A DNA stretch of 64,000 nucleotides from Alphaproteobacteria bacterium (lineage in GTDB: Bacteria > Pseudomonadota > Alphaproteobacteria > UBA8366). The notes under the pieces were generated by a model that worked only from the letters and a program-made list of their open reading frames with translations, was not told the DNA's origin and did no database searches. Every line of letters begins with the position of its first letter. Position 1 is the first letter of the stretch. Shown here piece by piece: positions 1-64,000 of the stretch. Location of the stretch: NCBI GenBank assembly GCA_041557595.1, contig JBFFGE010000002.1, positions 9,047 through 73,046 on the forward strand, written 5' to 3'. Position numbers and translations under genes: made by a program.

Positions 1-107
1 CTGTATTGAGCAACGAATCCTCGATCGAGAGCCGCAAGAGCTACGGTGGGACGGCGCCGGATCGGGTTCGGGAAGCCATCGAGGCGGCGCGGGAGCGATA
101 TTTGTGA
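1..107 (+). CDS. argH: argininosuccinate lyase, 3' end only (gene runs off the window start)
   Basis: The frame is open from the window edge to TGA at 105-107. The tail ...SIESRKSYGGTAPDRVREAIEAARERYL resembles ArgH C-termini, and the position upstream of lysA is typical. Confidence 0.55.
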   Translation, partial: VLSNESSIESRKSYGGTAPDRVREAIEAARERYL

Positions 108-244
108 TGCCAAACCCAAGGAAGTTATTGGTCGGAGCGCTTGCCCTGGCGCTGGTCCTGTCGGTCGCGGCCTGCGGCAAGAAGGGGCCGCCGAAGCCGC
201 CGGGCCAGAATGAGTATCCCCGGCAATACCCGGCGCCGCTATGA
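107..244 (+). CDS. lptM: small lipoprotein, LptM/YifL-like (45 aa, below the ORF-track cut-off)
   Basis: ATG at 107 overlaps the argH stop, and TGA at 242-244 overlaps the lysA ATG. The product MPNPRKLLVGALALALVLSVAACGKKGPPKPP... has a signal peptide, a lipobox Cys and a CGKKGP motif. Confidence 0.65.
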   Translation: MPNPRKLLVGALALALVLSVAACGKKGPPKPPGQNEYPRQYPAPL

Positions 245-1530
245 ACCATTTCGAGTACCGCGCGGGCGCCCTGCACGCCGAAGGCGTGTCGCTGGCCGAC
301 ATTGCCGAGGCGGTGGGCACGCCGTTCTATTGCTATTCGACGGCTACGCTGGAGCGGCACTACCGCGTCTTGACGCAGGCGCTGGAGGGGCTGGACACCA
401 TGATCTGCTATTCGGTGAAGGCCAATTCGAACCTCGCCGTGATCCGGACCCTGGCAGAATTGGGGGCGGGCGCCGATGTGGTGTCGGGCGGCGAATTGCT
501 GCGGGCGCTGGCCGCCGGCATCCCGCCGGAGCGGATCGTCTTTTCCGGCGTCGGCAAGACCGAAGAAGAGCTCGCCCTGGCGCTCGACCGGCAGATTCAT
601 CAGGTAAACGTCGAATCGGTGCCCGAGCTCGAATCCCTGTCGGCGCTGGCCGTCGCGCGCAAGGCGACGATGGCGGTCGCGGTGCGGGTCAATCCCGATG
701 TCGATGCGGAAACCCACGACAAGATTGCGACCGGCCGCAGCGAAGACAAATTCGGGGTCGATATCGAGGACGCGGCGGCGGTGTTCGCCCGCGCCGCCGA
801 ATTGCCGGGCGTCACGCCGGTGTCCGTCGCCGTGCATATCGGCTCGCAACTGACCGATTTGCGGCCCTTCCGGGCGGCCTTCGAGCGGGTCGCCGATTTG
901 GTGGGGGTCTTGCGGGACGCCGGACACGACATCCGCCGGCTGGACCTCGGCGGCGGGCTCGGCATTCCGTATCACGGGGAGGTGCCGCCCTCGCCGGACG
1001 AATATGCTTCGATGGTGCGTGAAACGCTGGGCGATTTGGACTGTACGCTGATGTTCGAGCCCGGACGGATGCTGGTCGGCAATGCGGGCCTGCTGGTCAG
1101 CCGGGTGATCTATGTGAAACAGGGCCGGACGCGGCGCTTCGTCGTGATCGACGCGGCAATGAACGACCTGATCCGGCCGACGCTGTACGATGCGTATCAT
1201 GGTGTGCTGCCGGTTCGCCAGGCGGGCGAGAACGCGGCCCTCGAGCCCGCGGATATCGTCGGGCCGGTGTGCGAGACCGGCGATACCTTCGCCCAGAAGC
1301 GGCCGCTGCCGCCGCTTGTCACGGGAGATTTATTGGCATTTTCCTCCGCGGGAGCGTACGGTGCGGTAATGGCTTCAAGCTATAACTCGCGTCTGCTGGT
1401 ACCGGAGGTGTTGGTGAACGGAGAGACCTATAGCGTCGTGCGCGCACGACCGACCTACGAAGACCTCTTGGCGCTGGACAGCTTCGCTGCCTGGCAGGAC
1501 GAGGCTGCGATTCGACGGCGGCGGGCCTGA
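241..1530 (+). CDS. lysA: diaminopimelate decarboxylase
   Basis: The 429-aa ORF has the typical LysA N-terminus (GTPFYCYS) and an Orn/DAP/Arg decarboxylase fold-type III pattern throughout. Confidence 0.95.
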   Translation: MNHFEYRAGALHAEGVSLADIAEAVGTPFYCYSTATLERHYRVLTQALEGLDTMICYSVKANSNLAVIRTLAELGAGADVVSGGELLRALAAGIPPERIVFSGVGKTEEELALALDRQIHQVNVESVPELESLSALAVARKATMAVAVRVNPDVDAETHDKIATGRSEDKFGVDIEDAAAVFARAAELPGVTPVSVAVHIGSQLTDLRPFRAAFERVADLVGVLRDAGHDIRRLDLGGGLGIPYHGEVPPSPDEYASMVRETLGDLDCTLMFEPGRMLVGNAGLLVSRVIYVKQGRTRRFVVIDAAMNDLIRPTLYDAYHGVLPVRQAGENAALEPADIVGPVCETGDTFAQKRPLPPLVTGDLLAFSSAGAYGAVMASSYNSRLLVPEVLVNGETYSVVRARPTYEDLLALDSFAAWQDEAAIRRRRA

Positions 1531-4094
1531 TGGGCTGGCGCGTCCCAAAACGCAAGAAATCCGGCAGGACCGTTGCAGTCTGGCGGATCGCAAGTGCCTG
1601 GCTGGCGCTTGCCTGGGAACGGGTATGGCCCGCCCTGTGGCCGGCGGTGGGCGCCGCCGGCGCGTATATGCTGCTGGCGCTGACCGATATACTGCCGCTG
1701 ATTGCCGGATGGCTGCACGCACTTATTCTGGCGGCGTTCGCCGCTGCCGTTCTGGGCCTCGGCTGGCGGCAGCTGCGTCGTCTACGGCTGCCGGACCGCG
1801 GCGCGACCTTGCGGCGCCTGGAAAGGGCCAACGATCTGCGGCATCGGCCCCTGGACGCGGTTTCCGATCGATTGGAGGCCGGCGCCGCCAACGACGAGAC
1901 CCGCAGGCTGTGGGAACTGCATCAGGAACGCATGCGGGCGACCGTATCCCGCCTCCGCATCGGCTGGCCCTCGCCGGGTCTCATCCGACGCGATCCGTTT
2001 GCGTTGCGGATCGTGCTCGGCATTGCGCTTACGGTTGGGTTGATCGTCGCCGACGATCCCATCGACCGGGTTGCGCGGGCCTTCACGCCCGATCTGACAC
2101 GTGTGGCCGCGAGCAGCCCTGCCAAACTGGATGCCTGGATCACACCGCCGGAATATACCCGCGCCGCACCGATCTTCCTGGCGTCCGGCGGTGGCGACGG
2201 CGCGGTCCCGGCCGAGCAGACGACAATCACGATACCGTTCGGCAGCATGCTGGTGGCGCGCGTCAGCGGCGGCGCCGGGACGCCGGAACTCACGGGCGAC
2301 GGCAGCAGCGTTGGATTCGAAACGCAGGTCCCCGGCAGTTTTCAACTCGAACATAAATTGCTCGTAGATGGCGATTTGTCGATCCGGCAGGGTCGGCGCA
2401 CGCTCGGCCGCTGGAAGGTTGCGGTAACGCCGGACAATCCGCCGGCGGTGACATTTTCCCGCCCGCCGTCGCGGACGCGACGCAATGCGATGCGCCTCGA
2501 ATTCGAAGCGACCGACGACTACGGCGTCGAAAAAGTGATCGCCCGGATCAGCCGGTCGGGCGCCGTTCCGGCGGAATCGGCGCTGGCGAAGTTCGAACCG
2601 ATCGAGATTGATCTGCCCTTGCCGGGTCTGCAGCTCCGGAAGATCAAATCGACGAGCTATAACGATCTGACCGCCCATCCCTGGGCCGGATTGCCGGTCA
2701 ATCTGGTGCTGACCGCGAGCGACGCCGCCGGTCAGACCGGCAGTAGCAAGACGATCCAGATGGTGTTGCCGGAACGCGCCTTCACGCATCCGGTCGCGCG
2801 GGCGATTATCGGACACCGTCGGCAACTGGCGCTCTATCCGGAACAGAACCGCAACCGCGTGGGGGCCCAACTCGAACAGCTGGCCTGGGAGTATGAGGAA
2901 TATAACGGGGATACGGTGGTGTTCCTCGGCCTGTCCACGGTCGCCCGCCGGCTCGAAAACGAAAAACTGGATACCCCGCAGAAATTGCTCGGCGTGCTCC
3001 AGCTTCTCTGGAATGTGGCGTTGCGCATCGAAGATGGCAATTTGTCGCTGAGCGAACGCGCCTTGCGCGACGTGCAACAGGCGCTGCAGGACGCGCTGTC
3101 GAAGAAGACGACGGATGCGGAAATCGAGCGATTGCTGAAGGAATTCGAACGCGCCCTCGGCGAATATCTCAACGCGCTGGAAGAAAAGATGCGCTCGATG
3201 CCGCAGCAGCGGGCGGAGAATATGCCGCCGGACGCGCGTGTCCAAATGCTGCGCCGCGAGGATATCAAAAAGATGCTCGATCGAATTCGCGAATTGTCAC
3301 GCAGCGGTCAGCGGGACGCCGCGCGGCAAATGCTGTCGCAGCTCCGGAATATGCTGGAGAACCTGCGCACGCGCCAAATGGCGCGCCCCGGCGGAACGCA
3401 GCGCCGTGCGATGAAAATGCTCAACGAATTGCAGGACATCATCCGACAGCAGCAAGGTTTGCTCGACCGCACCTTCAAGGAAGCGCAGCGTCGGGGTCAG
3501 ATGCGCGGTTCGACACCGAACAATCCGATGCTCCGCCTGCCGCCGAACTTTCTCCCGCCCGGCGCCGGCCGCCCGCCGGAGGACGGCAAGCAATCGCCGC
3601 CTCCGATGGCGAAGGAATCGGAATCCCAGGAAAGCCTGCGCCGTCGACTCGGGGAAATTATGCGGCAATTGGGAGAAATGACGAAATCGATACCGCGCGC
3701 GCTTGGCCGTGCGGAACGCTCTATGAACGAGTCCACCAAGCAGTTGGGGACCGGACAGGCGGGACAGGCCGTGCCGCCGCAGACGCGCGCCATCGATCAG
3801 TTGCAACAGGGCGCCCGCTCGGCGACCGAACAGTTGATGCGTCAGCTGGGGCGCGGGCAACGGCCGGGCGAAGGCAGCGAACCGTTTGGCCATTCGCGCC
3901 GGTCACAGGATCCGTTCGGCCGCGATGTCGACAAGACCGGGCGCAGCGCCAATACCAACGATGTCAAAATTCCGGATGAAGACAGCGTCCAGGGGTCGCG
4001 CCGCATCCGCGACGAGTTGCGCCGCCGTGCCGGCGAGTATCAGCGTCCGAAGCTCGAACGCGACTATATTGATCGTTTGCTGAAACAGTTTTAG
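1530..4094 (+). CDS. TIGR02302/DUF4175 family membrane protein
   Basis: The 854-aa ORF has an N-terminal multi-TM segment and a long low-complexity Q/R/E-rich C-terminus. It sits in the canonical alphaproteobacterial position just after lysA, with an ATGA overlap. Confidence 0.8.
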   Translation: MGWRVPKRKKSGRTVAVWRIASAWLALAWERVWPALWPAVGAAGAYMLLALTDILPLIAGWLHALILAAFAAAVLGLGWRQLRRLRLPDRGATLRRLERANDLRHRPLDAVSDRLEAGAANDETRRLWELHQERMRATVSRLRIGWPSPGLIRRDPFALRIVLGIALTVGLIVADDPIDRVARAFTPDLTRVAASSPAKLDAWITPPEYTRAAPIFLASGGGDGAVPAEQTTITIPFGSMLVARVSGGAGTPELTGDGSSVGFETQVPGSFQLEHKLLVDGDLSIRQGRRTLGRWKVAVTPDNPPAVTFSRPPSRTRRNAMRLEFEATDDYGVEKVIARISRSGAVPAESALAKFEPIEIDLPLPGLQLRKIKSTSYNDLTAHPWAGLPVNLVLTASDAAGQTGSSKTIQMVLPERAFTHPVARAIIGHRRQLALYPEQNRNRVGAQLEQLAWEYEEYNGDTVVFLGLSTVARRLENEKLDTPQKLLGVLQLLWNVALRIEDGNLSLSERALRDVQQALQDALSKKTTDAEIERLLKEFERALGEYLNALEEKMRSMPQQRAENMPPDARVQMLRREDIKKMLDRIRELSRSGQRDAARQMLSQLRNMLENLRTRQMARPGGTQRRAMKMLNELQDIIRQQQGLLDRTFKEAQRRGQMRGSTPNNPMLRLPPNFLPPGAGRPPEDGKQSPPPMAKESESQESLRRRLGEIMRQLGEMTKSIPRALGRAERSMNESTKQLGTGQAGQAVPPQTRAIDQLQQGARSATEQLMRQLGRGQRPGEGSEPFGHSRRSQDPFGRDVDKTGRSANTNDVKIPDEDSVQGSRRIRDELRRRAGEYQRPKLERDYIDRLLKQF

Positions 4095-4197
4095 AGCGAA
4101 CCCTAAGCGAACCGAAACGGTTCGCGACGGCGTATTTGCGTAAAGACCAAGAGATAGACCATTTTATATGAGTCAATTTAGACAAGAAATGGTCTAG
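4092..4197 (+). repeat. intergenic repeat family 1, copy A (about 105 nt, two conserved hairpins)
   Basis: This copy aligns by eye over about 105 nt with the reverse complements of 28762-28866 and 39276-39381. It contains GCGAACCG-AAA-CGGTTCGC and AGACCATTT...AAATGGTCT. Its first three nt are the TAG stop of the upstream gene. Confidence 0.85.
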
Positions 4198-4220
4198 CCT
4201 GCGCCGTCCCCCTGGAGAGG

Positions 4221-5453
4221 CTATTGATGCCGCTGTATTACCGGCGCCTTGGGCATTGCGTCGTCCGGCAGCGGCTTGTTTGCGATCCCCGTTTCGCCCG
4301 GGCGGGTGAAGGTGATATCGAGCTTTTGCGCGGTGCCCGGCGGATTGCGAAATTCCGTCTTGTATCCGACCAATTCGCCGGGTGCGATTTTTGTCTGGTC
4401 CGCGCGGAACGTCCAGACATGCAACTCCGAACCATCCTTGCCGAGCAACGCGCCGCGCATCAGCGGCAGTGAAAGCGGCCGGTTGGAGGTGTTGCGGATC
4501 TCGCCTTCGACGACCAGAACCTCGTCATTTCCCTTGATCTTCTTCTTCGGTTTGGGCTCGATAATCTGCAACCCGGTGCCGAGGATATCGGGCTGCAATC
4601 CAACCATCGCATAGACCGAGTTCGACCAGGGCAACCAAGTGACGATGGTGTTCTGGAACATGAAGGCGGCGGCGCCAAGGGCGCCGACAAAGAGAATCAA
4701 GGCGAAGAGCGATAGGGTCGCCGCGCGGCCGCTATTGCGGCGCGGGGGCGGCGCGGTGTTTCGGGTGCCCAGAGCGTCCGGCGATGCGATGGGCGGCGGC
4801 GGGAATCCATCCATGGCGGCATCCGCCGACGGCGCCGATATCTGTGCCTCGGCCATGGACGGCGGCGGCATTCCGACCGGCGGCGGATCCGCCAGCGCCT
4901 GCGCGATCGCGTCCGTTTCGTCGGTAGCGCCGGGGGCCGGCTGCTCGGTGTCAGCCGCCGGGTCCTGGGCCAATTCGGGAAACGGTTCCGCCGGCATTTC
5001 GGGCGGCGTTCCGGATGCAGCAAACTCCGCGGCGATATTTCGGCCGCGCGCGGGAGGATCGGCCTCCACGGCCGCGTCGGGGGCGAACGGCGGCGCCGGA
5101 TCGGCGGCGAGGGGCGCGGGATCCGAGTGGAACGGCGGATCCTCCGGCTGTTCGGGTTCGGGCGTCGGGGCGGCTGCGACCATCGGCTCGGCGGGCGGCG
5201 GCGCCGCATCGAATTCAGGCATCGCGGGTGGCGCAGGCGGCGGTTCGGCGGCGAATGGCGGCGGCGGGATTTCCGGTTCGGCCGGCGGCGGCGCCTGTTC
5301 CTGGACGGGAAGGTCGGCGTCGGTCGCCGCGCCGTCCGGCTTGGCAAGCCATTGATGGCTGCATTTGCTGCACCTGACGGTGCGGCCGTCGGCGCCAAGC
5401 GCGTTCGGGTCTACATTGAAGCTGGCTTCGCAGCCCGGGCAAGTAATAATCAT
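4221..5453 (-). CDS. MJ0042-type zinc-ribbon protein with Pro-rich linker, one TM and a DUF3426-like C-terminus
   Basis: The N-terminus MIITCPGCEASFNV...RCSKCSHQW is a CPxC...CxxC zinc ribbon. It is followed by a long PA-rich region, a TM helix and a C-terminal beta-rich domain. It is divergent from ftsE, as in many alphaproteobacteria. Confidence 0.8.
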   Translation of the reverse strand: MIITCPGCEASFNVDPNALGADGRTVRCSKCSHQWLAKPDGAATDADLPVQEQAPPPAEPEIPPPPFAAEPPPAPPAMPEFDAAPPPAEPMVAAAPTPEPEQPEDPPFHSDPAPLAADPAPPFAPDAAVEADPPARGRNIAAEFAASGTPPEMPAEPFPELAQDPAADTEQPAPGATDETDAIAQALADPPPVGMPPPSMAEAQISAPSADAAMDGFPPPPIASPDALGTRNTAPPPRRNSGRAATLSLFALILFVGALGAAAFMFQNTIVTWLPWSNSVYAMVGLQPDILGTGLQIIEPKPKKKIKGNDEVLVVEGEIRNTSNRPLSLPLMRGALLGKDGSELHVWTFRADQTKIAPGELVGYKTEFRNPPGTAQKLDITFTRPGETGIANKPLPDDAMPKAPVIQRHQ

Positions 5454-5654
5454 CTTATGTAAACTGCGAACCTTGAATGGTAATATAACGACATCGTCGC
5501 GATTCTAAGGGGTCGGGAGTCCGGTTGCAACAACGGTGGTGCTTTACGCACGGCATTGTCCATGCCATGTTGCCGACCCAGAGCGCTCGGAAAATTCGGC
5601 CCCTATCGAGGGCACGAGACCAGTGATTTCCTAATTCGGGACACGGCATAGACG

Positions 5655-6329
5655 GTGGTTCGTTTCGAAAACGTGGGCATGCGCTATGGAGCTGGTCCAG
5701 AGGTATTGAGCGATATCAACTTTACGCTGGAACCCGGATCGTTCCATTTCGTGACCGGACCCAGCGGGGCGGGCAAGTCCACTTTGCTCAAGCTGCTGTA
5801 CTTGGCATGTCGACCGAGCCGCGGTTTCGTGAATCTGTTCGGCCGCGAAGTGACAAAAATTCCCTCCCATGAGTTGCCGCAATTGCGCCGCCGGATCGGC
5901 GTCGTGTTCCAGGATTTCCGCCTGGTCGCCCATCTTTCGGCCTTCGATAATGTCGCCCTGCCGCTACGCGTTTCCGGCGGCCGGGAAGAGGTGATCCAGA
6001 AGCACGTTACGGAATTGTTGTCGTGGGTCGGGCTTGCCGATCATCTGAACGCCCGGCCGCCGACCCTGTCGGGCGGTCAGCAGCAACGGGTCGCGATCGC
6101 CCGCGCGGTCATCGCGCATCCGAATCTGTTGCTGGCGGACGAACCGACCGGCAATGTCGACGACACGATTGCCGTGCGCCTGCTCTATCTGTTCGAGGAA
6201 TTGAACCGGATGGGGACCACGGTCATCATCGCGACCCATAATGAGAGCCTGGTATCGCGGTTTTCGCATCCGGTCCTGCACCTGGAGGATGGGGTGCTGG
6301 AGCTCAGAGGGGCAATGGCGTCGTCGTGA
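5655..6329 (+). CDS. ftsE: cell division ATP-binding protein FtsE
   Basis: The ORF carries Walker A (GPSGAGKST), the LSGGQQQR signature and Walker B (LLLADEP). It is followed by ftsX with an ATGA overlap. Confidence 0.92.
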   Translation: MVRFENVGMRYGAGPEVLSDINFTLEPGSFHFVTGPSGAGKSTLLKLLYLACRPSRGFVNLFGREVTKIPSHELPQLRRRIGVVFQDFRLVAHLSAFDNVALPLRVSGGREEVIQKHVTELLSWVGLADHLNARPPTLSGGQQQRVAIARAVIAHPNLLLADEPTGNVDDTIAVRLLYLFEELNRMGTTVIIATHNESLVSRFSHPVLHLEDGVLELRGAMASS

Positions 6330-7216
6330 TGGTTCGGAGCCAAGATGTCCTGCCTTTTGCCAAAGAATCCACCACGCGCCTCCTGCCGTGGATCGTCGGG
6401 GTAATGGTCTACCTCGCGGCGGTGATGATGGCCGGCGCAATGCTGCTGGCGGGCGTTGCGGCCGATTGGAATCGCGATCTCACGGGCAGCTTCACGGTGC
6501 AGATTCCGCCGGCGGAGAAGAAATCGGACGGCAGCGAAAAGGCGCGGGTCGACCGGGTGATCAAGCTGCTTCGCGAAACGCCGGGCATTCTCAAGGTGAA
6601 GGCGATACCGGCCAAGGAAACGGCGCAGTCCCTGGAACCATGGCTGGGTGCCAATTTCGATGCCGACGATTTGCCCTTGCCGCGGGTCGTCGACGTCACG
6701 CTCGACCGCACCAAGACAATCGATTTGACTGCCGTCGGCGAAAAATTGCAGGAAGCGGTGCCGGGCGCCGGTCTGGACAGCCATGAATATTCGCGGGACC
6801 AAATTCTGTCGCTCGTTCATGCCCTCGGCGCGCTGGCGGCGGTGGTGATCGCGTTGATCGGCGGGACCTGCGTCAGCGCGGTGGTGTTCGCGACGCGCGG
6901 CGGTGTGGCGGTTCACAAGGAAGTCATCGAGGTCTTGCATCTTATCGGCGCCACGGACGACTATATCGCCCGGCAATTTCAACGGCAGGCCTTTCGCATC
7001 GCCCTGATCGGCAGCCTTTTCGGCGCCATCGTGGCCGTGCTGACGTTGTTTGCGATTGCGCGGTTCGTGACCGGGCTGGACGCGGTTTTGCTGCCGACAC
7101 CGCAGCTGGCATTCTGGCAATGGTGCGTGTTGGCGCTGGTTCCCTTGTTTGCCAGCTTTATCGTCACCTCCGCCACGCGCCGGACCGTTCTGCGCACCCT
7201 CCGGCAGATGCTGTAG
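6326..7216 (+). CDS. ftsX: cell division permease-like protein FtsX
   Basis: The 296-aa ORF has an N-terminal TM, a periplasmic loop and three C-terminal TM segments. It is translationally coupled to ftsE. Confidence 0.85.
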   Translation: MMVRSQDVLPFAKESTTRLLPWIVGVMVYLAAVMMAGAMLLAGVAADWNRDLTGSFTVQIPPAEKKSDGSEKARVDRVIKLLRETPGILKVKAIPAKETAQSLEPWLGANFDADDLPLPRVVDVTLDRTKTIDLTAVGEKLQEAVPGAGLDSHEYSRDQILSLVHALGALAAVVIALIGGTCVSAVVFATRGGVAVHKEVIEVLHLIGATDDYIARQFQRQAFRIALIGSLFGAIVAVLTLFAIARFVTGLDAVLLPTPQLAFWQWCVLALVPLFASFIVTSATRRTVLRTLRQML

Positions 7217-7300
7217 CCTTGCGCCAGCGATTTACAGTTTCCCTGTGTTTGAAACGGCGGACCGTGCCCGGCGCCTGCGGCAGCGTTCGGCGATAGTCGG

Positions 7301-7906
7301 ATGCGGCGCGGCAATATCCGGTTTCGAATCCTCGCGATTGCGCTGACCGCGTCGATCGTCGCCTGGCTGGCCGGGCTCCCCTATTTTGCGGCCGGTATTC
7401 CGCGCGAGCCGACGCGCGCGCTGGAAAAAGTGGACGCCATTGTCGTGCTGACCGGCGGCACGCTGAGGCTGGAGCGCGGGCTCGAACTGCTCGGACGCCA
7501 GATGGGGAAAAAGCTGTTCGTTTCCGGCGTGCACAGCGGCGTCGACGTGCAGCAGCTGTTGCGCCTGTCGCGTCAATCGCCGCAGGCGCTGGATTGCTGC
7601 ATTGCCCTCGGCTACAGCGCCGATCATACCGCCGGCAATGCGGCGGAAACGGCGGACTGGTTGCGCAAGCAAGGCTATCGATCATTTTATCTGGTCACCG
7701 CCAGCTATCACATGCCACGCAGTCTGGTGGAATTTCGAGCGCGCATGCCGGCATTGCGAATGCTGCCCTATCCGGTGTTCCCGGCGCACGTCAAGCTGGA
7801 GGAGTGGTGGCGCTGGCCCGGTACGGCGAGTTTGATCGTCGGCGAATATAATAAGTATCTACTGGCCATTCTGCGCCATGAACTTGACAATATATTGGGT
7901 GGGTAA
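7301..7906 (+). CDS. YdcF/ElyC/SanA family (DUF218) protein
   Basis: The 201-aa ORF has an N-terminal TM and the DUF218-like pattern (DAIVVLTGG...SGV...TADN..E). Confidence 0.75.
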   Translation: MRRGNIRFRILAIALTASIVAWLAGLPYFAAGIPREPTRALEKVDAIVVLTGGTLRLERGLELLGRQMGKKLFVSGVHSGVDVQQLLRLSRQSPQALDCCIALGYSADHTAGNAAETADWLRKQGYRSFYLVTASYHMPRSLVEFRARMPALRMLPYPVFPAHVKLEEWWRWPGTASLIVGEYNKYLLAILRHELDNILGG

Positions 7907-7913
7907 ACGATCG

Positions 7914-8645
7914 ATGGATACAGCCAGGTCGCTCGCGTTTTCCGTGATTTTCTATGGGTGGTCGACGATACTCAGCCCGTTGTATGTGCCGCTATTGCTA
8001 CTGCCGCGCCGGATGTTCTGGTTCATGGCGTGGGTTTGGGTCCGCTCCTGCATCGTCATCGCCCAGGTCGTTGCCGGCATCGATTATGAAGTCCGCGGCC
8101 AGGAGAATTTGCCCGAAGGGGCGTTCATCGTCGCGTCGAAACATCAATCGGCGTGGGACACGCTGATCTACAATAAATTGTTCGAGGACTGCTCCTACGT
8201 CCTCAAGCGGGAGCTGTTCTGGTTTCCCTGTTTCGGGTGGTTCCTCTGGAAGGTCGGCATGATCGGTATCGACCGCAGCGGCGGCGCCAGCGCCCTCAAG
8301 GGAATGGTGCGTCAGGCGCGCCACTGGCTCGCCGCCGGGCGGGTGATCATCATCTTTCCGCAGGGAACCCGCACGAACCCGGGGGCCAAGAGGCCGTATC
8401 TGCCGGGAGTCGCCGCGCTCTACATGCAGTGCGACGTGCCTGTCGTGCCTGTGGCCCTGAATTCCGGCCAATTCTGGCCGCGGCGCCAGGTTGCCAAGCG
8501 GTCCGGAACGATCGTCGTCGAGTATTTGCCGCCGATCCAGCCCGGGCTCAGCCGGCGCGAATTCATGGCGACGCTCGAGGAGCGTATCGAGACGGCGAAT
8601 CGCCGAATCGAAGCGGAAGGCGCGGCGCAGCTTGCCGGCCGGTAG
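7914..8645 (+). CDS. plsC: 1-acyl-sn-glycerol-3-phosphate (lysophospholipid) acyltransferase
   Basis: The acyltransferase motifs (SKHQSAWD, FPQGTR) are present. I chose the ATG at 7914 inside ORF 7878-8645 to avoid overlap with the upstream gene. Confidence 0.85.
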   Translation: MDTARSLAFSVIFYGWSTILSPLYVPLLLLPRRMFWFMAWVWVRSCIVIAQVVAGIDYEVRGQENLPEGAFIVASKHQSAWDTLIYNKLFEDCSYVLKRELFWFPCFGWFLWKVGMIGIDRSGGASALKGMVRQARHWLAAGRVIIIFPQGTRTNPGAKRPYLPGVAALYMQCDVPVVPVALNSGQFWPRRQVAKRSGTIVVEYLPPIQPGLSRREFMATLEERIETANRRIEAEGAAQLAGR

Positions 8646-8679
8646 CCGCGCGAATACGAGAACAATAGAAGAACATTCA

Positions 8680-8708
8680 TTGACCTGAAGCGCCCGACGC
8701 ACTAGCTT
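8680..8708 (+). promoter_or_regulatory. putative sigma-70-type promoter of nrdJ (TTGACC-17 nt-TAGCTT)
   Basis: The hexamers were read directly. The spacing is 17 nt and the element lies 20-25 nt upstream of the nrdJ start. Confidence 0.3.
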
Positions 8709-8728
8709 CTACTCAGGGCTACAGGGCA

Positions 8729-11017
8729 GTGATCATGCAGCGGCTGAGTTCATTTTCCCATCAGATTTGGGACATGAAATATCGTCTCAAACGGGTTGAC
8801 GGCACACCGGTCGACGTGACTGTCGAGGACAGCTGGAAACGCGTCGCGACCGCCCTGGCCGCGCCGGAGAAGCGTCCGGCGACATGGCGCAAGACGTTCC
8901 TGGGGGCATTGCGGGATTTCCAATTCCTGCCGGCCGGAAGGATCCTTGCCGGCGCCGGGAGCGGGCGTTCGGTCACGCTGTTCAATTGCTTCGTCATGGG
9001 CGTCATCCCGGACGACATGGGCGGCATCTTCAGCCATTTGAAGGAGGCCGCCCTGACGATGCAGCAGGGCGGCGGCATCGGCTACGACTTCTCGTCGTTG
9101 CGGCCCAAGGGCGCGCCGGTTCGCGGCGTCGGGGCGGACGCTTCCGGACCGTTGAGCTTCATGGATGTCTGGGATTCGATGTGCCGGACGATCATGAGCG
9201 CAGGCTCGCGCCGCGGCGCCATGATGGGGACGATGCGGTGCGATCATCCGGATATCGAGGCGTTCATCGACGTCAAGCGGCGCGCCGACCGGCTGCGGAT
9301 GTTCAATCTTTCGGTGCTGGTGACCGACGCCTTCATCACGGCGGTCGAGCGCGACGCGGATTGGGACCTCACATTCGACGGCACGACCTACAAGACCCTC
9401 CGCGCGCGGGCGCTTTGGGAAACCCTCATGCGGGCGACCTATGACGTTGCCGAGCCGGGGGTGATCTTCATCGACCAGATCAACCGGCGCAACAATCTGT
9501 ATTACTGCGAGGAAATTTGCGCGACCAACCCGTGCGGCGAGCAGCCCTTGCCGCCTTACGGCGCCTGCGATTTGGGTTCAATCAATCTGACCCGGCTGGT
9601 GCGCGACCCCTTTACCGACCGCGCGGCGCTGGACCTGGACGCGCTGGCGGCGCTTGTGCCTGTCGCGGTGCGGATGCTGGACAATGTGGTCGACATTTCG
9701 GAGTTTCCCCTCGAAGCCCAGCGGCACGAAGCGCAATCCAAACGCCGTATCGGGCTCGGCGTGACCGGCCTCGCGGATGCGTTGATTCTCTGTGGCGTGC
9801 GCTATGGCAGTGCCGAGGCGGTCGCCCTGACCCGCAAGTGGCTCGCGGCAATCCAGCGCGCCGCCTATCTCGCTTCGACGGCGCTGGCGCGCGAAAAAGG
9901 CGCCTTCCCGTTGTTCGATCGCGACGCCTATCTGCGGGGCGACAGCATTGCCGCCCTCGACAAGGATATTCGCGATGCGATCGCCGAGCACGGCATCCGC
10001 AACGCCCTGCTGACATCGATCGCCCCGACCGGCACGATCTCCCTGTTGGCGGGGAACGTATCCTCCGGAATCGAGCCGGTCTTCGCCTGGGAATTTCAAC
10101 GGGAGGTCCTGAACCCGGACGGCACGCGGGACAGCCATACCGTGGCGGATCACGCCTACACCCTGTTCCGGGAACGTTTTGGCGAGACCGCGGCGCTGCC
10201 CGAATATTTCGCCGATGTGCAGACGCTGGCGCCGGAAGATCATTTGGCGATGCAGGCGGCCGCGCAGGAATTCGTCGACAGTTCGATTTCGAAAACAGTC
10301 AATCTGCCGCCGGAGATTTCGTTCGACGCGTTCAAGGATATCTATCGCCGGGCCTATGACACCGGGTGCAAGGGCTGCACGACCTACCGGCCGAACCCGG
10401 TGACCGGCGCGGTGCTGTCCGTCGCCGACCCGTCCGGCGCGGCGTCTCCGGCGGAACGGAACGAGCTGCGCGCAGGGGATAGCGGCATCGTTTACATGAC
10501 CGAGCCGCTGGAACGGCCGGATTCGCTGACCGGCCGCACCTATAAGCTGGTTTGGCCCGATAGCGACCATGCGATCTATATCACCCTCAACGATATCATG
10601 GAGGGGGAGCGGCGCCGGCCGTTCGAAGTCTTCATCAATTCGAAGAACATGGAGCATTACGCCTGGACCGTGGCGCTGACCCGGATGATCAGCGCGGTAT
10701 TCCGGCGCGGCGGCGATGTCAGTTTCGTGGTGGACGAATTGAAGGCGGTGTTCGATCCGCGCGGCGGTCAATGGATGGAGGGAAAATACGTTCCGTCCTT
10801 GCTGGCCGCGATCGGCGGCGTAATCGAACGACACATGATCGAGATCGGTTTCCTGCCGGAACAGGAACCGATATTCGGCGGCCAGGACAAGGACGCCGTC
10901 CGGTTGGCGGTCGGCCAGTCGCCCTTGCGGCAATGTCCGAAATGCGGCGCGGCGTCGATGGTTCGGCAGGAAGGCTGCGACGTGTGCGTGAATTGCGGCT
11001 ACAGCAAATGCGGCTGA
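8729..11017 (+). CDS. nrdJ: class II (adenosylcobalamin-dependent) ribonucleotide reductase
   Basis: The 762-aa ORF shows the conserved RNR class II pattern (FLPAGR, NCFV, NPCGEQPL, TNPCGE region) and a C-terminal Cys cluster. The start is GTG at 8729 or ATG at 8735. Confidence 0.9.
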   Translation: MIMQRLSSFSHQIWDMKYRLKRVDGTPVDVTVEDSWKRVATALAAPEKRPATWRKTFLGALRDFQFLPAGRILAGAGSGRSVTLFNCFVMGVIPDDMGGIFSHLKEAALTMQQGGGIGYDFSSLRPKGAPVRGVGADASGPLSFMDVWDSMCRTIMSAGSRRGAMMGTMRCDHPDIEAFIDVKRRADRLRMFNLSVLVTDAFITAVERDADWDLTFDGTTYKTLRARALWETLMRATYDVAEPGVIFIDQINRRNNLYYCEEICATNPCGEQPLPPYGACDLGSINLTRLVRDPFTDRAALDLDALAALVPVAVRMLDNVVDISEFPLEAQRHEAQSKRRIGLGVTGLADALILCGVRYGSAEAVALTRKWLAAIQRAAYLASTALAREKGAFPLFDRDAYLRGDSIAALDKDIRDAIAEHGIRNALLTSIAPTGTISLLAGNVSSGIEPVFAWEFQREVLNPDGTRDSHTVADHAYTLFRERFGETAALPEYFADVQTLAPEDHLAMQAAAQEFVDSSISKTVNLPPEISFDAFKDIYRRAYDTGCKGCTTYRPNPVTGAVLSVADPSGAASPAERNELRAGDSGIVYMTEPLERPDSLTGRTYKLVWPDSDHAIYITLNDIMEGERRRPFEVFINSKNMEHYAWTVALTRMISAVFRRGGDVSFVVDELKAVFDPRGGQWMEGKYVPSLLAAIGGVIERHMIEIGFLPEQEPIFGGQDKDAVRLAVGQSPLRQCPKCGAASMVRQEGCDVCVNCGYSKCG

Positions 11018-11048
11018 TGGGCCGCCGCCCGCGCGCCGATTGGTCGTC

Positions 11049-11681
11049 TTATGCGACGCCGTCGCGATCCAGGGCGTCGACCGATTGCAGCAGCCGCTGC
11101 AAATGACCGCCGGCGATGCCGAGTTTCTGCAAATGAGCGACGGTTTGGGCCAGGTAGTCCCGATTGGTTCCGCGCTCTCCCCGGGCGCGACGGATCGTCC
11201 GGACGGTGCTGTTGAAATCCAGGGATTTGGCGAAGGTCGCGCCGCGCGCGTCGACGACGAAGGTGCGGGCGGCGACGGTGCGCGCGCGCAGCCGGACCTT
11301 CGCGCAGATCGGCCGATAGTCATATTGAACCATCTCCCGATCCCACAGATAGGCCAGCACCGAGTCCGCGTTTTCGCGCGCGACCCGAAAAGCCATGCCG
11401 CGGCAGCAACCGCCGGGCGCGAGGCCCAGCACCAGGCCGGGCAACTCTTCGGTGCCGCGGTGACGATGGGAATACAGGCAGAACCGCCGGTGATAACCGT
11501 AAATCAGCCCGGGTTCGGCGTCGGTATGGTCGAAGCCCGGGTTCCACATCAACGAGCCGTAGCCGAAAACCCAGAAATCACCGGACGGCGGCGGCGCCAT
11601 GAAATGGGCCCGCGCGGTTTCGATGGGGTGCTCGTTCATTTTGGGAGATTCAGGCGCAGGCCGGCCAATCAAGGGGTTCAT
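11049..11681 (-). CDS. chaC: ChaC-family gamma-glutamylcyclotransferase
   Basis: The 210-aa ORF has the FWVFGYGSLMWNPGF motif typical of ChaC/GGCT proteins. Confidence 0.85.
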   Translation of the reverse strand: MNPLIGRPAPESPKMNEHPIETARAHFMAPPPSGDFWVFGYGSLMWNPGFDHTDAEPGLIYGYHRRFCLYSHRHRGTEELPGLVLGLAPGGCCRGMAFRVARENADSVLAYLWDREMVQYDYRPICAKVRLRARTVAARTFVVDARGATFAKSLDFNSTVRTIRRARGERGTNRDYLAQTVAHLQKLGIAGGHLQRLLQSVDALDRDGVA

Positions 11682-11738
11682 GCGGTGATGCGAAAGCGAT
11701 GTACGCGACGGCCGGACTTATACGGAGCGCGGTAGGTC

Positions 11739-12785
11739 ATGTCCATTTTTTCACTCCGGGCGCTGCTGATTACCGGGGCCGGTCTCATACTGTTGGCCGG
11801 CGCCTGTGCGGGCTATTGGTTTTACGCCTCGGCGGCGCTGGAGGACGGTCTTGCGAAGTGGCGCGCAGCCCGCCAGGCACAGGGCTACACGATTACCCAT
11901 GGCGCGGTGTCGGTCACCGGCTTTCCCGCGGCATTACGGCTGCAGGTCGCGGATCCGTCGGTCGCCGATCCGCGGCGGGGCTGGTCCTGGAAGGGGCGCC
12001 GCCTCAGCCATGAGATCGCCCCCTGGAACTGGTACTGGTACCGTCTCGAAGTCGAAGGGCCGCACGACGCGGCGGTGACCGTCGATGGCAGGCGCCGCGT
12101 CTATCGGGGGAACGCCGACAGCGCGGTCTTCATCGGCCGGGTATCGTCGTCGGGCGGCATGGAAAAGGGGGCGCTGGACGTGGCGGCGTTGCGCCTGACC
12201 GAATCCGGCAGCGATGCCGCATCGACCGTTCGACACCTGCGCCTTCGGCTCGACGCCGCCGAGGTGCCGGCGGGAAAATCCGACATGAATGTCGCTTTGG
12301 TCATGGAGCACGCCCATCTTGCCGGGGAAGCGGTATTCGCCCTGGGACCCGATATTGCCCGCCTCGAGGCGCATGGCACGCTGCGCGGCGGAATTCCCGC
12401 ACGGGTCGATCGCGCGGCGTTCGAGCGCTGGCGCGCCGGCGGCGGCATCGTCGACCTGGATTGGCTGAAATTGGCCTGGGGCCCGCTTGATCTCCAGGCC
12501 AAGGGGACGGTTACGGTGGACGACCGGATGCGGCCGGTGGGCGCGCTGAACGCCGACATTCGCGGCCATAACGAGACGATCGATGTGCTCGAAAAAGCCC
12601 GGCTGCTGCGGCGCAATACGGCAGCGACGTCGCGCATCGCGCTGTCGCTCCTGGCGAAACCGGACGCGGACGGCAATGGCAGCGTTCTGACGATCCCCGT
12701 CACCGCCCAGGACGGGCGCCTGTATTTGGGCTTCGTGCGGCTGTTCGCGCTACCGCCTATTCCTTTTCCGGCTCCGTCGGATTGA
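11739..12785 (+). CDS. DUF2125 domain protein
   Basis: The 348-aa ORF has an N-terminal TM or signal sequence, and its sequence pattern and location next to tyrC/hisC are typical of alphaproteobacterial DUF2125. Its 3' end overlaps the tyrC 3' end by 29 nt. Confidence 0.65.
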   Translation: MSIFSLRALLITGAGLILLAGACAGYWFYASAALEDGLAKWRAARQAQGYTITHGAVSVTGFPAALRLQVADPSVADPRRGWSWKGRRLSHEIAPWNWYWYRLEVEGPHDAAVTVDGRRRVYRGNADSAVFIGRVSSSGGMEKGALDVAALRLTESGSDAASTVRHLRLRLDAAEVPAGKSDMNVALVMEHAHLAGEAVFALGPDIARLEAHGTLRGGIPARVDRAAFERWRAGGGIVDLDWLKLAWGPLDLQAKGTVTVDDRMRPVGALNADIRGHNETIDVLEKARLLRRNTAATSRIALSLLAKPDADGNGSVLTIPVTAQDGRLYLGFVRLFALPPIPFPAPSD

Positions 12786-13713
12786 ACGAGCCGGCCTGTC
12801 CCATGTCGATGACGCCGCGCCGCACCGCCCGCGTACGGGTAAACACGTCCTCCAGGGTCTGACCTTCGCCCCAGCGGATGGCGCGCTGCATGGCGGTCAG
12901 GTCCTCGACGAACCGGCCGAGCAATTCGATCACCGCTTCCCGGTTGTTCAGGAAGATGTCGCGCCACATGACCGGATCGGATGCGGCAATCCGGGTAAAG
13001 TCGCGGAAGCCGCCGGCCGAATATTTGATCACTTCGCGGGTTTCCACGACGTCCTGGTCGTCTTCGCGTTCGCGCAGGAGCTGGTTTTCCAGATCGCTCG
13101 CCGTGCCGACGATGGTATAGGCGATCAGGTGCGGCAGATGCGAGGTGATGGCGAGCACCCGGTCGTGATGGTGCGGGTCCATCAGCTCGACATTGCTCCC
13201 CGCGCATTTCCAGAGCGCGGCGACGCGGTCGATTGCGTCCTGATTGGTGCCGGCTGGCGGCGTCAGGATGCAATAGCGGTCGTCGAAGAGTTCCGGGAAG
13301 CCCGATTCCGGCCCGGAATGTTCGGTGCCGGCGACCGGATGCCCGGGAACGAGATGAACCCCGTCGGGAAGGTGCGGTCCCACGTCGCGGATAACCGCAA
13401 CTTTGACCGACCCGACATCGCTCACCACGGCGCCGCGTTTCAGCGCCGGACCAATCGCCTTCGCGATCGCGGCATTGGCGCCGACCGGCGCGCACAGCAC
13501 CACCAAATCCGCATCGCGCACGGCGTCGGCGGCGGCATCGTGTACGCTGTCGAGAAAACCGAGGGCCATCGATGTCTCGCGCGTCTCGGCGCTCCGCGCA
13601 TGCCCCGCGACATGGGTCGCCAGGCCGTCGCGCTTGATCACCCGGCAGAGCGACGAGCCGATCAGGCCGAGCCCGATGACGGCGATCCGATCGAAGATCA
13701 CGTTGGTGCTCAT
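12757..13713 (-). CDS. tyrC: prephenate/arogenate dehydrogenase
   Basis: The start was trimmed to MSTNVIFDRIAVIGLGLIGSSL (Rossmann GxGxxG). The ATG at 13713 overlaps the hisC stop in an ATGA arrangement. Confidence 0.88.
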   Translation of the reverse strand: MSTNVIFDRIAVIGLGLIGSSLCRVIKRDGLATHVAGHARSAETRETSMALGFLDSVHDAAADAVRDADLVVLCAPVGANAAIAKAIGPALKRGAVVSDVGSVKVAVIRDVGPHLPDGVHLVPGHPVAGTEHSGPESGFPELFDDRYCILTPPAGTNQDAIDRVAALWKCAGSNVELMDPHHHDRVLAITSHLPHLIAYTIVGTASDLENQLLREREDDQDVVETREVIKYSAGGFRDFTRIAASDPVMWRDIFLNNREAVIELLGRFVEDLTAMQRAIRWGEGQTLEDVFTRTRAVRRGVIDMGQAGSFNPTEPEKE

Positions 13714-14798
13714 GATTTCTTCAAATGCCCGGTAAGGTGATCGGTAAAGGCGCGCATCTCGTTTTCCAATCCGATTGTTACCCGCAGGCAGTCCGGCAAC
13801 TCGTAGCCGCCCATTTTCCGGGTGATGATGCCGGCGCCGAGCAGATGCTGATACGCCGCGTCGGCCGCCTCCGGCCCGGCGAACTGGACCAGCACGAAAT
13901 TCCCCACCGAGGGGTGCACCGTCAGGCCGAGCGCGCCGACTGCCGTTGTAAGCCAGGGCAGCCATTGGTCGTTATGCGCCCGGCTCGCCTCCTGGTGCGC
14001 GGTATCCTCGATCGCGGCGATGCCGGCCGCCTGGGCCGCGGCGTTGACGTTGAACGGGCCGCGCAACCGGTTCAGCACGTCGGCCACGGCCGCCGGGCAA
14101 TAGGTCCAGCCGAGCCGCAGCGCCGCCAGACCGAAAATCTTCGAAAAGGTCCGCGTCATCACGACGTTGTCATGATTGTCGACCATCTCGATTCCGGCGG
14201 AGTAGTCGTTGCGGGAGACGTATTCCGCGTAGGCCGAATCGATCACCAGCAAGATGTTGTCGCGCAACCCGTCGCGCAGACGCTGCATCTCGGCCGCCGG
14301 AAGGTAGCTGCCGGTCGGGTTGTTGGGGTTGGCCACGAACACGAGCCGTGTCCGTTCGGTGACCTTGCTCAGCAATGCGTCGACATCGGCGGTGAGCACC
14401 TTTTCCGGCGCGGCGACAGGCGTCGCGCCCGTTCCCAGCGCGAAGATTCGGTAGATCGAAAATGCGTGCCGGCTGGACAACACCTCGTCGCCGGACCCGG
14501 CATAGGCACGGATCAGCAATTGGATCAATTCGTCGGAGCCGGCGCCGCAGACGATCCGATCCGGGTCGCACCCGAACCGGCGTCCGATCGCGGCGCGCAA
14601 ATCGGTCGCATGGCCGTCCGGATACCGGTGCAATCTTTCGCGTTCGGCATTGTAGGCCGCGATTGCCTTTGGGCTGGGCCCGATCGGCGTTTCGTTCGAC
14701 GCCAGGACGATGACCTCGTCGACGCCTTCGACCGAATGCAGGCCGCCGACATAGGGATCGACCGACAGCACGCCCGGGCGGGGAGTCGGTGTCGTCAC
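13710..14798 (-). CDS. hisC: histidinol-phosphate aminotransferase
   Basis: The class II aminotransferase pattern is present (NPNNPTG, SKIFGLAALRLGW). The GTG start at 14798 overlaps the stop of the upstream chorismate mutase (GTGA), giving 362 aa. Confidence 0.88.
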   Translation of the reverse strand: MTTPTPRPGVLSVDPYVGGLHSVEGVDEVIVLASNETPIGPSPKAIAAYNAERERLHRYPDGHATDLRAAIGRRFGCDPDRIVCGAGSDELIQLLIRAYAGSGDEVLSSRHAFSIYRIFALGTGATPVAAPEKVLTADVDALLSKVTERTRLVFVANPNNPTGSYLPAAEMQRLRDGLRDNILLVIDSAYAEYVSRNDYSAGIEMVDNHDNVVMTRTFSKIFGLAALRLGWTYCPAAVADVLNRLRGPFNVNAAAQAAGIAAIEDTAHQEASRAHNDQWLPWLTTAVGALGLTVHPSVGNFVLVQFAGPEAADAAYQHLLGAGIITRKMGGYELPDCLRVTIGLENEMRAFTDHLTGHLKKS

Positions 14799-15649
14799 GG
14801 CCCCGTTCCCTGGGCCTCCGCGCCGTCGATCGGCGTCGCATAGGCGCCGATCACACTGCACCCTTCGACGCCGTTCAGGCGGCGGAGATCTTCGAGACGC
14901 GGATCGCCGGGCTCGACAAATCCGTCGGCCTCGACCAGATGAAACCACGCGCCGTGCTGCCGCGATGCGTGCGGCTGCGCCTTGATCGCGACGCGTTCCA
15001 GCATGGCGGCGAGACCGGTGCGGCTCACGGTCTCGGCGGTTTCGATGACGACAAGTGTCTTGTCCGCGCCACTGGACTCCGGCACGACATAGCCGAGCGC
15101 CAGCGCGGACGCGCCATTCGCCCCGGCGATCGGGCTCATCGGCAGGCGGTACGACACGCGCGGGCCGTCGGGCGCGGTCAGCCCGGTCCACCAAGGGTCG
15201 CTATCGCCTTCGCGCGGAAAGGGCAGGACGCCCAGCGTCACTTTCTTTCCGATGACTTCGCCGACGACTTCGCGCACGCTGCCAAAGGCAGTCATCGGCG
15301 TCGCGCTGCCGAAGGCGTTGCGCGCCAGGTCCCAGTAGCTTGGATTTTCGCCGGTCGCGAACACGGCGACCGAATAGTCGGACTTCTCCATCCGGGTGAT
15401 GCCCGCAATGATCTCGCGCCAGATCCGGGCGATGGCGGCGAAGGGAAAGCCGCCGTCGTGCCGGCTGGCCAGACGGCGCAGGATCAATGCCTCGCGGCCG
15501 GGGCGAATCGGTGCGATCGCATCGCGGCTTTTCACGGCGCGAATCCGGTCGACCAGCGCCGCCCGGCGTATGATCAGCGCATGCATCTCGGCATCGATCG
15601 TATCGATGTCGCGCCGCAAATCGTCCAGGGTCGTGCCAGTGTCGTCCAT
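14795..15649 (-). CDS. chorismate mutase (CM_2 domain plus C-terminal domain)
   Basis: The start was trimmed to MDDTGTTLDDLRRDIDTIDAEMHALIIRRAALV, a CM type 2 helix. It forms an operon with hisC-tyrC. Confidence 0.8.
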   Translation of the reverse strand: MDDTGTTLDDLRRDIDTIDAEMHALIIRRAALVDRIRAVKSRDAIAPIRPGREALILRRLASRHDGGFPFAAIARIWREIIAGITRMEKSDYSVAVFATGENPSYWDLARNAFGSATPMTAFGSVREVVGEVIGKKVTLGVLPFPREGDSDPWWTGLTAPDGPRVSYRLPMSPIAGANGASALALGYVVPESSGADKTLVVIETAETVSRTGLAAMLERVAIKAQPHASRQHGAWFHLVEADGFVEPGDPRLEDLRRLNGVEGCSVIGAYATPIDGAEAQGTGP

Positions 15650-15822
15650 CGTCCTACATATCCATCGGAAAAGCCGCTCACTTCTAGTGCCTGACGGGGT
15701 AGAAATCAAAGAAAACATTGACACCGTAGGCCACTCGACCAAAAGTACCCGGCCCTCAGCAACCGGCGGGGACAGAACTCATTTCCAAGCCAGAGAATCC
15801 CGTAAATCCGACACTTTCAGCA

Positions 15823-16980
15823 ATGTCACCGGCGCCGAACCCGACGGATATCGCGTTGCCCGGTCATCGTGTCGAGCTCGGCGTCGACGCGCGCCTGCGC
15901 CTCGATAGCGGCGCGGCGCTCGGGCCGTTTCCGATGGCCTATTGCACCTATGGCGAACTCAACGCCGACCGCAGCAACGCGATCCTGGTCTGTCATGCGC
16001 TGACCGGCGACCAGTATGTCGCCGAAACCCATCCGATCACCGGCAAGCCCGGTTGGTGGGAGCTGATCGTCGGACCCGGTCTGGCGCTGGACACGGATCG
16101 TTTCTTCATCATCTGCGCCAACGTGTTGGGCGGTTGTCTCGGCACTGTCGGGCCGAAGGAGATCGATCCCGAAACCGGCAAGCCCTATGGCCTCGGTTTT
16201 CCGGTCATTACCATCGGCGACATGGTGCGCGCGCAGGCGATGCTGCTGGACCATCTCGGCATTGATCAGCTGTTCTGCGTGATCGGTGGATCGATGGGGG
16301 CGATGCAGGTGCTGGAGTGGGCGTCGCGATACAAGGATCGCGTCTTCGCGGCGGTGCCGATTGCCGGCGCGGCGCGGCACACCGCGCAGAACATCGCCTT
16401 CCACGAAGTCGGGCGGCAGGCGATCATGGCCGATCCCGATTGGCATGGCGGCGACTACATGACCCATGGCGTCATGCCGCGCCGGGGGCTCGGCGTCGCG
16501 CGCATGACCGCGCATATCACCTATCTGTCCGAGGCGGCGCTGCATCGCAAGTTCGGCCGTAACCTCCAGAACCGCGATATGCTGAGTTTCGGCTTCGACG
16601 CGGATTTCCAGGTGGAGAGCTATCTGCGCCACCAGGGCTCGACCTTTGTCGATCGGTTCGACGCCAACGCCTATCTCTACATTACCCGGGCGATGGATTA
16701 TTTCGACATGGCGGCGGAGCATGACGGCTCGTTGCCGCTGGCCTTCGAGGGCACGAAGACGCGATTCTGCGTGATCTCGTTCACCAGCGACTGGTTGTTT
16801 CCCACCTCCGAGAACCGGGCGGTCGTGCGGGCGCTGAACGCGGTGGCCGCGAATGTCAGTTTCGTCGAGATCGAAAGCGACCAGGGCCATGATGCCTTTT
16901 TGCTCGACGAGCCGGAATTCATCCGCGTTCTCAAGGGTTTCATCAATGGTTGCGCCGAGCACCGCGGACTCGGACGATGA
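15823..16980 (+). CDS. metX: homoserine O-acetyltransferase
   Basis: The 385-aa alpha/beta hydrolase carries MetX motifs ([13 protein letters not shown]). It is followed by metW. Confidence 0.92.
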
Positions 16981-17597
16981 ACGATAGCCGCGCGGCGATT
17001 CGCGTCGACCTGCAGCTTATCGCCGATATGGTGCCGGCGGGCAGCCGGGTGCTGGATGTCGGTTGCGGAGACGGTGTGTTGCTGCGCTACCTCAGCGACT
17101 TCAAGCAGGTCGATGCCCGCGGGATCGAACTCAGCATGGCCGGCGTCAATGAGGGCGTGAGCCAGGGACTGTCGGTGATTCAGGGCGATGCGGATACGGA
17201 TCTGGACGACTATCCGGACAGAGCCTTCGACTACGTGGTCCTCAGCCAAACCTTGCAGGCCACGCGTCAGCCGCATCGGGTGGTCGAGAACATGGTCCGC
17301 ATCGGCCGGCACGCGATTCTCTCGGTGCCGAATTTCGGGTTTTGGCAGGTGCGCTGGCGGTTGATGACGCGGGGCCAGATGCCCCAGACCGAGACGCTGC
17401 CCTATCTCTGGTACGACACGCCGAACATCCATCTGTGCACGATCCGGGATTTTCTCGCACTGTGCCGCGACCTGCGAGTCGAGGTGGAGCAAGCGGTGGC
17501 ATTGGACCGTAACGGCAATGCCTTGAGCTGGTCCGCTTCCGGCCCGTTCGCCAATCTGCTGGCCGCACAGGCGCTGTTCGTGCTGCGGCAGAGATAA
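16977..17597 (+). CDS. metW: methionine biosynthesis protein MetW
   Basis: The ATG at 16977 overlaps the metX stop (ATGA). The SAM-MTase-like motif VLDVGCGDG and a MetW-typical C-terminus are present. Confidence 0.9.
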
Positions 17598-17607
17598 GTC
17601 CGGACGC

Positions 17608-19908
17608 CTACATCCCCTCGCCGCCCTCGCCGGCATCCTCGCCCGCACCGCGCCGTTCGCCTTCGGCACGCCGCGACGGTTGTTGCGCGGGCGCTGGCGG
17701 TGGCGGCCGATTGGGCGCCTGGTCGTCCTCCTGCATCCGGATGCGCGCGGGCGGCGCATCGCCATGGCTGTCGACGCCGAAATAGAGCGTCCGATGGGGG
17801 AAGGGAATTTCGATCCCTTCCTGATCGAAGCGGTTCTTGATGAGCCGGAGGTAGGCCCGCTGAACGCCGAACTGCTTGCCGGGCTGCACCCGGATCCGGG
17901 CGCGGATGACGACCGCCGAATCGCCCAGGCTTTGGACGCCCTGGATTTCTATGTCGGCAACGATAGTGGACGCATATTCCGGATCGGCGCGCATTTCCGT
18001 ACCCACCTCGCGCATCACGTCCATGCAGCGGTCGATACTTTCGCTGTAGCCGACGCCGATATCGAACCGGGCGAAGGAGAAGTCCTTGCTTTTGTTGGTG
18101 GTGGTGGTGACCGAACTGAACGGGATCCGGTGCACCTGACCCAGACCGTCGCGCAGCTGGATCGACCGGATCGACATCGCCTCGACTTTGCCGATATGCC
18201 CGGATAGCTCGACGAAATCGCCGACCGCAACCGAATCCTCAAGCAGAATGAAGAACCCGGTGATGAAGTCCTTGACGATGGTCTGCGCGCCGAAGCCAAT
18301 CGCCAGGCCGAGTATTCCGGCACCGGCAATCAGCGGCCCGATCTCGATCCCGAGTTCGGACAGCACCATCAGCGCGACCATGAGCGCCAGCACGATCAGT
18401 ACCAGGTTACGCAGCAAGGGCAGCAGCGTCTGGGCGCGCTGGCTGCGGCTGACTGTGTTGCCGTCCCGATCGGTCGCGGTGAGGTAGCGCTCGATACCGG
18501 CGCTGATCAGTTCCCAGATCACCAGTGCGAAGAAGATGATGGCGGCGATGGTAATGATGCGGCTCAGAATAAGGCTGCCGACCGGTCCGGAGAACCAGGT
18601 GAAGACATCGAGTCCCCAGACATCGAGCAAGGCCAGGGCCGCCGCGACATAAATCATGACCTTGATCGCTGTCTGCAGGACGGGCAGGTAACGGTTGGTG
18701 CGGGCCTCGAGTCCCGGAAAGCGGGTTTTCTGTTCGTCGGTCAGGGAAAAGGCGCGGCGAACAAGCGATCGTTCAAGCATTACCAACCCGCGGGCAACGC
18801 CCAGGATCACCAGGCTCAACAAGGTCGCACGCAGGACGAACTCGAATCCACCGGGAATCTCCAGCGCCCAGACACCGTAGATCGCCGCAATGAATACGAT
18901 GCCGACGAAATGCCAGATTTCAGCAATCCGCCGACGGATTACGGCCAGCGATCGACCGTCCTCTCCACGGATCGCCGATGCCACCTCCTGCCGGTTTTGC
19001 AACAGCAGCATGACCAACAGGAGGGTGATGACCAGACCCAGCAACTTCATCAGCGCGTTCTGTGCGGCGGCCGGCAATCCCAGCGGCAAGGCGGCCTGAA
19101 TGATGAAGTAGCCGTAGATCGTCCAATTGGTCAGGCGTCGAATCCAGACGAAACTGTAATTCGCGGTTTCGTCGCCGATCGGCAGCAGCCGCATCGTGCC
19201 GATACGGGGCGCCAACAGCATGCGGGCAACGGCAGCGATTGAGCGGCACAGCACGCTCGCATTGATCAAGGCGATTGCAACTACCTGACCTTCGCGACTT
19301 GGCGTGACGATCGCCATGGCGCCGTATGCCGCGGCGGCAAAGACGACCACCGCGACCAATTCCAGAATAGTGCGCAGGATGGCGAACACCAGATTGAGCC
19401 ACCAGCCATCCGCCGATTGGGACTCCAGCGAGGCGCGCGGCCGCCGCAACAGCCGGTTTGCGATCCATTCGCCGGCCAGCCCGGCGAACAGGATGGCGGC
19501 CAGTTTGGCGAGCATGGACAGCCATTTCTTGCGGATTTCCGGGTTTGTCGCGCTGCTTTGAATCCAATCGAACAAATTCGGCAAATCGATCAGCGCCGCC
19601 GCGATATTCGCGAGTTGCTGGCCGGTATTCTCCACCTTGTCCGACAGGGTTTCGAGCAATTGCGTGCCGATCGGCTGCGTCTGTCGTGCATCGGTCTTTT
19701 TCTGCGCGTCGACGAGCGTCTGCAGGTCCTGCAGGAACGCCTTGCGTTTCGCATCGTCCTTGAGCGTATCGACCAGCTGTTCGAGATCTGCCGTGGTGGG
19801 CGCGCCGGTGTCCGGTTTTGCATCGGCCGCCGCGGCCGGTGCCGCGAGGATGCCGAAGACGAGAACAAAGAAAGCCCGCTGAAGGAATGTGCACATTGTC
19901 GAATTCAT
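17608..19908 (-). CDS. mechanosensitive ion channel family protein (large MscK/DUF3772-like type)
   Basis: The 766-aa ORF has a signal peptide, a periplasmic coiled region, multiple TM segments and a C-terminal MscS core (GFGAQTIVKDFITGFFILLED). Confidence 0.85.
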   Translation of the reverse strand: MNSTMCTFLQRAFFVLVFGILAAPAAAADAKPDTGAPTTADLEQLVDTLKDDAKRKAFLQDLQTLVDAQKKTDARQTQPIGTQLLETLSDKVENTGQQLANIAAALIDLPNLFDWIQSSATNPEIRKKWLSMLAKLAAILFAGLAGEWIANRLLRRPRASLESQSADGWWLNLVFAILRTILELVAVVVFAAAAYGAMAIVTPSREGQVVAIALINASVLCRSIAAVARMLLAPRIGTMRLLPIGDETANYSFVWIRRLTNWTIYGYFIIQAALPLGLPAAAQNALMKLLGLVITLLLVMLLLQNRQEVASAIRGEDGRSLAVIRRRIAEIWHFVGIVFIAAIYGVWALEIPGGFEFVLRATLLSLVILGVARGLVMLERSLVRRAFSLTDEQKTRFPGLEARTNRYLPVLQTAIKVMIYVAAALALLDVWGLDVFTWFSGPVGSLILSRIITIAAIIFFALVIWELISAGIERYLTATDRDGNTVSRSQRAQTLLPLLRNLVLIVLALMVALMVLSELGIEIGPLIAGAGILGLAIGFGAQTIVKDFITGFFILLEDSVAVGDFVELSGHIGKVEAMSIRSIQLRDGLGQVHRIPFSSVTTTTNKSKDFSFARFDIGVGYSESIDRCMDVMREVGTEMRADPEYASTIVADIEIQGVQSLGDSAVVIRARIRVQPGKQFGVQRAYLRLIKNRFDQEGIEIPFPHRTLYFGVDSHGDAPPARIRMQEDDQAPNRPPPPAPAQQPSRRAEGERRGAGEDAGEGGEGM

Positions 19909-19955
19909 GTCGCCCTGGCCGGAAAGGGAGGGACTCTAGACTCGCCGTGGTGCGA

Positions 19956-20891
19956 TCACAATGGCGCCCAGCCAGCATCCTGATGGCCGAAATCGAATAC
20001 GGCGGGATGCAACATCTCCGCCAGGATTTCCAGCGATTCGGCGATCCTGGGGCCCGGGCGATTGAAGAAATGATGGCCATCGGCGATGCAGACCCGGCCG
20101 TCGCGGACCGCCCGCAAATCCGGCCATTCAGGCCTGTCGGTCAATGTCGGCATCTCGGCGCGGGCGCGCGCCATGCCGAAGCCGCAGGGCAAAATGACGA
20201 TGACCTCCGGGTCCGCGGCCACCACATCGTCCCATGACAGCCAGGGCGAATGTTTTCCCGCGTCGCCGAACAGGTTTCGGCCGCCCGCCATGGCGACCAG
20301 TTCGGGCATCCAGTTGCCGCCGGCCATCAAGGGATCGATCCATTCGATACACGCGACGCGGGGCCGGGCCGGCAGCGCCGACGCTTGCGCGGCGATCGCG
20401 GCCATACGTTCTGTGAGCTCTCGGACCAGATCGTCTCCGCGCCCGGACACGCCGAGCGCCGTCGCGACATTGCCGATATCGCGCCAGATATCGTCCAGCG
20501 ATTCCGGGTTCAGGCTGACGATACGGGGCGCGCCTTCGAGCCAGTCCGCAAGGGCGCCGCGCAATTCGATTTCGCTGACGGCGCAGACCTCGCACTGCGA
20601 TTGCGTCACGATGAAATCCGGCCGCAGCGATTTCAGGCGCTCGCTGTCGACCCGGTAAACCGACAGGCCCTGTTCGACGACCGATTTTATGCGCCGGTCG
20701 ATTTCCGCGGAATCGCCGGTCAGGGCGATCTTCGGCTGGGTGCAATGCGGCAGGCGGTCTACGCCGGCCGGGAAATCGCATTCGTGGCTGCGCGCAACCA
20801 GGGCGTCCTGAAAGCCCAGCGCGGCAACGATCTCGGTCGCACTCGGCAGGAGGCTCGCGATTCGGACCATGATTCGCCCGCCTTTGGCCAA
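19956..20891 (-). CDS. cluster A-type (BtuF/FhuD-like, cobalamin-binding-like) binding protein without an obvious signal peptide
   Basis: The sequence RIASLLPSATEIVAALG...DFIVTQ...PEVIVILPCG is typical of TroA-fold Fe/B12 binding proteins. The alternative start is the ATG at 20870. Confidence 0.7.
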   Translation of the reverse strand: MAKGGRIMVRIASLLPSATEIVAALGFQDALVARSHECDFPAGVDRLPHCTQPKIALTGDSAEIDRRIKSVVEQGLSVYRVDSERLKSLRPDFIVTQSQCEVCAVSEIELRGALADWLEGAPRIVSLNPESLDDIWRDIGNVATALGVSGRGDDLVRELTERMAAIAAQASALPARPRVACIEWIDPLMAGGNWMPELVAMAGGRNLFGDAGKHSPWLSWDDVVAADPEVIVILPCGFGMARARAEMPTLTDRPEWPDLRAVRDGRVCIADGHHFFNRPGPRIAESLEILAEMLHPAVFDFGHQDAGWAPL

Positions 20892-20899
20892 ACGACCGG

Positions 20900-23035
20900 T
20901 TATGTTTCCGCAGTATGTACCGCCTGTGTCCGTCGCCGCAGCCGCAAGCCGCCCAGCAGAATCGCCACGAGTCCGACCAGGATGGGAACCAAGGCGATAT
21001 TGGCGAAGCGGATGCCGCTCTCCAGGGATTCGATGTCTTCCCGCAACGCCAATTGAACCTTTCGCAATTGCTTGCGGGTGGTCAGAATCTCCTGCGTGAT
21101 CTCGGTGGCGGTGGTTTCGACCGCCTGGGTCACCGCCGCCTCCGACGTGCCATCCGCCTTTTTCTTGCTGAGCTCGGCGAGGCGTTTTTCCGCTTCCGTC
21201 AATTTATTCCGCAACTGTTGTTCTTCGTTCCGGAACCGGGTGTCCGCGGCGAGCCGCAACTCGGCGATCTTGGTGAAGGGCCGCCGCGCGGTGCCGCGGC
21301 TCCGCAGGCTGATCAGGTCGTCGCCGCCGGCGAGATTTTCCACCGCGTTGACGACGAAGGCGGCGTTGTTCGCGAAGGGGACCTGAACCTGTTGCCCGAA
21401 GAAGTCCTGCTTGCGGACCCAGAACCGATCTTCCAGCAGATCGGCGTCGGCGACCAGAATGACATTCATCGGCCGGGTCGATTCCGCGATGTGCGGCGGC
21501 GCTTTCGATTCCTCTTTTTTCCCTTCGGCTTTTTCGTCGTCCTTGTCGCCGCCGCCACTTGCCGGCGCGGGCCCGTCCGGCGCTTGCGCCGGCGAATCGG
21601 AGGTTTTCTTGGCCGGCGCCTTGGCGCCGTCGGAGGCCGGCAACGTCCGCTCGGCCTCGTCGGCCTTAACCTCGGGTTTGGGCTCGTCCTTGGCCGGCGC
21701 TTTCTCCGATTTCGATTTGCCGTCGGGTTTCTCTTCCACTTCCAACTTTTCCTTGGGCGGACCGTCCGGGAAGAGGCTCTTCACGCGGCCGCGAAGCCGG
21801 GCGGCGACGGTGAACGATTCGCCGGATGGCTTGAACTGTTCCTGCATCTTCAGGATTTCCGGGCGTGGGCCGTTGAGCAGCTTGATGTCGATTGCCTGGC
21901 TTAGCTTGCTGGTCTTGATCAGCGGCTCGAGGGTAACCGGGCCGTCCGGTTTGCTCTTGATGATGCCGGCGCTTTGGATGTGCATCACGTTGATATCCGA
22001 CGTGACCGCGTCTTTCGTCGAGAAGGCTTCCTTCTGCATCTTCATCCAGGACAGGAATCGGGCGGGAACGACCTGCTGTTCGCTGCCCGCGTTCACCAAT
22101 TGGGCGAATTGCATGTCGCCGGCGATCTTGTCGTTGGCGATCTCGACACCCCAATGGTCGAGCAATTTCTTCATATCCGATGTGATCCGCTCGGGCATCG
22201 GGCCGCGTTGCCGGCCTGCGGCGGTCTCGTTGAACGGGTCGATGAAGATCAGTGCCTTGCCGCCGTTCAGCAGGTACTGGTCGAGGTGATAGTATTCCTG
22301 GTCGTCCAGTTCGCCCGGATGAACGATCATCAGGACGTCCGGCTTGATGTCCCAGATATCCTCGAACGAGAAAATTTGTTTGACGTCGAACGCGCCGCGC
22401 AACTGTTCGACCAGGGCCGACGGCGTCATCGGAAGGCCGCGCATCTGCAGCCGGAAATCGCCGAAGATCGGACGTGAACTTTGTACCGCGAGGACGGTCT
22501 TGCGATCTGCTCCCAGCTTGTTGATGGTGCTGGCAAGATCGTATTCCAAAAAGCGTTCGCGTTCGATTTGCAGGAAGGCAATCGCGTCGTTCTTGTCACC
22601 GCTCGCCGCCGTCAGGCCGAAATAGGCTTTCGCGCCGGTCTGGTCGAGAGGAATTCCCTGAAGGCCAAGCTCTACCGCCTTGTCTTCCTCTTCCGAAAAC
22701 GGTTTGGGATCCTTGAAGGAAACCGTCAAAGAGCCGCCGCTGGTCGACGCGAACACCCGCAGCATGTCCTTCACGCGGGTTGCGTAGTTGCCGTATATCG
22801 GCGAGGCGGTGCCGAGGCTGGCCGAATAATACAAGGTCAGCGTAATCGGCTTGTTCAGGTTTTTGAGAATGTTCTCCGTCCCGGGAGACAAGGTGTACAC
22901 ACGATCTTCCGTAAGATCGGCGCGCATCCCGGCGACATTGCCAACGGCCAGGTTGACGAGAAAGAACGCGATGACGGCGGCCAACGCCAAGATCAGCCAG
23001 CCTCCGGTTTTCTCGAGAATTCGGCGGATCATCAT
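20900..23035 (-). CDS. GldG-like ABC transporter auxiliary component
   Basis: The 711-aa ORF has N- and C-terminal TM anchors, a GldG-type domain and an acidic/Lys-rich insert. It lies directly downstream of the ABC-2 permease and ATPase. Confidence 0.75.
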   Translation of the reverse strand: MMIRRILEKTGGWLILALAAVIAFFLVNLAVGNVAGMRADLTEDRVYTLSPGTENILKNLNKPITLTLYYSASLGTASPIYGNYATRVKDMLRVFASTSGGSLTVSFKDPKPFSEEEDKAVELGLQGIPLDQTGAKAYFGLTAASGDKNDAIAFLQIERERFLEYDLASTINKLGADRKTVLAVQSSRPIFGDFRLQMRGLPMTPSALVEQLRGAFDVKQIFSFEDIWDIKPDVLMIVHPGELDDQEYYHLDQYLLNGGKALIFIDPFNETAAGRQRGPMPERITSDMKKLLDHWGVEIANDKIAGDMQFAQLVNAGSEQQVVPARFLSWMKMQKEAFSTKDAVTSDINVMHIQSAGIIKSKPDGPVTLEPLIKTSKLSQAIDIKLLNGPRPEILKMQEQFKPSGESFTVAARLRGRVKSLFPDGPPKEKLEVEEKPDGKSKSEKAPAKDEPKPEVKADEAERTLPASDGAKAPAKKTSDSPAQAPDGPAPASGGGDKDDEKAEGKKEESKAPPHIAESTRPMNVILVADADLLEDRFWVRKQDFFGQQVQVPFANNAAFVVNAVENLAGGDDLISLRSRGTARRPFTKIAELRLAADTRFRNEEQQLRNKLTEAEKRLAELSKKKADGTSEAAVTQAVETTATEITQEILTTRKQLRKVQLALREDIESLESGIRFANIALVPILVGLVAILLGGLRLRRRTQAVHTAET

Positions 23036-23044
23036 ATGAAGTCC

Positions 23045-23779
23045 TCAAGATGCCTTTAGTCTGTCGATGGCGATTAGGTTGAGGCACAGGAACAGCACGA
23101 TCATCGATCCGAAATAAACGATGTCGCGCAGATCCACCACGCCCTTGGAAATGTCGTTGAAATGAATCATGACGCTCAAGCGGCGCATCAATTCGATCAG
23201 TTCGATGCCGGCCCAGTTTTCCATGAAGCCGATCACGATATTCGATCCCAACGCCACGAAAAAGAAACACAGGGTCGCCGACAGAACGAAGGCGATTACC
23301 TGGTTTTTCGTGAGCGCCGAAACGAAGGACCCGATGGCGAGGAACCCGCCCGCCATCAACAGGCTGCCGATATAGCCGGCGAATATCGCGCCGTTGTCCG
23401 GGTTGCCGAGGTAGTTGACGGTAATCCAGATCGGGAAGGTGAGGGCCAGCGCGATCCCGGTGAAACACCAGGCGGCGAGATATTTGCCCAGCACGGCGTC
23501 GAGTTGCGAAATCGGCAGCGTCATCGACAGCTCGATGGTGCCCGTGCGCCGCTCCTCCGCCCATAACCGCATGGACAGGGCGGGAATGAGAAACAGGTAG
23601 AGCCAGGGGTGGAATGTAAAGAAGGCGGTGAGGTCCGCTTGATCCCGGCCGAAGAAGTTGCCGACATAGAATGTCAGGACGCCGTTCAGGGCGAGAAAGA
23701 TGACGATGAAGACGTAGGCCACCGGTGTGGCGAAATAGCTCGCCATTTCGCGGCGGAAGATGGTGATGATATTGCGCAT
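23045..23779 (-). CDS. ABC-2 type transporter permease (GldF-like)
   Basis: The 244-aa ORF has six predicted TM segments. The N-terminus MRNIITIFRREMASYFATPVAY is typical of ABC-2 permeases. Confidence 0.8.
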   Translation of the reverse strand: MRNIITIFRREMASYFATPVAYVFIVIFLALNGVLTFYVGNFFGRDQADLTAFFTFHPWLYLFLIPALSMRLWAEERRTGTIELSMTLPISQLDAVLGKYLAAWCFTGIALALTFPIWITVNYLGNPDNGAIFAGYIGSLLMAGGFLAIGSFVSALTKNQVIAFVLSATLCFFFVALGSNIVIGFMENWAGIELIELMRRLSVMIHFNDISKGVVDLRDIVYFGSMIVLFLCLNLIAIDRLKAS

Positions 23780-23787
23780 GGGTCCGG

Positions 23788-24702
23788 TCAGGCTGTTGTA
23801 ATTTGACGGAAGACTTCGTCCAATCGGCCATGTTCGACCGATATCTCGTCGATTTGCACCGCGTGGTCGCGCAGGGCGCCGGTGACCTCGTCCAAGATCA
23901 TCCGGCCGTCCTTCGATTCCAGGAAAAGGCGATTGCCGTTTTCCTGGGTCACCGATGCGACGCCGCCGAGCCGCTCCACGACGGGGCGGACGTCGTCCGG
24001 ATTCTTGGTGGAAAGCAAGACGCCATTATGGCGCGGCGAACGGGCGACCAGATTGGCCGGCGTATCGTCGGCGACGATACGTCCATGGGCGATAATGACG
24101 GCGCGGCTGCACACGGCCTCGACCTCTTCCAGGATATGGGTCGAGATGATGATGGCTTTCTCGCCGGCCATGCCCTGGATCAGCATCCGTACTTCGTGTT
24201 TCTGATTGGGATCGAGACCATCCGTCGGTTCGTCGAGGATCAGTACCTCCGGATCGTGCAGCAGGGCCTGCGCCAGCCCGAGGCGGCGTTTGAAACCCTT
24301 ACTGAGCGTGTCGATCGGCTGATCCAGCACGCCCGACAGCTGCGTTCGATCCACGGCGGCGGCCGTCCGGTTCTGCGCCTCCGTGCCGTTGAAGCCCCGA
24401 ATTCTGGCGATAAAGGCCAGAAATCCCCTGGGCGTCATGTCGGGCCACATCGGCGCTCCTTCCGGCAGGTAGCCGACCCGTTTCTTGACGTCGAGCGGGT
24501 GCGTGCGGACATCGAATCCCGCGACCCGGGCGGTGCCGCCGCTCGGCGGGAGAAAGCCGGTGATCATTTTCATCGTGGTGGATTTTCCGGCGCCGTTCGG
24601 CCCCAAAAATCCGAGGACTTCGCCTTTGCCGACGGTGAGGCTGATATCGTCTACGGCGGTGATCGGGCCGAACGTCTTTTTCAGATGGTCGATCTCAATC
24701 AT
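23788..24702 (-). CDS. ABC transporter ATP-binding protein (GldA-like)
   Basis: Walker A (GPNGAGKST), the LSKGFKRR signature and Walker B (ILDEPT) are all present. Confidence 0.88.
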   Translation of the reverse strand: MIEIDHLKKTFGPITAVDDISLTVGKGEVLGFLGPNGAGKSTTMKMITGFLPPSGGTARVAGFDVRTHPLDVKKRVGYLPEGAPMWPDMTPRGFLAFIARIRGFNGTEAQNRTAAAVDRTQLSGVLDQPIDTLSKGFKRRLGLAQALLHDPEVLILDEPTDGLDPNQKHEVRMLIQGMAGEKAIIISTHILEEVEAVCSRAVIIAHGRIVADDTPANLVARSPRHNGVLLSTKNPDDVRPVVERLGGVASVTQENGNRLFLESKDGRMILDEVTGALRDHAVQIDEISVEHGRLDEVFRQITTA

Positions 24703-25178
24703 GCGTCATGAATCCTGCTTCGATTGTCTGCGCGGCATTGCGGCCGCAAATCTCCGATACGCATCATTCCCGATTTAGGAAAGTGCCGGGATGGCGCAAG
24801 GGGGCATAGCGGATTTTCGACGAACCGCAAACCCCTGTCGGCGCCGTTTCCCCGCTTCGCCCGGCCAAGCGCCCCGGCAATCTGCCCTGGTCGCGGCAAT
24901 ATCGGCGTCGTTCTCGATCGTCAGCGCGCGCCCCACATCGTTGCGCAGCGGCAACGCTGCGCCGTCGATTGCGGTGACGTCGAATTGATGCGCTGACATC
25001 GCGGTGGCTCTCTCGTAGTGATGCGGGGAACGGTCTTCGGCGGCGGAACCGGGTGGGTGCGACGAACCGGGAACGCCGGCGGATGCGGCGTTGAATCGGC
25101 GCGGGGCGGACGATAGCATGCGGCCGAGCATCTGGCGCGGTATGTCGCTGCGCGGGACGGATACAGGAGGAAGGCCGC

Positions 25179-26276
25179 ATGGCGGTATCGAGGGTCGGAA
25201 TCGTGGGTGCAGGCACGATGGGGTCCGGCATTGCGACCAATATCGCGCAGCATGGATTTCCGGTGCGTCTGGTCGACACCGGCCAGGAGATGATCGACGG
25301 GGCGATCGCGAAGGCACGGGCGTTTTTCGCCAAGCAGAAGGAGCGCGGCCGGATGACCGCCGACGAGGTGGCGGTTGCCGCCGATGCCTTGTCGGGCGGC
25401 ACGGAGCTGGCGGCGCTCGCCGATTGCGATCTTGTGATCGAGGCGGTGTTCGAACGGATCGACATCAAGGCGGAGCTCTACGAAAAGCTCAACGGCATAC
25501 TGCCCGGCGAATCGATTCTTGCCACCAACACGAGTTGTCTCCGGGTCGGCGCGCTGAGCGAACCGGTCGATCGGCCGGAACGCTTTCTCGGCATGCACTA
25601 TTTCAACCCGCCGGCGATCAATCCGATCGTCGAGGTGGTGCGCGGCGAGGCGACGGCGCCCGCCACGGTCGAGGCGGCGTTGGCGTTTTGCGCCGCCACG
25701 GGCAAAAAATCGGTCAGCTGCCGCGACAGCAGCGGGTTCGCGCTGAACCGGTTTTTCTGTCCGTATGTAAACGAGGCCGTCCGGATCTTCGATGACGGGA
25801 TGGGGACGCCGTTCGAGATCGATCGGGTGGCCAGCGATGTATTCGGCGCGGCGGCCGGTCCGTTTGTCGTCATCAACTTGGTGGGATCGCAGGTGTTGCT
25901 GCATTCGCAGGATAATTTGCGCCAGCTTGGCGACTTCTATACGCCGGCGCCGTCGGTCGAGCGGGTCGGCCGGGAGCAGGGGCGCTGGGAAATCGGCGAT
26001 CCGTCACCGCCGGACGAGGTCCGGGATGCGGCGATCGCGGAACGGCTGATGGGCGCCACCTTCTTGCCCGTCCTGCAGGAACTGGACGAGGATGTGGCGT
26101 CGCCGGGCGATATCGACATGGGGGCGAAACTTGCGTTGAAATTCGGGAAGCCGCCCTGCGCGGTGATGGATACGCTCGGCGCCGGGGAAGTGGCGCGGTT
26201 GATCGAGGCGCCGTGCCGGCGCTATGGCGTGACGCCGCCGAAGAGTTTGAAACGGGTCGGCCGGTTGGCGGCGTAG
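25179..26276 (+). CDS. 3-hydroxyacyl-CoA dehydrogenase family protein
   Basis: The N-terminus has the Rossmann motif VGIVGAGTMGSGIA and the HFFNP-like motif (MHYFNPP). An AGGAGG RBS lies upstream. Confidence 0.88.
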   Translation: MAVSRVGIVGAGTMGSGIATNIAQHGFPVRLVDTGQEMIDGAIAKARAFFAKQKERGRMTADEVAVAADALSGGTELAALADCDLVIEAVFERIDIKAELYEKLNGILPGESILATNTSCLRVGALSEPVDRPERFLGMHYFNPPAINPIVEVVRGEATAPATVEAALAFCAATGKKSVSCRDSSGFALNRFFCPYVNEAVRIFDDGMGTPFEIDRVASDVFGAAAGPFVVINLVGSQVLLHSQDNLRQLGDFYTPAPSVERVGREQGRWEIGDPSPPDEVRDAAIAERLMGATFLPVLQELDEDVASPGDIDMGAKLALKFGKPPCAVMDTLGAGEVARLIEAPCRRYGVTPPKSLKRVGRLAA

Positions 26277-26318
26277 AGCAGCTTATGTGCTCCCATTTGG
26301 GCGCACATAAGCTGCTCT
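26275..26318 (+). terminator. perfect 16-bp stem-loop starting inside the TAG stop codon, followed by a T-rich tract
   Basis: AGAGCAGCTTATGTGC (26275-26290) is the exact reverse complement of GCACATAAGCTGCTCT (26303-26318). The loop is tcccatttgggc and the downstream sequence is ATCTTTAT. Confidence 0.65.
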
Positions 26319-26383
26319 ATCTTTATAGAATCGATCAATTTTTTTGCCTTTAATCGATTCCAATTAATTGCAGGTTGATCTAG
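26318..26383 (+). repeat. intergenic repeat family 2, copy D1 (about 65 nt, A/T-rich)
   Basis: This copy is near-identical to 54977-55041 in the same orientation. It has internal inverted arms GAATCGAT/ATCGATTC and GATCAA/TTGATC and ends in GATCTAG. Confidence 0.8.
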
Positions 26384-26469
26384 CGGTAGTGATATGCTGG
26401 CGAAGGCCGGGTGGATGAAAGTCCGTCTTGAGTCTCGCGCAGTGTCGGAAATCTGGTGGAGAGAATGCC

Positions 26470-27111
26470 GTGAGGAAGTGGTGCTTCCGTCGCCGAAAGA
26501 CGGACTCGATTGGGCGAATACCGCAGGGCCTCCGCCGGCCGGTGGGGCTGTCGGCGCTGGTCTGTCTTGGCGTGCTCGCTGTGTTTGCTGCGGGGCCGAT
26601 GGTCCAGGCGGCGGACGAAATCCGGGGCAATGCCAAGGTTACGTCCGGCAACGAACTCGTTGTCGGCAAACGGACGGTCCGTCTCTTCGGTATTGAGGCG
26701 CCGGCACTCGAAGCGAATTGCGAGAACAAGCAGGCGGAATTTCGTTGCGGTGTCGTCGCCTGGGCCGAATTGATCAAATTGTCAGATGGGCAATTCGTCT
26801 CGTGCGATCTCGAGCCGGCGGCGTCGCGGAAAGAAGCGGCTGCGGAAAAAACCGCCGATAGTGACAAGTCGGCGACGCCGGAAAATCCGGAACTCGTGAT
26901 CGAACTGCCGCCGAACACCGTGTTCGCCACCTGCTATCTCGGCGAAACGGATTTGAACGAGGCAATGGTGCGATCGGGTTGGGCGAAAGCCGTGCCGGGA
27001 CACACCGACCGGTATGTGGTCGACGAAAACGACGCCCGCGAGTCGCAACGCGGACTCTGGGCGGCGCCCACAAAAAAATCGGGCAAGAACCGGCGAAAAA
27101 AGGGGCGATAG
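26470..27111 (+). CDS. thermonuclease (SNase-like) family protein with signal peptide and low-complexity insert
   Basis: The motifs RLFGIEAPAL...C..., DLNEAMVRSGWA and ARESQRGLWA match staphylococcal-nuclease homologues. I chose the GTG at 26470, which follows a GGAGAG RBS; the ORF opens at 26428. Confidence 0.7.
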   Translation: MRKWCFRRRKTDSIGRIPQGLRRPVGLSALVCLGVLAVFAAGPMVQAADEIRGNAKVTSGNELVVGKRTVRLFGIEAPALEANCENKQAEFRCGVVAWAELIKLSDGQFVSCDLEPAASRKEAAAEKTADSDKSATPENPELVIELPPNTVFATCYLGETDLNEAMVRSGWAKAVPGHTDRYVVDENDARESQRGLWAAPTKKSGKNRRKKGR

Positions 27112-27174
27112 CCGCGCAATTCAGGGGGGTGCGGGCCGATCGAGAGAATCGTCCTGTGGCGATGGGGTAAAGTT

Positions 27175-27251
27175 TGGCGCGCCCGGGAGGACTCGAACCC
27201 CCAACCTCCTGATCCGTAGTCAGGCACTCTATCCAATTGAGCTACGGGCGC
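27175..27251 (-). tRNA. tRNA-Arg (anticodon ACG), CCA encoded
   Basis: The cloverleaf was folded by hand from GCGCCCGTAGCTCAATTGGATAGAGTGCCTGACTACGGATCAGGAGGTTGGGGGTTCGAGTCCTCCCGGGCGCGCCA. It has a 7-bp acceptor stem, a TTCGAGT T-loop and the anticodon loop CTACGGA. Confidence 0.93.
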
Positions 27252-27557
27252 ATCGCCGAGCGAACGAAGAAGTTCTTGCGGCCAAACGCCGCGCTTCAGC
27301 GGCTGCGGACACTAATGAAACGCAAGGCCCCTGACAAGTATGATTACAACAAGCGAATTTGCATTTTCCGACAGGCAATAAAACCAACTTGTCGCTTGAT
27401 AGGTGCTAAAGTAGTATCTCGACGAAATTTCCACCGGCCATGTTGGAGCGTGCGGTCTGAATTAATCCGATCTTAAGGGACCGTAAGCGTATACACTGGC
27501 TCCGGGGCGCGTGATGCGCCGTGACGGAAGTCAAGACGGTAAGGTGACCGCTTCATA

Positions 27558-28730
27558 ATGATTGTACTTCGAAATGTTGGCGTTGTTGTCGCAGGCGGCC
27601 TGATGTTGGCCGCGTGCGGTTCGAGCTTTTGGCCTTCCCTGGGCGGCGGCGACTCGTCCGCGGACAAGAGCAGTGGGGAACGTATCGCCATTCCGCCTTC
27701 CAAGGCGGAGGCGTCGGCGCGGGCGCAAGACGAGCGCGGTTCCGGTCCGATTTCGACCATGCCGGAAGTCGCGGCGAAACCGGTAAACGCCCAACCCAAG
27801 CTGTCGGGCGCGTCGACGGGCACGTTTGTCGGCAAGAAAGTCGATGCGATGCGCGGCGACCTGGGCAAGCTGCAGAAGGCGGTGGCCCGGCTGGACGAAC
27901 GCATGCGGCAGATCCGCGGCGACTCGGCCGGCGCGACGAATCGGTATTACGGTGTCGTCGCGGCGATTGACGCCAAGCTGCAAGCCGGCACGACGCCGGG
28001 CAATCCGGTTCTGGTGCAGCGGTGGAACGAGGCGCAAAAGCAACTCAAGCGCGTCGAGGCCAGCATCTCGCAGATGAACAACCTCTCGAACGATGCAGGA
28101 TCGGAAGCAAGCGTGGCCGGGTATCTGCTGGACAGCGTCCGCGCGACCTACACGCTCAGCGGCGCGGTCGATCAGGATCATGTGGACCTGCGCGCCCTGG
28201 AAGACGAAGTCAATCAATCGGTGGTGGTCATCGATCGCCTGTTGAATGAATTGAGCGACGATCTGAATCGCCAAACCACCTATCTCGCCAATGAGCGGCG
28301 TAACCTGACGGCCATGTCGATCGCCATCAAGAACGGCGAACGGTACGGCGCCAGCCTGGCGAACCGGGCCTTCGCGCAAGCCGAGGTGAAGGCCAGCCTC
28401 GCGGCGCGGACGCGCGGCCCCGACGCCGCGGCGCGGCCGCTTGTGGTCATCCGGTTCGACCGGTCGCGCGTGAACTATGAGCGCGTGCTCTACAATGCGG
28501 TCAGCCGGGCGCTCGAGCGGAAGCCGGGCGCGGCATTCGACATCGTCGCGGTCAGTCCGCGAACCGGATCGGCGGCGCAAGTCGTGTTGAACAGCACCGC
28601 GGCCAAGCGCAATGCGGAGAGCGTGATGCGGACGCTGTCGGAAATGGGGCTGCCGTCCAATCGCGTCAACCTGATCGCATCGTCGATCGGCACCGCGCAG
28701 TCCAACGAAGTGCGCATTTACGTCCGATAG
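27558..28730 (+). CDS. lipoprotein of unknown function (coiled-coil middle, degenerate OmpA-C-like tail)
   Basis: The product MIVLRNVGVVVAGGLMLAACGSS has a lipobox. The central section is heptad-like, and the C-terminus AKRNAESVMRTLSEMGLPSNRV...EVRIYVR resembles OmpA-like domains. Confidence 0.6.
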   Translation: MIVLRNVGVVVAGGLMLAACGSSFWPSLGGGDSSADKSSGERIAIPPSKAEASARAQDERGSGPISTMPEVAAKPVNAQPKLSGASTGTFVGKKVDAMRGDLGKLQKAVARLDERMRQIRGDSAGATNRYYGVVAAIDAKLQAGTTPGNPVLVQRWNEAQKQLKRVEASISQMNNLSNDAGSEASVAGYLLDSVRATYTLSGAVDQDHVDLRALEDEVNQSVVVIDRLLNELSDDLNRQTTYLANERRNLTAMSIAIKNGERYGASLANRAFAQAEVKASLAARTRGPDAAARPLVVIRFDRSRVNYERVLYNAVSRALERKPGAAFDIVAVSPRTGSAAQVVLNSTAAKRNAESVMRTLSEMGLPSNRVNLIASSIGTAQSNEVRIYVR

Positions 28731-28761
28731 AGTTTTGATGCCGGCAGTTGCCGGCGGAAAT

Positions 28762-28866
28762 CAGACCATTTCTTATCTAAATTGGCTCATGTGAAATCGT
28801 CTATCTCTTGGTTCTTGCGCAAATACGTCGTCGCGAACCGTTTCGGTTCGCTCGGGATTTGCTCTA
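28762..28866 (-). repeat. intergenic repeat family 1, copy B
   Basis: The reverse complement aligns with copy A (4092-4197) and copy C. It begins with TAGAGC 11 nt after the panC stop and is co-oriented with panC. Confidence 0.85.
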
Positions 28867-28877
28867 GTGGCGGACTG

Positions 28878-29747
28878 TCAGCTTTTTTCGATCGCGATAT
28901 TATCGATGAGCCGCGTGCCGCCTAGATGCGCGGCGGCAAAGACGCGCGCGCGGGCCTGCGACGGCAACTCGCCGCCGAGCGGCGCCAAGGAGTCCCCGTT
29001 CCGAATTTCAAGATAGTCGACCGGGTCGAAACCCGCGTCGCGCAACGCGGCCAAACCCCGGTCGAGTGCGGCCGCCATATCCGTGCCCTGTCGAACGTTT
29101 TTTGCGACCTCCTGCATGATTTGGTGCAGGCGCGGTGCGACGGCGCGTTGATCCGGTGTGAGATACCCGTTGCGGGAGGATAGGGCGAGGCCATCCGCTT
29201 CGCGCACCGTCGGTACGCCGACGATTTCGGTCGGAATATCCAGGTCGCGCGCCAGCCGCTGAACGACCAGCAATTGCTGGTAGTCCTTCTCGCCGAAATA
29301 GGCGCGGTCGGGCAGCGATTGCAGCAGCAGTTTGCAGACGATGGTCGCGACGCCCTGAAAGAAGTGCGGGCGCACGGCGCCGCAGAGGCCTTCGCTTACG
29401 CCCGCCACGGTGATGCGCGTCGCGAATCCATCGGTGTACATTTCGGGCGCGTCGGGCGCGAAGACGAGATCGGCGCCCAATGCCGACAGTTTTGCAAGAT
29501 CGGCGGTTTCCTCCCGCGGATAGGTTTCGAAATCCTCGGTCGGCCCGAATTGCGTCGGATTGACGAAGATCGTCACGACGGTCCGGCGGCAGTCGGCCAG
29601 GCTCGCCCCGACAAGCGCCAGATGGCCATCGTGCAGCGATCCCATGGTCGGCACCAATCCGATGGATGCGCCCTCGCCGCGCCAGGTGCGGATTTGGTCG
29701 CGGAGCCCGGCGATCGTGCGCACGATCTCGGGCGGGGAGGACGTCAT
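28878..29747 (-). CDS. panC: pantoate--beta-alanine ligase
   Basis: The start was trimmed to MTSSPPEIVRTIAGL. The motifs PTMGSLHDGHLAL and the GEKDYQQ region are typical of PanC. Confidence 0.92.
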   Translation of the reverse strand: MTSSPPEIVRTIAGLRDQIRTWRGEGASIGLVPTMGSLHDGHLALVGASLADCRRTVVTIFVNPTQFGPTEDFETYPREETADLAKLSALGADLVFAPDAPEMYTDGFATRITVAGVSEGLCGAVRPHFFQGVATIVCKLLLQSLPDRAYFGEKDYQQLLVVQRLARDLDIPTEIVGVPTVREADGLALSSRNGYLTPDQRAVAPRLHQIMQEVAKNVRQGTDMAAALDRGLAALRDAGFDPVDYLEIRNGDSLAPLGGELPSQARARVFAAAHLGGTRLIDNIAIEKS

Positions 29748-29752
29748 GGCCG

Positions 29753-30589
29753 CTACTCCGCCGCCGGACGCGACTTCGCGGTGAAGCATTGCTCCGCACC
29801 TGGAAACTTGCGGGCCCGGACGTCTTTGGCATACGCCGCCGCTGCTGCCTGGAGCTGATCGCCGAGGTCGGCGTACCGTTTGACGAATTTGGGTTTGAAT
29901 TTCGAAAACATGCCGACCAGGTCGTCGGTCACGAGGATCTGGCCGTCGCACGTCGGCGACGCGCCAATGCCGATGGTCGGTATTTCGACCTCTTCGGTTA
30001 TCCGCTTCGCCAGCGGCTCCATGACGCCCTCGATCACCAGCGCAAAGGCGCCGGCGTCGGCGATGGCCACCGCGTCCTGCAGGATCTGCTCGGCCTCGTC
30101 GCCGTTGCGACCGTGAACCCGGTAGCCGCCCGCCGCGTTAACGTATTGCGGCAGCAGGCCGACATGGCCAAATACCGGAATGCCGCGCTCGCTGAGAAAC
30201 CGCACGGTCTCGGCCATCTCCGCGCCGCCTTCGAGCTTGATGCCCTGACAGCGGGTTTCCGCCATGATCCGCGCGGCGCTGCGGAACGCCTGTTCCGGGC
30301 TCTCCTGATAGCTGCCGAAGGGCAGGTCGACCATGACGCAGGCATGCGTCGTCGCGCGGGTCACCGCACGGCCATGCGCGATCATCATGTCGAGGGTCAC
30401 CCCGATCGTGCTGTCCATGCCGTAAATCACCATCGCCAGGGAATCGCCGACCAGCAACAGGTCCATATGCGGATCCAGCAGCTGGGCGACCGGCGCGGTA
30501 TAGGCGGTCAGGCATGCCAGGGGTTCCTGGCCTTTTCGGCGGCGAATTTCGGGCACGGTCACCCGGCCCTGACGTTGCTTTTTGGTCAT
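29753..30589 (-). CDS. panB: 3-methyl-2-oxobutanoate hydroxymethyltransferase
   Basis: The 278-aa ORF has the motifs [16 protein letters not shown] and KLEGG. It lies upstream of panC. Confidence 0.92.
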
Positions 30590-30703
30590 GTTTCAAACCC
30601 GTTCTGGATGGCCGGCGCGGCGCGCATGGCCGGAAGGGTCAATCGAATCTTTCATATAGGAGCATTTTCGCCAAAACAATTGCTGCAATGCAAAATAATT
30701 TTG

Positions 30704-32062
30704 TCACATGAGAGGTAGCTCGATACGGAAGATGGTGCCGTCCGCGCTGCTTTCGACAAGCTCGAGGTCCCCGCCGTGATTGCGTACCAGTTCGCGCGCG
30801 ATCGCCAGGCCCAGCCCGGTGCCGCCGGCGCGAACCGACCCTTCGAAGGGTTGAAACAGCTTGTCGCGCGCGCGCGGCGGCAGGCCGGGCCCGTTATCGG
30901 CCACGTCAATGCGGACCCAGCGGCCATTGGTCGCCGCGTCGATTGCAACCGTCTCCGCGCCGGCTTCGGCCGCGTTCCGAACCAGATTGTTCAATATCCG
31001 GAATAGTTGATCCCGGTCGGCCTCGAGTTCGAGATCGGCGGGGATGCGGTTCTCCAGCGAGGCCTTGGCGTCTCCTGCCGTCGCCAGGCCGTCGCCGAGA
31101 TCTTCGACCAGGGTGTGCAATGGAAAACGGCTGCGCGAGACATCCGGCTGGTCCTGACCGACAAAATCGAGCGTTTGGCTGCACAGGTTCACCGCGCGCT
31201 CGATCGATGAAAACAAGGTTGGCGTGACCCGGCGTACCTCGGGATCGTCGACGGCGCCGAGCCGGTCGGAAATCAGCAATGCGGACGCCAGAATGCCGCG
31301 AAGATCGTGATTGACCTTGGCCACCGCGGTGCCGAGCGCGGCCAGATGGGCGCGCTGCTTCAGGGTCGCCCGCAAGCGGGTCTGCATGCCCGCCAATTCG
31401 CGTTGCGCCGTGCCGATTTCGTCAAGGCGGGGCGACGGGATGATGACCCGTGTCGCGTCCTCCGGGTCTTCGCGAAAGGCCACCATATTGGCGGTGATCG
31501 CGCGCATCGGCCGGACCAGCAACCAGTGCAGCGCCAGATAAACCAGCGACGCGGTAATCAGCGAGATGACGATCGAGAGCCCAAGGATACGCCAGCCGAA
31601 ATCGATCATGGCGCGGCGCATCGGCGCTTCGTCGACAACGACCTCGATGGTCACCGATGGATCCTTCGGTGACGGGCCAATGATCCGGACGACGCGGTCC
31701 TCGGTGCGCCACAATGTCATGAACGTGTCGCGTAGATGCGGCAGCATACTCAATTTTTCCAGGCGAAAACTCTCGGCGACCGGTGGGGGCGTGGCGCTGC
31801 CGCTCAGGACCAACCGGGCGCCGCCGCGACGAACGAACAGACCGAAGGCGCCGACCTGACCGAGCAGCTCCTTGCGCAGCATTTCGCTGACCATTCTGTC
31901 CGGCGTCGCGTCCAGCGCCAGGATGGCGAGGTGGCCCAGGCCGAGCTTCTCCTCCATCCAACTTTCGCGGAATCGTGCGATCGAGGGCACGAATATCAGC
32001 ACCTCCGCGATCATGACGAAGGCGATGGTCAGCACGAGCAGACGGGATGATAGACTTCTCAT
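30704..32062 (-). CDS. sensor histidine kinase (two TM, HAMP, HisKA, HATPase_c); no adjacent response regulator
   Basis: The H-box (VNHDLRGIL), N-box (LNNLVRNAAEA) and G-boxes (DNGPGL, GTGLGLAI) are all present. Confidence 0.85.
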   Translation of the reverse strand: MRSLSSRLLVLTIAFVMIAEVLIFVPSIARFRESWMEEKLGLGHLAILALDATPDRMVSEMLRKELLGQVGAFGLFVRRGGARLVLSGSATPPPVAESFRLEKLSMLPHLRDTFMTLWRTEDRVVRIIGPSPKDPSVTIEVVVDEAPMRRAMIDFGWRILGLSIVISLITASLVYLALHWLLVRPMRAITANMVAFREDPEDATRVIIPSPRLDEIGTAQRELAGMQTRLRATLKQRAHLAALGTAVAKVNHDLRGILASALLISDRLGAVDDPEVRRVTPTLFSSIERAVNLCSQTLDFVGQDQPDVSRSRFPLHTLVEDLGDGLATAGDAKASLENRIPADLELEADRDQLFRILNNLVRNAAEAGAETVAIDAATNGRWVRIDVADNGPGLPPRARDKLFQPFEGSVRAGGTGLGLAIARELVRNHGGDLELVESSADGTIFRIELPLM

Positions 32063-32165
32063 GGCCGTTTCACGAAGCCGCGAACGCCTACCGTTTCAAC
32101 GAAGTGCCAGGGACCAGTGCGCACATGGCGGCAACCTTAGCGGAAAGAATCGCGATATGCGACGA

Positions 32166-32897
32166 TTAGCTTTTGCGGGCCTTGACGCGTTTATAGACGA
32201 TCGGGACGATCGCCAGAATTGCCAATCCGATCAAGGCAGTAAGTATTTCAGGGGTGAGAATGCCGCTGGCTGTAAATTCTTCCCCGGAATCGAATATGCT
32301 GCCGAGACCCGTGCCGACGGCGATGAAGACAAAGGTGCCCGGGATGATGCCGATAAAGGTCGCGATCACGAAGACCCGCAAGCTGACGCCGAGAAATGCC
32401 GGGACCAAATTCACGATGAAGAACGGAAAAAGCGGGATCAGGCGTAAAATCAGCAGATAATTCAACGCGTTTTCGCTGAAGCCTTCTTCCATTTTGCGCA
32501 GAAAAGGGCCCGCCTTGGCGCGCAGATAATCGCCCAACGCGGTCTTGGCCGCGAGGAACAGGATCGTTGCGCCGATGGTCGCCGCAAAGACGACATACAG
32601 CGTGCCCAAGACCTGTCCGAAGAGGAAACCGCCGGTAATGGTCATCACGGCGCCGCCGGGAAGCGAGAACGCGACGACGGCAATGTAGAGGCCAATGAAC
32701 ACCAGGGCCGCTAAAACGGCCGAATTCTGCACGTGATTGAGCAACCAGGCACGATTTTCGCGCAATGCCTCGAAGGTCAGATATTGATCGAGATCGAAGG
32801 CGAAAAAGGCGATCAGACCGGCGACCAGCACCAGGAGCGGAATAAGTTTCTTGGCGTCGAACCTCTTGGCGCTCCCGTCTCGTTGCTCCATTTCCAT
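32166..32897 (-). CDS. TVP38/TMEM64 (DedA-related) family membrane protein
   Basis: The ORF is multi-TM with LIPLFPFF-type motifs. The start was trimmed to MEMEQRDG (32897) inside ORF 32166-32969. Confidence 0.75.
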   Translation of the reverse strand: MEMEQRDGSAKRFDAKKLIPLLVLVAGLIAFFAFDLDQYLTFEALRENRAWLLNHVQNSAVLAALVFIGLYIAVVAFSLPGGAVMTITGGFLFGQVLGTLYVVFAATIGATILFLAAKTALGDYLRAKAGPFLRKMEEGFSENALNYLLILRLIPLFPFFIVNLVPAFLGVSLRVFVIATFIGIIPGTFVFIAVGTGLGSIFDSGEEFTASGILTPEILTALIGLAILAIVPIVYKRVKARKS

Positions 32898-33041
32898 CGG
32901 TCTCTCCAAATCTCGGCGGCGCAGGGCGATAGGGGTGTCTACTATGTGTCGGCCGGGGCCGCGATTCACCTTACTGTGAATACCCCGCTACTTTGAACCG
33001 GCGGCGCCGAGACAGAATCGATATCCCACCCGATGGGTCAA

Positions 33042-33070
33042 TTGACTTGGATCAGGCGAACTTCTATACA
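33042..33070 (+). promoter_or_regulatory. putative sigma-70 promoter of rpmH-rnpA (TTGACT-17 nt-TATACA)
   Basis: The hexamers were read directly. The -10 element ends 35 nt before the rpmH GTG. Confidence 0.45.
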
Positions 33071-33105
33071 CCGGGCTCGAAAGACAGGGGCACAGGAGAC
33101 TTGCC

Positions 33106-33240
33106 GTGAAACGCACCTATCAGCCAAGCCGCCTCGTGCGCAAGCGCCGCCACGGGTTTCGGTCCCGGATGGCGACGAAAGCGGGACGCCGCGTTTTGGC
33201 GCGCCGCCGAAAGAAGGGCCGCAACCGGCTCTCTGCCTGA
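33106..33240 (+). CDS. rpmH: 50S ribosomal protein L34
   Basis: The GTG start follows an AGGAGA RBS. The product is [44 protein letters not shown] (44 aa), which is below the ORF-track cut-off. Confidence 0.95.
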
Positions 33241-33244
33241 CGTT

Positions 33245-33598
33245 ATGCGATGGGCTGTCTGCCCGATCAAACGCCGGCCGGAATATTTGCGGGTCGCCGC
33301 GCGTGGGCGCAAAGTCGCGATGCCCGGCCTGGTCCTGCAGGCCTGCCGGCGTTCGACGCAAGCGAGCCCGCTGCGCGTCGGGCTGACCGCCAGTCGCAGG
33401 GTCGGCGGCGCGGTTCAGCGCAACCGGGCGCGTCGACGCTTGCGCGAAGCCGTTGCGAGGGTTATGCCTCTGCACGCTGCCGCGGGGTATGACTATGTCG
33501 TCATCGCCCGCAGCGCGTCCGTGCGGCGTTCCTTTCCGGCGCTGACGCACGACCTTGAAATTGCCTTGAAGCGTCTTGATCTATGGCGCAACGATTAA
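33245..33598 (+). CDS. rnpA: ribonuclease P protein component
   Basis: The 117-aa basic protein contains the RNR motif region (GGAVQRNRARRRLRE). It lies directly after rpmH. Confidence 0.88.
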   Translation: MRWAVCPIKRRPEYLRVAARGRKVAMPGLVLQACRRSTQASPLRVGLTASRRVGGAVQRNRARRRLREAVARVMPLHAAAGYDYVVIARSASVRRSFPALTHDLEIALKRLDLWRND

Positions 33599-33623
33599 TG
33601 CAGGATCGGAGCTTCTAACGCCA

Positions 33624-33911
33624 ATGGGTGCCGCCGCGAGAATCTTGCGTACCGCCATTCGCGGGTACCAGCTGTTCCTGTCGCCCTTTACGGTCGGCTC
33701 GTGCCGCTTTGCGCCGAGCTGTTCGCATTATGCGATGGAGGCGGTCGAGCGTCATGGTCCGGTCGTCGGCAGCTGGATGGCGGTGCGCCGCCTGGTCCGG
33801 TGTAATCCATGGGGCGGCAGCGGGTTCGATCCGGTCCCTCCCAAGGCTTCGGATTGCGGCCATGCGGCGGCTCTCTCACAAAAGGCGAACATTCGGGTGA
33901 CGGCGCGATAA
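33624..33911 (+). CDS. yidD: membrane protein insertion efficiency factor YidD
   Basis: The motifs YQLFLSP...CRFAPSCSHYAMEA...G and RCNPW are present. The ATG at 33624 was chosen inside ORF 33576-33911. Confidence 0.85.
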   Translation: MGAAARILRTAIRGYQLFLSPFTVGSCRFAPSCSHYAMEAVERHGPVVGSWMAVRRLVRCNPWGGSGFDPVPPKASDCGHAAALSQKANIRVTAR

Positions 33912-35710
33912 TGGGCGATCAAAAAAATCTTCTTGTCGCAATCGTGCTGTCGATTGCCATCCTCTTTACCTATCAGATTTTTTACGAAATGCCGCGCGCC
34001 GATCGGGAGCGCGCGCAGCAGGCGAAGATAGCGCAGCAGAAAAAGGCGGCGCCGCAATCCGGAGCGCCGACAGTCGGCGCGCAAACCGGAAAGCCCGGCG
34101 CGGCGGCTGTGCCCGGGAGCGTCCCGGGCGATACGCCCCGTCTCGGTGTCGACACTTCCGGAGTTGTGGGGGCGACGACGGCGAGCCCGGCGGAACAGCG
34201 GGAAGCGGCCGTTAAGTCCGTGCCGAGGCTGGTCATCGATACACCGCGGCTCGAAGGTTCGATTTCCCTGAAGGGCGCGCGGATCGACGACCTGTTGCTC
34301 AAGGGATATCGCGAGACGATCAAGAAAGATAGCCCGCTGGTGGAGCTGTTGCAGCCGATCGGCACCAGCAAACCGTATTATGCCGAGTTCGGCTGGCTCG
34401 GCGACAGCTCGCTGAAATTGCCCAATCGCAATTCAGTATGGACCGCGGACCGCAATACCCTGACGCCGAACGTGGCCGCGACGCTGAGCTGGGACAATGG
34501 CGCGGGTCTGGTTTTCGAGCAGCGGATCGCGCTCGACAAGAACTACATGTTCACGGTGACCCAGCGGGTCCGCAACAGCGGCGCCGATCCGGTAACGCTT
34601 GCACCCTATGGCCTGATTTCCCGCACAGGCACGCCTGAAATCCTGGGGTTCTATATCCTCCATGAAGGGCTGGTCGGCGTTCTCAATGACACGCTGACCG
34701 AGGTGGATTATTCGGATCTGACCGAAGACGGACCAAAACGCTATGAAACGAATGGCGGCTGGCTCGGGATTACCGATAAATACTGGCTGACCGCGCTCGT
34801 TCCGGACCAGAAACAAACCATCAAGGCGAGTTTCAACAGCGGCAAGGCTAACGAGTTCAACAAATATCAGGCGGACTACCTGCTGGAATCGCGGACTGTC
34901 CCGGCGGGCGGCGAGATCGAACTCACGAACCACTTGTTCGCCGGGGTCAAGCAGGTGCCGCTGCTGGACGCGTATGAATCCGAACTCGGGATACCCCGCT
35001 TCGATCTCGCGGTGGATTTCGGCTGGTTCTATTTTCTCACCAAGCCGATTTTTTACGCCCTGCTCTGGCTGGAGAAGTTCATCGGCAATTTCGGTCTCGC
35101 CATTCTGGCGCTGACCGTCGGCATCAAACTGCTGTTCTTCCCGCTGGCCAACAAATCTTACAAGGCGATGGCCAAGATGAAGGCGCTGTCGCCGAAGATG
35201 CAGGCCTTGAAGGAACGGTTCGGCGACGACCGCCAGAAGATGAACGAGCAGCTGATGAAGCTGTACAAGGATGAAAAGGTGAACCCGGCCGCCGGCTGCC
35301 TGCCGATGGTCATACAGATTCCGGTCTTCTTTGCGCTGTATAAGGTCCTGTTCGTCACCATCGAAATGCGTCACGCGCCGTTTTACGGTTGGATCCAGGA
35401 TCTCTCGGCGCGCGATCCGCTGGGCATGCTGACGCTGTTCGGCCTGGTCGACTGGCAGGTGCCGGCGATGCTCGATGTCGTCAATATCGGCATCTGGCCC
35501 TTGATCATGGGCATCACCATGTACCTGCAGCAAAAACTCAATCCGGCGCCGACCGATCCGATACAGGCGAAGATCTTCATGTTCATGCCGATCATCTTCA
35601 CCTTTATCCTCGCCCCCTTCCCGGCCGGTCTGGTGATTTACTGGGCCTGGAACAACGTGCTGGGAATCGCGCAGCAATGGACGATCATGAAGCGCATGGG
35701 CGTGAAGTGA
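33911..35710 (+). CDS. yidC: membrane protein insertase YidC
   Basis: The start MGDQKNLLVAIVLSIAILF (ATG at 33911) overlaps the yidD TAA. A large periplasmic domain is followed by the conserved C-terminal 60-kDa IMP core. Confidence 0.92.
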   Translation: MGDQKNLLVAIVLSIAILFTYQIFYEMPRADRERAQQAKIAQQKKAAPQSGAPTVGAQTGKPGAAAVPGSVPGDTPRLGVDTSGVVGATTASPAEQREAAVKSVPRLVIDTPRLEGSISLKGARIDDLLLKGYRETIKKDSPLVELLQPIGTSKPYYAEFGWLGDSSLKLPNRNSVWTADRNTLTPNVAATLSWDNGAGLVFEQRIALDKNYMFTVTQRVRNSGADPVTLAPYGLISRTGTPEILGFYILHEGLVGVLNDTLTEVDYSDLTEDGPKRYETNGGWLGITDKYWLTALVPDQKQTIKASFNSGKANEFNKYQADYLLESRTVPAGGEIELTNHLFAGVKQVPLLDAYESELGIPRFDLAVDFGWFYFLTKPIFYALLWLEKFIGNFGLAILALTVGIKLLFFPLANKSYKAMAKMKALSPKMQALKERFGDDRQKMNEQLMKLYKDEKVNPAAGCLPMVIQIPVFFALYKVLFVTIEMRHAPFYGWIQDLSARDPLGMLTLFGLVDWQVPAMLDVVNIGIWPLIMGITMYLQQKLNPAPTDPIQAKIFMFMPIIFTFILAPFPAGLVIYWAWNNVLGIAQQWTIMKRMGVK

Positions 35711-36345
35711 CCTCGGCAGACGCCGAGCAAATTGAAGCCGCCCGCAAGCTATTTGCCCAGGAATGCCGGTTCGTGACCGGGGCGGCCGGCCTCGACGGGT
35801 TGCCGGCCGGCAGCTTGCCGGAAGTCGCCTTCGCAGGCCGGTCGAATGTCGGAAAATCCAGCCTGATCAATGCCCTGACCGGACGAAAAACCCTGGCCCG
35901 GACCTCGAACACGCCAGGCCGGACGCGGCAGCTGAACTTCTTCGATCTGGGCGGTCGGCTGATGATCGTCGACCTGCCGGGCTATGGCTTTGCGAAGGCG
36001 TCGAAGGCGGAGGCGCGGGCCTGGACCGGATTGACGCGCGACTATTTGCGCGGCCGGGCCGAGTTGCGCCGTCTGTGCCTCTTGATCGACGCCCGCCATG
36101 GGTTGAAACCGTCGGATAGCGACCTCATGGCGATGCTGGCGGAGTCCGCGGTCCCCTACCGCGTCATCCTGACCAAGGCGGACAAGCCGAAAGCCGCGGA
36201 GCTCGCCGTCCGCCGCGCCGACATCGAGCAAGTATTGCGCGCCCATGCGGCCGCGATGCCGGAGGTCCTGGTGACGAGCGCGCGCAAGGGATCCGGAATC
36301 GCCGAGCTGCGCGCCGATCTCGCCACGCTGGCGGCAGACTGCTGA
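35707..36345 (+). CDS. engB: ribosome biogenesis GTP-binding protein YihA/EngB
   Basis: The GTG at 35707 overlaps the yidC stop (GTGA). The G1 motif GRSNVGKSSLINAL and G3 motif DLPGYG are present. Confidence 0.88.
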   Translation: MTSADAEQIEAARKLFAQECRFVTGAAGLDGLPAGSLPEVAFAGRSNVGKSSLINALTGRKTLARTSNTPGRTRQLNFFDLGGRLMIVDLPGYGFAKASKAEARAWTGLTRDYLRGRAELRRLCLLIDARHGLKPSDSDLMAMLAESAVPYRVILTKADKPKAAELAVRRADIEQVLRAHAAAMPEVLVTSARKGSGIAELRADLATLAADC

Positions 36346-36429
36346 TTGGGTTAAAAAACCGGTCGAGCATCCTGCAGCCCGCCAATGCGCGTCCACGCCG
36401 GTGGACGCCGCGCTAAAGGTTTCCGAGCA

Positions 36430-37338
36430 ATGACCAGCGAAAAGACGCAACTCCGAAAGAACTGGCTCGAACGGGCCGGGATATTGACCGAGGCCCTGCC
36501 CTATATGCGGCGTCATGCGGGCCATACCTTCGTCATCAAGTATGGCGGTCACGCCATGGGGGACGCGGACCTCGCCGCCGTTTTCGCGCGCGACGTCGTG
36601 TTGCTGAAGCAGGTCGGCATCAACCCCGTCGTCGTGCATGGCGGCGGCCCGCAGATCGGCGCGATGCTCGAACGGTTGATGATCAAGAGCGATTTTGTCG
36701 ACGGGCTGCGCGTGACCGATGCGGCGACCGTGGAAATCGTCGAAATGGTGTTGTCCGGCCAGATCAACAAACAGATCGTCGCCAGCATCGCCGATGCCGG
36801 CGGCCGCGCGGTCGGCATTTCCGGCAAGGATGGCGGATTGATCCATGTGCGCAAACTCGAACGGACGGTGCGCGATCCGGATTCCAACATCGAAAAGGTG
36901 GTCGATCTCGGGTTCGTCGGCGATCCCGACCATGTGGATCCGCATATCCTGAACGTATTGCGCGACACCGATATCATCCCGGTGATCGCGCCGCTCGGCG
37001 TCGACGCGGCGGGCCAGACCTTCAACATCAACGCGGACACGGTGGCCGGCGCCATCGCCGCCGCGCTCGGGGCGACGCGGTTGCTCCTGCTCACCGATGT
37101 CGAAGGCGTGCTTGACAAGGACGGCGCGCTGATACCGGAAATGACGGTGCAGGACGCGGCGGCGCGGCGCAAGGACGGCACTCTCACCGGCGGCATGATT
37201 CCCAAGGTGGAGACCTGTGTCGATGCGGTCGACAAGGGCGTCGAAGGGTCGGTCATTCTCGACGGACGGGTACCGCACGCCATTCTGCTGGAACTCTTCA
37301 CGGAGCACGGATCGGGCACCCTGATCCGCGCGGGCTAG
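36430..37338 (+). CDS. argB: acetylglutamate kinase
   Basis: The start was trimmed to MTSEKTQL. The motifs [10 protein letters not shown] and [12 protein letters not shown] are present. Confidence 0.92.
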
Positions 37339-37352
37339 AGCCGGACGACGCC

Positions 37353-38018
37353 ATGACCGAGGCCCTTCGAGAGTCGGCGTGCTGGATCTTCGATCTCGAC
37401 AACACACTGTACCCGGCGGCCTGCAACCTTTTCGTGCAGGTGGACCAGCGGATCCAGCAATTCGTGATGGATCGCCTGCAGCTCGGCCCGGATCAGGCGC
37501 GCGGCATCCAGAAAGAATATTTCCACCAATACGGCACCACCTTGAACGGCCTGATCCGCCACCACGATGTCGAACCGGGTGTCTACCTCGACTATGTCCA
37601 CGATATCGACGTCACGCCGGTGCCGCCGAGCCCGGCGCTCGATGCTGCGCTCGGCCGCTTGCCCGGGCGCAAGCTGGTCTACACCAACGGCTCGGTGCCG
37701 CATGCGGATCGCGTGATGCAGCGCCTCGGCATTTCGCATCATTTCGACGGGATATTCGATATCGTCGCGGCCGACTATGTGCCCAAGCCGGATCCCGGCG
37801 CCTATGACGAATTCATTCGCCGGTTTCAGGTCGCGCCGACCGATGCGGTAATGGTCGAGGATATCGCCCGCAACCTCGCGCCCGCGCACGCCCTTGGCAT
37901 TACGACGGTCTGGTTGCGCAGCGATCATCATTGGTCCGGCGGCAGCGCGGACGATCCGCATATCGACCATGTGATCGACGATTTGGTGGATTGGCTCGAC
38001 ACGGTCGTCCCGGAATAA
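37353..38018 (+). CDS. pyrimidine 5'-nucleotidase (HAD superfamily)
   Basis: The HAD motif I (FDLDNTLY), the conserved body and the motif IV region (MVEDIARNL) are present. Confidence 0.8.
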   Translation: MTEALRESACWIFDLDNTLYPAACNLFVQVDQRIQQFVMDRLQLGPDQARGIQKEYFHQYGTTLNGLIRHHDVEPGVYLDYVHDIDVTPVPPSPALDAALGRLPGRKLVYTNGSVPHADRVMQRLGISHHFDGIFDIVAADYVPKPDPGAYDEFIRRFQVAPTDAVMVEDIARNLAPAHALGITTVWLRSDHHWSGGSADDPHIDHVIDDLVDWLDTVVPE

Positions 38019-38152
38019 GCCAGGCGGGCGCCGGGACGCCAAGATAGCGGACCGTTGCTTGCGACGGCCTTGCGGACGCGGCAAGCTGTGTTCCTGAACG
38101 AATTGCGCGGTGGTGCGCCGAATGCCTAATTCACAAAAGGGAGCGGACAGCG

Positions 38153-38539
38153 ATGCACAAACGAATCGACCATATGGTGGTGCGGGTAAAGGATCTTGAC
38201 GAGAGCCTGCGGGCCTACCAGGACAAGCTCGGCATGACGGTGAGCAAGGGGCCGGACGATATCCCCAATCTGGGAATGCGGCGCGCTATCCTGCCGATGG
38301 GCGATAGCGGCCAATTCATCGAGCTTGCGGAACCGCTGGGAGAAGGCGGCGCCATCGGACGGTCTTTGGAGCGCTACGGCGAAGGCGTTCACCTGGTGGC
38401 GCTCGCGGTGGACGATTTGGCGAAGGCGGTCGAGCAGATGAAGGCGAACGGCACGCAGCTTATCGAGGCCGGGGCCCAGGTATTCATTCATCCCCGCGAG
38501 TCGCATGGCGTGCTCTATCAGCTCGTTGAGCGCAAATAA
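38153..38539 (+). CDS. VOC (glyoxalase/methylmalonyl-CoA epimerase-like) family protein
   Basis: The 128-aa ORF has the motifs IDHMVVRVKDL and GVHLVALAVDDL. A GGGAG RBS is present. Confidence 0.75.
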   Translation: MHKRIDHMVVRVKDLDESLRAYQDKLGMTVSKGPDDIPNLGMRRAILPMGDSGQFIELAEPLGEGGAIGRSLERYGEGVHLVALAVDDLAKAVEQMKANGTQLIEAGAQVFIHPRESHGVLYQLVERK

Positions 38540-38559
38540 GTCCGTCGGGCCGCGGCCAT

Positions 38560-38593
38560 GATCATAGGGCGCCGCAAATGTGCGCCTATGATC
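38560..38593. terminator. imperfect 12-bp hairpin between convergent genes (possible bidirectional terminator)
   Basis: The arms are GATCATAGGGCGC and GCGCCTATGATC, with one bulged G. The hairpin overlaps the TAG stop of the MlaC-like gene. Confidence 0.35.
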
Positions 38594-39254
38594 CCGGCCG
38601 GTTACCGATCGCCGCTGCTTCAAGGTCGGAAAGACGTGTCTGCAGGTGCAGAAGAAATCCGTCGATACCGCGTTTCTCGATGATCGCGGCAAAATCGGCC
38701 CGCTGAATTATGATCATGCTGACGCCCTCGACGATGACGTCGACGATCCGCGGCCCCGAGGTGAATTGTCGGACGCGCCAGTCGACTTTCAAGGGCTTCG
38801 GCGTCTTCGGTCCGACGATATGGGTGCGCACCAGCACGTCGCTGCGTCCAACCGCCCTGTCGCCAAGCACCCGCACCGATTGATCGGAATACCCGTTCAG
38901 CCGGATCAAATAATATTTGACCAGCCATTCCTCGAAGAGTTTGCCGTATTGCTGCCGCTGATCGGGTGACAGGCGGCTCCAATGCTTGCCCACGACAAAC
39001 CGGCTGATGTGGCCAACCGCGAAGTTTTTGGTCAGCAGCGATTGAAACCGCGTTTCGCGGGCCTCGAAGGATCCTTGCCGGTGGTCCAATACGCGGATGG
39101 CGTCCTGCGCCAGCGCCGTGATGAACAGGGCTGGATCGGTTGTATCGGGTCCGCGGGCGGCGGCGGCGCCGATATGGAAGAGCCCGGCAAGCGCCATCCC
39201 CAGGATGACCGAGGCGACGACGATGCCGAGTGTATTGGAAATTTTCTTTGTCAT
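38586..39254 (-). CDS. MlaC/Ttg2D-family (toluene-tolerance, phospholipid-binding) periplasmic protein
   Basis: The 222-aa ORF has a signal anchor and MlaC-like motifs (FxxxxIxRFVVGKHW, YSDQ, V...V...GV). No mlaDEF genes are adjacent. Confidence 0.7.
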   Translation of the reverse strand: MTKKISNTLGIVVASVILGMALAGLFHIGAAAARGPDTTDPALFITALAQDAIRVLDHRQGSFEARETRFQSLLTKNFAVGHISRFVVGKHWSRLSPDQRQQYGKLFEEWLVKYYLIRLNGYSDQSVRVLGDRAVGRSDVLVRTHIVGPKTPKPLKVDWRVRQFTSGPRIVDVIVEGVSMIIIQRADFAAIIEKRGIDGFLLHLQTRLSDLEAAAIGNRPGS

Positions 39255-39275
39255 TTGAGTTTGCTCCCGGAGATC

Positions 39276-39381
39276 TGGACCATTTTTTGCCTAAGGTGGC
39301 TTATATGAAATGGTCTATCTCTTGGTTTCCTTCGCAAATACGTCGTCGCGAACCGTTTCGGTTCGCTCGGGATTTGCTCTA
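39276..39381 (-). repeat. intergenic repeat family 1, copy C
   Basis: The reverse complement aligns with copies A and B. Its first three nt (TAG) are the cupredoxin stop codon. It ends 22 nt before the start of the MlaC-like gene. Confidence 0.85.
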
Positions 39382-39729
39382 GTTGTTCCGGAGATCGACG
39401 CGCCCGGTCATGGAGGGATGGAAGATGCAGAAATACGCCTGCGAAAGACCTTCCGAGACGACCAGTTCCCATTGTCCGTTCGGGGCGATCGATCCGGAAT
39501 CCCAGCTTCGGTCCTTGGCCGTTGCGGTGTGGGGAACGAAATCCTTGTTCACCCAGACAATGGTGTCGCCGGGTTTGATCTTCTGATCCGGGGCTACGAA
39601 CTTGAATTTCTGGATGGCGATGACGATGCGGTTTCCCTCGGCTGCGAAGCCAGGGCCCGACGGATGAAAAGCGATTGTGGCGGCGAGTGCCGCCACAATC
39701 AGCTTCGGCGCAAGGATGCGACGGAACAT
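39379..39729 (-). CDS. cupredoxin (plastocyanin/amicyanin-like blue copper protein) with signal peptide
   Basis: The type-1 Cu ligand pattern is H (VPHTA)...C (YFC) xx H (FHP) xx M (SM). The product is 116 aa. Confidence 0.8.
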   Translation of the reverse strand: MFRRILAPKLIVAALAATIAFHPSGPGFAAEGNRIVIAIQKFKFVAPDQKIKPGDTIVWVNKDFVPHTATAKDRSWDSGSIAPNGQWELVVSEGLSQAYFCIFHPSMTGRVDLRNN

Positions 39730-39734
39730 CGCCG

Positions 39735-40265
39735 TCAGCTTCCGATCGCTGAGACCATATGCTCGGCGTGCTTTTCATGCGCCTTGAATATGATCAGTGC
39801 GTCCCGGAACAGGGCCTTGACCTCGGGGTTCTCGATGTTCGGGATAAACGTCTTCTCGACGAGGTTATTGACCGATTTATGGTAGGCAAATTCATTTTCC
39901 GCATAGCGGCGATCAAATTCCGCGCCGCTCAACCGGCTCATTTCCTCGACCAGCTTGTCGGAACCCGCGGTGAGTTGCTGGCTGAGAAAATTGTCCTGGG
40001 CCGAGGCCTTGAGTTTCTTCAACAGCACCAGCGCCCGCTCGTTGACCGCGCTGTGATCGCGGATCATGGTTTTCGCGAATTCGTGGATCGCCGGATTCTT
40101 GGATTTCGCCAGCGCGAGATAGGCATAGCGGATGTCGATCGAGTCGGCGGTGTACGCCACATGCGCGATTTCGAGATCGTTGAGTTCGGCGGGTGACTTC
40201 GCATCGGCGGTCACGGTCATGATCGCCAGCAGAGCCAAGGGGGCTACGAGGAACTTCTTCAACAT
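39735..40265 (-). CDS. DUF4142 domain protein with signal peptide
   Basis: The start was trimmed to MLKKFLVAPLALLAIMTVTADA (ATG at 40265), which follows an AGGAGA RBS. The body is a helical DUF4142-like repeat (DxxFxxxMIxDH...). Confidence 0.8.
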   Translation of the reverse strand: MLKKFLVAPLALLAIMTVTADAKSPAELNDLEIAHVAYTADSIDIRYAYLALAKSKNPAIHEFAKTMIRDHSAVNERALVLLKKLKASAQDNFLSQQLTAGSDKLVEEMSRLSGAEFDRRYAENEFAYHKSVNNLVEKTFIPNIENPEVKALFRDALIIFKAHEKHAEHMVSAIGS

Positions 40266-40295
40266 TGTATCGTCTCCTGTCATGGGATTGCGTTG

Positions 40296-40317
40296 CGACA
40301 GGGGGAATTCCCTGTCG
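40296..40317 (-). other. 8-bp GC-rich stem-loop in the YHS/DUF4142 intercistronic spacer
   Basis: On the plus strand the sequence is CGACAGGG-ggaatt-CCCTGTCG. Confidence 0.35.
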
Positions 40318-40333
40318 GTATTTCCGCCAGCTG

Positions 40334-40834
40334 TCAGCTGAGGTCGTTCGGGGTTTTGGTCGCGATTTTCGACCAGTTTCGGTCGGCTCTTTTGATGAAG
40401 CCGGGAATGTCCGACCGCCAGAGCTTCTGAACCTCTGGATTGAGGTTCAGGTAGAGTTTCCCGGCGACGATCCGCCATTGCTGCGGGTCGCCGTCAAACT
40501 TTGCACCGACGGCAACGCCATAGGCGCAATAGCCGCCGTATTGCGGCAGGTATTTTTCCGGATCGTCCGTGAAGGCCTTGAGGTGATCTTCGCTGGCGAA
40601 CCGGTAGGTTGCGTCGTTGTGAACGGCGGAGAATTTGGCACGGCCGATCGTCGGACGGCCTTTTTTGAAATAGGCGACGACGTCGTAGCCATGCACCGCG
40701 AGGCCGTATCCTTTCGCGGTCAAGCCGTACGAGACATTTGTGTCGGCCTTGGTGCCGGCAACGTTCGCCGCGACCAGGCCGGCAAACACCGTCAGCACGG
40801 TGAAGGCGGCGATGAAACTGCGAATGAGCGACAT
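40334..40834 (-). CDS. YHS domain-containing protein (Cys form of the YHS (seleno)protein family) with signal peptide
   Basis: The motifs GYDVVAYF, YRFASEDHLKAF and QYGGYCAYGVA are typical of this family. A GAAGGAAG RBS is present. Confidence 0.8.
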   Translation of the reverse strand: MSLIRSFIAAFTVLTVFAGLVAANVAGTKADTNVSYGLTAKGYGLAVHGYDVVAYFKKGRPTIGRAKFSAVHNDATYRFASEDHLKAFTDDPEKYLPQYGGYCAYGVAVGAKFDGDPQQWRIVAGKLYLNLNPEVQKLWRSDIPGFIKRADRNWSKIATKTPNDLS

Positions 40835-40873
40835 GAGGATCTTCCTTCTCTGGTGGGGTGTCGCCGCGCCGGC

Positions 40874-41873
<1,000 letters not shown>

Positions 41874-41941
41874 GGGGATTTTCCTTTCGGGTTCGATCTA
41901 GCGGCTGCGGGAAACAGGTCTGTCTCCCTATCGACCCAACA

Positions 41942-41960
41942 GGTATACTGATCGGTATCC
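41942..41960. promoter_or_regulatory. TetR-type operator candidate, site 1 (GGTATACTGATCGGTATCC)
   Basis: Site 1 shares the identical 16-mer ATACTGATCGGTATCC with site 2. It lies in the spacer and -10 region of a TTGCGA...TATACC promoter-like pair reading toward the AhpD-like operon. Confidence 0.55.
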
Positions 41961-42050
41961 TTTCGCAAGCCCAGCTACCGATAATTTTTGCAAGAAATCG
42001 TCACAAAATCGTGAGGAAACCCGGGAATTTTATTTAATTCAATGAAATTC

Positions 42051-42079
42051 TTGAAAATTCACCCATATTAAAGGATACT
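42051..42079 (+). promoter_or_regulatory. putative promoter of the TetR gene (TTGAAA-17 nt-GATACT)
   Basis: The hexamers were read directly. The -10 hexamer lies inside operator site 2. Confidence 0.35.
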
Positions 42080-42090
42080 GATCGGTATCC
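42073..42090. promoter_or_regulatory. TetR-type operator candidate, site 2 (GGATAC-TGATCG-GTATCC)
   Basis: This is an 18-bp inverted repeat (16 of 18 positions symmetric) ending 15 nt before the TetR ATG. Confidence 0.6.
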
Positions 42091-42105
42091 GATATTGAGG
42101 AAATC

Positions 42106-42693
42106 ATGTCTCTATCTGAACGGCGAGAACACCTGATCGACACGGCAATTCGGTTATTCGCCGAGCACGGCTATCATGCCACCGGCATCGACACGATCCT
42201 GAAGAGCGCTGGCGTCTCCAAGAAGACGCTGTATCGGCATTTCCGGTCGAAGGACGAGCTGATCCTTGCCGCCCTGCGCAAATATGACGGCCTGTTCCGG
42301 AACAGCTTCATGCGTCAGGTTGAAGAACAGGCAGCGACACCCCGCGACCGTTTGCTGGCGGTGTTCGATGTCGCCGAAGCCTGGTTCGGTCAAAGCAGCT
42401 TCTATGGATGCATGTTCATCAATGCGATCGGCGAGTACTCCGACGACGACACGCCGATCCGTCAGGTGTGCAAGGAGTTCAAGGCGCTGATGCGCTCTTA
42501 TATTCGTGACTTGTGCATACAGGCGGAAATCCCGGACGGCGCCCTGCTGGCCGAAGAACTGGCGCTTCTCCTCGAAGGCGCCATCGTCACCGCGCAGGTA
42601 TCGCAGGATCGACAGCGTGCGGCGAGGATAGCGAAGATCGCGGCCGGCGCATTGATCGAACGGGCGGACTCGGTATTGCCTGCCACAACGTAA
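42106..42693 (+). CDS. TetR/AcrR family transcriptional regulator
   Basis: The N-terminal HTH is [44 protein letters not shown]. The product is 195 aa. Confidence 0.9.
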
Positions 42694-42817
42694 TGGGACG
42701 GCCCGGCGCCGGCGGCACTCGATAGCGCGGCGCTCGGAGGTGTGCTTGACACCCCCTGCCTTCTTGCTCAAAGTCGGGCCGATTTCCTTGGAAAATGTGG
42801 AAAAACAGGTGGTGCCC

Positions 42818-43660
42818 ATGAGCCAGTCAGATCTTCAATCGGCAGTCGATGTCGCCTGGGAAGACCGGGAATCGATAAATTCGGGCACCAAGGGGGCGGT
42901 GCGCGATGCCATCGAAACCGCGCTCGACCTGCTCGACAGCGGCCAGGCCCGCGTCGCGGAGAAGGGCCCGGACGGCTGGTTCGTCAATCAATGGCTCAAA
43001 AAGGCGGTCCTGCTCTCGTTTCGTCTCAACGACATGTGGGCGCAAAGCGGCGGGCCCGACGGCTCTTCCTGGTGGGACAAGGTGCCGGCGAAGACGGCCG
43101 GATGGAGCGAGAAGGATTTCAAGGAAGCCGGATTTCGCAGCGTGCCGAATTGCGTTGTTCGCCGCTCCGCCTATATCGCGCCTGGCGCGGTGCTGATGCC
43201 GAGCTTCGTCAATCTTGGCGCGCGCGTGGGCGCGAACACGATGGTCGACACCTGGGCCACGGTGGGGTCCTGCGCGCAGATCGGCGATAATTGCCACCTG
43301 TCGGGCGGTGTCGGTATCGGCGGCGTGCTGGAGCCGCTGCAGGCCGATCCGGTCATCGTCGAGGATAATTGTTTCATCGGCGCGCGTAGTGAAGTCGTCG
43401 AAGGCGTCATCGTCGAGACCGGCGCGGTGTTGTCCATGGGCGTCTTCATCGGCCAGTCGACGAAGATCGTCGATCGCGAGACGGGCGAAATCATCCGGGG
43501 CCGCGTGCCCGCCTATTCGGTCGTGGTGCCGGGCAGCCTGCCGGGAATGCCGCTGGCCGACGGCCGGCCCGGGCCGAATTTGTATTGCGCGGTGATCCTC
43601 AAGCGCGTCGACGAGGGCACCCGGGCAAAGACCTCGATCAACGACTTGCTGCGGGACTGA
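42818..43660 (+). CDS. dapD: 2,3,4,5-tetrahydropyridine-2,6-dicarboxylate N-succinyltransferase
   Basis: The start was trimmed to [11 protein letters not shown]. Hexapeptide repeats and the DapD N-domain are present. Confidence 0.92.
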
Positions 43661-43666
43661 CCCGGT

Positions 43667-44818
43667 TTGCTCGACGCGGTCGAATTCGCCCGTGACCTGA
43701 TCCGCTGTCCGAGCGTGACGCCGGTGGAAGGCGGTGCGCTCGACCGGTTACAAGAGACCCTGGAGGGCCTCGGCTTCACGTGCCATCGTTGCGTGTTTTC
43801 AGACGAAAACACGCCCGACGTGGATAACCTCTACGCACGGATCGGAACGCAGGCGCCGAATTTCTGTTTCGCCGGCCACACCGACGTGGTGCCGCCGGGC
43901 GCCGAGGGCGAGTGGTCGGTCGGTCCGTTCGATGGCGAGATTCGCGACGGCTACCTGCACGGCCGCGGCGCGGTCGACATGAAGGGCGCGATCGCCGCCT
44001 TTACGGTCGCGGCGCACCGCATCCTGGCGAAGGGCGAACTGCCCGGATCGATCAGTTTCCTGATTACCGGCGACGAAGAGGGGCCGGCGATCAACGGCAC
44101 CCGCAAGGTGCTCGATTGGCTGGCGGCGCGCAACGAGACGATCGACGCCTGTCTGGTCGGCGAGCCGACCAACCCGGAACGGCTCGGCGACATGATGAAA
44201 ATCGGCCGGCGCGGCAGCATGAACAGCATCCTGACGGTGCGCGGCGCGCAAGGCCATGTCGCCTATCCCCATCTGGCGGACAATGCGGCGCACCGGCTCG
44301 TTACCATGCTGGCAGCCATGACCAAGGAGCCAATCGACGACGGCAACGCGCATTTCCAGCCGTCCAGCCTGCAGATCACCAGCATCGATATCGGCAACCC
44401 GACCGAGAACGTCATCCCCGGTACCGCCGAGGCCCGCTTCAATATTCGGTTCAACGACATGCACACCTCCGCGTCGCTGACGGAATGGCTGCACGCGACG
44501 CTCGATGGGGCGGCCGGCGGCGCGGAACACTATGATCTCAAGATCCGGGTGAGCGGCGAATCCTTCGTCTTTCCTCCCGGACAGCTCAGCACCCTGATCG
44601 GGGACAGCGCGCACCGCATTACCGGCCGCCGGCCGGAACTGAGCACGACCGGGGGCACTTCCGACGCGCGTTTCATCAAGGACCATTGTCCGGTTGCGGA
44701 ATTCGGTCTGGTGAGCCAGACCATGCACAAGATCGACGAACGGTGCCGGGTTGAGGACATCCGGCAACTGACCGACATTTACGAATTGATCTTGGACGGC
44801 TTTTTCAGCCGGTCCTGA
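43667..44818 (+). CDS. dapE: succinyl-diaminopimelate desuccinylase
   Basis: The M20 peptidase motifs ([24 protein letters not shown]) are present. The start codon is TTG. Confidence 0.9.
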
Positions 44819-44829
44819 CGGGCGATATC

Positions 44830-45396
44830 ATGATCACCGGGCAAGAGGCGACCAACGGGCTCTACGCGGCTTGGCGTTTGTTTCTGCGCGACAGGACCGC
44901 AGTCAACCTGATCGATGGCTCGCCGTCAGGCGCGATAAAGTCCTTTTTCTGCGCCCTTATCGTCTTGCCGGCACATGTATTCCTGATTTTCGTCAGGCCG
45001 ACAACGCTGGAAGAGATCGGTATGGTCCGGCTGATCGCGGTCGATCTGATTGCGTTCGTGATCGATTGGACCGCGTGGCCCCTCGCCATGGCGTTCATCG
45101 CGCCGGCCATTCAGCGCGACGAGGAATATTGCCGCTATGTCGCGGCACGGAACTGGTCGGCCGGCCCCCAGTATCTTCTGTTCCTCACCCTTGCCACGCT
45201 ATTCGGCGTCGGTCTCGTCTCGAAGCCGGTTTTTCATGTCTTGGCGGTCTCAATATTTCTGATCGTGCTGCTCTACGACCTGTTTATCATCCGGGTGGTC
45301 TTGCGTGTCAGCGCGGGCACCGGCATCGGGCTGCTGGTCGCTTCGGCGCTGCTCGGCATGATCATCAGCGTGTTGCGGGCCTCGCTGCTTATTTAG
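44830..45396 (+). CDS. hypothetical integral membrane protein (4-5 TM)
   Basis: This 188-aa hydrophobic ORF lies between dapE and truA. I recognise no family. Confidence 0.55.
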   Translation: MITGQEATNGLYAAWRLFLRDRTAVNLIDGSPSGAIKSFFCALIVLPAHVFLIFVRPTTLEEIGMVRLIAVDLIAFVIDWTAWPLAMAFIAPAIQRDEEYCRYVAARNWSAGPQYLLFLTLATLFGVGLVSKPVFHVLAVSIFLIVLLYDLFIIRVVLRVSAGTGIGLLVASALLGMIISVLRASLLI

Positions 45397-45418
45397 CCGG
45401 CCGGCCGGATCGCCCCGT

Positions 45419-46156
45419 TCAATAGTCGACCCGCATCAGGTACAGCCCACTCGGGGGCGCGGTCGGGCCGGCTTCTTTCCGGTCGCGCGCGGCCAGGGCG
45501 TCGGCGACCCGCGCGGCCGTCCATTTGCCCTCTCCGACCAATTTCAAGGTGCCGGCGATGTTGCGCACCTGATGGTGCAGAAAGGACCGCGCCACCGCGA
45601 CGATCCAGATTTCATCGCCCTGTTGTTCGATTTCCAGGGACTCGAGCGTCTTGACCGGCGAGTCGGCCTGGCATGCGGCCGCGCGAAAACTGGTGAAGTC
45701 GTGGCGGCCCACCAGCACGCCAGCGGCATTCGCCATGGCCTGCGGGTCGAGCGGCGCCGCCACATGCCAGACCCGGCCGGCGAGGACGGTCGGCGGTGCG
45801 CGGCGGTTCAGGATGCGATAGCGATAGTGGCGGCGCGTCGCGGAGAACCGGGCGTGAAAATCGTCCGAAACCGCTGCGGTATCCAGAACGGCGACGGGAT
45901 GCGGTTTGAGGTGAAAATTGATCGCGTCCCGCACCGTTTCGTCGTCTGTGTGTTTGACCAGATCGAAATGCGCCACCTGGCCCAACGCATGGACGCCGGA
46001 ATCGGTGCGCCCGGCGCCGAAAATCGTGGCCCGCTCGCCGCTGAACGCGATAATTGCATCCTCCAGCGCGCCCTGGACGGACGGGCCGTTGCTCTGGCGC
46101 TGCCATCCGACAAACGGGCCGCCGTCATACTCGACGGTAAGGCGCCACCGGGTCAT
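45419..46156 (-). CDS. truA: tRNA pseudouridine(38-40) synthase
   Basis: The motifs [18 protein letters not shown] and [11 protein letters not shown] (catalytic Asp) are present. Confidence 0.92.
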
Positions 46157-47073
46157 GCGATGCGGCTGCCCTTCGGCAGCGGAAAGCCGCGCAGGAATGT
46201 TTCCGCGTCCATTTCCTTGCGCCCCTCGCGCTGTAGTCGTGAGGGGCGCACGGCGCCCTCGCCACAGGCGACGGTCAGCTGATCATCCAGGACGGTGCCG
46301 GGAACCCCGGCGCCGTCGACGACTTGCGCCGCCAATAGTTTGACCCGGGCGCCGGCGATCTCGCACCACGCGCCGGGCCAGGGCGTGAAGGCGCGGATCC
46401 TGCGCTCGATCGCTGCGGCGCTTTCGGTCCAATCGAGACGGCCTTCCTCCCGGGTCAGCTTCGCCGCATAGGTTACGCCCTGTTCGGGCTGCGGCTCGGC
46501 GTTGAGCGTGCCGTCGGCGAGCCCTCGCAAGGCTTCGACGATCAGCCTCGCTCCCATCGCCGACAGGGCATCGTGCAATATCGCCGCCGTCATATCGGCG
46601 GCGATGGGCATCCGCTCCGCCAGCAGAACCGGTCCGGTATCGAGCCCTTCGTCCATTTGCATGATGGAAATACCGGTCTCGCGATCGCCGGCCAGCAAGG
46701 CGCGATGGATCGGCGCGGCGCCGCGCCATCTCGGCAACAGGGACGCGTGGATGTTGACGCATCCAAGCCGTGGCGCCGCGAGAATCGCCTTCGGCAGGAT
46801 CAGGCCGTAGGCGGCGACGACGGCGGCGTCGAGCCGGAGGTCCCGGAATATCTGCTGGGTTTCCGCCGATTTCAGCGAGACCGGGGTTTGCACCGGTACG
46901 CCGTGATCCTCGGCCCAGGCCTGAACCGGGCACGGGCGTGGCCGTTGGCCCCTGCCGGCGGGCCGGGGCGGCTGGCAATAGACGGCGGCGAGGTCGTAGC
47001 CCGCCCGGTGCAGGGCGTCCAGGGCCGGCACCGCGAAATCGGGCGTTCCCATGAAGGCGATGCGCAATGCCAT
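46153..47073 (-). CDS. fmt: methionyl-tRNA formyltransferase
   Basis: The motifs MGTPDFAVP and [16 protein letters not shown] are present. The gene overlaps truA (ATGA). Confidence 0.92.
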
Positions 47074-47097
47074 GATCGCCTTCCTATCCCTGCCGCA

Positions 47098-47622
47098 TCA
47101 ATCGGCCGCCATCGCGTTCTGCTTTTTTGCTTTTGCGAGTTTGCGCAAGATGATGCGCCGTTTTAGGGCCGAAATATGATCGACGAAGATGATACCGTCG
47201 AGATGATCCATCTCATGCTGGATGCAGGTCGCGAGCAATCCGTCGACGTCGATTTCGCAGGCGACGTTTTTTTCATTCATGTAGCGAACGCGTACCTTCG
47301 CGGGCCGCTCCACATCCGCGTAATGTTCCGGCAGCGACAGGCAGCCTTCTTCATAGACGACCCGCTCCTCGGCCTGCCAGACGATTTCCGGATTGGCCAT
47401 GCGCATCGGTGCGCGCGGCCCGTCCTTCGGCGAGACATCGACGACGATCACCCGCTTCGGCACACCCACCTGGGGGGCGGCAAGACCGATCCCCGGCGCC
47501 AGATACATCGTATCCAGCATGTCGTCCATCAAGGTCGCGATGGCGTCGTCGACGGTCTCGACCGGCTCGCATTTCACTTTGAGCCTGGGGTCGGGTGCGG
47601 TAATGATCGGTAGCTCGGCCAT
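47098..47622 (-). CDS. def: peptide deformylase
   Basis: The start was trimmed to MAELPIITAPDPRL. The motifs GIGLAAPQ, EGCLS and HEMDH are present. Confidence 0.92.
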   Translation of the reverse strand: MAELPIITAPDPRLKVKCEPVETVDDAIATLMDDMLDTMYLAPGIGLAAPQVGVPKRVIVVDVSPKDGPRAPMRMANPEIVWQAEERVVYEEGCLSLPEHYADVERPAKVRVRYMNEKNVACEIDVDGLLATCIQHEMDHLDGIIFVDHISALKRRIILRKLAKAKKQNAMAAD

Positions 47623-47743
47623 GTCTGCTTCGGTCCGTCGCGTCGTTCCTACAGAGCTAGGTATGGGCAAGCTTCCATGGCGTCAAGGCCAAGGGTGGTG
47701 TAGATCAGCACCATGATAGGGTTAACCCGGAGGACCCGCGGCA

Positions 47744-48898
47744 TTGAGAGAACTATTAACGGAACTTGATCCGCAGCTCGTGCTCGTCGGTGCGGCGTGC
47801 CTGGTGGCGCTGCTGGCCGCCGTCGCGGCGTTTCTGTCGCGCCGCCGGTCGCATGATGACATGACGCACCGGTTGGCCGAAGCGCAGGCCGTGCTCGCCG
47901 ATCGGCTCAGCCAATTGGCCGATGCGGTTGCGACGGGCCAAAACATGGTCGGCGAACGCCTGCAGGTCCAGGAACGCGCCCTCACCAAGACATTGGACGA
48001 GCGGTTGGCCGATGTCGGCCGGCGAATCGGCGATTCCCTGCAGAAACAGGCGATCGACAGCGCCAATACGATGGGCGACCTGAAGGAGCGGCTGGCCATC
48101 ATCGGAAAGGCGCAGGAAAACATCACCAAGCTCTCCGCGGATGTGGTGAACCTTCAGGAGGTGTTGTCCAACAAACAATCCCGCGGCGCCTTCGGCGAGA
48201 GTCAACTGTCCGACCAGGTGCGCAATGCATTGCCGCCGTCGGCTTACGTTTTTCAGGCTTCGCTGAGCAACAAGACCCGGGTCGATTGCTTGCTGACGCT
48301 GCCGAATCCGCCGGGCCCCATCGCGATCGACGCGAAGTTTCCGCTCGAAAGCTTTCATTTGCTGCGCAAGGCGGAAACGCCCGTGGAACGGACCGCCGCG
48401 CGGCGCGCCTTCGCCGGGGATGTCCTGAAACACGTCAACGATATTGCGAGCAAGTACATCCTGCCGGGTGAAACCGCGGATTCCGCACTGATGTTTCTGC
48501 CGTCCGAGGCGGTCTATGCGGAGTTGCACGCGGAATTGCCCGAGGTGGTGGAGAAATCCCATCGGGCGCACGTCTATATCGTCTCGCCGACCACGCTCAT
48601 GGCGACGCTGAACACGATCCGGGCGGTGTTGAAGGATGCCCAGATGCGCGAACAGGCGGGTCTGATCCAGAAGGAAGTGATCGCCTTGAACGACGATGTG
48701 GGGCGTCTCGATGGTCGGGTCGGGAATCTGTTGCGCCATTTCGGACAAGCCGAGGCGGATTTGCGGCAAATTCGCATTTCGACCGAAAAGGTCCAAAAAC
48801 GCGCCCTGCGCATTCAGGAAGTCGATCTCAGCGACGACGAAGACGACACCGTGACGGAACTGCCGGCCAGCCCGCGGGCCGTGTTGGAAGGCGATTGA
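47744..48898 (+). CDS. rmuC: DNA recombination protein RmuC
   Basis: The ORF has an N-terminal TM and coiled coil, then the RmuC nuclease-like C-terminus (DAKFPLE...MFLPSEA). The start codon is TTG. Confidence 0.85.
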   Translation: MRELLTELDPQLVLVGAACLVALLAAVAAFLSRRRSHDDMTHRLAEAQAVLADRLSQLADAVATGQNMVGERLQVQERALTKTLDERLADVGRRIGDSLQKQAIDSANTMGDLKERLAIIGKAQENITKLSADVVNLQEVLSNKQSRGAFGESQLSDQVRNALPPSAYVFQASLSNKTRVDCLLTLPNPPGPIAIDAKFPLESFHLLRKAETPVERTAARRAFAGDVLKHVNDIASKYILPGETADSALMFLPSEAVYAELHAELPEVVEKSHRAHVYIVSPTTLMATLNTIRAVLKDAQMREQAGLIQKEVIALNDDVGRLDGRVGNLLRHFGQAEADLRQIRISTEKVQKRALRIQEVDLSDDEDDTVTELPASPRAVLEGD

Positions 48899-48908
48899 CG
48901 CGCCGGCC

Positions 48909-50387
48909 TTACAGCTGGACGCGCGCCTTGTAGCTGAGCGTCGTCTTGCCCTGCGCCGGAACGGTCAAGTGCCATTCCGCACGATCCGACGCCGGTTTCG
49001 CGTGTTTCGCCGAACTGGAGACGATTGTCCAATCGCCGGGAATCCGCTCTTCCAAGACCACCGTGACCGGGTTTTCCGTGGCGTTGCGAACCTCGATTTC
49101 GTGATCCGCTTCATAGGTGTTCTTGGGCAGCCCCTGCTTACGGAAATCTTTCTGTCTGCGGGTTGCCGTGATGTCGAAGGCGCGGCCGAGTTTCAGCTCG
49201 ATGGATTCGCCGCTGGCGGTGTGCGGCAGGCCGTCTTCGCCGAGGAATATCGTCGCCGCCTTGCGGGCGCCGCTATAGACCCGGACCGTGCCGGCCGGCA
49301 TCGGCACGCCGAGACCGTCGGATTTGCCGTTTCTGAAGCGGAGAATCGTTTCCGCATTGACGACCAGGGCATTGCCGAACCGGCGCGTATAGAATGTGCC
49401 GTCGCCGAGGATCCGGTACTCCTTGGCGACCGGCACCTTGGGTGCCCGGAACAACGTGATTTGCTTGGTCTCGCGATCACCGATCGACGCCTCCCGATCG
49501 ACCGGATAGAAGTGCAAATCGGACACCTGCTGCGGTTCGGCGCGGCCGCCGACCGCAGCCACATTTTTAGCGGCCAATGCGCGCACATTGGGCCGGGTCG
49601 TTGACTGCCGCCGGTTGACTTGCCCCGCAACGAGGCGGAGCGTCGCCTTTTTGTAAGAGATGCCGCTGTTATTGGTGATCGTGGCGACGCCCTGCAGCGC
49701 GATCGCTGTTTCTTCCGCATTCAGTTCGGCGATGTAGTCCGCCTGCCAGGTAATGCCGCTCGTCAGATACCGAATATCGACACGGGCGGTCGTCGCCGCC
49801 GCGCTGCGCAGGGAGGCCAGCAGGGTCGGGCGTTCGCGCAGCGTTTTCGGCAACGCCTTGAAGGCGAGCCGCCCGGGTATCCCGGTCTCGATCTTGTCGC
49901 CGATTTTCAAGACCACGCCGTTGCGCGTGCTCAGCACGGTCGCGGCGACCAGGCTTTCCTTGCCCGTGGTCGGGTGCGTCTTGATGATGTGGACATTGCG
50001 GCCGACGGAATGCTTGAGCAGCGCTTCCGGCGTCAACAGATCGAATGCGAAGGTTTGTTCGATCAAGGTGACGGGCTGTTTCGCGCGCGCGGTCACCGCG
50101 GCGGTCGCTGGCTGCATCGACGGGCTGACGCCCGACAGGGCCAGATCATTGACGCCTTTTTTCAATTTGACGCGGCGTTGGTCCTGTATCAGCGCAAGGT
50201 TACCGTTGTAAATCGTGAGATCGAGTCGTGTCCGGGCCGCCTGCGAAACGGTCTGTTCCGGCTGTTGCGCCATCGCCGGGCCGGCAGCGGCGATCAGCAC
50301 GGCGAGAATTGCCCATGCGATCGGCCTGTGAATTGGCCTGTGGATTGGCCCGTGACGACGGGTAAGAGGTGCGAACTTTGGCGCCAT
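48909..50387 (-). CDS. DUF4139 (MuiA-like) domain protein with signal peptide
   Basis: The 492-aa ORF has the motif DLTIYNGNLALIQDQR and a beta-rich body typical of DUF4139/TIGR02231. Confidence 0.7.
   Translation of the reverse strand: MAPKFAPLTRRHGPIHRPIHRPIAWAILAVLIAAAGPAMAQQPEQTVSQAARTRLDLTIYNGNLALIQDQRRVKLKKGVNDLALSGVSPSMQPATAAVTARAKQPVTLIEQTFAFDLLTPEALLKHSVGRNVHIIKTHPTTGKESLVAATVLSTRNGVVLKIGDKIETGIPGRLAFKALPKTLRERPTLLASLRSAAATTARVDIRYLTSGITWQADYIAELNAEETAIALQGVATITNNSGISYKKATLRLVAGQVNRRQSTTRPNVRALAAKNVAAVGGRAEPQQVSDLHFYPVDREASIGDRETKQITLFRAPKVPVAKEYRILGDGTFYTRRFGNALVVNAETILRFRNGKSDGLGVPMPAGTVRVYSGARKAATIFLGEDGLPHTASGESIELKLGRAFDITATRRQKDFRKQGLPKNTYEADHEIEVRNATENPVTVVLEERIPGDWTIVSSSAKHAKPASDRAEWHLTVPAQGKTTLSYKARVQL
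50323..50358. repeat. degenerating 12-nt tandem repeat (about 3 units) inside the DUF4139 N-terminal coding region
   Basis: The units are ggcctgtgaatt, ggcctgtggatt and ggcccgtgacga. They encode the HRPI-HRPI-HGP stretch before the signal peptide. Confidence 0.6.
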
Positions 50388-50566
50388 GTGTATGTCTTTC
50401 TCCGCCCCGTGGACCGGGGCCGCTGTGCTTCCGATTCCGGTGGGTAGACTATTCGATCATCGCCGCGCCGACGAGGAAATTGGCGATCAATTTTGCCGCT
50501 CCCGGAAGCGTTCGGTAGCGCCGGGCCAACGCGGGATCGACGTCGCGCCAGGAAGCGGCAAGATTG

Positions 50567-51079
50567 CTATCGGTCGGACCGCGCGAGGATTACCGCGTCT
50601 GGCGGCGGCTCCGTCACATGATCGTAGTTGGCGAAATGAAATGGCGACGACCGGGCGTATCCTTCGAACAGGACGTGCCGGCCGCCGCCGGCAGTCGTTC
50701 GGACGGCGTGGCTGCCGGCGCAGGGCCCGCCGTCCAGCGGTTCCACCCGGCCGCCCAGCATGACCGCCACCAGCTGATGGCCGCCGCATATCGCCAGCAG
50801 GGATCGGCCGGTCTGCCGGTACTCGTGGAGCCATTCCACGGTTGCGCGCTGCCATGGCAGGCCTTCATGGACCGAATGCCAACTGCCGCCGACAATGACC
50901 GCATCGGCATGTTCCGGCGCCGGCAGCGGCGCTCCCCGGCACACCGCTGCGCCGTGCAGATCGACCCGCTCGTCCAGCGCCAGATCCCGCAGGCAAAGGC
51001 GGAACCAGTGAACCTCATCGTCGCCGCTGGGTTGGCCGGCATAGAGCGTCGGGTCGTAGCGGCCCGGCGCGCCGAGCAT
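50567..51079 (-). CDS. class I glutamine amidotransferase-like protein, probably degenerate
   Basis: The nucleophile elbow LAICGGHQL is present but no QFHPE-type His/Glu motif. The ancestral-looking N-terminus LKRLLFIS starts at a CTG, and the C-terminal tail continues in another frame. Confidence 0.5.
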   Translation of the reverse strand: MLGAPGRYDPTLYAGQPSGDDEVHWFRLCLRDLALDERVDLHGAAVCRGAPLPAPEHADAVIVGGSWHSVHEGLPWQRATVEWLHEYRQTGRSLLAICGGHQLVAVMLGGRVEPLDGGPCAGSHAVRTTAGGGRHVLFEGYARSSPFHFANYDHVTEPPPDAVILARSDR

Positions 51080-51099
51080 GGATATGAAGAGCAGGCGTT

Positions 51100-51693
51100 T
51101 CAGTCTTGCACCGTGCGCCGCGCCCGCAGCGCGGCTGTCAGCGTACCGTCATCCAGGTAATCGAGTTCGCCGCCGACCGGCACGCCATGCGCCAGCCGCG
51201 TAACCGCGACTCCGGTCGGGGCCAGCCGCTCGGCGAGATAATGCGCCGTCGTTTGGCCGTCCACCGTGAGGTTGGTCGCGAGGATAACTTCCGTTACCGC
51301 CGCGTCGGCGGCGCGGTCGACCAGCGTGCCGATATTGAGGTCTTCCGGTCCGATACCGTCGAGGGCGGATAGATGGCCGCCGAGAACGTGATAGCGCCCC
51401 TTGAAGGACCCGGTCCGCTCGAGCGCCCAAAGATCCGCGACCTCCTCCAGCACGCAAATCAAGGCGGGGTCGCGTTTGTGGTCCAGGCAAATGCCGCAAG
51501 GGTCCGCGGTATCGAGATTGCCGCATTGGGAGCATGTCCGCACGCTGCGCGCGACCTGATCCAGCGACCGGGTAAGCGGCTCCATCAGGCTTTCGCGCTT
51601 CTTGAGCAAATGCAGCGCCGCCCGGCGCGCCGACCGGGGGCCAAGCCCCGGCAGGCGCGCCAGGAGTTGTATCAGGCGTTCGACTTCGGTCAT
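51100..51693 (-). CDS. recR: recombination protein RecR
   Basis: The start was trimmed to [25 protein letters not shown] Cys4 zinc finger (CSQCGN...CGIC) and a Toprim domain are present. Confidence 0.92.
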
Positions 51694-51706
51694 CGGGGGT
51701 GTGCGC

Positions 51707-52030
51707 TCAAAACGGCAGTTTGAAGCCCGGGGGCAATTGCAGCCCGCCCATAAGCGACGCCGTCTCTTCCTGAACTTTCGTTTCGAGCTTGGCTTTGGCA
51801 TCGCCATACGCCGCGACGATCAGGTCTTCAAGAATTTCCATCTCGTCCGGCTTGGCCAGTGCCGGATCGATCTTGATACTGCGAATCGCGCCTTTGCCGT
51901 TCAACGTGATCGCGACCATGCCGCCGCCGGCATTGCCCTCGATCTCGATGAATTCGAGCTTTTCCTGCATCTCGGCCATCTTGGTCTGCATTTCCTGAGC
52001 CTGCTTCATGAGTTGGCCAAGGTTTTTCAT
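51707..52030 (-). CDS. ybaB: nucleoid-associated protein YbaB/EbfC
   Basis: The 107-aa ORF begins [22 protein letters not shown]... It sits between dnaX and recR. Confidence 0.92.
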
Positions 52031-52033
52031 TCA

Positions 52034-53797
52034 CTATTCCTTTTCATCCGCAAGAAGGAGGTCGATTTCATCGACGGCATCGTCATCCATATCGTCCGGT
52101 GCGGCCTCGAGACCAGCCATCTGGTCGGGCGCCCGCGGCGTGACCTTTCGAATCGTGGCGCCGGGGAAGGCGGCCTTTACCGCTTGCACCAGCGCCAGGG
52201 ATTCCGCCGCGTCGACGCGCTGCCGCTCTTCCGCGGCCGCTTGCTCGGCCAGAGTCGGATCGCCGGAGTCCTGGGAAACGCTCACGACCCAGCGTTCGCC
52301 GGTCCAGTTGGTAAGCATGCTCGCGGTGTTGCTGGCGAGATCGCGCGGGGCGTGTTGGTTTGGGCGGATTTCGATGCGGCCGCGCTCGAAGTGAACCAGA
52401 TGGACGTTATTGTAGAGTTGCGCGCGTACGCCGACCTCGCGGCGGGCCTGGAACAATTCGACCGCTTCGCGGAAACTTTGCGGTATCAGCGCCGAGGCGG
52501 GCGCACTTTCCGTCTGGGCGGCCGGCGCCGGGTCGGCGATAGCCGCGACCGGTCCGCCGGCACCGGCGGCGCTTGCGCTGCCGTTGGATGCGCCCGGCGG
52601 CTCCGTTGGCGCGGGCGCCGGTTTCCCGGCCGGGGCCGCATCCGGCCGTGCCAGCGTGCTCGGCGGCGGCAGCTCGGTCGCAAATGCGAGGCGCACCAGC
52701 ACCATTTCGGCCGCCTGCAGCGGTGCCTGCGCGCGCTGGGTCTCCTCGAGTCCGCGCAGCAGCATTTGCCAGGTTCGCGTGAGGATGGGCATGCTCAGTT
52801 TTGCCGCCATCTCGCCGCCCTGGGTCCGTTCCACTTCGGGCGTGTAATTGGCTTCGGCGACTTCCGGCGCGATCTTGATCCGGGTAATCCAATAGGTGAC
52901 GTCGAGCAGGTCCTGGACCACAGCAACCGGATCCGCCCCGTCGCGGTACAACGACTGCATTTGCCCGAGAACGGCCTTGATATCGCCGGCCATCAATTTG
53001 TCGAACAGGTCGAAGACGGCCGTGCGGTCGGCAAGCCCGAGCATGCCGCGCACCTGCTCGGCGGTGACCGTGCCGGCGCCGAGCGCGATGCCCTGGTCGA
53101 GCAGGGAGAGGCCGTCGCGCACCGAGCCGTCGGCGGCGCGGGCGATCAGGCGGATCGCCTCTTCTTCCGTTTTGACGTCCTCGCGCGCGGCGATGTCTTC
53201 GAAATGCTGGGCCAACTCGGCGGTATCGAGGCGCCGCAGATCGAATCGCTGGCAGCGCGAGAGGACGGTCACCGGCACTTTGCGAATTTCCGTGGTCGCG
53301 AAAATAAACCGGACATGCTCCGGCGGTTCTTCCAGCGTCTTGAGCAGCGCATTGAAGGCGTTCTTCGAGAGCATGTGCACTTCGTCGATGATATAGACCT
53401 TGAAGCGCGCCGAGGCCGGGCGGTAGCGCACGCCGTCGATCAGCTCCCGGATGTCGTCGACTCCGGTGCGGCTGGCTGCGTCCATTTCCATGACGTCGAC
53501 ATGGCGGTCTTCGGCGATGGCAACGCAGTGGTCGCAGACGCCGCAAGGCGCGATGGTAATGCCGCCGGTGCCGTCCGCACCGACGCAGTTGAGCGCGCGG
53601 GCGATGATCCGGGCCGTCGTCGTTTTGCCGACGCCGCGCACTCCGGTCAGCATATAGGCATGCGCGATCCGGCCGCTTTCGATGGCATTCGACAGCGTTC
53701 GGACCAGAGCGTCCTGGCCGATCAATTCGTCGAAAGTGCTCGGCCGGTATTTCCGGGCGAGGACGCGGTAGGCGTCGGTATTAGTGTCCGTTGCCAT
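52034..53797 (-). CDS. dnaX: DNA polymerase III subunit gamma/tau
   Basis: The AAA+ motifs (GVRGVGKTTTARI, IIDEVHML), a zinc module and an Ala/Pro-rich linker are present. Confidence 0.93.
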   Translation of the reverse strand: MATDTNTDAYRVLARKYRPSTFDELIGQDALVRTLSNAIESGRIAHAYMLTGVRGVGKTTTARIIARALNCVGADGTGGITIAPCGVCDHCVAIAEDRHVDVMEMDAASRTGVDDIRELIDGVRYRPASARFKVYIIDEVHMLSKNAFNALLKTLEEPPEHVRFIFATTEIRKVPVTVLSRCQRFDLRRLDTAELAQHFEDIAAREDVKTEEEAIRLIARAADGSVRDGLSLLDQGIALGAGTVTAEQVRGMLGLADRTAVFDLFDKLMAGDIKAVLGQMQSLYRDGADPVAVVQDLLDVTYWITRIKIAPEVAEANYTPEVERTQGGEMAAKLSMPILTRTWQMLLRGLEETQRAQAPLQAAEMVLVRLAFATELPPPSTLARPDAAPAGKPAPAPTEPPGASNGSASAAGAGGPVAAIADPAPAAQTESAPASALIPQSFREAVELFQARREVGVRAQLYNNVHLVHFERGRIEIRPNQHAPRDLASNTASMLTNWTGERWVVSVSQDSGDPTLAEQAAAEERQRVDAAESLALVQAVKAAFPGATIRKVTPRAPDQMAGLEAAPDDMDDDAVDEIDLLLADEKE

Positions 53798-53848
53798 GAG
53801 GCGGGACTTTTCTCTCGTTGCGAATCCTGCTGCGGGCTCCCTTTATCG

Positions 53849-53948
53849 GGTGGAAGACTGGACCCACGACCCGAACCTGACTCGTTACGGCTGCTTCCTT
53901 CCGGATCTGACCGGGTTGGCGAGGGACTCGTCCGCAAGCCAGCCTTCC
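53849..53948 (-). ncRNA. ffs: signal recognition particle RNA (4.5S, small bacterial type)
   Basis: The minus strand contains GGTCAGATCCGGAAGGAAGCAGCC, the conserved domain IV motif. The terminal helix pairs GGAAGGCTGG with CCAGTCTTCC. A TATATT -10-like box lies just upstream. The position directly upstream of dnaX is canonical. The ends are approximate. Confidence 0.8.
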
Positions 53949-54050
53949 GCGGCCAATATAGCAGTCAGCGCCCCGCCCTTGCCAACAAGAGTCTCGGGCC
54001 TGCGGGCTGGAAGTTGCACGGCCGGAACAACCGTGCCAATTTTGCCGCCC

Positions 54051-54959
54051 ATGACCATGCGACGGCCTAACATCTATGCCGATTTCGTGATCGATCGCGC
54101 CGGACACCTGCGGCGCGACGATGACTGGCTCGACAACTGCTTGCGGGACGCGGCAAGCCGGCTCATCCCGGTTTGGCGGACGCACAGCCTTGTGCGGACC
54201 GGTGCGGAAGCGCCGGAAAGCGTGGTCCTGCCGATGGATCCGGCAATCGCTTCGCAATCGAGCCTGGTGGTCTTTCTGGGGCTGGTAGAAGACGTGCCGC
54301 ATTTTGCCGTCGACCTGTCCGACCATGAACAACCGCCGCTGCGCGAGCATGGCGAATTCACCGATTTGCGCCGGGTCGGTCAATTCATGGCGCCGGGCGA
54401 AGGCGGCTTGCTGGCCTATGCCCGGGCGATGATGAACTGGCACGCGCGGCATCGCTTCTGCAGCGCCTGCGGCGGCCCCACTGAAATCAGGGATGCCGGT
54501 CATGTACTGCGGTGTTCCAATGCCGAGTGCGGAACGCTTTGCTTCCCGCGCACCGATCCCGCCGTGATCATGCTGGTGCATGACGGCGGCGACCGGGTGG
54601 TATTGGGGCGCAAGGCCAATATGCTGCCGGGTCAGCACTCGATCCTCGCCGGCTTCGTTGAGCCGGGCGAGAGCCTGGAAGATGCGGTTGCCCGCGAGGT
54701 GTTCGAGGAAGTCGGCTTGCGCATCACCGACACGATCTACCATTCTTCGCAACCCTGGCCGTTTCCGGCGAACATCATGCTCGGCTTTACCGCCCGGGCG
54801 ACGACCTTCGATCTTGATGTCGACTATCACGAGCTGGAGGACGGCGCGCGCTGGTTCAGCCGCGACGAACTGCGCAATTCGCCGGAAGACGCGACCCTGC
54901 GCCTGCCCCGGAAGGACTCGATATCGCGCCGCCTGATCGACGAGTGGCTCGAAGAGTAG
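54051..54959 (+). CDS. nudC: NAD(+) diphosphatase (NUDIX, NudC type)
   Basis: The start was trimmed to MTMRRPNIY. A zinc ribbon (CSACGG...CSNAEC) and the Nudix box (GFVEPGESLEDAVAREVFEEVG) are present. Confidence 0.88.
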   Translation: MTMRRPNIYADFVIDRAGHLRRDDDWLDNCLRDAASRLIPVWRTHSLVRTGAEAPESVVLPMDPAIASQSSLVVFLGLVEDVPHFAVDLSDHEQPPLREHGEFTDLRRVGQFMAPGEGGLLAYARAMMNWHARHRFCSACGGPTEIRDAGHVLRCSNAECGTLCFPRTDPAVIMLVHDGGDRVVLGRKANMLPGQHSILAGFVEPGESLEDAVAREVFEEVGLRITDTIYHSSQPWPFPANIMLGFTARATTFDLDVDYHELEDGARWFSRDELRNSPEDATLRLPRKDSISRRLIDEWLEE

Positions 54960-54976
54960 GGCGGTCTAGGGCAGGT

Positions 54977-55041
54977 TATCTTTATAGAATCGATCAACTT
55001 TTCGGCCTTTAATTGATTCCGATTAAGGCAGGTTGATCTAG
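54977..55041 (+). repeat. intergenic repeat family 2, copy D2
   Basis: This copy is near-identical to 26318-26383. It fills the convergent gap between nudC and pheA. Its terminal CTAG supplies the pheA TAG stop (55038-55040). Confidence 0.8.
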
Positions 55042-55898
55042 TCGCCCGAATCCGTGCCGCGATGCGGCGATGCCGGATAGACCCCTAATATCGTGACCTC
55101 GCGGCTGAAAAAGCCGAGTTCTTCCAGCGCCAGACGCACGGATGTCTGGTCCGGGTGGCCTTCGATATCGGCGTAGAACTGTGTCGCGGTGAATTGGCCG
55201 CGCACCATGTAGGATTCGAGTTTGGTCATGTTGACACCGTTCGTGGCGAAGCCGCCAAGCGCCTTGTAGAGCGCCGCCGGCACGTTGCGCACGCGGAAGA
55301 CGAAGGAGGTCACGACGATGCCGTCGTCGGGATCGGGGTCGATCGGATCGCGCGCCATGATGATGAAGCGGGTGGTGTTGTGGTCTTCGTCTTCGATATT
55401 GGTGCGCAGTATTTTGAGATCGTAGATTTCCGCCGCGAGCGTCGATGCGATGGCGGCGAAGGATTTGTCGCGCTTCTCCGACAATTCCTTGGCGGCGCCG
55501 GCGGTGTCCGCGTGGACCACGGGACGGACGCCGAGGTCCCGGATGATGTTTCGGCACTGCGACAGGGCATGAACATGGCTGTGCACGGTCGCCACGTCGT
55601 CCAGGGTCGCGCTTTTGAGGCCCAACAACTGGTGGTTCACCCGCTGGAAGTGCTCGGCGATGATGTGCAGATTGGATCTTGGCAACAGATGATGGATGTC
55701 CGCGACCCGCCCGGCGACCGAATTCTCGATCGGAATCATCGCCAGCCGCGCGGCGCCGTCATGCACCGCGGCGAAGACATCCTCGAACGCATTGCACGGC
55801 AGTGTTTCCATGTCCGGAAAGACGGTGCGGCAGGCCAAATCGGAATACGCGCCCGGAAGGCCTTGAAAGGCAATCAGGTTTTCGGTGTTGGTCGCCAT
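55038..55898 (-). CDS. pheA: prephenate dehydratase
   Basis: The start was trimmed to MATNTENLIAFQGLPGAYS. The PDT domain is followed by an ACT domain with the ESRP-like region. Confidence 0.9.
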   Translation of the reverse strand: MATNTENLIAFQGLPGAYSDLACRTVFPDMETLPCNAFEDVFAAVHDGAARLAMIPIENSVAGRVADIHHLLPRSNLHIIAEHFQRVNHQLLGLKSATLDDVATVHSHVHALSQCRNIIRDLGVRPVVHADTAGAAKELSEKRDKSFAAIASTLAAEIYDLKILRTNIEDEDHNTTRFIIMARDPIDPDPDDGIVVTSFVFRVRNVPAALYKALGGFATNGVNMTKLESYMVRGQFTATQFYADIEGHPDQTSVRLALEELGFFSREVTILGVYPASPHRGTDSGD

Positions 55899-55929
55899 TT
55901 TTGAGGAACCGCGTGTTGGGAATCTCGTT

Positions 55930-56673
55930 TCAGCGCGCGAGAATTTTGCGGGCGCGTTCAAGGTCGGCCGGAGTATCGACACCGAGCGGAACCGTGTCAA
56001 CGAGCGCCACGTCGATCCGCATGCCGGCTTCGAGCGCGCGCAATTGCTCGAGCTTTTCGCGCCTCTCGAGAATGCCGGGCGGCAGCGCGACGAACCGGTC
56101 GAGCGCGGCGCGCCGATAGGCGTAGAGGCCGATATGGTGATACAGCGGCCCGTCGCCGGAGGGCGCCGTGGCGCGGGTGAAATAGAGTGCGCGGCCGCGC
56201 CGTTCCCCCGCCGCCAGGCCGACCACCGCCTTCACCACATTGGGATTGTCTCGTTCTTCCGCGCGGGTGATTTCCGCAGCGATTGTCGCGATATCCACAG
56301 CCTCGTCACCGAGCGGCGCGAGCGCCGCGCGGATCGCCGCCGGCTCGATGGTCGGCAGGTCGCCTTGCACGTTGATCACCGCGTCATGATCGCCCTTCGG
56401 ATCGATCGCGGACAGCGCTGCGTGAATCCGGTCCGACCCGGACGGCAGGTCCGGATCGGTCAAAACCGCCTCGCCGCCGGCTTCGGTGACCGCGTCGACG
56501 ATCGCCTGTTCCGCCGCCGCGATCACGACCCGGCCGATCCCGGCCTCCATGGACCGGCGCCAGACCTGCACGATCATCGGTTGGCCGGCGATGTCGGCCA
56601 GGGGCTTGTCCGGCAAGCGGGTCGAAGCGAGGCGGGCGGGTATCAGGATGATGGGTTGGCGCGGCGTGGGCAT
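55930..56673 (-). CDS. kdsB: 3-deoxy-manno-octulosonate cytidylyltransferase
   Basis: The N-terminus is [17 protein letters not shown] and the product is 247 aa. Confidence 0.92.
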
Positions 56674-56884
56674 GGAGGGCGATTCGCGATGGTTTTCAGG
56701 TGTTTTCGGCGTATTTGCCGGGTGAAATTACTGCGTCATATTGCCGCGCGGGACGGCGCTGGCTATGGCATTACAGCCCATTGGTATAGGTTACGCCAGC
56801 CGCTTTTCGGTGCCGCGCCTTGGACATGCCATCTGATGCGCGGTTTTGTCGATGTGTTCGGAAATTGCGTTCGGGGTTTTGACG

Positions 56885-57433
56885 ATGGGGAACGACCCGC
56901 TACTGGTAAACAAGATTGCCGCCGGCCTTCTCTGCGCCGGCATCCTCGCCTTGGGGGTCTCGCTAATTTCCCAGCAGATCTTTCTTCGGGCGCCCCAGAC
57001 CAAGCAAGCCTATGCAATCGCCGAGGGCGAAGTCAGCGTCGCGTCGGCGACGGAATCCGCGTCAAAGCCTGCAGGGCCGGGCGAAGTCGCGCCGATGCTG
57101 GCGAAGGCGGATGTCGCGAGCGGCCAGAAAGTGGCGAAGAAATGCACGTCCTGTCATACCCTCGAAAAAGGCGGGAAGAACAAGATCGGGCCGAACCTCT
57201 GGGACACCGTCGGAAGCAAGCAGGCGGGCGCGGACGGATACAGCTACTCCAGCGCGCTCAAGGGATTGGGCGGCGCCTGGAGCTACGAAGATCTGAACAA
57301 GTTCCTGTACAAGCCGAAGGACTATGTGAAGGGCACGAAGATGACCTTCGCCGGCCTCAAGAGCGCGCAAGACCGCGCCGATTTGATCGCCTACCTCCGG
57401 ACGTTGAGCGACAACCCGAAACCGATGCCGTAA
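56885..57433 (+). CDS. membrane-anchored class I cytochrome c (CycM-like)
   Basis: The ORF has an N-terminal TM, an Ala/Pro linker and the heme motif CTSCHT followed by a distal Met (KMTFAG). The ATG at 56885 was chosen inside ORF 56846-57433. Confidence 0.8.
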   Translation: MGNDPLLVNKIAAGLLCAGILALGVSLISQQIFLRAPQTKQAYAIAEGEVSVASATESASKPAGPGEVAPMLAKADVASGQKVAKKCTSCHTLEKGGKNKIGPNLWDTVGSKQAGADGYSYSSALKGLGGAWSYEDLNKFLYKPKDYVKGTKMTFAGLKSAQDRADLIAYLRTLSDNPKPMP

Positions 57434-57458
57434 GGCGCGCCCCAAGGGGGGCGCATTC

Positions 57459-58241
57459 ATGACGCAATCCTGTCCCGACGCTTTCATCGCTTTGGCCGAA
57501 CGCCTGGCGGAGGCGAGCGGGCCGGTCGTGCGGCGCTATTTTCGCACCGATTTCGATGTCGAGGCGAAAGGGGATGCAAGCCCGGTGACGATCGCCGACC
57601 GCGAGGCGGAAGCGGCGATGCGCGACCTGATCGAACAGGCCTATCCCGAACACGGCATTTTCGGCGAGGAGCACGGTTTCGTCCGCACCGACGCGGAAGT
57701 CGCCTGGGTTCTCGATCCGATCGACGGCACCAGGGCTTTCGTGACCGGCATGCCGGTCTTCGGCACCCTGATTGCGGCGATGCGCGACGGCGCGCCGATC
57801 CTGGGCATCATCGATCAGCCGGTGCTCGGCGAACGCTGGATCGGCGCGGCGGGCCGGCCGACCACCTTCAACGGCGCGCCCGCACGAACCCATGCGGCGG
57901 CGCGTCTGTCGTCGGCGCGGCACTATGCCACCCATCCCGACATGTTCGACCATGGCGACGACCGGGCAAAGGTGGACGCGCTGATGGCGCGGGTCGGGCA
58001 AAGCCGCTATGGCGGCGATTGCTATGCCTATGCGTTGCTCGCCAGCGGGCATATCGATTTGATCACCGAGGCCTGTTTGAAGATCTACGATTTTATGGCG
58101 CTGGTGCCGGTAATAGAAGGCGCGGGCGGCGTGGTGACCGATTGGAGCGGCGCGCCGATGACCCGCGAGTCCGACGGCCATATCCTGGCGGCCGCCAACC
58201 CGACCCTGCATGGCGAAGCGCTTGCGATCCTGCGGTCTTGA
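57459..58241 (+). CDS. hisN: inositol monophosphatase family protein, likely histidinol-phosphatase
   Basis: The IMPase motifs (EE..G, WVLDPIDGT, GGDCYAY) are present and the product is 260 aa. The hisN assignment rests on family resemblance only. Confidence 0.7.
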   Translation: MTQSCPDAFIALAERLAEASGPVVRRYFRTDFDVEAKGDASPVTIADREAEAAMRDLIEQAYPEHGIFGEEHGFVRTDAEVAWVLDPIDGTRAFVTGMPVFGTLIAAMRDGAPILGIIDQPVLGERWIGAAGRPTTFNGAPARTHAAARLSSARHYATHPDMFDHGDDRAKVDALMARVGQSRYGGDCYAYALLASGHIDLITEACLKIYDFMALVPVIEGAGGVVTDWSGAPMTRESDGHILAAANPTLHGEALAILRS

Positions 58242-58346
58242 AACGCTTGCGTCCCAAGCCATCGGAACCTTACAAATTTCTGATTTGACATCACCGGTTG
58301 ATCGGAGACCATGCAGGTCCCTGGCCAACAAGCGGAGTCCTGTTGC

Positions 58347-60191
58347 ATGAGACACCCCATCGCCGCGATTTTCGCCGTTTTCGCACTCTTGTGTTCGGGG
58401 GCGGCCCTATCGGCGGATGTCTATCGCGGCCATGGCATCGCGATGCATGGGGATCTCAAATACCCGTCAGGATTCAAGCACTTCGATTACGTCAATCCGG
58501 ACGCGCCGAAGGGCGGCGAGGTCAAGATGGGATCGATTGGCGGGTTCGATTCCTTCAACGGCTTCATCGTCAAGGGCCGTTCGGCCGCCGGCCTCGGGCT
58601 GATCTACGATACGCTAATGGCATCCTCTTCGGACGAGCCGTTCTCGATGTATGGATTAATCGCCGAGTCCGTCGAGATGGCGCGGGACCGTTCCTGGGTC
58701 GTCTTTCATCTGAACCCCAAGGCGCGCTGGCATGACGGCAAGCCGATTACCGTCGAAGATGTGATCTGGACCTTCAACACCTTGGTCGAGAAGGGCACGC
58801 CGTTCTACAAATATTACTACGGCAATGTGGCAAAGGTTGAGAAAGTCGCGTCGCGCAGCGTCAAATTTTCCTTCAAGCCTGGGGAGAACCGCGAATTGCC
58901 GTTGATCGTCGGGCAACTGGCCGTTCTGCCGAAGCACTACTGGGAAAAACGCGACTTCACCAAAACGACATTGGAGCCGCCCTTGGGCAGCGGGCCCTAT
59001 CGGCTCAAGAGTTTCGAGGCCAACCGTCAGGTCGCCTACGAACGGGTAAAAGATTATTGGGCCGTCGATCATCCCGTGCGTCGCGGCGAATATAATTTCG
59101 ACACGCTGCGCTTCGAATATTTTCGGGATTCGACGGTTTCGCGCGAAGCATTCAAGTCCGGCGCCTTCGACTATCAGGCGGAGAGTTCGTCAAAGGCCTG
59201 GGCGACCGAATATGACATCGCAGCGGCAAAAGACGGCCACCTGGTCAAGCGCAGGTTCAAGCACAATCGATCCAGCGGCATGCAGGGGTTTGTTTTCAAT
59301 TTGCGCCGCCCGCTGTTCAAGGATCCGCGGGTGCGACAGGCGTTGGCGCACGCCTTCGATTTCGAATGGTCGAACAAGACCCTGTTCTATGGTCAGTACA
59401 CGCGTACAAACAGCTTTTTCGATAATTCCGAATTGGCGTCAACGGGATTGCCGAAAGGCGACGAGCTCAAACTGCTGGAACAGTTCCGCGACAAGCTGCC
59501 GTCGCAGCTGTTCACATCCGCCTACAAGGCGCCGATGACCGACGGCAGCGGCAATATTCGCGCTAACTTGCGTATCGCAAACAAGATGTTGCGCGATGCG
59601 GGCTGGCAGTTCGATCGCAAGAATCGGATATTGAAGCACGGCAAGTCCGCGCAGGAGTTTCGTTTTGAGGTCTTGCTCGTCAGCCCGCTTTTCGAAAGGG
59701 TGGTGCTGCCGTTCAAGCAAAATCTCAAACGTCTCGGCATCGAGGTACGCGTACGAACGGTCGATTCGGCGCAATACCAAAAACGCGTACAAAACTTCGA
59801 TTACGACATGATCGTCGGGACCTGGGGGCAATCCTTGTCGCCGGGCAACGAGCAGAGGAATTATTGGGGCAGCGATGCGGCGGCGCGGATCGGCAGTCGA
59901 AATCTGGCGGGCCTTAAGGATCCGGTCGTCGACAAATTGATCGAAAAGCTGATCGCCGCGCCGTCCCGGAAGGATTTGGTGACCTATACCCGAGCGCTCG
60001 ATCGCGTGCTCCTGTGGAAGTTTCTGGTCATCCCGCATTTTCATATCCCGTTTGACCGTGTTCTCTATTGGAATATGTTCGGTATCCCGAAAGTTACTCC
60101 CGACAGCGGCGCCAGTCTTTTTACCTGGTGGGTCGATCCTGTCCGGCAGGCGGCATTGGCTCCGCACCGGCAGTCGGGCAGGTCGAAGTGA
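58347..60191 (+). CDS. yejA: ABC transporter substrate-binding protein, family 5 (YejA-like)
   Basis: The start was trimmed to MRHPIAAIFAVFALLCSGAALSA, a signal peptide. An SBP_bac_5 body follows, and the gene precedes yejBEF. Confidence 0.85.
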   Translation: MRHPIAAIFAVFALLCSGAALSADVYRGHGIAMHGDLKYPSGFKHFDYVNPDAPKGGEVKMGSIGGFDSFNGFIVKGRSAAGLGLIYDTLMASSSDEPFSMYGLIAESVEMARDRSWVVFHLNPKARWHDGKPITVEDVIWTFNTLVEKGTPFYKYYYGNVAKVEKVASRSVKFSFKPGENRELPLIVGQLAVLPKHYWEKRDFTKTTLEPPLGSGPYRLKSFEANRQVAYERVKDYWAVDHPVRRGEYNFDTLRFEYFRDSTVSREAFKSGAFDYQAESSSKAWATEYDIAAAKDGHLVKRRFKHNRSSGMQGFVFNLRRPLFKDPRVRQALAHAFDFEWSNKTLFYGQYTRTNSFFDNSELASTGLPKGDELKLLEQFRDKLPSQLFTSAYKAPMTDGSGNIRANLRIANKMLRDAGWQFDRKNRILKHGKSAQEFRFEVLLVSPLFERVVLPFKQNLKRLGIEVRVRTVDSAQYQKRVQNFDYDMIVGTWGQSLSPGNEQRNYWGSDAAARIGSRNLAGLKDPVVDKLIEKLIAAPSRKDLVTYTRALDRVLLWKFLVIPHFHIPFDRVLYWNMFGIPKVTPDSGASLFTWWVDPVRQAALAPHRQSGRSK

Positions 60192-60216
60192 CAGATTCTC
60201 GAGTGATCGCTAACTG

Positions 60217-61329
60217 ATGTACGCCTATATCGCCCGGCGCCTGATGCTGATCGTTCCGACTCTGTTCGGGATCATCCTGGTGAATTTCGTCGTGGTGCAA
60301 TTCGCACCCGGCGGTCCGGTCGAACGTGTGTTGGCGACCTTGCAGGGACAGAGCGTCGAGGCAACGGCGCGGATCACCGGCAACGAAGGCTCCGAGGCGG
60401 GCGGCGGGCAGAAGCAAAAAGCGATTGGCCAGTCGTCGGTCAATCTGAAATACCGCGGTGCGCAGGGCCTCGATCCGGAATTCATCAAACAGCTTGAAAA
60501 GCAATTCGGCTTCGACAAGCCGGCGCATGAGCGGTTTTTCAAGATGATCGGCGATTACCTCACCTTCGATTTCGGCCGCAGCTATTTCCGCGACAAGAGC
60601 GTCGTCGGCTTCATCATCGAAAAGATGCCGGTCTCCATTTCGCTCGGTATCTGGGCGACCCTGCTGATCTATCTGATCTCGATCCCGCTCGGCGTTGCGA
60701 AGGCGGTGCGCGACGGTTCCCGATTCGACGTCTGGACCAGTGGCGCGGTGATTTTCGGCAATGCGATCCCGGGTTTTCTCTTCGCCATCCTGCTGATCGT
60801 GGTGTTCGCGGGCGGCCGGTATTTCGACTGGTTTCCGTTACGCGGCCTGGTGTCGGACGATTGGGGCCAGTTGTCCTGGCCGATGAAGATCGTGGATTAC
60901 TTCTGGCACATGACGCTGCCGGTGCTGGCGATGGTGATCGGCGGGTTCGCGGGCCTGACCATGCTGACCAAGAATTCCTTCCTGGACCAGATCAACCAGC
61001 AATATGTCGTGACTGCGCGGGCCAAGGGTCTCGGCGAGCGGGCGGTGCTGTACGGTCACGTCTTCCGCAACGCCATGCTGATCGTGATTGCGGGCTTCCC
61101 GTCGGCTTTTATCGGCATTCTGTTCACCAGCTCGCTGTTGATCGAAGTGATCTTCTCGCTCGACGGTCTCGGCCTGCTCGGGTTCGAGGCGGTGATCGAT
61201 CGGGATTATCCGATCATGTTCGGCACGCTCTATATGTTCACGCTGCTGGGGCTGATCCTGCATCTGATTGGCGACATCACCTACATGCTGATCGATCCGC
61301 GGATCGATTTCGAAAGCCGGGAGACCTGA
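60217..61329 (+). CDS. yejB: microcin C-type ABC transporter permease YejB
   Basis: The 370-aa BPD-type permease has a long periplasmic insert typical of YejB. Confidence 0.85.
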
Positions 61330-62420
61330 TGGTGGCCCCGGTCGACACATCGGCAGACATATCGGCAACCGTATCTGCGGACACCGTGCTGGGCATGCGC
61401 ATCACGCCGCTTAACCGCCGCCGCATCGAGAATTTCAAGGCGAACCGCCGCGGCTACTGGTCGCTGTGGATTTTCCTGGTCCTGTTCGTCGGGTCGCTGT
61501 TCGCCGAAGTCATCGCGAACGACCGGCCGCTGGCGGTGGGCTACGACGGCGGCATCTACTTTCCGTTCGCGGCGTATTATCCGGAAACGACATTCGGCGG
61601 CGATTTCGAGACCGAAGCGGACTTCACCGATTCCTTCCTCATCGACATCATCGAAAAGAAGGGTTGGATCCTGTGGCCGCCGGTCCGCTACAGCTTCGAC
61701 ACGCACATCTCGAACCTGCCGGTGCCGGCCCCAGCGCCGCCCTCGACCGACAATTGGCTGGGAACCGACGATCAGGCCCGTGATCTCGTCGCGCGGATCA
61801 TCTACGGGTTTCGCATTTCGGTTCTGTTCGGTCTGATCCTGACGATCCTGAGTTCGATTGTCGGCGTCGCCGTCGGCGCGCTGCAAGGCTATTTCGGCGG
61901 GCTGACCGATCTGCTCGGCCAGCGGGCGATTGAAATCTGGAACGGTCTGCCCGCCCTCTATCTGCTGATCATTCTCGCCAGCGTGGTGCAGCCGAATTTC
62001 TGGTGGCTGCTCGGTCTTATGCTGCTGTTCAGCTGGACCGGGCTGGTCGGCGTGGTGCGGGCCGAATTCCTGCGCGCGCGGAATTTCGAATATGTCCGGG
62101 CGGCGCGCGCGCTGGGCGTGAACAACCGGACGATCATGTATCGCCACCTCCTGCCCAACGCGATGGTCGCCACCCTGACATTCTTGCCCTTTATCACGTC
62201 GGGATCGCTGGTGACATTGACGTCGCTCGATTTCCTCGGCTTCGGCTTGCCGCCCGGCTCGGCTTCGCTGGGCGAACTGCTGAAGCAGGGTAAGGAGAAT
62301 CTCCACGCGCCGTGGCTCGGCATCACGGCGTTCGTGACGATTGCGGTGATGCTGTCGCTGCTGGTGTTTATCGGCGAGGCGGTGCGCGACGCCTTCGATC
62401 CGCGCAAGATTCAAGGGTAA
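61329..62420 (+). CDS. yejE: ABC transporter permease YejE
   Basis: The ATG at 61329 overlaps the yejB TGA. The ORF has a DppC/OppC-like core. Confidence 0.85.
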   Translation: MVAPVDTSADISATVSADTVLGMRITPLNRRRIENFKANRRGYWSLWIFLVLFVGSLFAEVIANDRPLAVGYDGGIYFPFAAYYPETTFGGDFETEADFTDSFLIDIIEKKGWILWPPVRYSFDTHISNLPVPAPAPPSTDNWLGTDDQARDLVARIIYGFRISVLFGLILTILSSIVGVAVGALQGYFGGLTDLLGQRAIEIWNGLPALYLLIILASVVQPNFWWLLGLMLLFSWTGLVGVVRAEFLRARNFEYVRAARALGVNNRTIMYRHLLPNAMVATLTFLPFITSGSLVTLTSLDFLGFGLPPGSASLGELLKQGKENLHAPWLGITAFVTIAVMLSLLVFIGEAVRDAFDPRKIQG

Positions 62421-62424
62421 TGGC

Positions 62425-64000
62425 ATGAACGATCGGCCTCTTCTCTCGGTCCGCGATCTCTCCGTGACCTTCGATGTGCCCGGCGGGGCGGTCGAGGCGG
62501 TGAAACGGGTATCCTTCGATATCCCGGTGGGAGAAACCCTGGCCCTGGTCGGCGAATCGGGTTCGGGCAAATCGGTGACCGCCTTGTCGGTCCTGCAGTT
62601 GCTGCCGTATCCGACTGCGCGGCACCCCTCGGGCTCGATAGAGTTCAAGGGCCAGGAAATCGTCAATGTAAAGGCGGAGACCTTGCGGCGGGTGCGCGGC
62701 GATCGCATTTCGATGATCTTCCAGGAGCCGATGACGTCGCTCAACCCGCTTCACTCGGTGGAGAAACAGATCAGCGAAACGCTCTTTCTGCACAAGGGCA
62801 TGGCGGCGGATGCGGCGCGCGAGCGCGTGCTGGAATTGTTGGAGCTGGTCGGTATCCGCGATGCGGAGGACCGGCTGACCGCCTATCCGCACGAGCTGTC
62901 CGGCGGTCAGCGGCAGCGGGTCATGATCGCCATGGCGCTGGCCAACGATCCCGATCTGCTGATTGCCGACGAGCCGACGACGGCGCTCGACGTCACGATT
63001 CAGGCGCAGATCCTCAAACTCCTGAGCGAGCTGCAGAGCAAATTCGGCATGGCGATGCTGTTTATCACCCATGATCTGGGCGTGGTTCGCAAAGTGGCCA
63101 AAAGGCTTTGCGTGATGCAGCAGGGCGAGATCGTCGAAACCGGGGTTACGGAAGAGGTCTTCGCGAACCCGCAACACCCCTATACCCGCCGGCTTATCGA
63201 AGCGGAGCCGAGCGGCCAGAAGACGCCGATGCGGCAGGATGCGCCGGCGGTGCTGAGCGGCGGCGACGTGAAGGTCTGGTTTCCGATCAAAAAAGGGTTG
63301 CTGCGGCGCACCGCTTCTTACATTCGCGCCGTCGACGGTATCAGCCTGTCCGTGCGCGAAGGCCAAACCGTCGGCGTGGTCGGCGAATCCGGGTCCGGCA
63401 AGACGACGCTCGGCATGGCGCTGATCCGGTTGCAAAGCAGCCAGGGCGAGATCGTTTTTCAGGGTACGGATATTCAGGGCCTGTCGTCCCGGGAATTGCG
63501 GCCGATGCGCCGCGAATTGCAGGTGGTGTTTCAGGATCCCTATGGCAGTTTGAGTCCGCGCATGTCGGTCGGGCAGATCGTCGAGGAAGGGCTCAAGGTC
63601 CATGAAATCGGCGGCGACGCGGCGGCGCGCGACGCGCTGGTGGTCGAGGCGCTCAAGGAAGTCGATCTCGATCCGGAGACCCGCCACCGTTATCCGCATG
63701 AATTTTCCGGTGGCCAGCGGCAGCGCATCGCGATCGCCCGGGCGATGGTGTTGAAGCCCCGTTTCGTGGTGCTCGACGAACCCACCTCGGCGCTCGACCG
63801 TTCGGTGCAGGCGCAGATCGTCGATCTCTTGCGGGCGCTGCAGAAGCGCCACCGCCTCGCCTATCTGTTCATCAGCCACGACTTGCGCGTGGTGCGGGCG
63901 CTGTCCGACGACGTCATCGTGATGCGCGCGGGCAAGGTCGTCGAGCAGGGGCCGGTCGAGACGATTTTCCGCGAGCCGAAGGAAGCCTACACCAAGGCCC
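62425..64000 (+). CDS. yejF: ABC transporter ATP-binding protein YejF (two fused ATPase domains), 3' end outside the window
   Basis: The ATG is at 62425. The product MNDRPLLSVRDLSVTF carries two Walker A motifs (GESGSGKS) and two LSGGQRQR signatures. The frame is open to the window end, so it is absent from the ORF track. Confidence 0.88.
   Translation, partial: MNDRPLLSVRDLSVTFDVPGGAVEAVKRVSFDIPVGETLALVGESGSGKSVTALSVLQLLPYPTARHPSGSIEFKGQEIVNVKAETLRRVRGDRISMIFQEPMTSLNPLHSVEKQISETLFLHKGMAADAARERVLELLELVGIRDAEDRLTAYPHELSGGQRQRVMIAMALANDPDLLIADEPTTALDVTIQAQILKLLSELQSKFGMAMLFITHDLGVVRKVAKRLCVMQQGEIVETGVTEEVFANPQHPYTRRLIEAEPSGQKTPMRQDAPAVLSGGDVKVWFPIKKGLLRRTASYIRAVDGISLSVREGQTVGVVGESGSGKTTLGMALIRLQSSQGEIVFQGTDIQGLSSRELRPMRRELQVVFQDPYGSLSPRMSVGQIVEEGLKVHEIGGDAAARDALVVEALKEVDLDPETRHRYPHEFSGGQRQRIAIARAMVLKPRFVVLDEPTSALDRSVQAQIVDLLRALQKRHRLAYLFISHDLRVVRALSDDVIVMRAGKVVEQGPVETIFREPKEAYTKA

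Follow-up and report, generated by a model that had tools for sequence, protein, structure and literature searches.

A probable non-autonomous transposable element lying mostly on gene stop codons in an uncultured Rhodospirillaceae-like lineage

Copies of the repeat and their neighbouring genes

We analysed a window of 64,000 nucleotides (the whole stretch of DNA whose first lines stand above), which carries three copies (A, B and C) of a structured repeat, here called family 1, together with a related family 2. The repeats and the genes at their edges are as follows (bit scores are from a covariance model built from family 1).

1530-4094, plus strand: DUF4175 gene, with its native stop codon TAG (4092-4094) forming the left junction of copy A
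4092-4197, plus strand: copy A, 115.8 bits
4092-4093 and 4195-4196, plus strand: presumed duplicated target TA of copy A, with the element body between them at 4094-4194
4097-4102 (GCGAAC) and 4134-4139 (ATTTGC), plus strand: outer stem around the inner hairpin of copy A, with one G.T pair and one mismatch
4107-4125, plus strand: inner hairpin of module 1 of copy A, GCGAACCG-AAA-CGGTTCGC
4155-4196, plus strand: module 2 of copy A, a terminal foldback TAGACCATTT...AAATGGTCTA with GAGTC (GANTC) in its loop
26274-26382, minus strand: full copy of family 2, 26.5 bits with the family 1 model
28761-28866, minus strand: copy B, 122.6 bits, with a right junction decayed to TGA
28878-29951, minus strand: panC (pantoate-beta-alanine ligase), upstream of copy B, with stop codon TGA at 28878-28880
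39275-39381, minus strand: copy C, 112.4 bits
39379-39729, minus strand: cupredoxin/amicyanin-like gene (116 aa), with its stop codon TAG (39379-39381) forming the left junction of copy C
54966-55040, minus strand: short copy of family 2, without the second foldback

The three copies of about 105 nt that a preliminary description of this DNA had claimed are real, with sharp edges and the same two hairpins in each. Averaged over alignment columns, flanks included, they are 83% identical, similarity ends abruptly on both sides, and they score 112–123 bits with the covariance model (rest of the window, at most 27 bits); the RNA fold z-score on the element strand is about −4.4 to −4.9. The coordinates given earlier hold for copy A, and the starts of copies B and C (28762 and 39276) move by 1 nt to 28761 and 39275. 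All three copies begin with TAGAGC and carry the GCGAACCG-AAA-CGGTTCGC hairpin without change, as had been described, and the second hairpin (AGACCATTT...AAATGGTCT) is also present in all three, with one mismatch in copy B and a GGTCC ending in copy C.

The gene calls likewise bear out the stop-codon contexts first described, with copies A and C on a TAG and copy B 11 nt past the panC stop. The C terminus of the DUF4175 protein coincides exactly with the end of 14 homologues; an empty counterpart of the copy A site was not recovered, the best homologue of the DUF4175 C terminus being only 59% identical. Copy B lies between convergent reading frames, 11 nt downstream of the panC stop codon, and the converging ORF (27558-28730, plus strand) has no Pfam match. 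The cupredoxin-like ORF of 116 aa is a real gene, with 54 homologues; copy C separates it from mlaC (38586-39254). In four relatives the site of copy C is empty and the corresponding protein has 124 aa and overlaps the start of mlaC, so that copy C coincides with a truncation by eight residues and a loss of translational coupling to mlaC, indicating that insertions can remodel gene ends. All three copies point the same way as the upstream gene, as noted earlier, but both orientations occur across the family, and the strict co-orientation is an accident of these three copies.

The full copy of family 2 shares the architecture of family 1 (TAGA start, two foldbacks, AAAGATAGA linker and CTCTA end), and the CTA at its right end is the TAG stop codon of a convergent ORF (25179-26276, plus strand). 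In the short copy, the leading TAG (55038-55040) is the stop codon of an ORF on the minus strand (55038-56000).

Census, insertion sites and target sequence

A genome scan found family 1 at 11 loci, all of them in a single uncultured Rhodospirillaceae MAG, and a metagenome scan found 117 more loci. With nhmmer, we obtained 158 copies from the MAG and related metagenome contigs, at 151 distinct sites, of which 123 were full and the remainder mostly solo or tandem left modules. The element is non-coding and 103–106 nt long, consists of two foldback modules, and loses all similarity exactly at its TAG...CTAG ends. Only L102 (88.7%) and L092 (72%) overlap the window, and the MAG loci share no synteny with it apart from the element itself. 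Because the copies are approximately 90% identical to each other, there is no covariation within family 1. The loop of hairpin 2 contains GANTC in 85 of 127 copies (67%), as it does in Rhizobium copies; we rejected GANTC as a constrained site, given that it is conserved no better than neighbouring loop positions.

Empty and filled versions of the same site were recovered. In the clean pair, L015 reads CGC TAG GGGGAAGAACGTCATG and L040 has the element between two TAGs; looser pairs are formed by L017 (filled) and L145 (empty), and by L092 (filled) and positions 37330-37345 of the window (empty). A single stop codon can be filled in opposite orientations (L072 versus L084; L034 and L114 versus L120), and half copies and tandem arrays occur.

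Before the left TA (−1), 62% of copies have C and 26% have T; after the right TA (+1), 77% have G and 17% have A. TA itself is found at both junctions, with T in 72% and A in 91% of copies on the left, and T in 91% and A in 81% on the right. A palindromic CTAG cannot separate a duplication of 2 bp from one of 3 bp or from insertion 3′ of TAG. There is no correlation between the third bases on the two sides, and the left −1 base does not match the terminal C of the element, a pattern of flanking bases that favours a TA duplication, most probably of 2 bp, and disfavours duplications of 3 or 4 bp. The element body begins with G on either strand (5′-GAGCAAAT...AAATGGTC-3′), so that a TAG or TAA stop codon hit by the element reads TAG afterwards, whichever way the element lands. 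The terminal inverted repeat is weak, the two ends sharing only GAsCAwwTC (about 7 of 14 bases, compared by eye).

Position relative to genes and likely origin of the repeat

Junctions were classified in 127 distinct full copies, with genes called as long ORFs with GC3>GC1>GC2; these calls are crude and bring some error into the category counts. A tabulation of orientation and stop codons, as suggested in the preliminary description, gave a family of many copies with a sense bias: the junction is a gene's stop codon in 76% of the 127 copies, with 65 in sense orientation only, 23 antisense only, 8 both and 31 neither. With orthologous sites merged, the counts are 59, 23, 8 and 25, respectively (sense versus antisense, p=9e-5). 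The sense:antisense ratio of approximately 2.6–2.8:1 is similar in convergent (31:12) and tandem (14:5) contexts. A palindromic target does not predict a sense bias of 2.6:1. Convergent spacers are occupied in 64 cases and empty in 67, tandem spacers occupied in 31 and empty in 297, and all 101 divergent (promoter) spacers are empty.

About 85% of the copies in convergent and 83% of those in tandem spacers lie on stop codons, and a simple null gives lower shares (54–69% and 23–45%, respectively). In empty convergent spacers, which supply the convergent null, YTAR occurs 25 times at stops versus 21 times elsewhere, and CTAG 9 versus 4 times; the idea in the preliminary description that targets would gather at stops agrees with this, since 54–69% of the sites in unoccupied convergent spacers are already stop codons. 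Scarce targets plus selection explain most of the stop-codon and spacer pattern.

The repeat is mobile, has a characteristic target sequence, junction anatomy and context bias, and belongs to a wider alphaproteobacterial superfamily. We consider it likely that it is a non-autonomous transposable element (MITE) of approximately 103 bp with two foldback modules, and the insertion polymorphism, the Y-TA-R target and the TA at both ends uphold the MITE with TAG/CTAG preference that had been offered earlier as one of two alternatives. Such an element would presumably be moved by a DDE transposase acting in trans and inserted into Y-TA-R (mostly CTAG), with the central TA most probably duplicated. 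When it landed in the TA of a TAA or TAG stop, the junction next to the gene would again read TAG, whatever the orientation, with no harm to the gene. In a genome of 63% G+C, Y-TA-R is rare and many of its harmless occurrences are stop codons; if insertions into coding sequences and promoter regions are purged by selection, a filter that we infer, the survivors would lie on or just past stops, chiefly between convergent genes.

Among IS5-family transposases, those that duplicate TA at YTAR supply the best candidate for the mobilizing enzyme, with IS630 as the alternative. Left or right ends of IS5-family elements directly abut the terminal CTAG in at least ten copies (L043, L056, L059, L095, L124, L133, L147, L081, L051 and L084), contigs break at such ends in the terminal CTAG of the element, and a complete relative of these adjacent elements, on a Roseovarius plasmid, has TA duplicated in CTAA. 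The two IS5-family ends seen beside copies carry different inverted repeats (GGGTCTGTGGACA and GGTCACATACTCATT), unrelated to those of the element. We found no autonomous partner with ends matching GAGCAAATCC / GACCATTTC and no full insertion sequence in the 0.98 Mb of loci, no complete IS5-type transposase by a motif scan of all loci and the window, and no match in a Pfam search of the transposase fragments beside copies. A 1.4-kb insertion in L096, at the site of the element in L040, was rejected as an autonomous copy, as it encodes an isocitrate/tartrate-dehydrogenase-like protein and no transposase.

The other alternative of the preliminary description was a transcribed 3′-UTR element. A functional module of this kind could stabilize mRNA 3′ ends, terminate transcription weakly, act as a buffer between converging transcripts or yield a small RNA; it would not conflict with a MITE origin, and we think it rather unlikely. 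Selection for an RNA would explain the sense bias of 2.6–2.8:1 relative to the gene whose stop is hit as well as the conserved hairpins, which covary across lineages, although arms bound by a transposase equally predict covarying foldbacks. On the sense strand, G.T mismatches outnumber A.C mismatches (57 versus 26 overall; 29 versus 14 in hairpin 2, which is unbiased by the search pattern), but these counts are of non-independent events. The median length of empty convergent spacers is only 31 nt, and Rfam models of the Brucella sRNAs BASRCI27, BASRCI408 and BASRCI414 contain collinear elements, so that relatives are transcribed; the repeat itself has no Rfam family at or near threshold. The Rfam comparison proposed with this alternative gave no match to the copies at gathering score, and around copy A only chance matches (E>2). 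Nor was an intrinsic terminator found within 4092-4197 on either strand: hairpin 1 is without a U tract, hairpin 2 has a loop of approximately 20 nt, and a scan with loops of 3–8 nt detected no stem plus U tract in or beside copy A. Orthologous sites are freely empty in relatives, and identity to the consensus is alike in sense (0.904), antisense (0.893) and non-stop (0.911) copies; no stronger conservation of sense copies was found. What stands of the 3′-UTR alternative is thus the sense bias and the G.T excess, set against equal conservation of the classes and the lack of an Rfam match and a canonical terminator.

If an HUH/Y1 enzyme moved the element as single-stranded DNA, in the manner of an IS200/IS605-type PATE or of a REP/BIME-like unit with its RAYT, insertion would fall 3′ of TAG without duplication, and the element's own 3′ end would carry CTAG. 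Filled sites of the form TAG|element...CTAG|flank are the formal outcome of such an insertion, and two unlike subterminal hairpins with nearly no terminal inverted repeat, an orientation bias, and a module found solo and in tandem arrays, like BIMEs, would all suit it. We nevertheless regard this route as very improbable: the flanks, with Y ahead of TA and R behind it, show the symmetry of a palindromic duplex target, a single stop codon is taken in both orientations, and copies led by TAA also occur on non-coding strands (L120), where a variable first element base fits better than a stop-codon target. Furthermore, the only transposase fragments seen beside copies are of the DDE IS5 family, and the Brucella relatives are known targets of a TA-duplicating insertion sequence (PMC3163539).

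A further reading goes beyond a MITE with scarce targets. The G-first termini might be adaptive, turning stop codons into a safe harbour, with the surplus on stops due to homing to translation stops or to exaptation of the sense copy as a 3′-UTR RNA module; we hold this to be speculative and doubtful. The surplus in question is 76–85% of copies on stops versus 54–69% in the null, the 2.6:1 sense bias and the absence of copies from 101 divergent spacers, and the setting for exaptation would be genomes with convergent genes only about 30 nt apart. If the reading were true, each TAA hit would become TAG, and the family would push stop usage towards TAG. About 17% of sense copies have TAA at the far junction, and TAG accounts for 31% of the stops in these loci even away from copies (crude gene calls).

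Relatives and known systems

The family, not recognized in the preliminary description, has relatives among the repeats of Rhizobium plasmids and, very probably, in the Bru-RS elements of Brucella. Repeats of approximately 105 nt on Rhizobium, Ensifer and Martelella plasmids match family 1 end to end (55–61 bits, E ~1e-11 to 1e-12; 73–82% identity by blastn) and share its start (TAGAGCA), linker (GCGTGAAAACAAAGAGATAGAGC) and end (GCTCTAG). Their stems have compensatory changes (for example, GACCATTTC/GAAATGGTC to GAGCATTTC/GAAATGCTC), and their inner hairpin is A/T-rich, unlike that of family 1. In an R. anhuiense plasmid copy, the TAG is the annotated stop codon of an ABC-transporter CDS. These plasmid repeats possibly belong to the RIME / Sm-repeat class of rhizobial intergenic mosaic elements.

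For Brucella, PMC2266754, PMC3163539, PMC10800456 and PMC2267715, which cite Halling & Bricker 1994, describe Bru-RS1 and Bru-RS2 as repeated palindromic elements. They are similar in size to family 1 (103 and 105–106 bp; family 1, 103–106 bp), and both groups are intergenic, palindromic, multi-copy and alphaproteobacterial. IS711 favours Bru-RS as insertion sites, duplicating TA at YTAR (PMC2266754, PMC3163539), and family 1 similarly takes IS5-family insertion sequences in its terminal CTAG. The hosts differ, family 1 coming from an uncultured Rhodospirillaceae-like lineage and Bru-RS from Hyphomicrobiales. The consensus of Rfam BASRCI27 (Brucella) holds a collinear element of approximately 107 nt with termini, linker and two foldbacks as in family 1, although the primary sequence of the stems differs; this embedded element is presumably Bru-RS. 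The link is an indirect chain, running from family 1 to the Rhizobium copies (55–61 bits) and from these to BASRCI27 (29 bits, below the gathering score of 59.8). When the stems of family 1, Rhizobium, the BASRCI27 consensus and family 2 are aligned, compensatory changes are seen in 17 of 26 stem pairs, and pairing holds in 94% of cells (26–46% in slid controls). Judged by these comparisons, the element is a distinct new family within the Bru-RS-like group of alphaproteobacterial palindromic repeats. A limited search of the Brucella literature found no mention of a MITE reading or of stop-codon landing for Bru-RS, and no report of stop-codon landing of such elements was found in the MITE literature, surveys included.

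For annotation, these data explain a recurrent structured block of 105 nt past stop codons in this Rhodospirillaceae-like lineage, which would otherwise be annotated wrongly as a terminator, an sRNA or a conserved 3′ UTR. The family offers a well-sampled natural case in which a short palindromic YTAR target, G-first ends and purifying selection would together leave most copies exactly on stops and genes unharmed. Brucella, Rhizobium and Rhodospirillaceae-like repeats are joined in one superfamily, which is also a landing pad for IS5-family insertion sequences and, as such, bears on assembly breaks and strain typing.

Among other known systems, the CIR elements of Caulobacter, reportedly described by Chen & Shapiro in 2003, are said to be intergenic inverted-repeat elements of ~110–125 bp with a CcrM site (GANTC); by description, they resemble family 1, which also has GANTC in its hairpin-2 loop. 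Enterobacterial REP/BIME sequences are, like family 1, modular palindromic units that occur solo or arrayed at the 3′ ends of genes and are used as landing pads by specific insertion sequences (there of the IS1397 type), but REPs measure 20–40 nt and are moved by RAYT (Y1) enzymes with no TA duplication, unlike family 1. The Correia elements of Neisseria, RUP of pneumococcus and ERIC have long, clear terminal inverted repeats, whereas family 1, compared by description, has weakly matching ends and combines two different foldbacks in one mosaic. These MITEs (RUP being IS630-related) have a TA/CTAG target and, like family 1, are non-coding, TA-flanked elements of ~100–150 bp that can fold into hairpins as transcripts and are often located at the 3′ ends of genes (in part, PMC10969869).

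Copies, relatives and superfamily membership

We examined a repeat of about 105 nt, family 1, of which the preliminary description had reported three copies. Their coordinates and gene contexts are as follows.

4092-4197 (+): copy A; its TAG is the stop codon of a DUF4175 gene
28761-28866 (-): copy B; a CTAG site that is not a stop, 11 nt beyond the TGA of panC
39275-39381 (-): copy C; its TAG is the stop codon of a 116-aa ORF

Both the repeat and the contexts given in that description held up: the sequences read as described, the copies align over ~105 nt with abrupt edges on both sides, and all three were recovered by a repeat search of the window (I1-I3, D3 and D7). With all filters off, a family covariance model scored them at 112-123 bits (next window match, 26.5 bits). 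Each copy contains two hairpins (fold z about -4.4 to -4.9 versus shuffles). Copy A occupies a native stop, the encoded protein ending in ...YIDRLLKQF at the same point as in 14 homologues, and the ORF at copy C is a genuine gene of cupredoxin-like type (54 homologues). Copies A-C had no Rfam match at the gathering score in the search that the preliminary description had proposed, and a permissive search around copy A gave chance matches only (E>2). The sole Rfam matches in the window at the gathering score were a tRNA gene (27178-27251(-), 65 bits) and a small SRP RNA (53850-53947(-), 59.5 bits).

A scan of genomes with the invariant hairpin yielded 11 loci of the family, all in one uncultured Rhodospirillaceae MAG (CAYYBI01); 28 other loci were rejected as unrelated chance hairpins. 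A metagenome scan with a 23-mer of the left module gave 117 loci, chiefly from the Ga0224508/Ga0224512 sample series and from another MAG, CAJHYV01. In these 0.98 Mb of loci, nhmmer found 158 copies (123 full length), and after reduction 151 sites and 127 full copies were distinct. The MAG loci have no DNA in common with the window besides the element. Locus L102 overlaps the end of the window at 88.7% identity, L092 overlaps it at 72% and synteny around copy C is kept in the CAYYBI MAG (79% protein identity), indicating that the window comes from a relative of these carrier organisms. Non-full copies were mostly solo left modules, with some tandem arrays.

Left-module arrays or solo modules
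L034 4738-4879
L054 1166-1381
L096 7561-7675
L137 10320-10574
L153 1275-1423

The left module (~55-69 nt) occurs alone or head-to-tail two to four times, an array sometimes closing with a full element; GAG/CAA/TAG stands ahead of AGCAAATCC at array junctions.

Searches of plasmids with blastn returned 59 records, almost all Rhizobium. The family model aligned end-to-end with three Rhizobium plasmid copies (55-61 bits), and an annotated ABC-transporter gene of R. anhuiense uses the leading TAG as its stop. Below threshold, the Rhizobium copies also matched three Rfam models of Brucella sRNAs, BASRCI27, BASRCI408 and BASRCI414, and a collinear ~107-nt element lies inside the BASRCI27 consensus. 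A second repeat, family 2, has unrelated stem sequences but shares the architecture and termini of family 1 (TAGATCAACC...AAAGATAGAGC...GCTCTA).

26274-26382 (-): family 2 copy; the convergent ORF 25179-26276(+) has its TAG stop in the right-end CTA of this copy
54966-55040 (-): short family 2 copy without the second foldback; ORF 55038-56000(-) stops at its leading TAG
L070 9709-9814: further family 2 copy

A four-way alignment of family 1, the Rhizobium copies, the BASRCI27 consensus and family 2 revealed common termini (TA(G/A)A..C...(C/T)TA(G)), three stems and a linker (GC.{2}AAAACAAA...TA(G/A)A(G/C)C), with compensatory changes in 17 of 26 pairs and 94% of cells paired (26-46% with partners slid). 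On this alignment, family 1 and its relatives form one superfamily of mosaic palindromic repeats in Alphaproteobacteria; we infer that Bru-RS1 and Bru-RS2, from Brucella, are very probably its best-known members. A CcrM-type GANTC (GAGTC, GATTC or GACTC; consensus 79-83) lies in the second-foldback loop of 85 of the 127 copies and all three Rhizobium copies (L157-L159), conserved no more highly than neighbouring bases; GATTC also occurs in the terminal-foldback loop of an adjacent IS5-family end.

Target and evidence for insertion

Among 84 copies with TA intact at both ends, the base preceding the left TA was C (62%) or T (26%) and that following the right TA was G (77%) or A (17%), with no constraint further out; the target is thus a palindrome, Y-TA-R. 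The element's final base, ahead of the right TA, is almost always C regardless of the left flank base, and the left triplet's third base (G, sometimes A) shows no correlation with its counterpart in the right triplet. The simplest reading is a 2-bp TA duplication around the body 5'-GAGCAAAT...AAATGGTC-3'; we infer its length, because at palindromic CTAG sites a 2-bp TA duplication, a 3-bp duplication and insertion 3' of TAG look alike. As G comes first on both strands of the body, TA+G remakes TAG at any gene-facing junction: the element would land in the TA of a stop and its G-first end would restore TAG in either orientation.

Orthologous sites differ in occupancy. L015 is empty (...CGC TAG GGGGAAGAACGTC ATG) and its ~91% identical ortholog L040 is filled (...CGC TAG-[element]-TAG GGAAAATACCGTC ATG); L017, L068 and L099 are filled and the orthologous L145 is empty; the site past an argB-like gene is empty in the window and filled in L092 (72% identity); and the copy C site is empty in four relatives. 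Related strains carry opposite orientations at one stop codon (L072 sense, L084 antisense; elsewhere L034 and L114 sense and truncated, L120 antisense), indicating that sites were hit independently. The argB-like gene ends in GGC TAG AGCCGG (window 37335-37345), an unoccupied CTAG stop followed by bases that by chance resemble the start of the element. In L096 the spacer that is filled in L040 and bare in L015 holds 1.4 kb of other DNA (3069-4489), which codes for an isocitrate/tartrate-dehydrogenase-like protein and is preceded by TAA CGCAAACCCAGC with faint likeness to the element start.

At copy C, relatives encode a 124-aa cupredoxin whose TGA overlaps the mlaC ATG, whereas the window lineage encodes 116 aa. 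Deleting copy C and one TA in silico gives ...AAC AAC TAG ATC TCC GGG AGC AAA CTC AAA TGA; seven in-frame codons then lead to the old TGA (116+1+7 = 124), so the junction TAG comes prematurely, ahead of the ancestral stop. A nonsense change may first have produced the CTAG, or the insertion itself may have made the stop; whichever it was, the gene is shortened and uncoupled from mlaC (window 39254-39381 versus L160 3290-3440 and L163 1680-1830: eight codons shorter, ATGA overlap lost). A 9-nt string, GATCTCCGG, flanks copy C on both sides and could be a small duplication predating the insertion.

Coincidence with stop codons

Junctions of full copies by a crude coding test (open frame of >=80 codons with GC3>GC1>GC2): distinct copies; after merging orthologous sites
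Left junction a stop, co-oriented gene (sense only): 65; 59
Right junction a stop, convergent gene (antisense only): 23; 23
Both junctions stops: 8; 8
Neither junction a stop: 31; 25

Sense exceeded antisense (p=9e-5, orthologous sites merged). The far junction of sense copies read TAG (40), TAA (11) or TAC/TAT (2), and the left flank base of antisense copies was C (16), T (6) or A (1). As the far junction records the original stop, both TAG and TAA stops were hit, the latter now being TAG on the gene side.

Spacers and target sites
Convergent: 64 occupied, 67 empty (empty, median gap 31 nt; at stops/elsewhere, YTAR 25/21, CTAG 9/4)
Tandem: 31 occupied, 297 empty (empty; at stops/elsewhere, YTAR 52/172, CTAG 22/27)
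Divergent: 0 occupied, 101 empty

Of the CTAG sites in the non-coding sequence as a whole, just 27% are stops. Target scarcity, with purging of promoter and coding insertions, accounts for most of the coincidence, and to that extent the spacer counts bear out an earlier guess that targets concentrate at stops. Convergent spacers show a surplus beyond target scarcity (~85% observed versus 54-69% expected), and the orientation bias is alike in both contexts (convergent 31:12, tandem 14:5). By crude gene calls, stop usage away from the element (0.98 Mb) is TGA 48%, TAG 31% and TAA 21%, a TAG share that is high for a 63% G+C alphaproteobacterium and makes targets plentiful.

RNA role, mobiliser and known systems

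The sense bias, an excess of G.T over A.C mismatches (29 versus 14 in hairpin 2, the part free of search-pattern bias) and transcription of the Brucella relatives would suit an exapted RNA role for family 1 copies. We consider such a role unlikely: identity to the consensus is equal among sense (0.904), antisense (0.893) and non-stop copies (0.911), sites are freely empty in relatives, an Rfam match is lacking, copy A has no terminator-like site in or beside it, and foldback-arm covariation is equally expected of transposase-bound ends. Family 1 is a real repeat family, best explained as a MITE of the Bru-RS-like superfamily that targets Y-TA-R and whose ends restore stop codons.

In at least 10 loci the terminal CTAG of the element is directly adjoined by an insertion-sequence end, and the contig breaks off 5-180 nt into it; the element doubles as insertion-sequence landing pad and assembly breakpoint.

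IS5-family type 1, right flank GGGTCTGTGGACA...: L043, L056, L059, L095, L124, L133
IS5-family type 2, GGTCACATACTCATT...: L147, L081, L051, L084

The fragments comprise an N terminus (MNMDRFVISDDTWARISGRVPGK...), a second type (MARFDLTDFEWSVIQ) and a C terminus (...GIATRYDKTDTSYAANLNLVAAIIAAR*). The N-terminal piece matches IS5-family transposases annotated on many plasmids of alphaproteobacteria, and the C-terminal piece matches the final 26 positions of NCBIfam transpos_IS5_3. In a complete relative, carried by a Roseovarius plasmid, the inverted repeat is GGGCCTGTGGACA (versus GGGTCTGTGGACA in carrier loci) and TA flanks the element within CTAA. IS5-family elements that follow the repeat's own target rule are thus present in the carrier genomes; as their ends are unlike those of the repeat, these adjacent elements are probably not its mobiliser, and no partner element with ends matching family 1 was found in the 0.98 Mb of loci.

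This type of MITE is already known and family 1 itself is new, its notable point being the end anatomy that allows it to occupy stop codons. IS711, an insertion sequence that duplicates TA at YTAR, inserts preferentially into Bru-RS1 and Bru-RS2 (103 and 105-106 bp, against the ~105-nt family 1 alignment) (PMC2266754, PMC3163539, PMC10800456, PMC2267715). The carrier IS5-family elements stand in the same relationship to family 1 as IS711 does to Bru-RS in Brucella.
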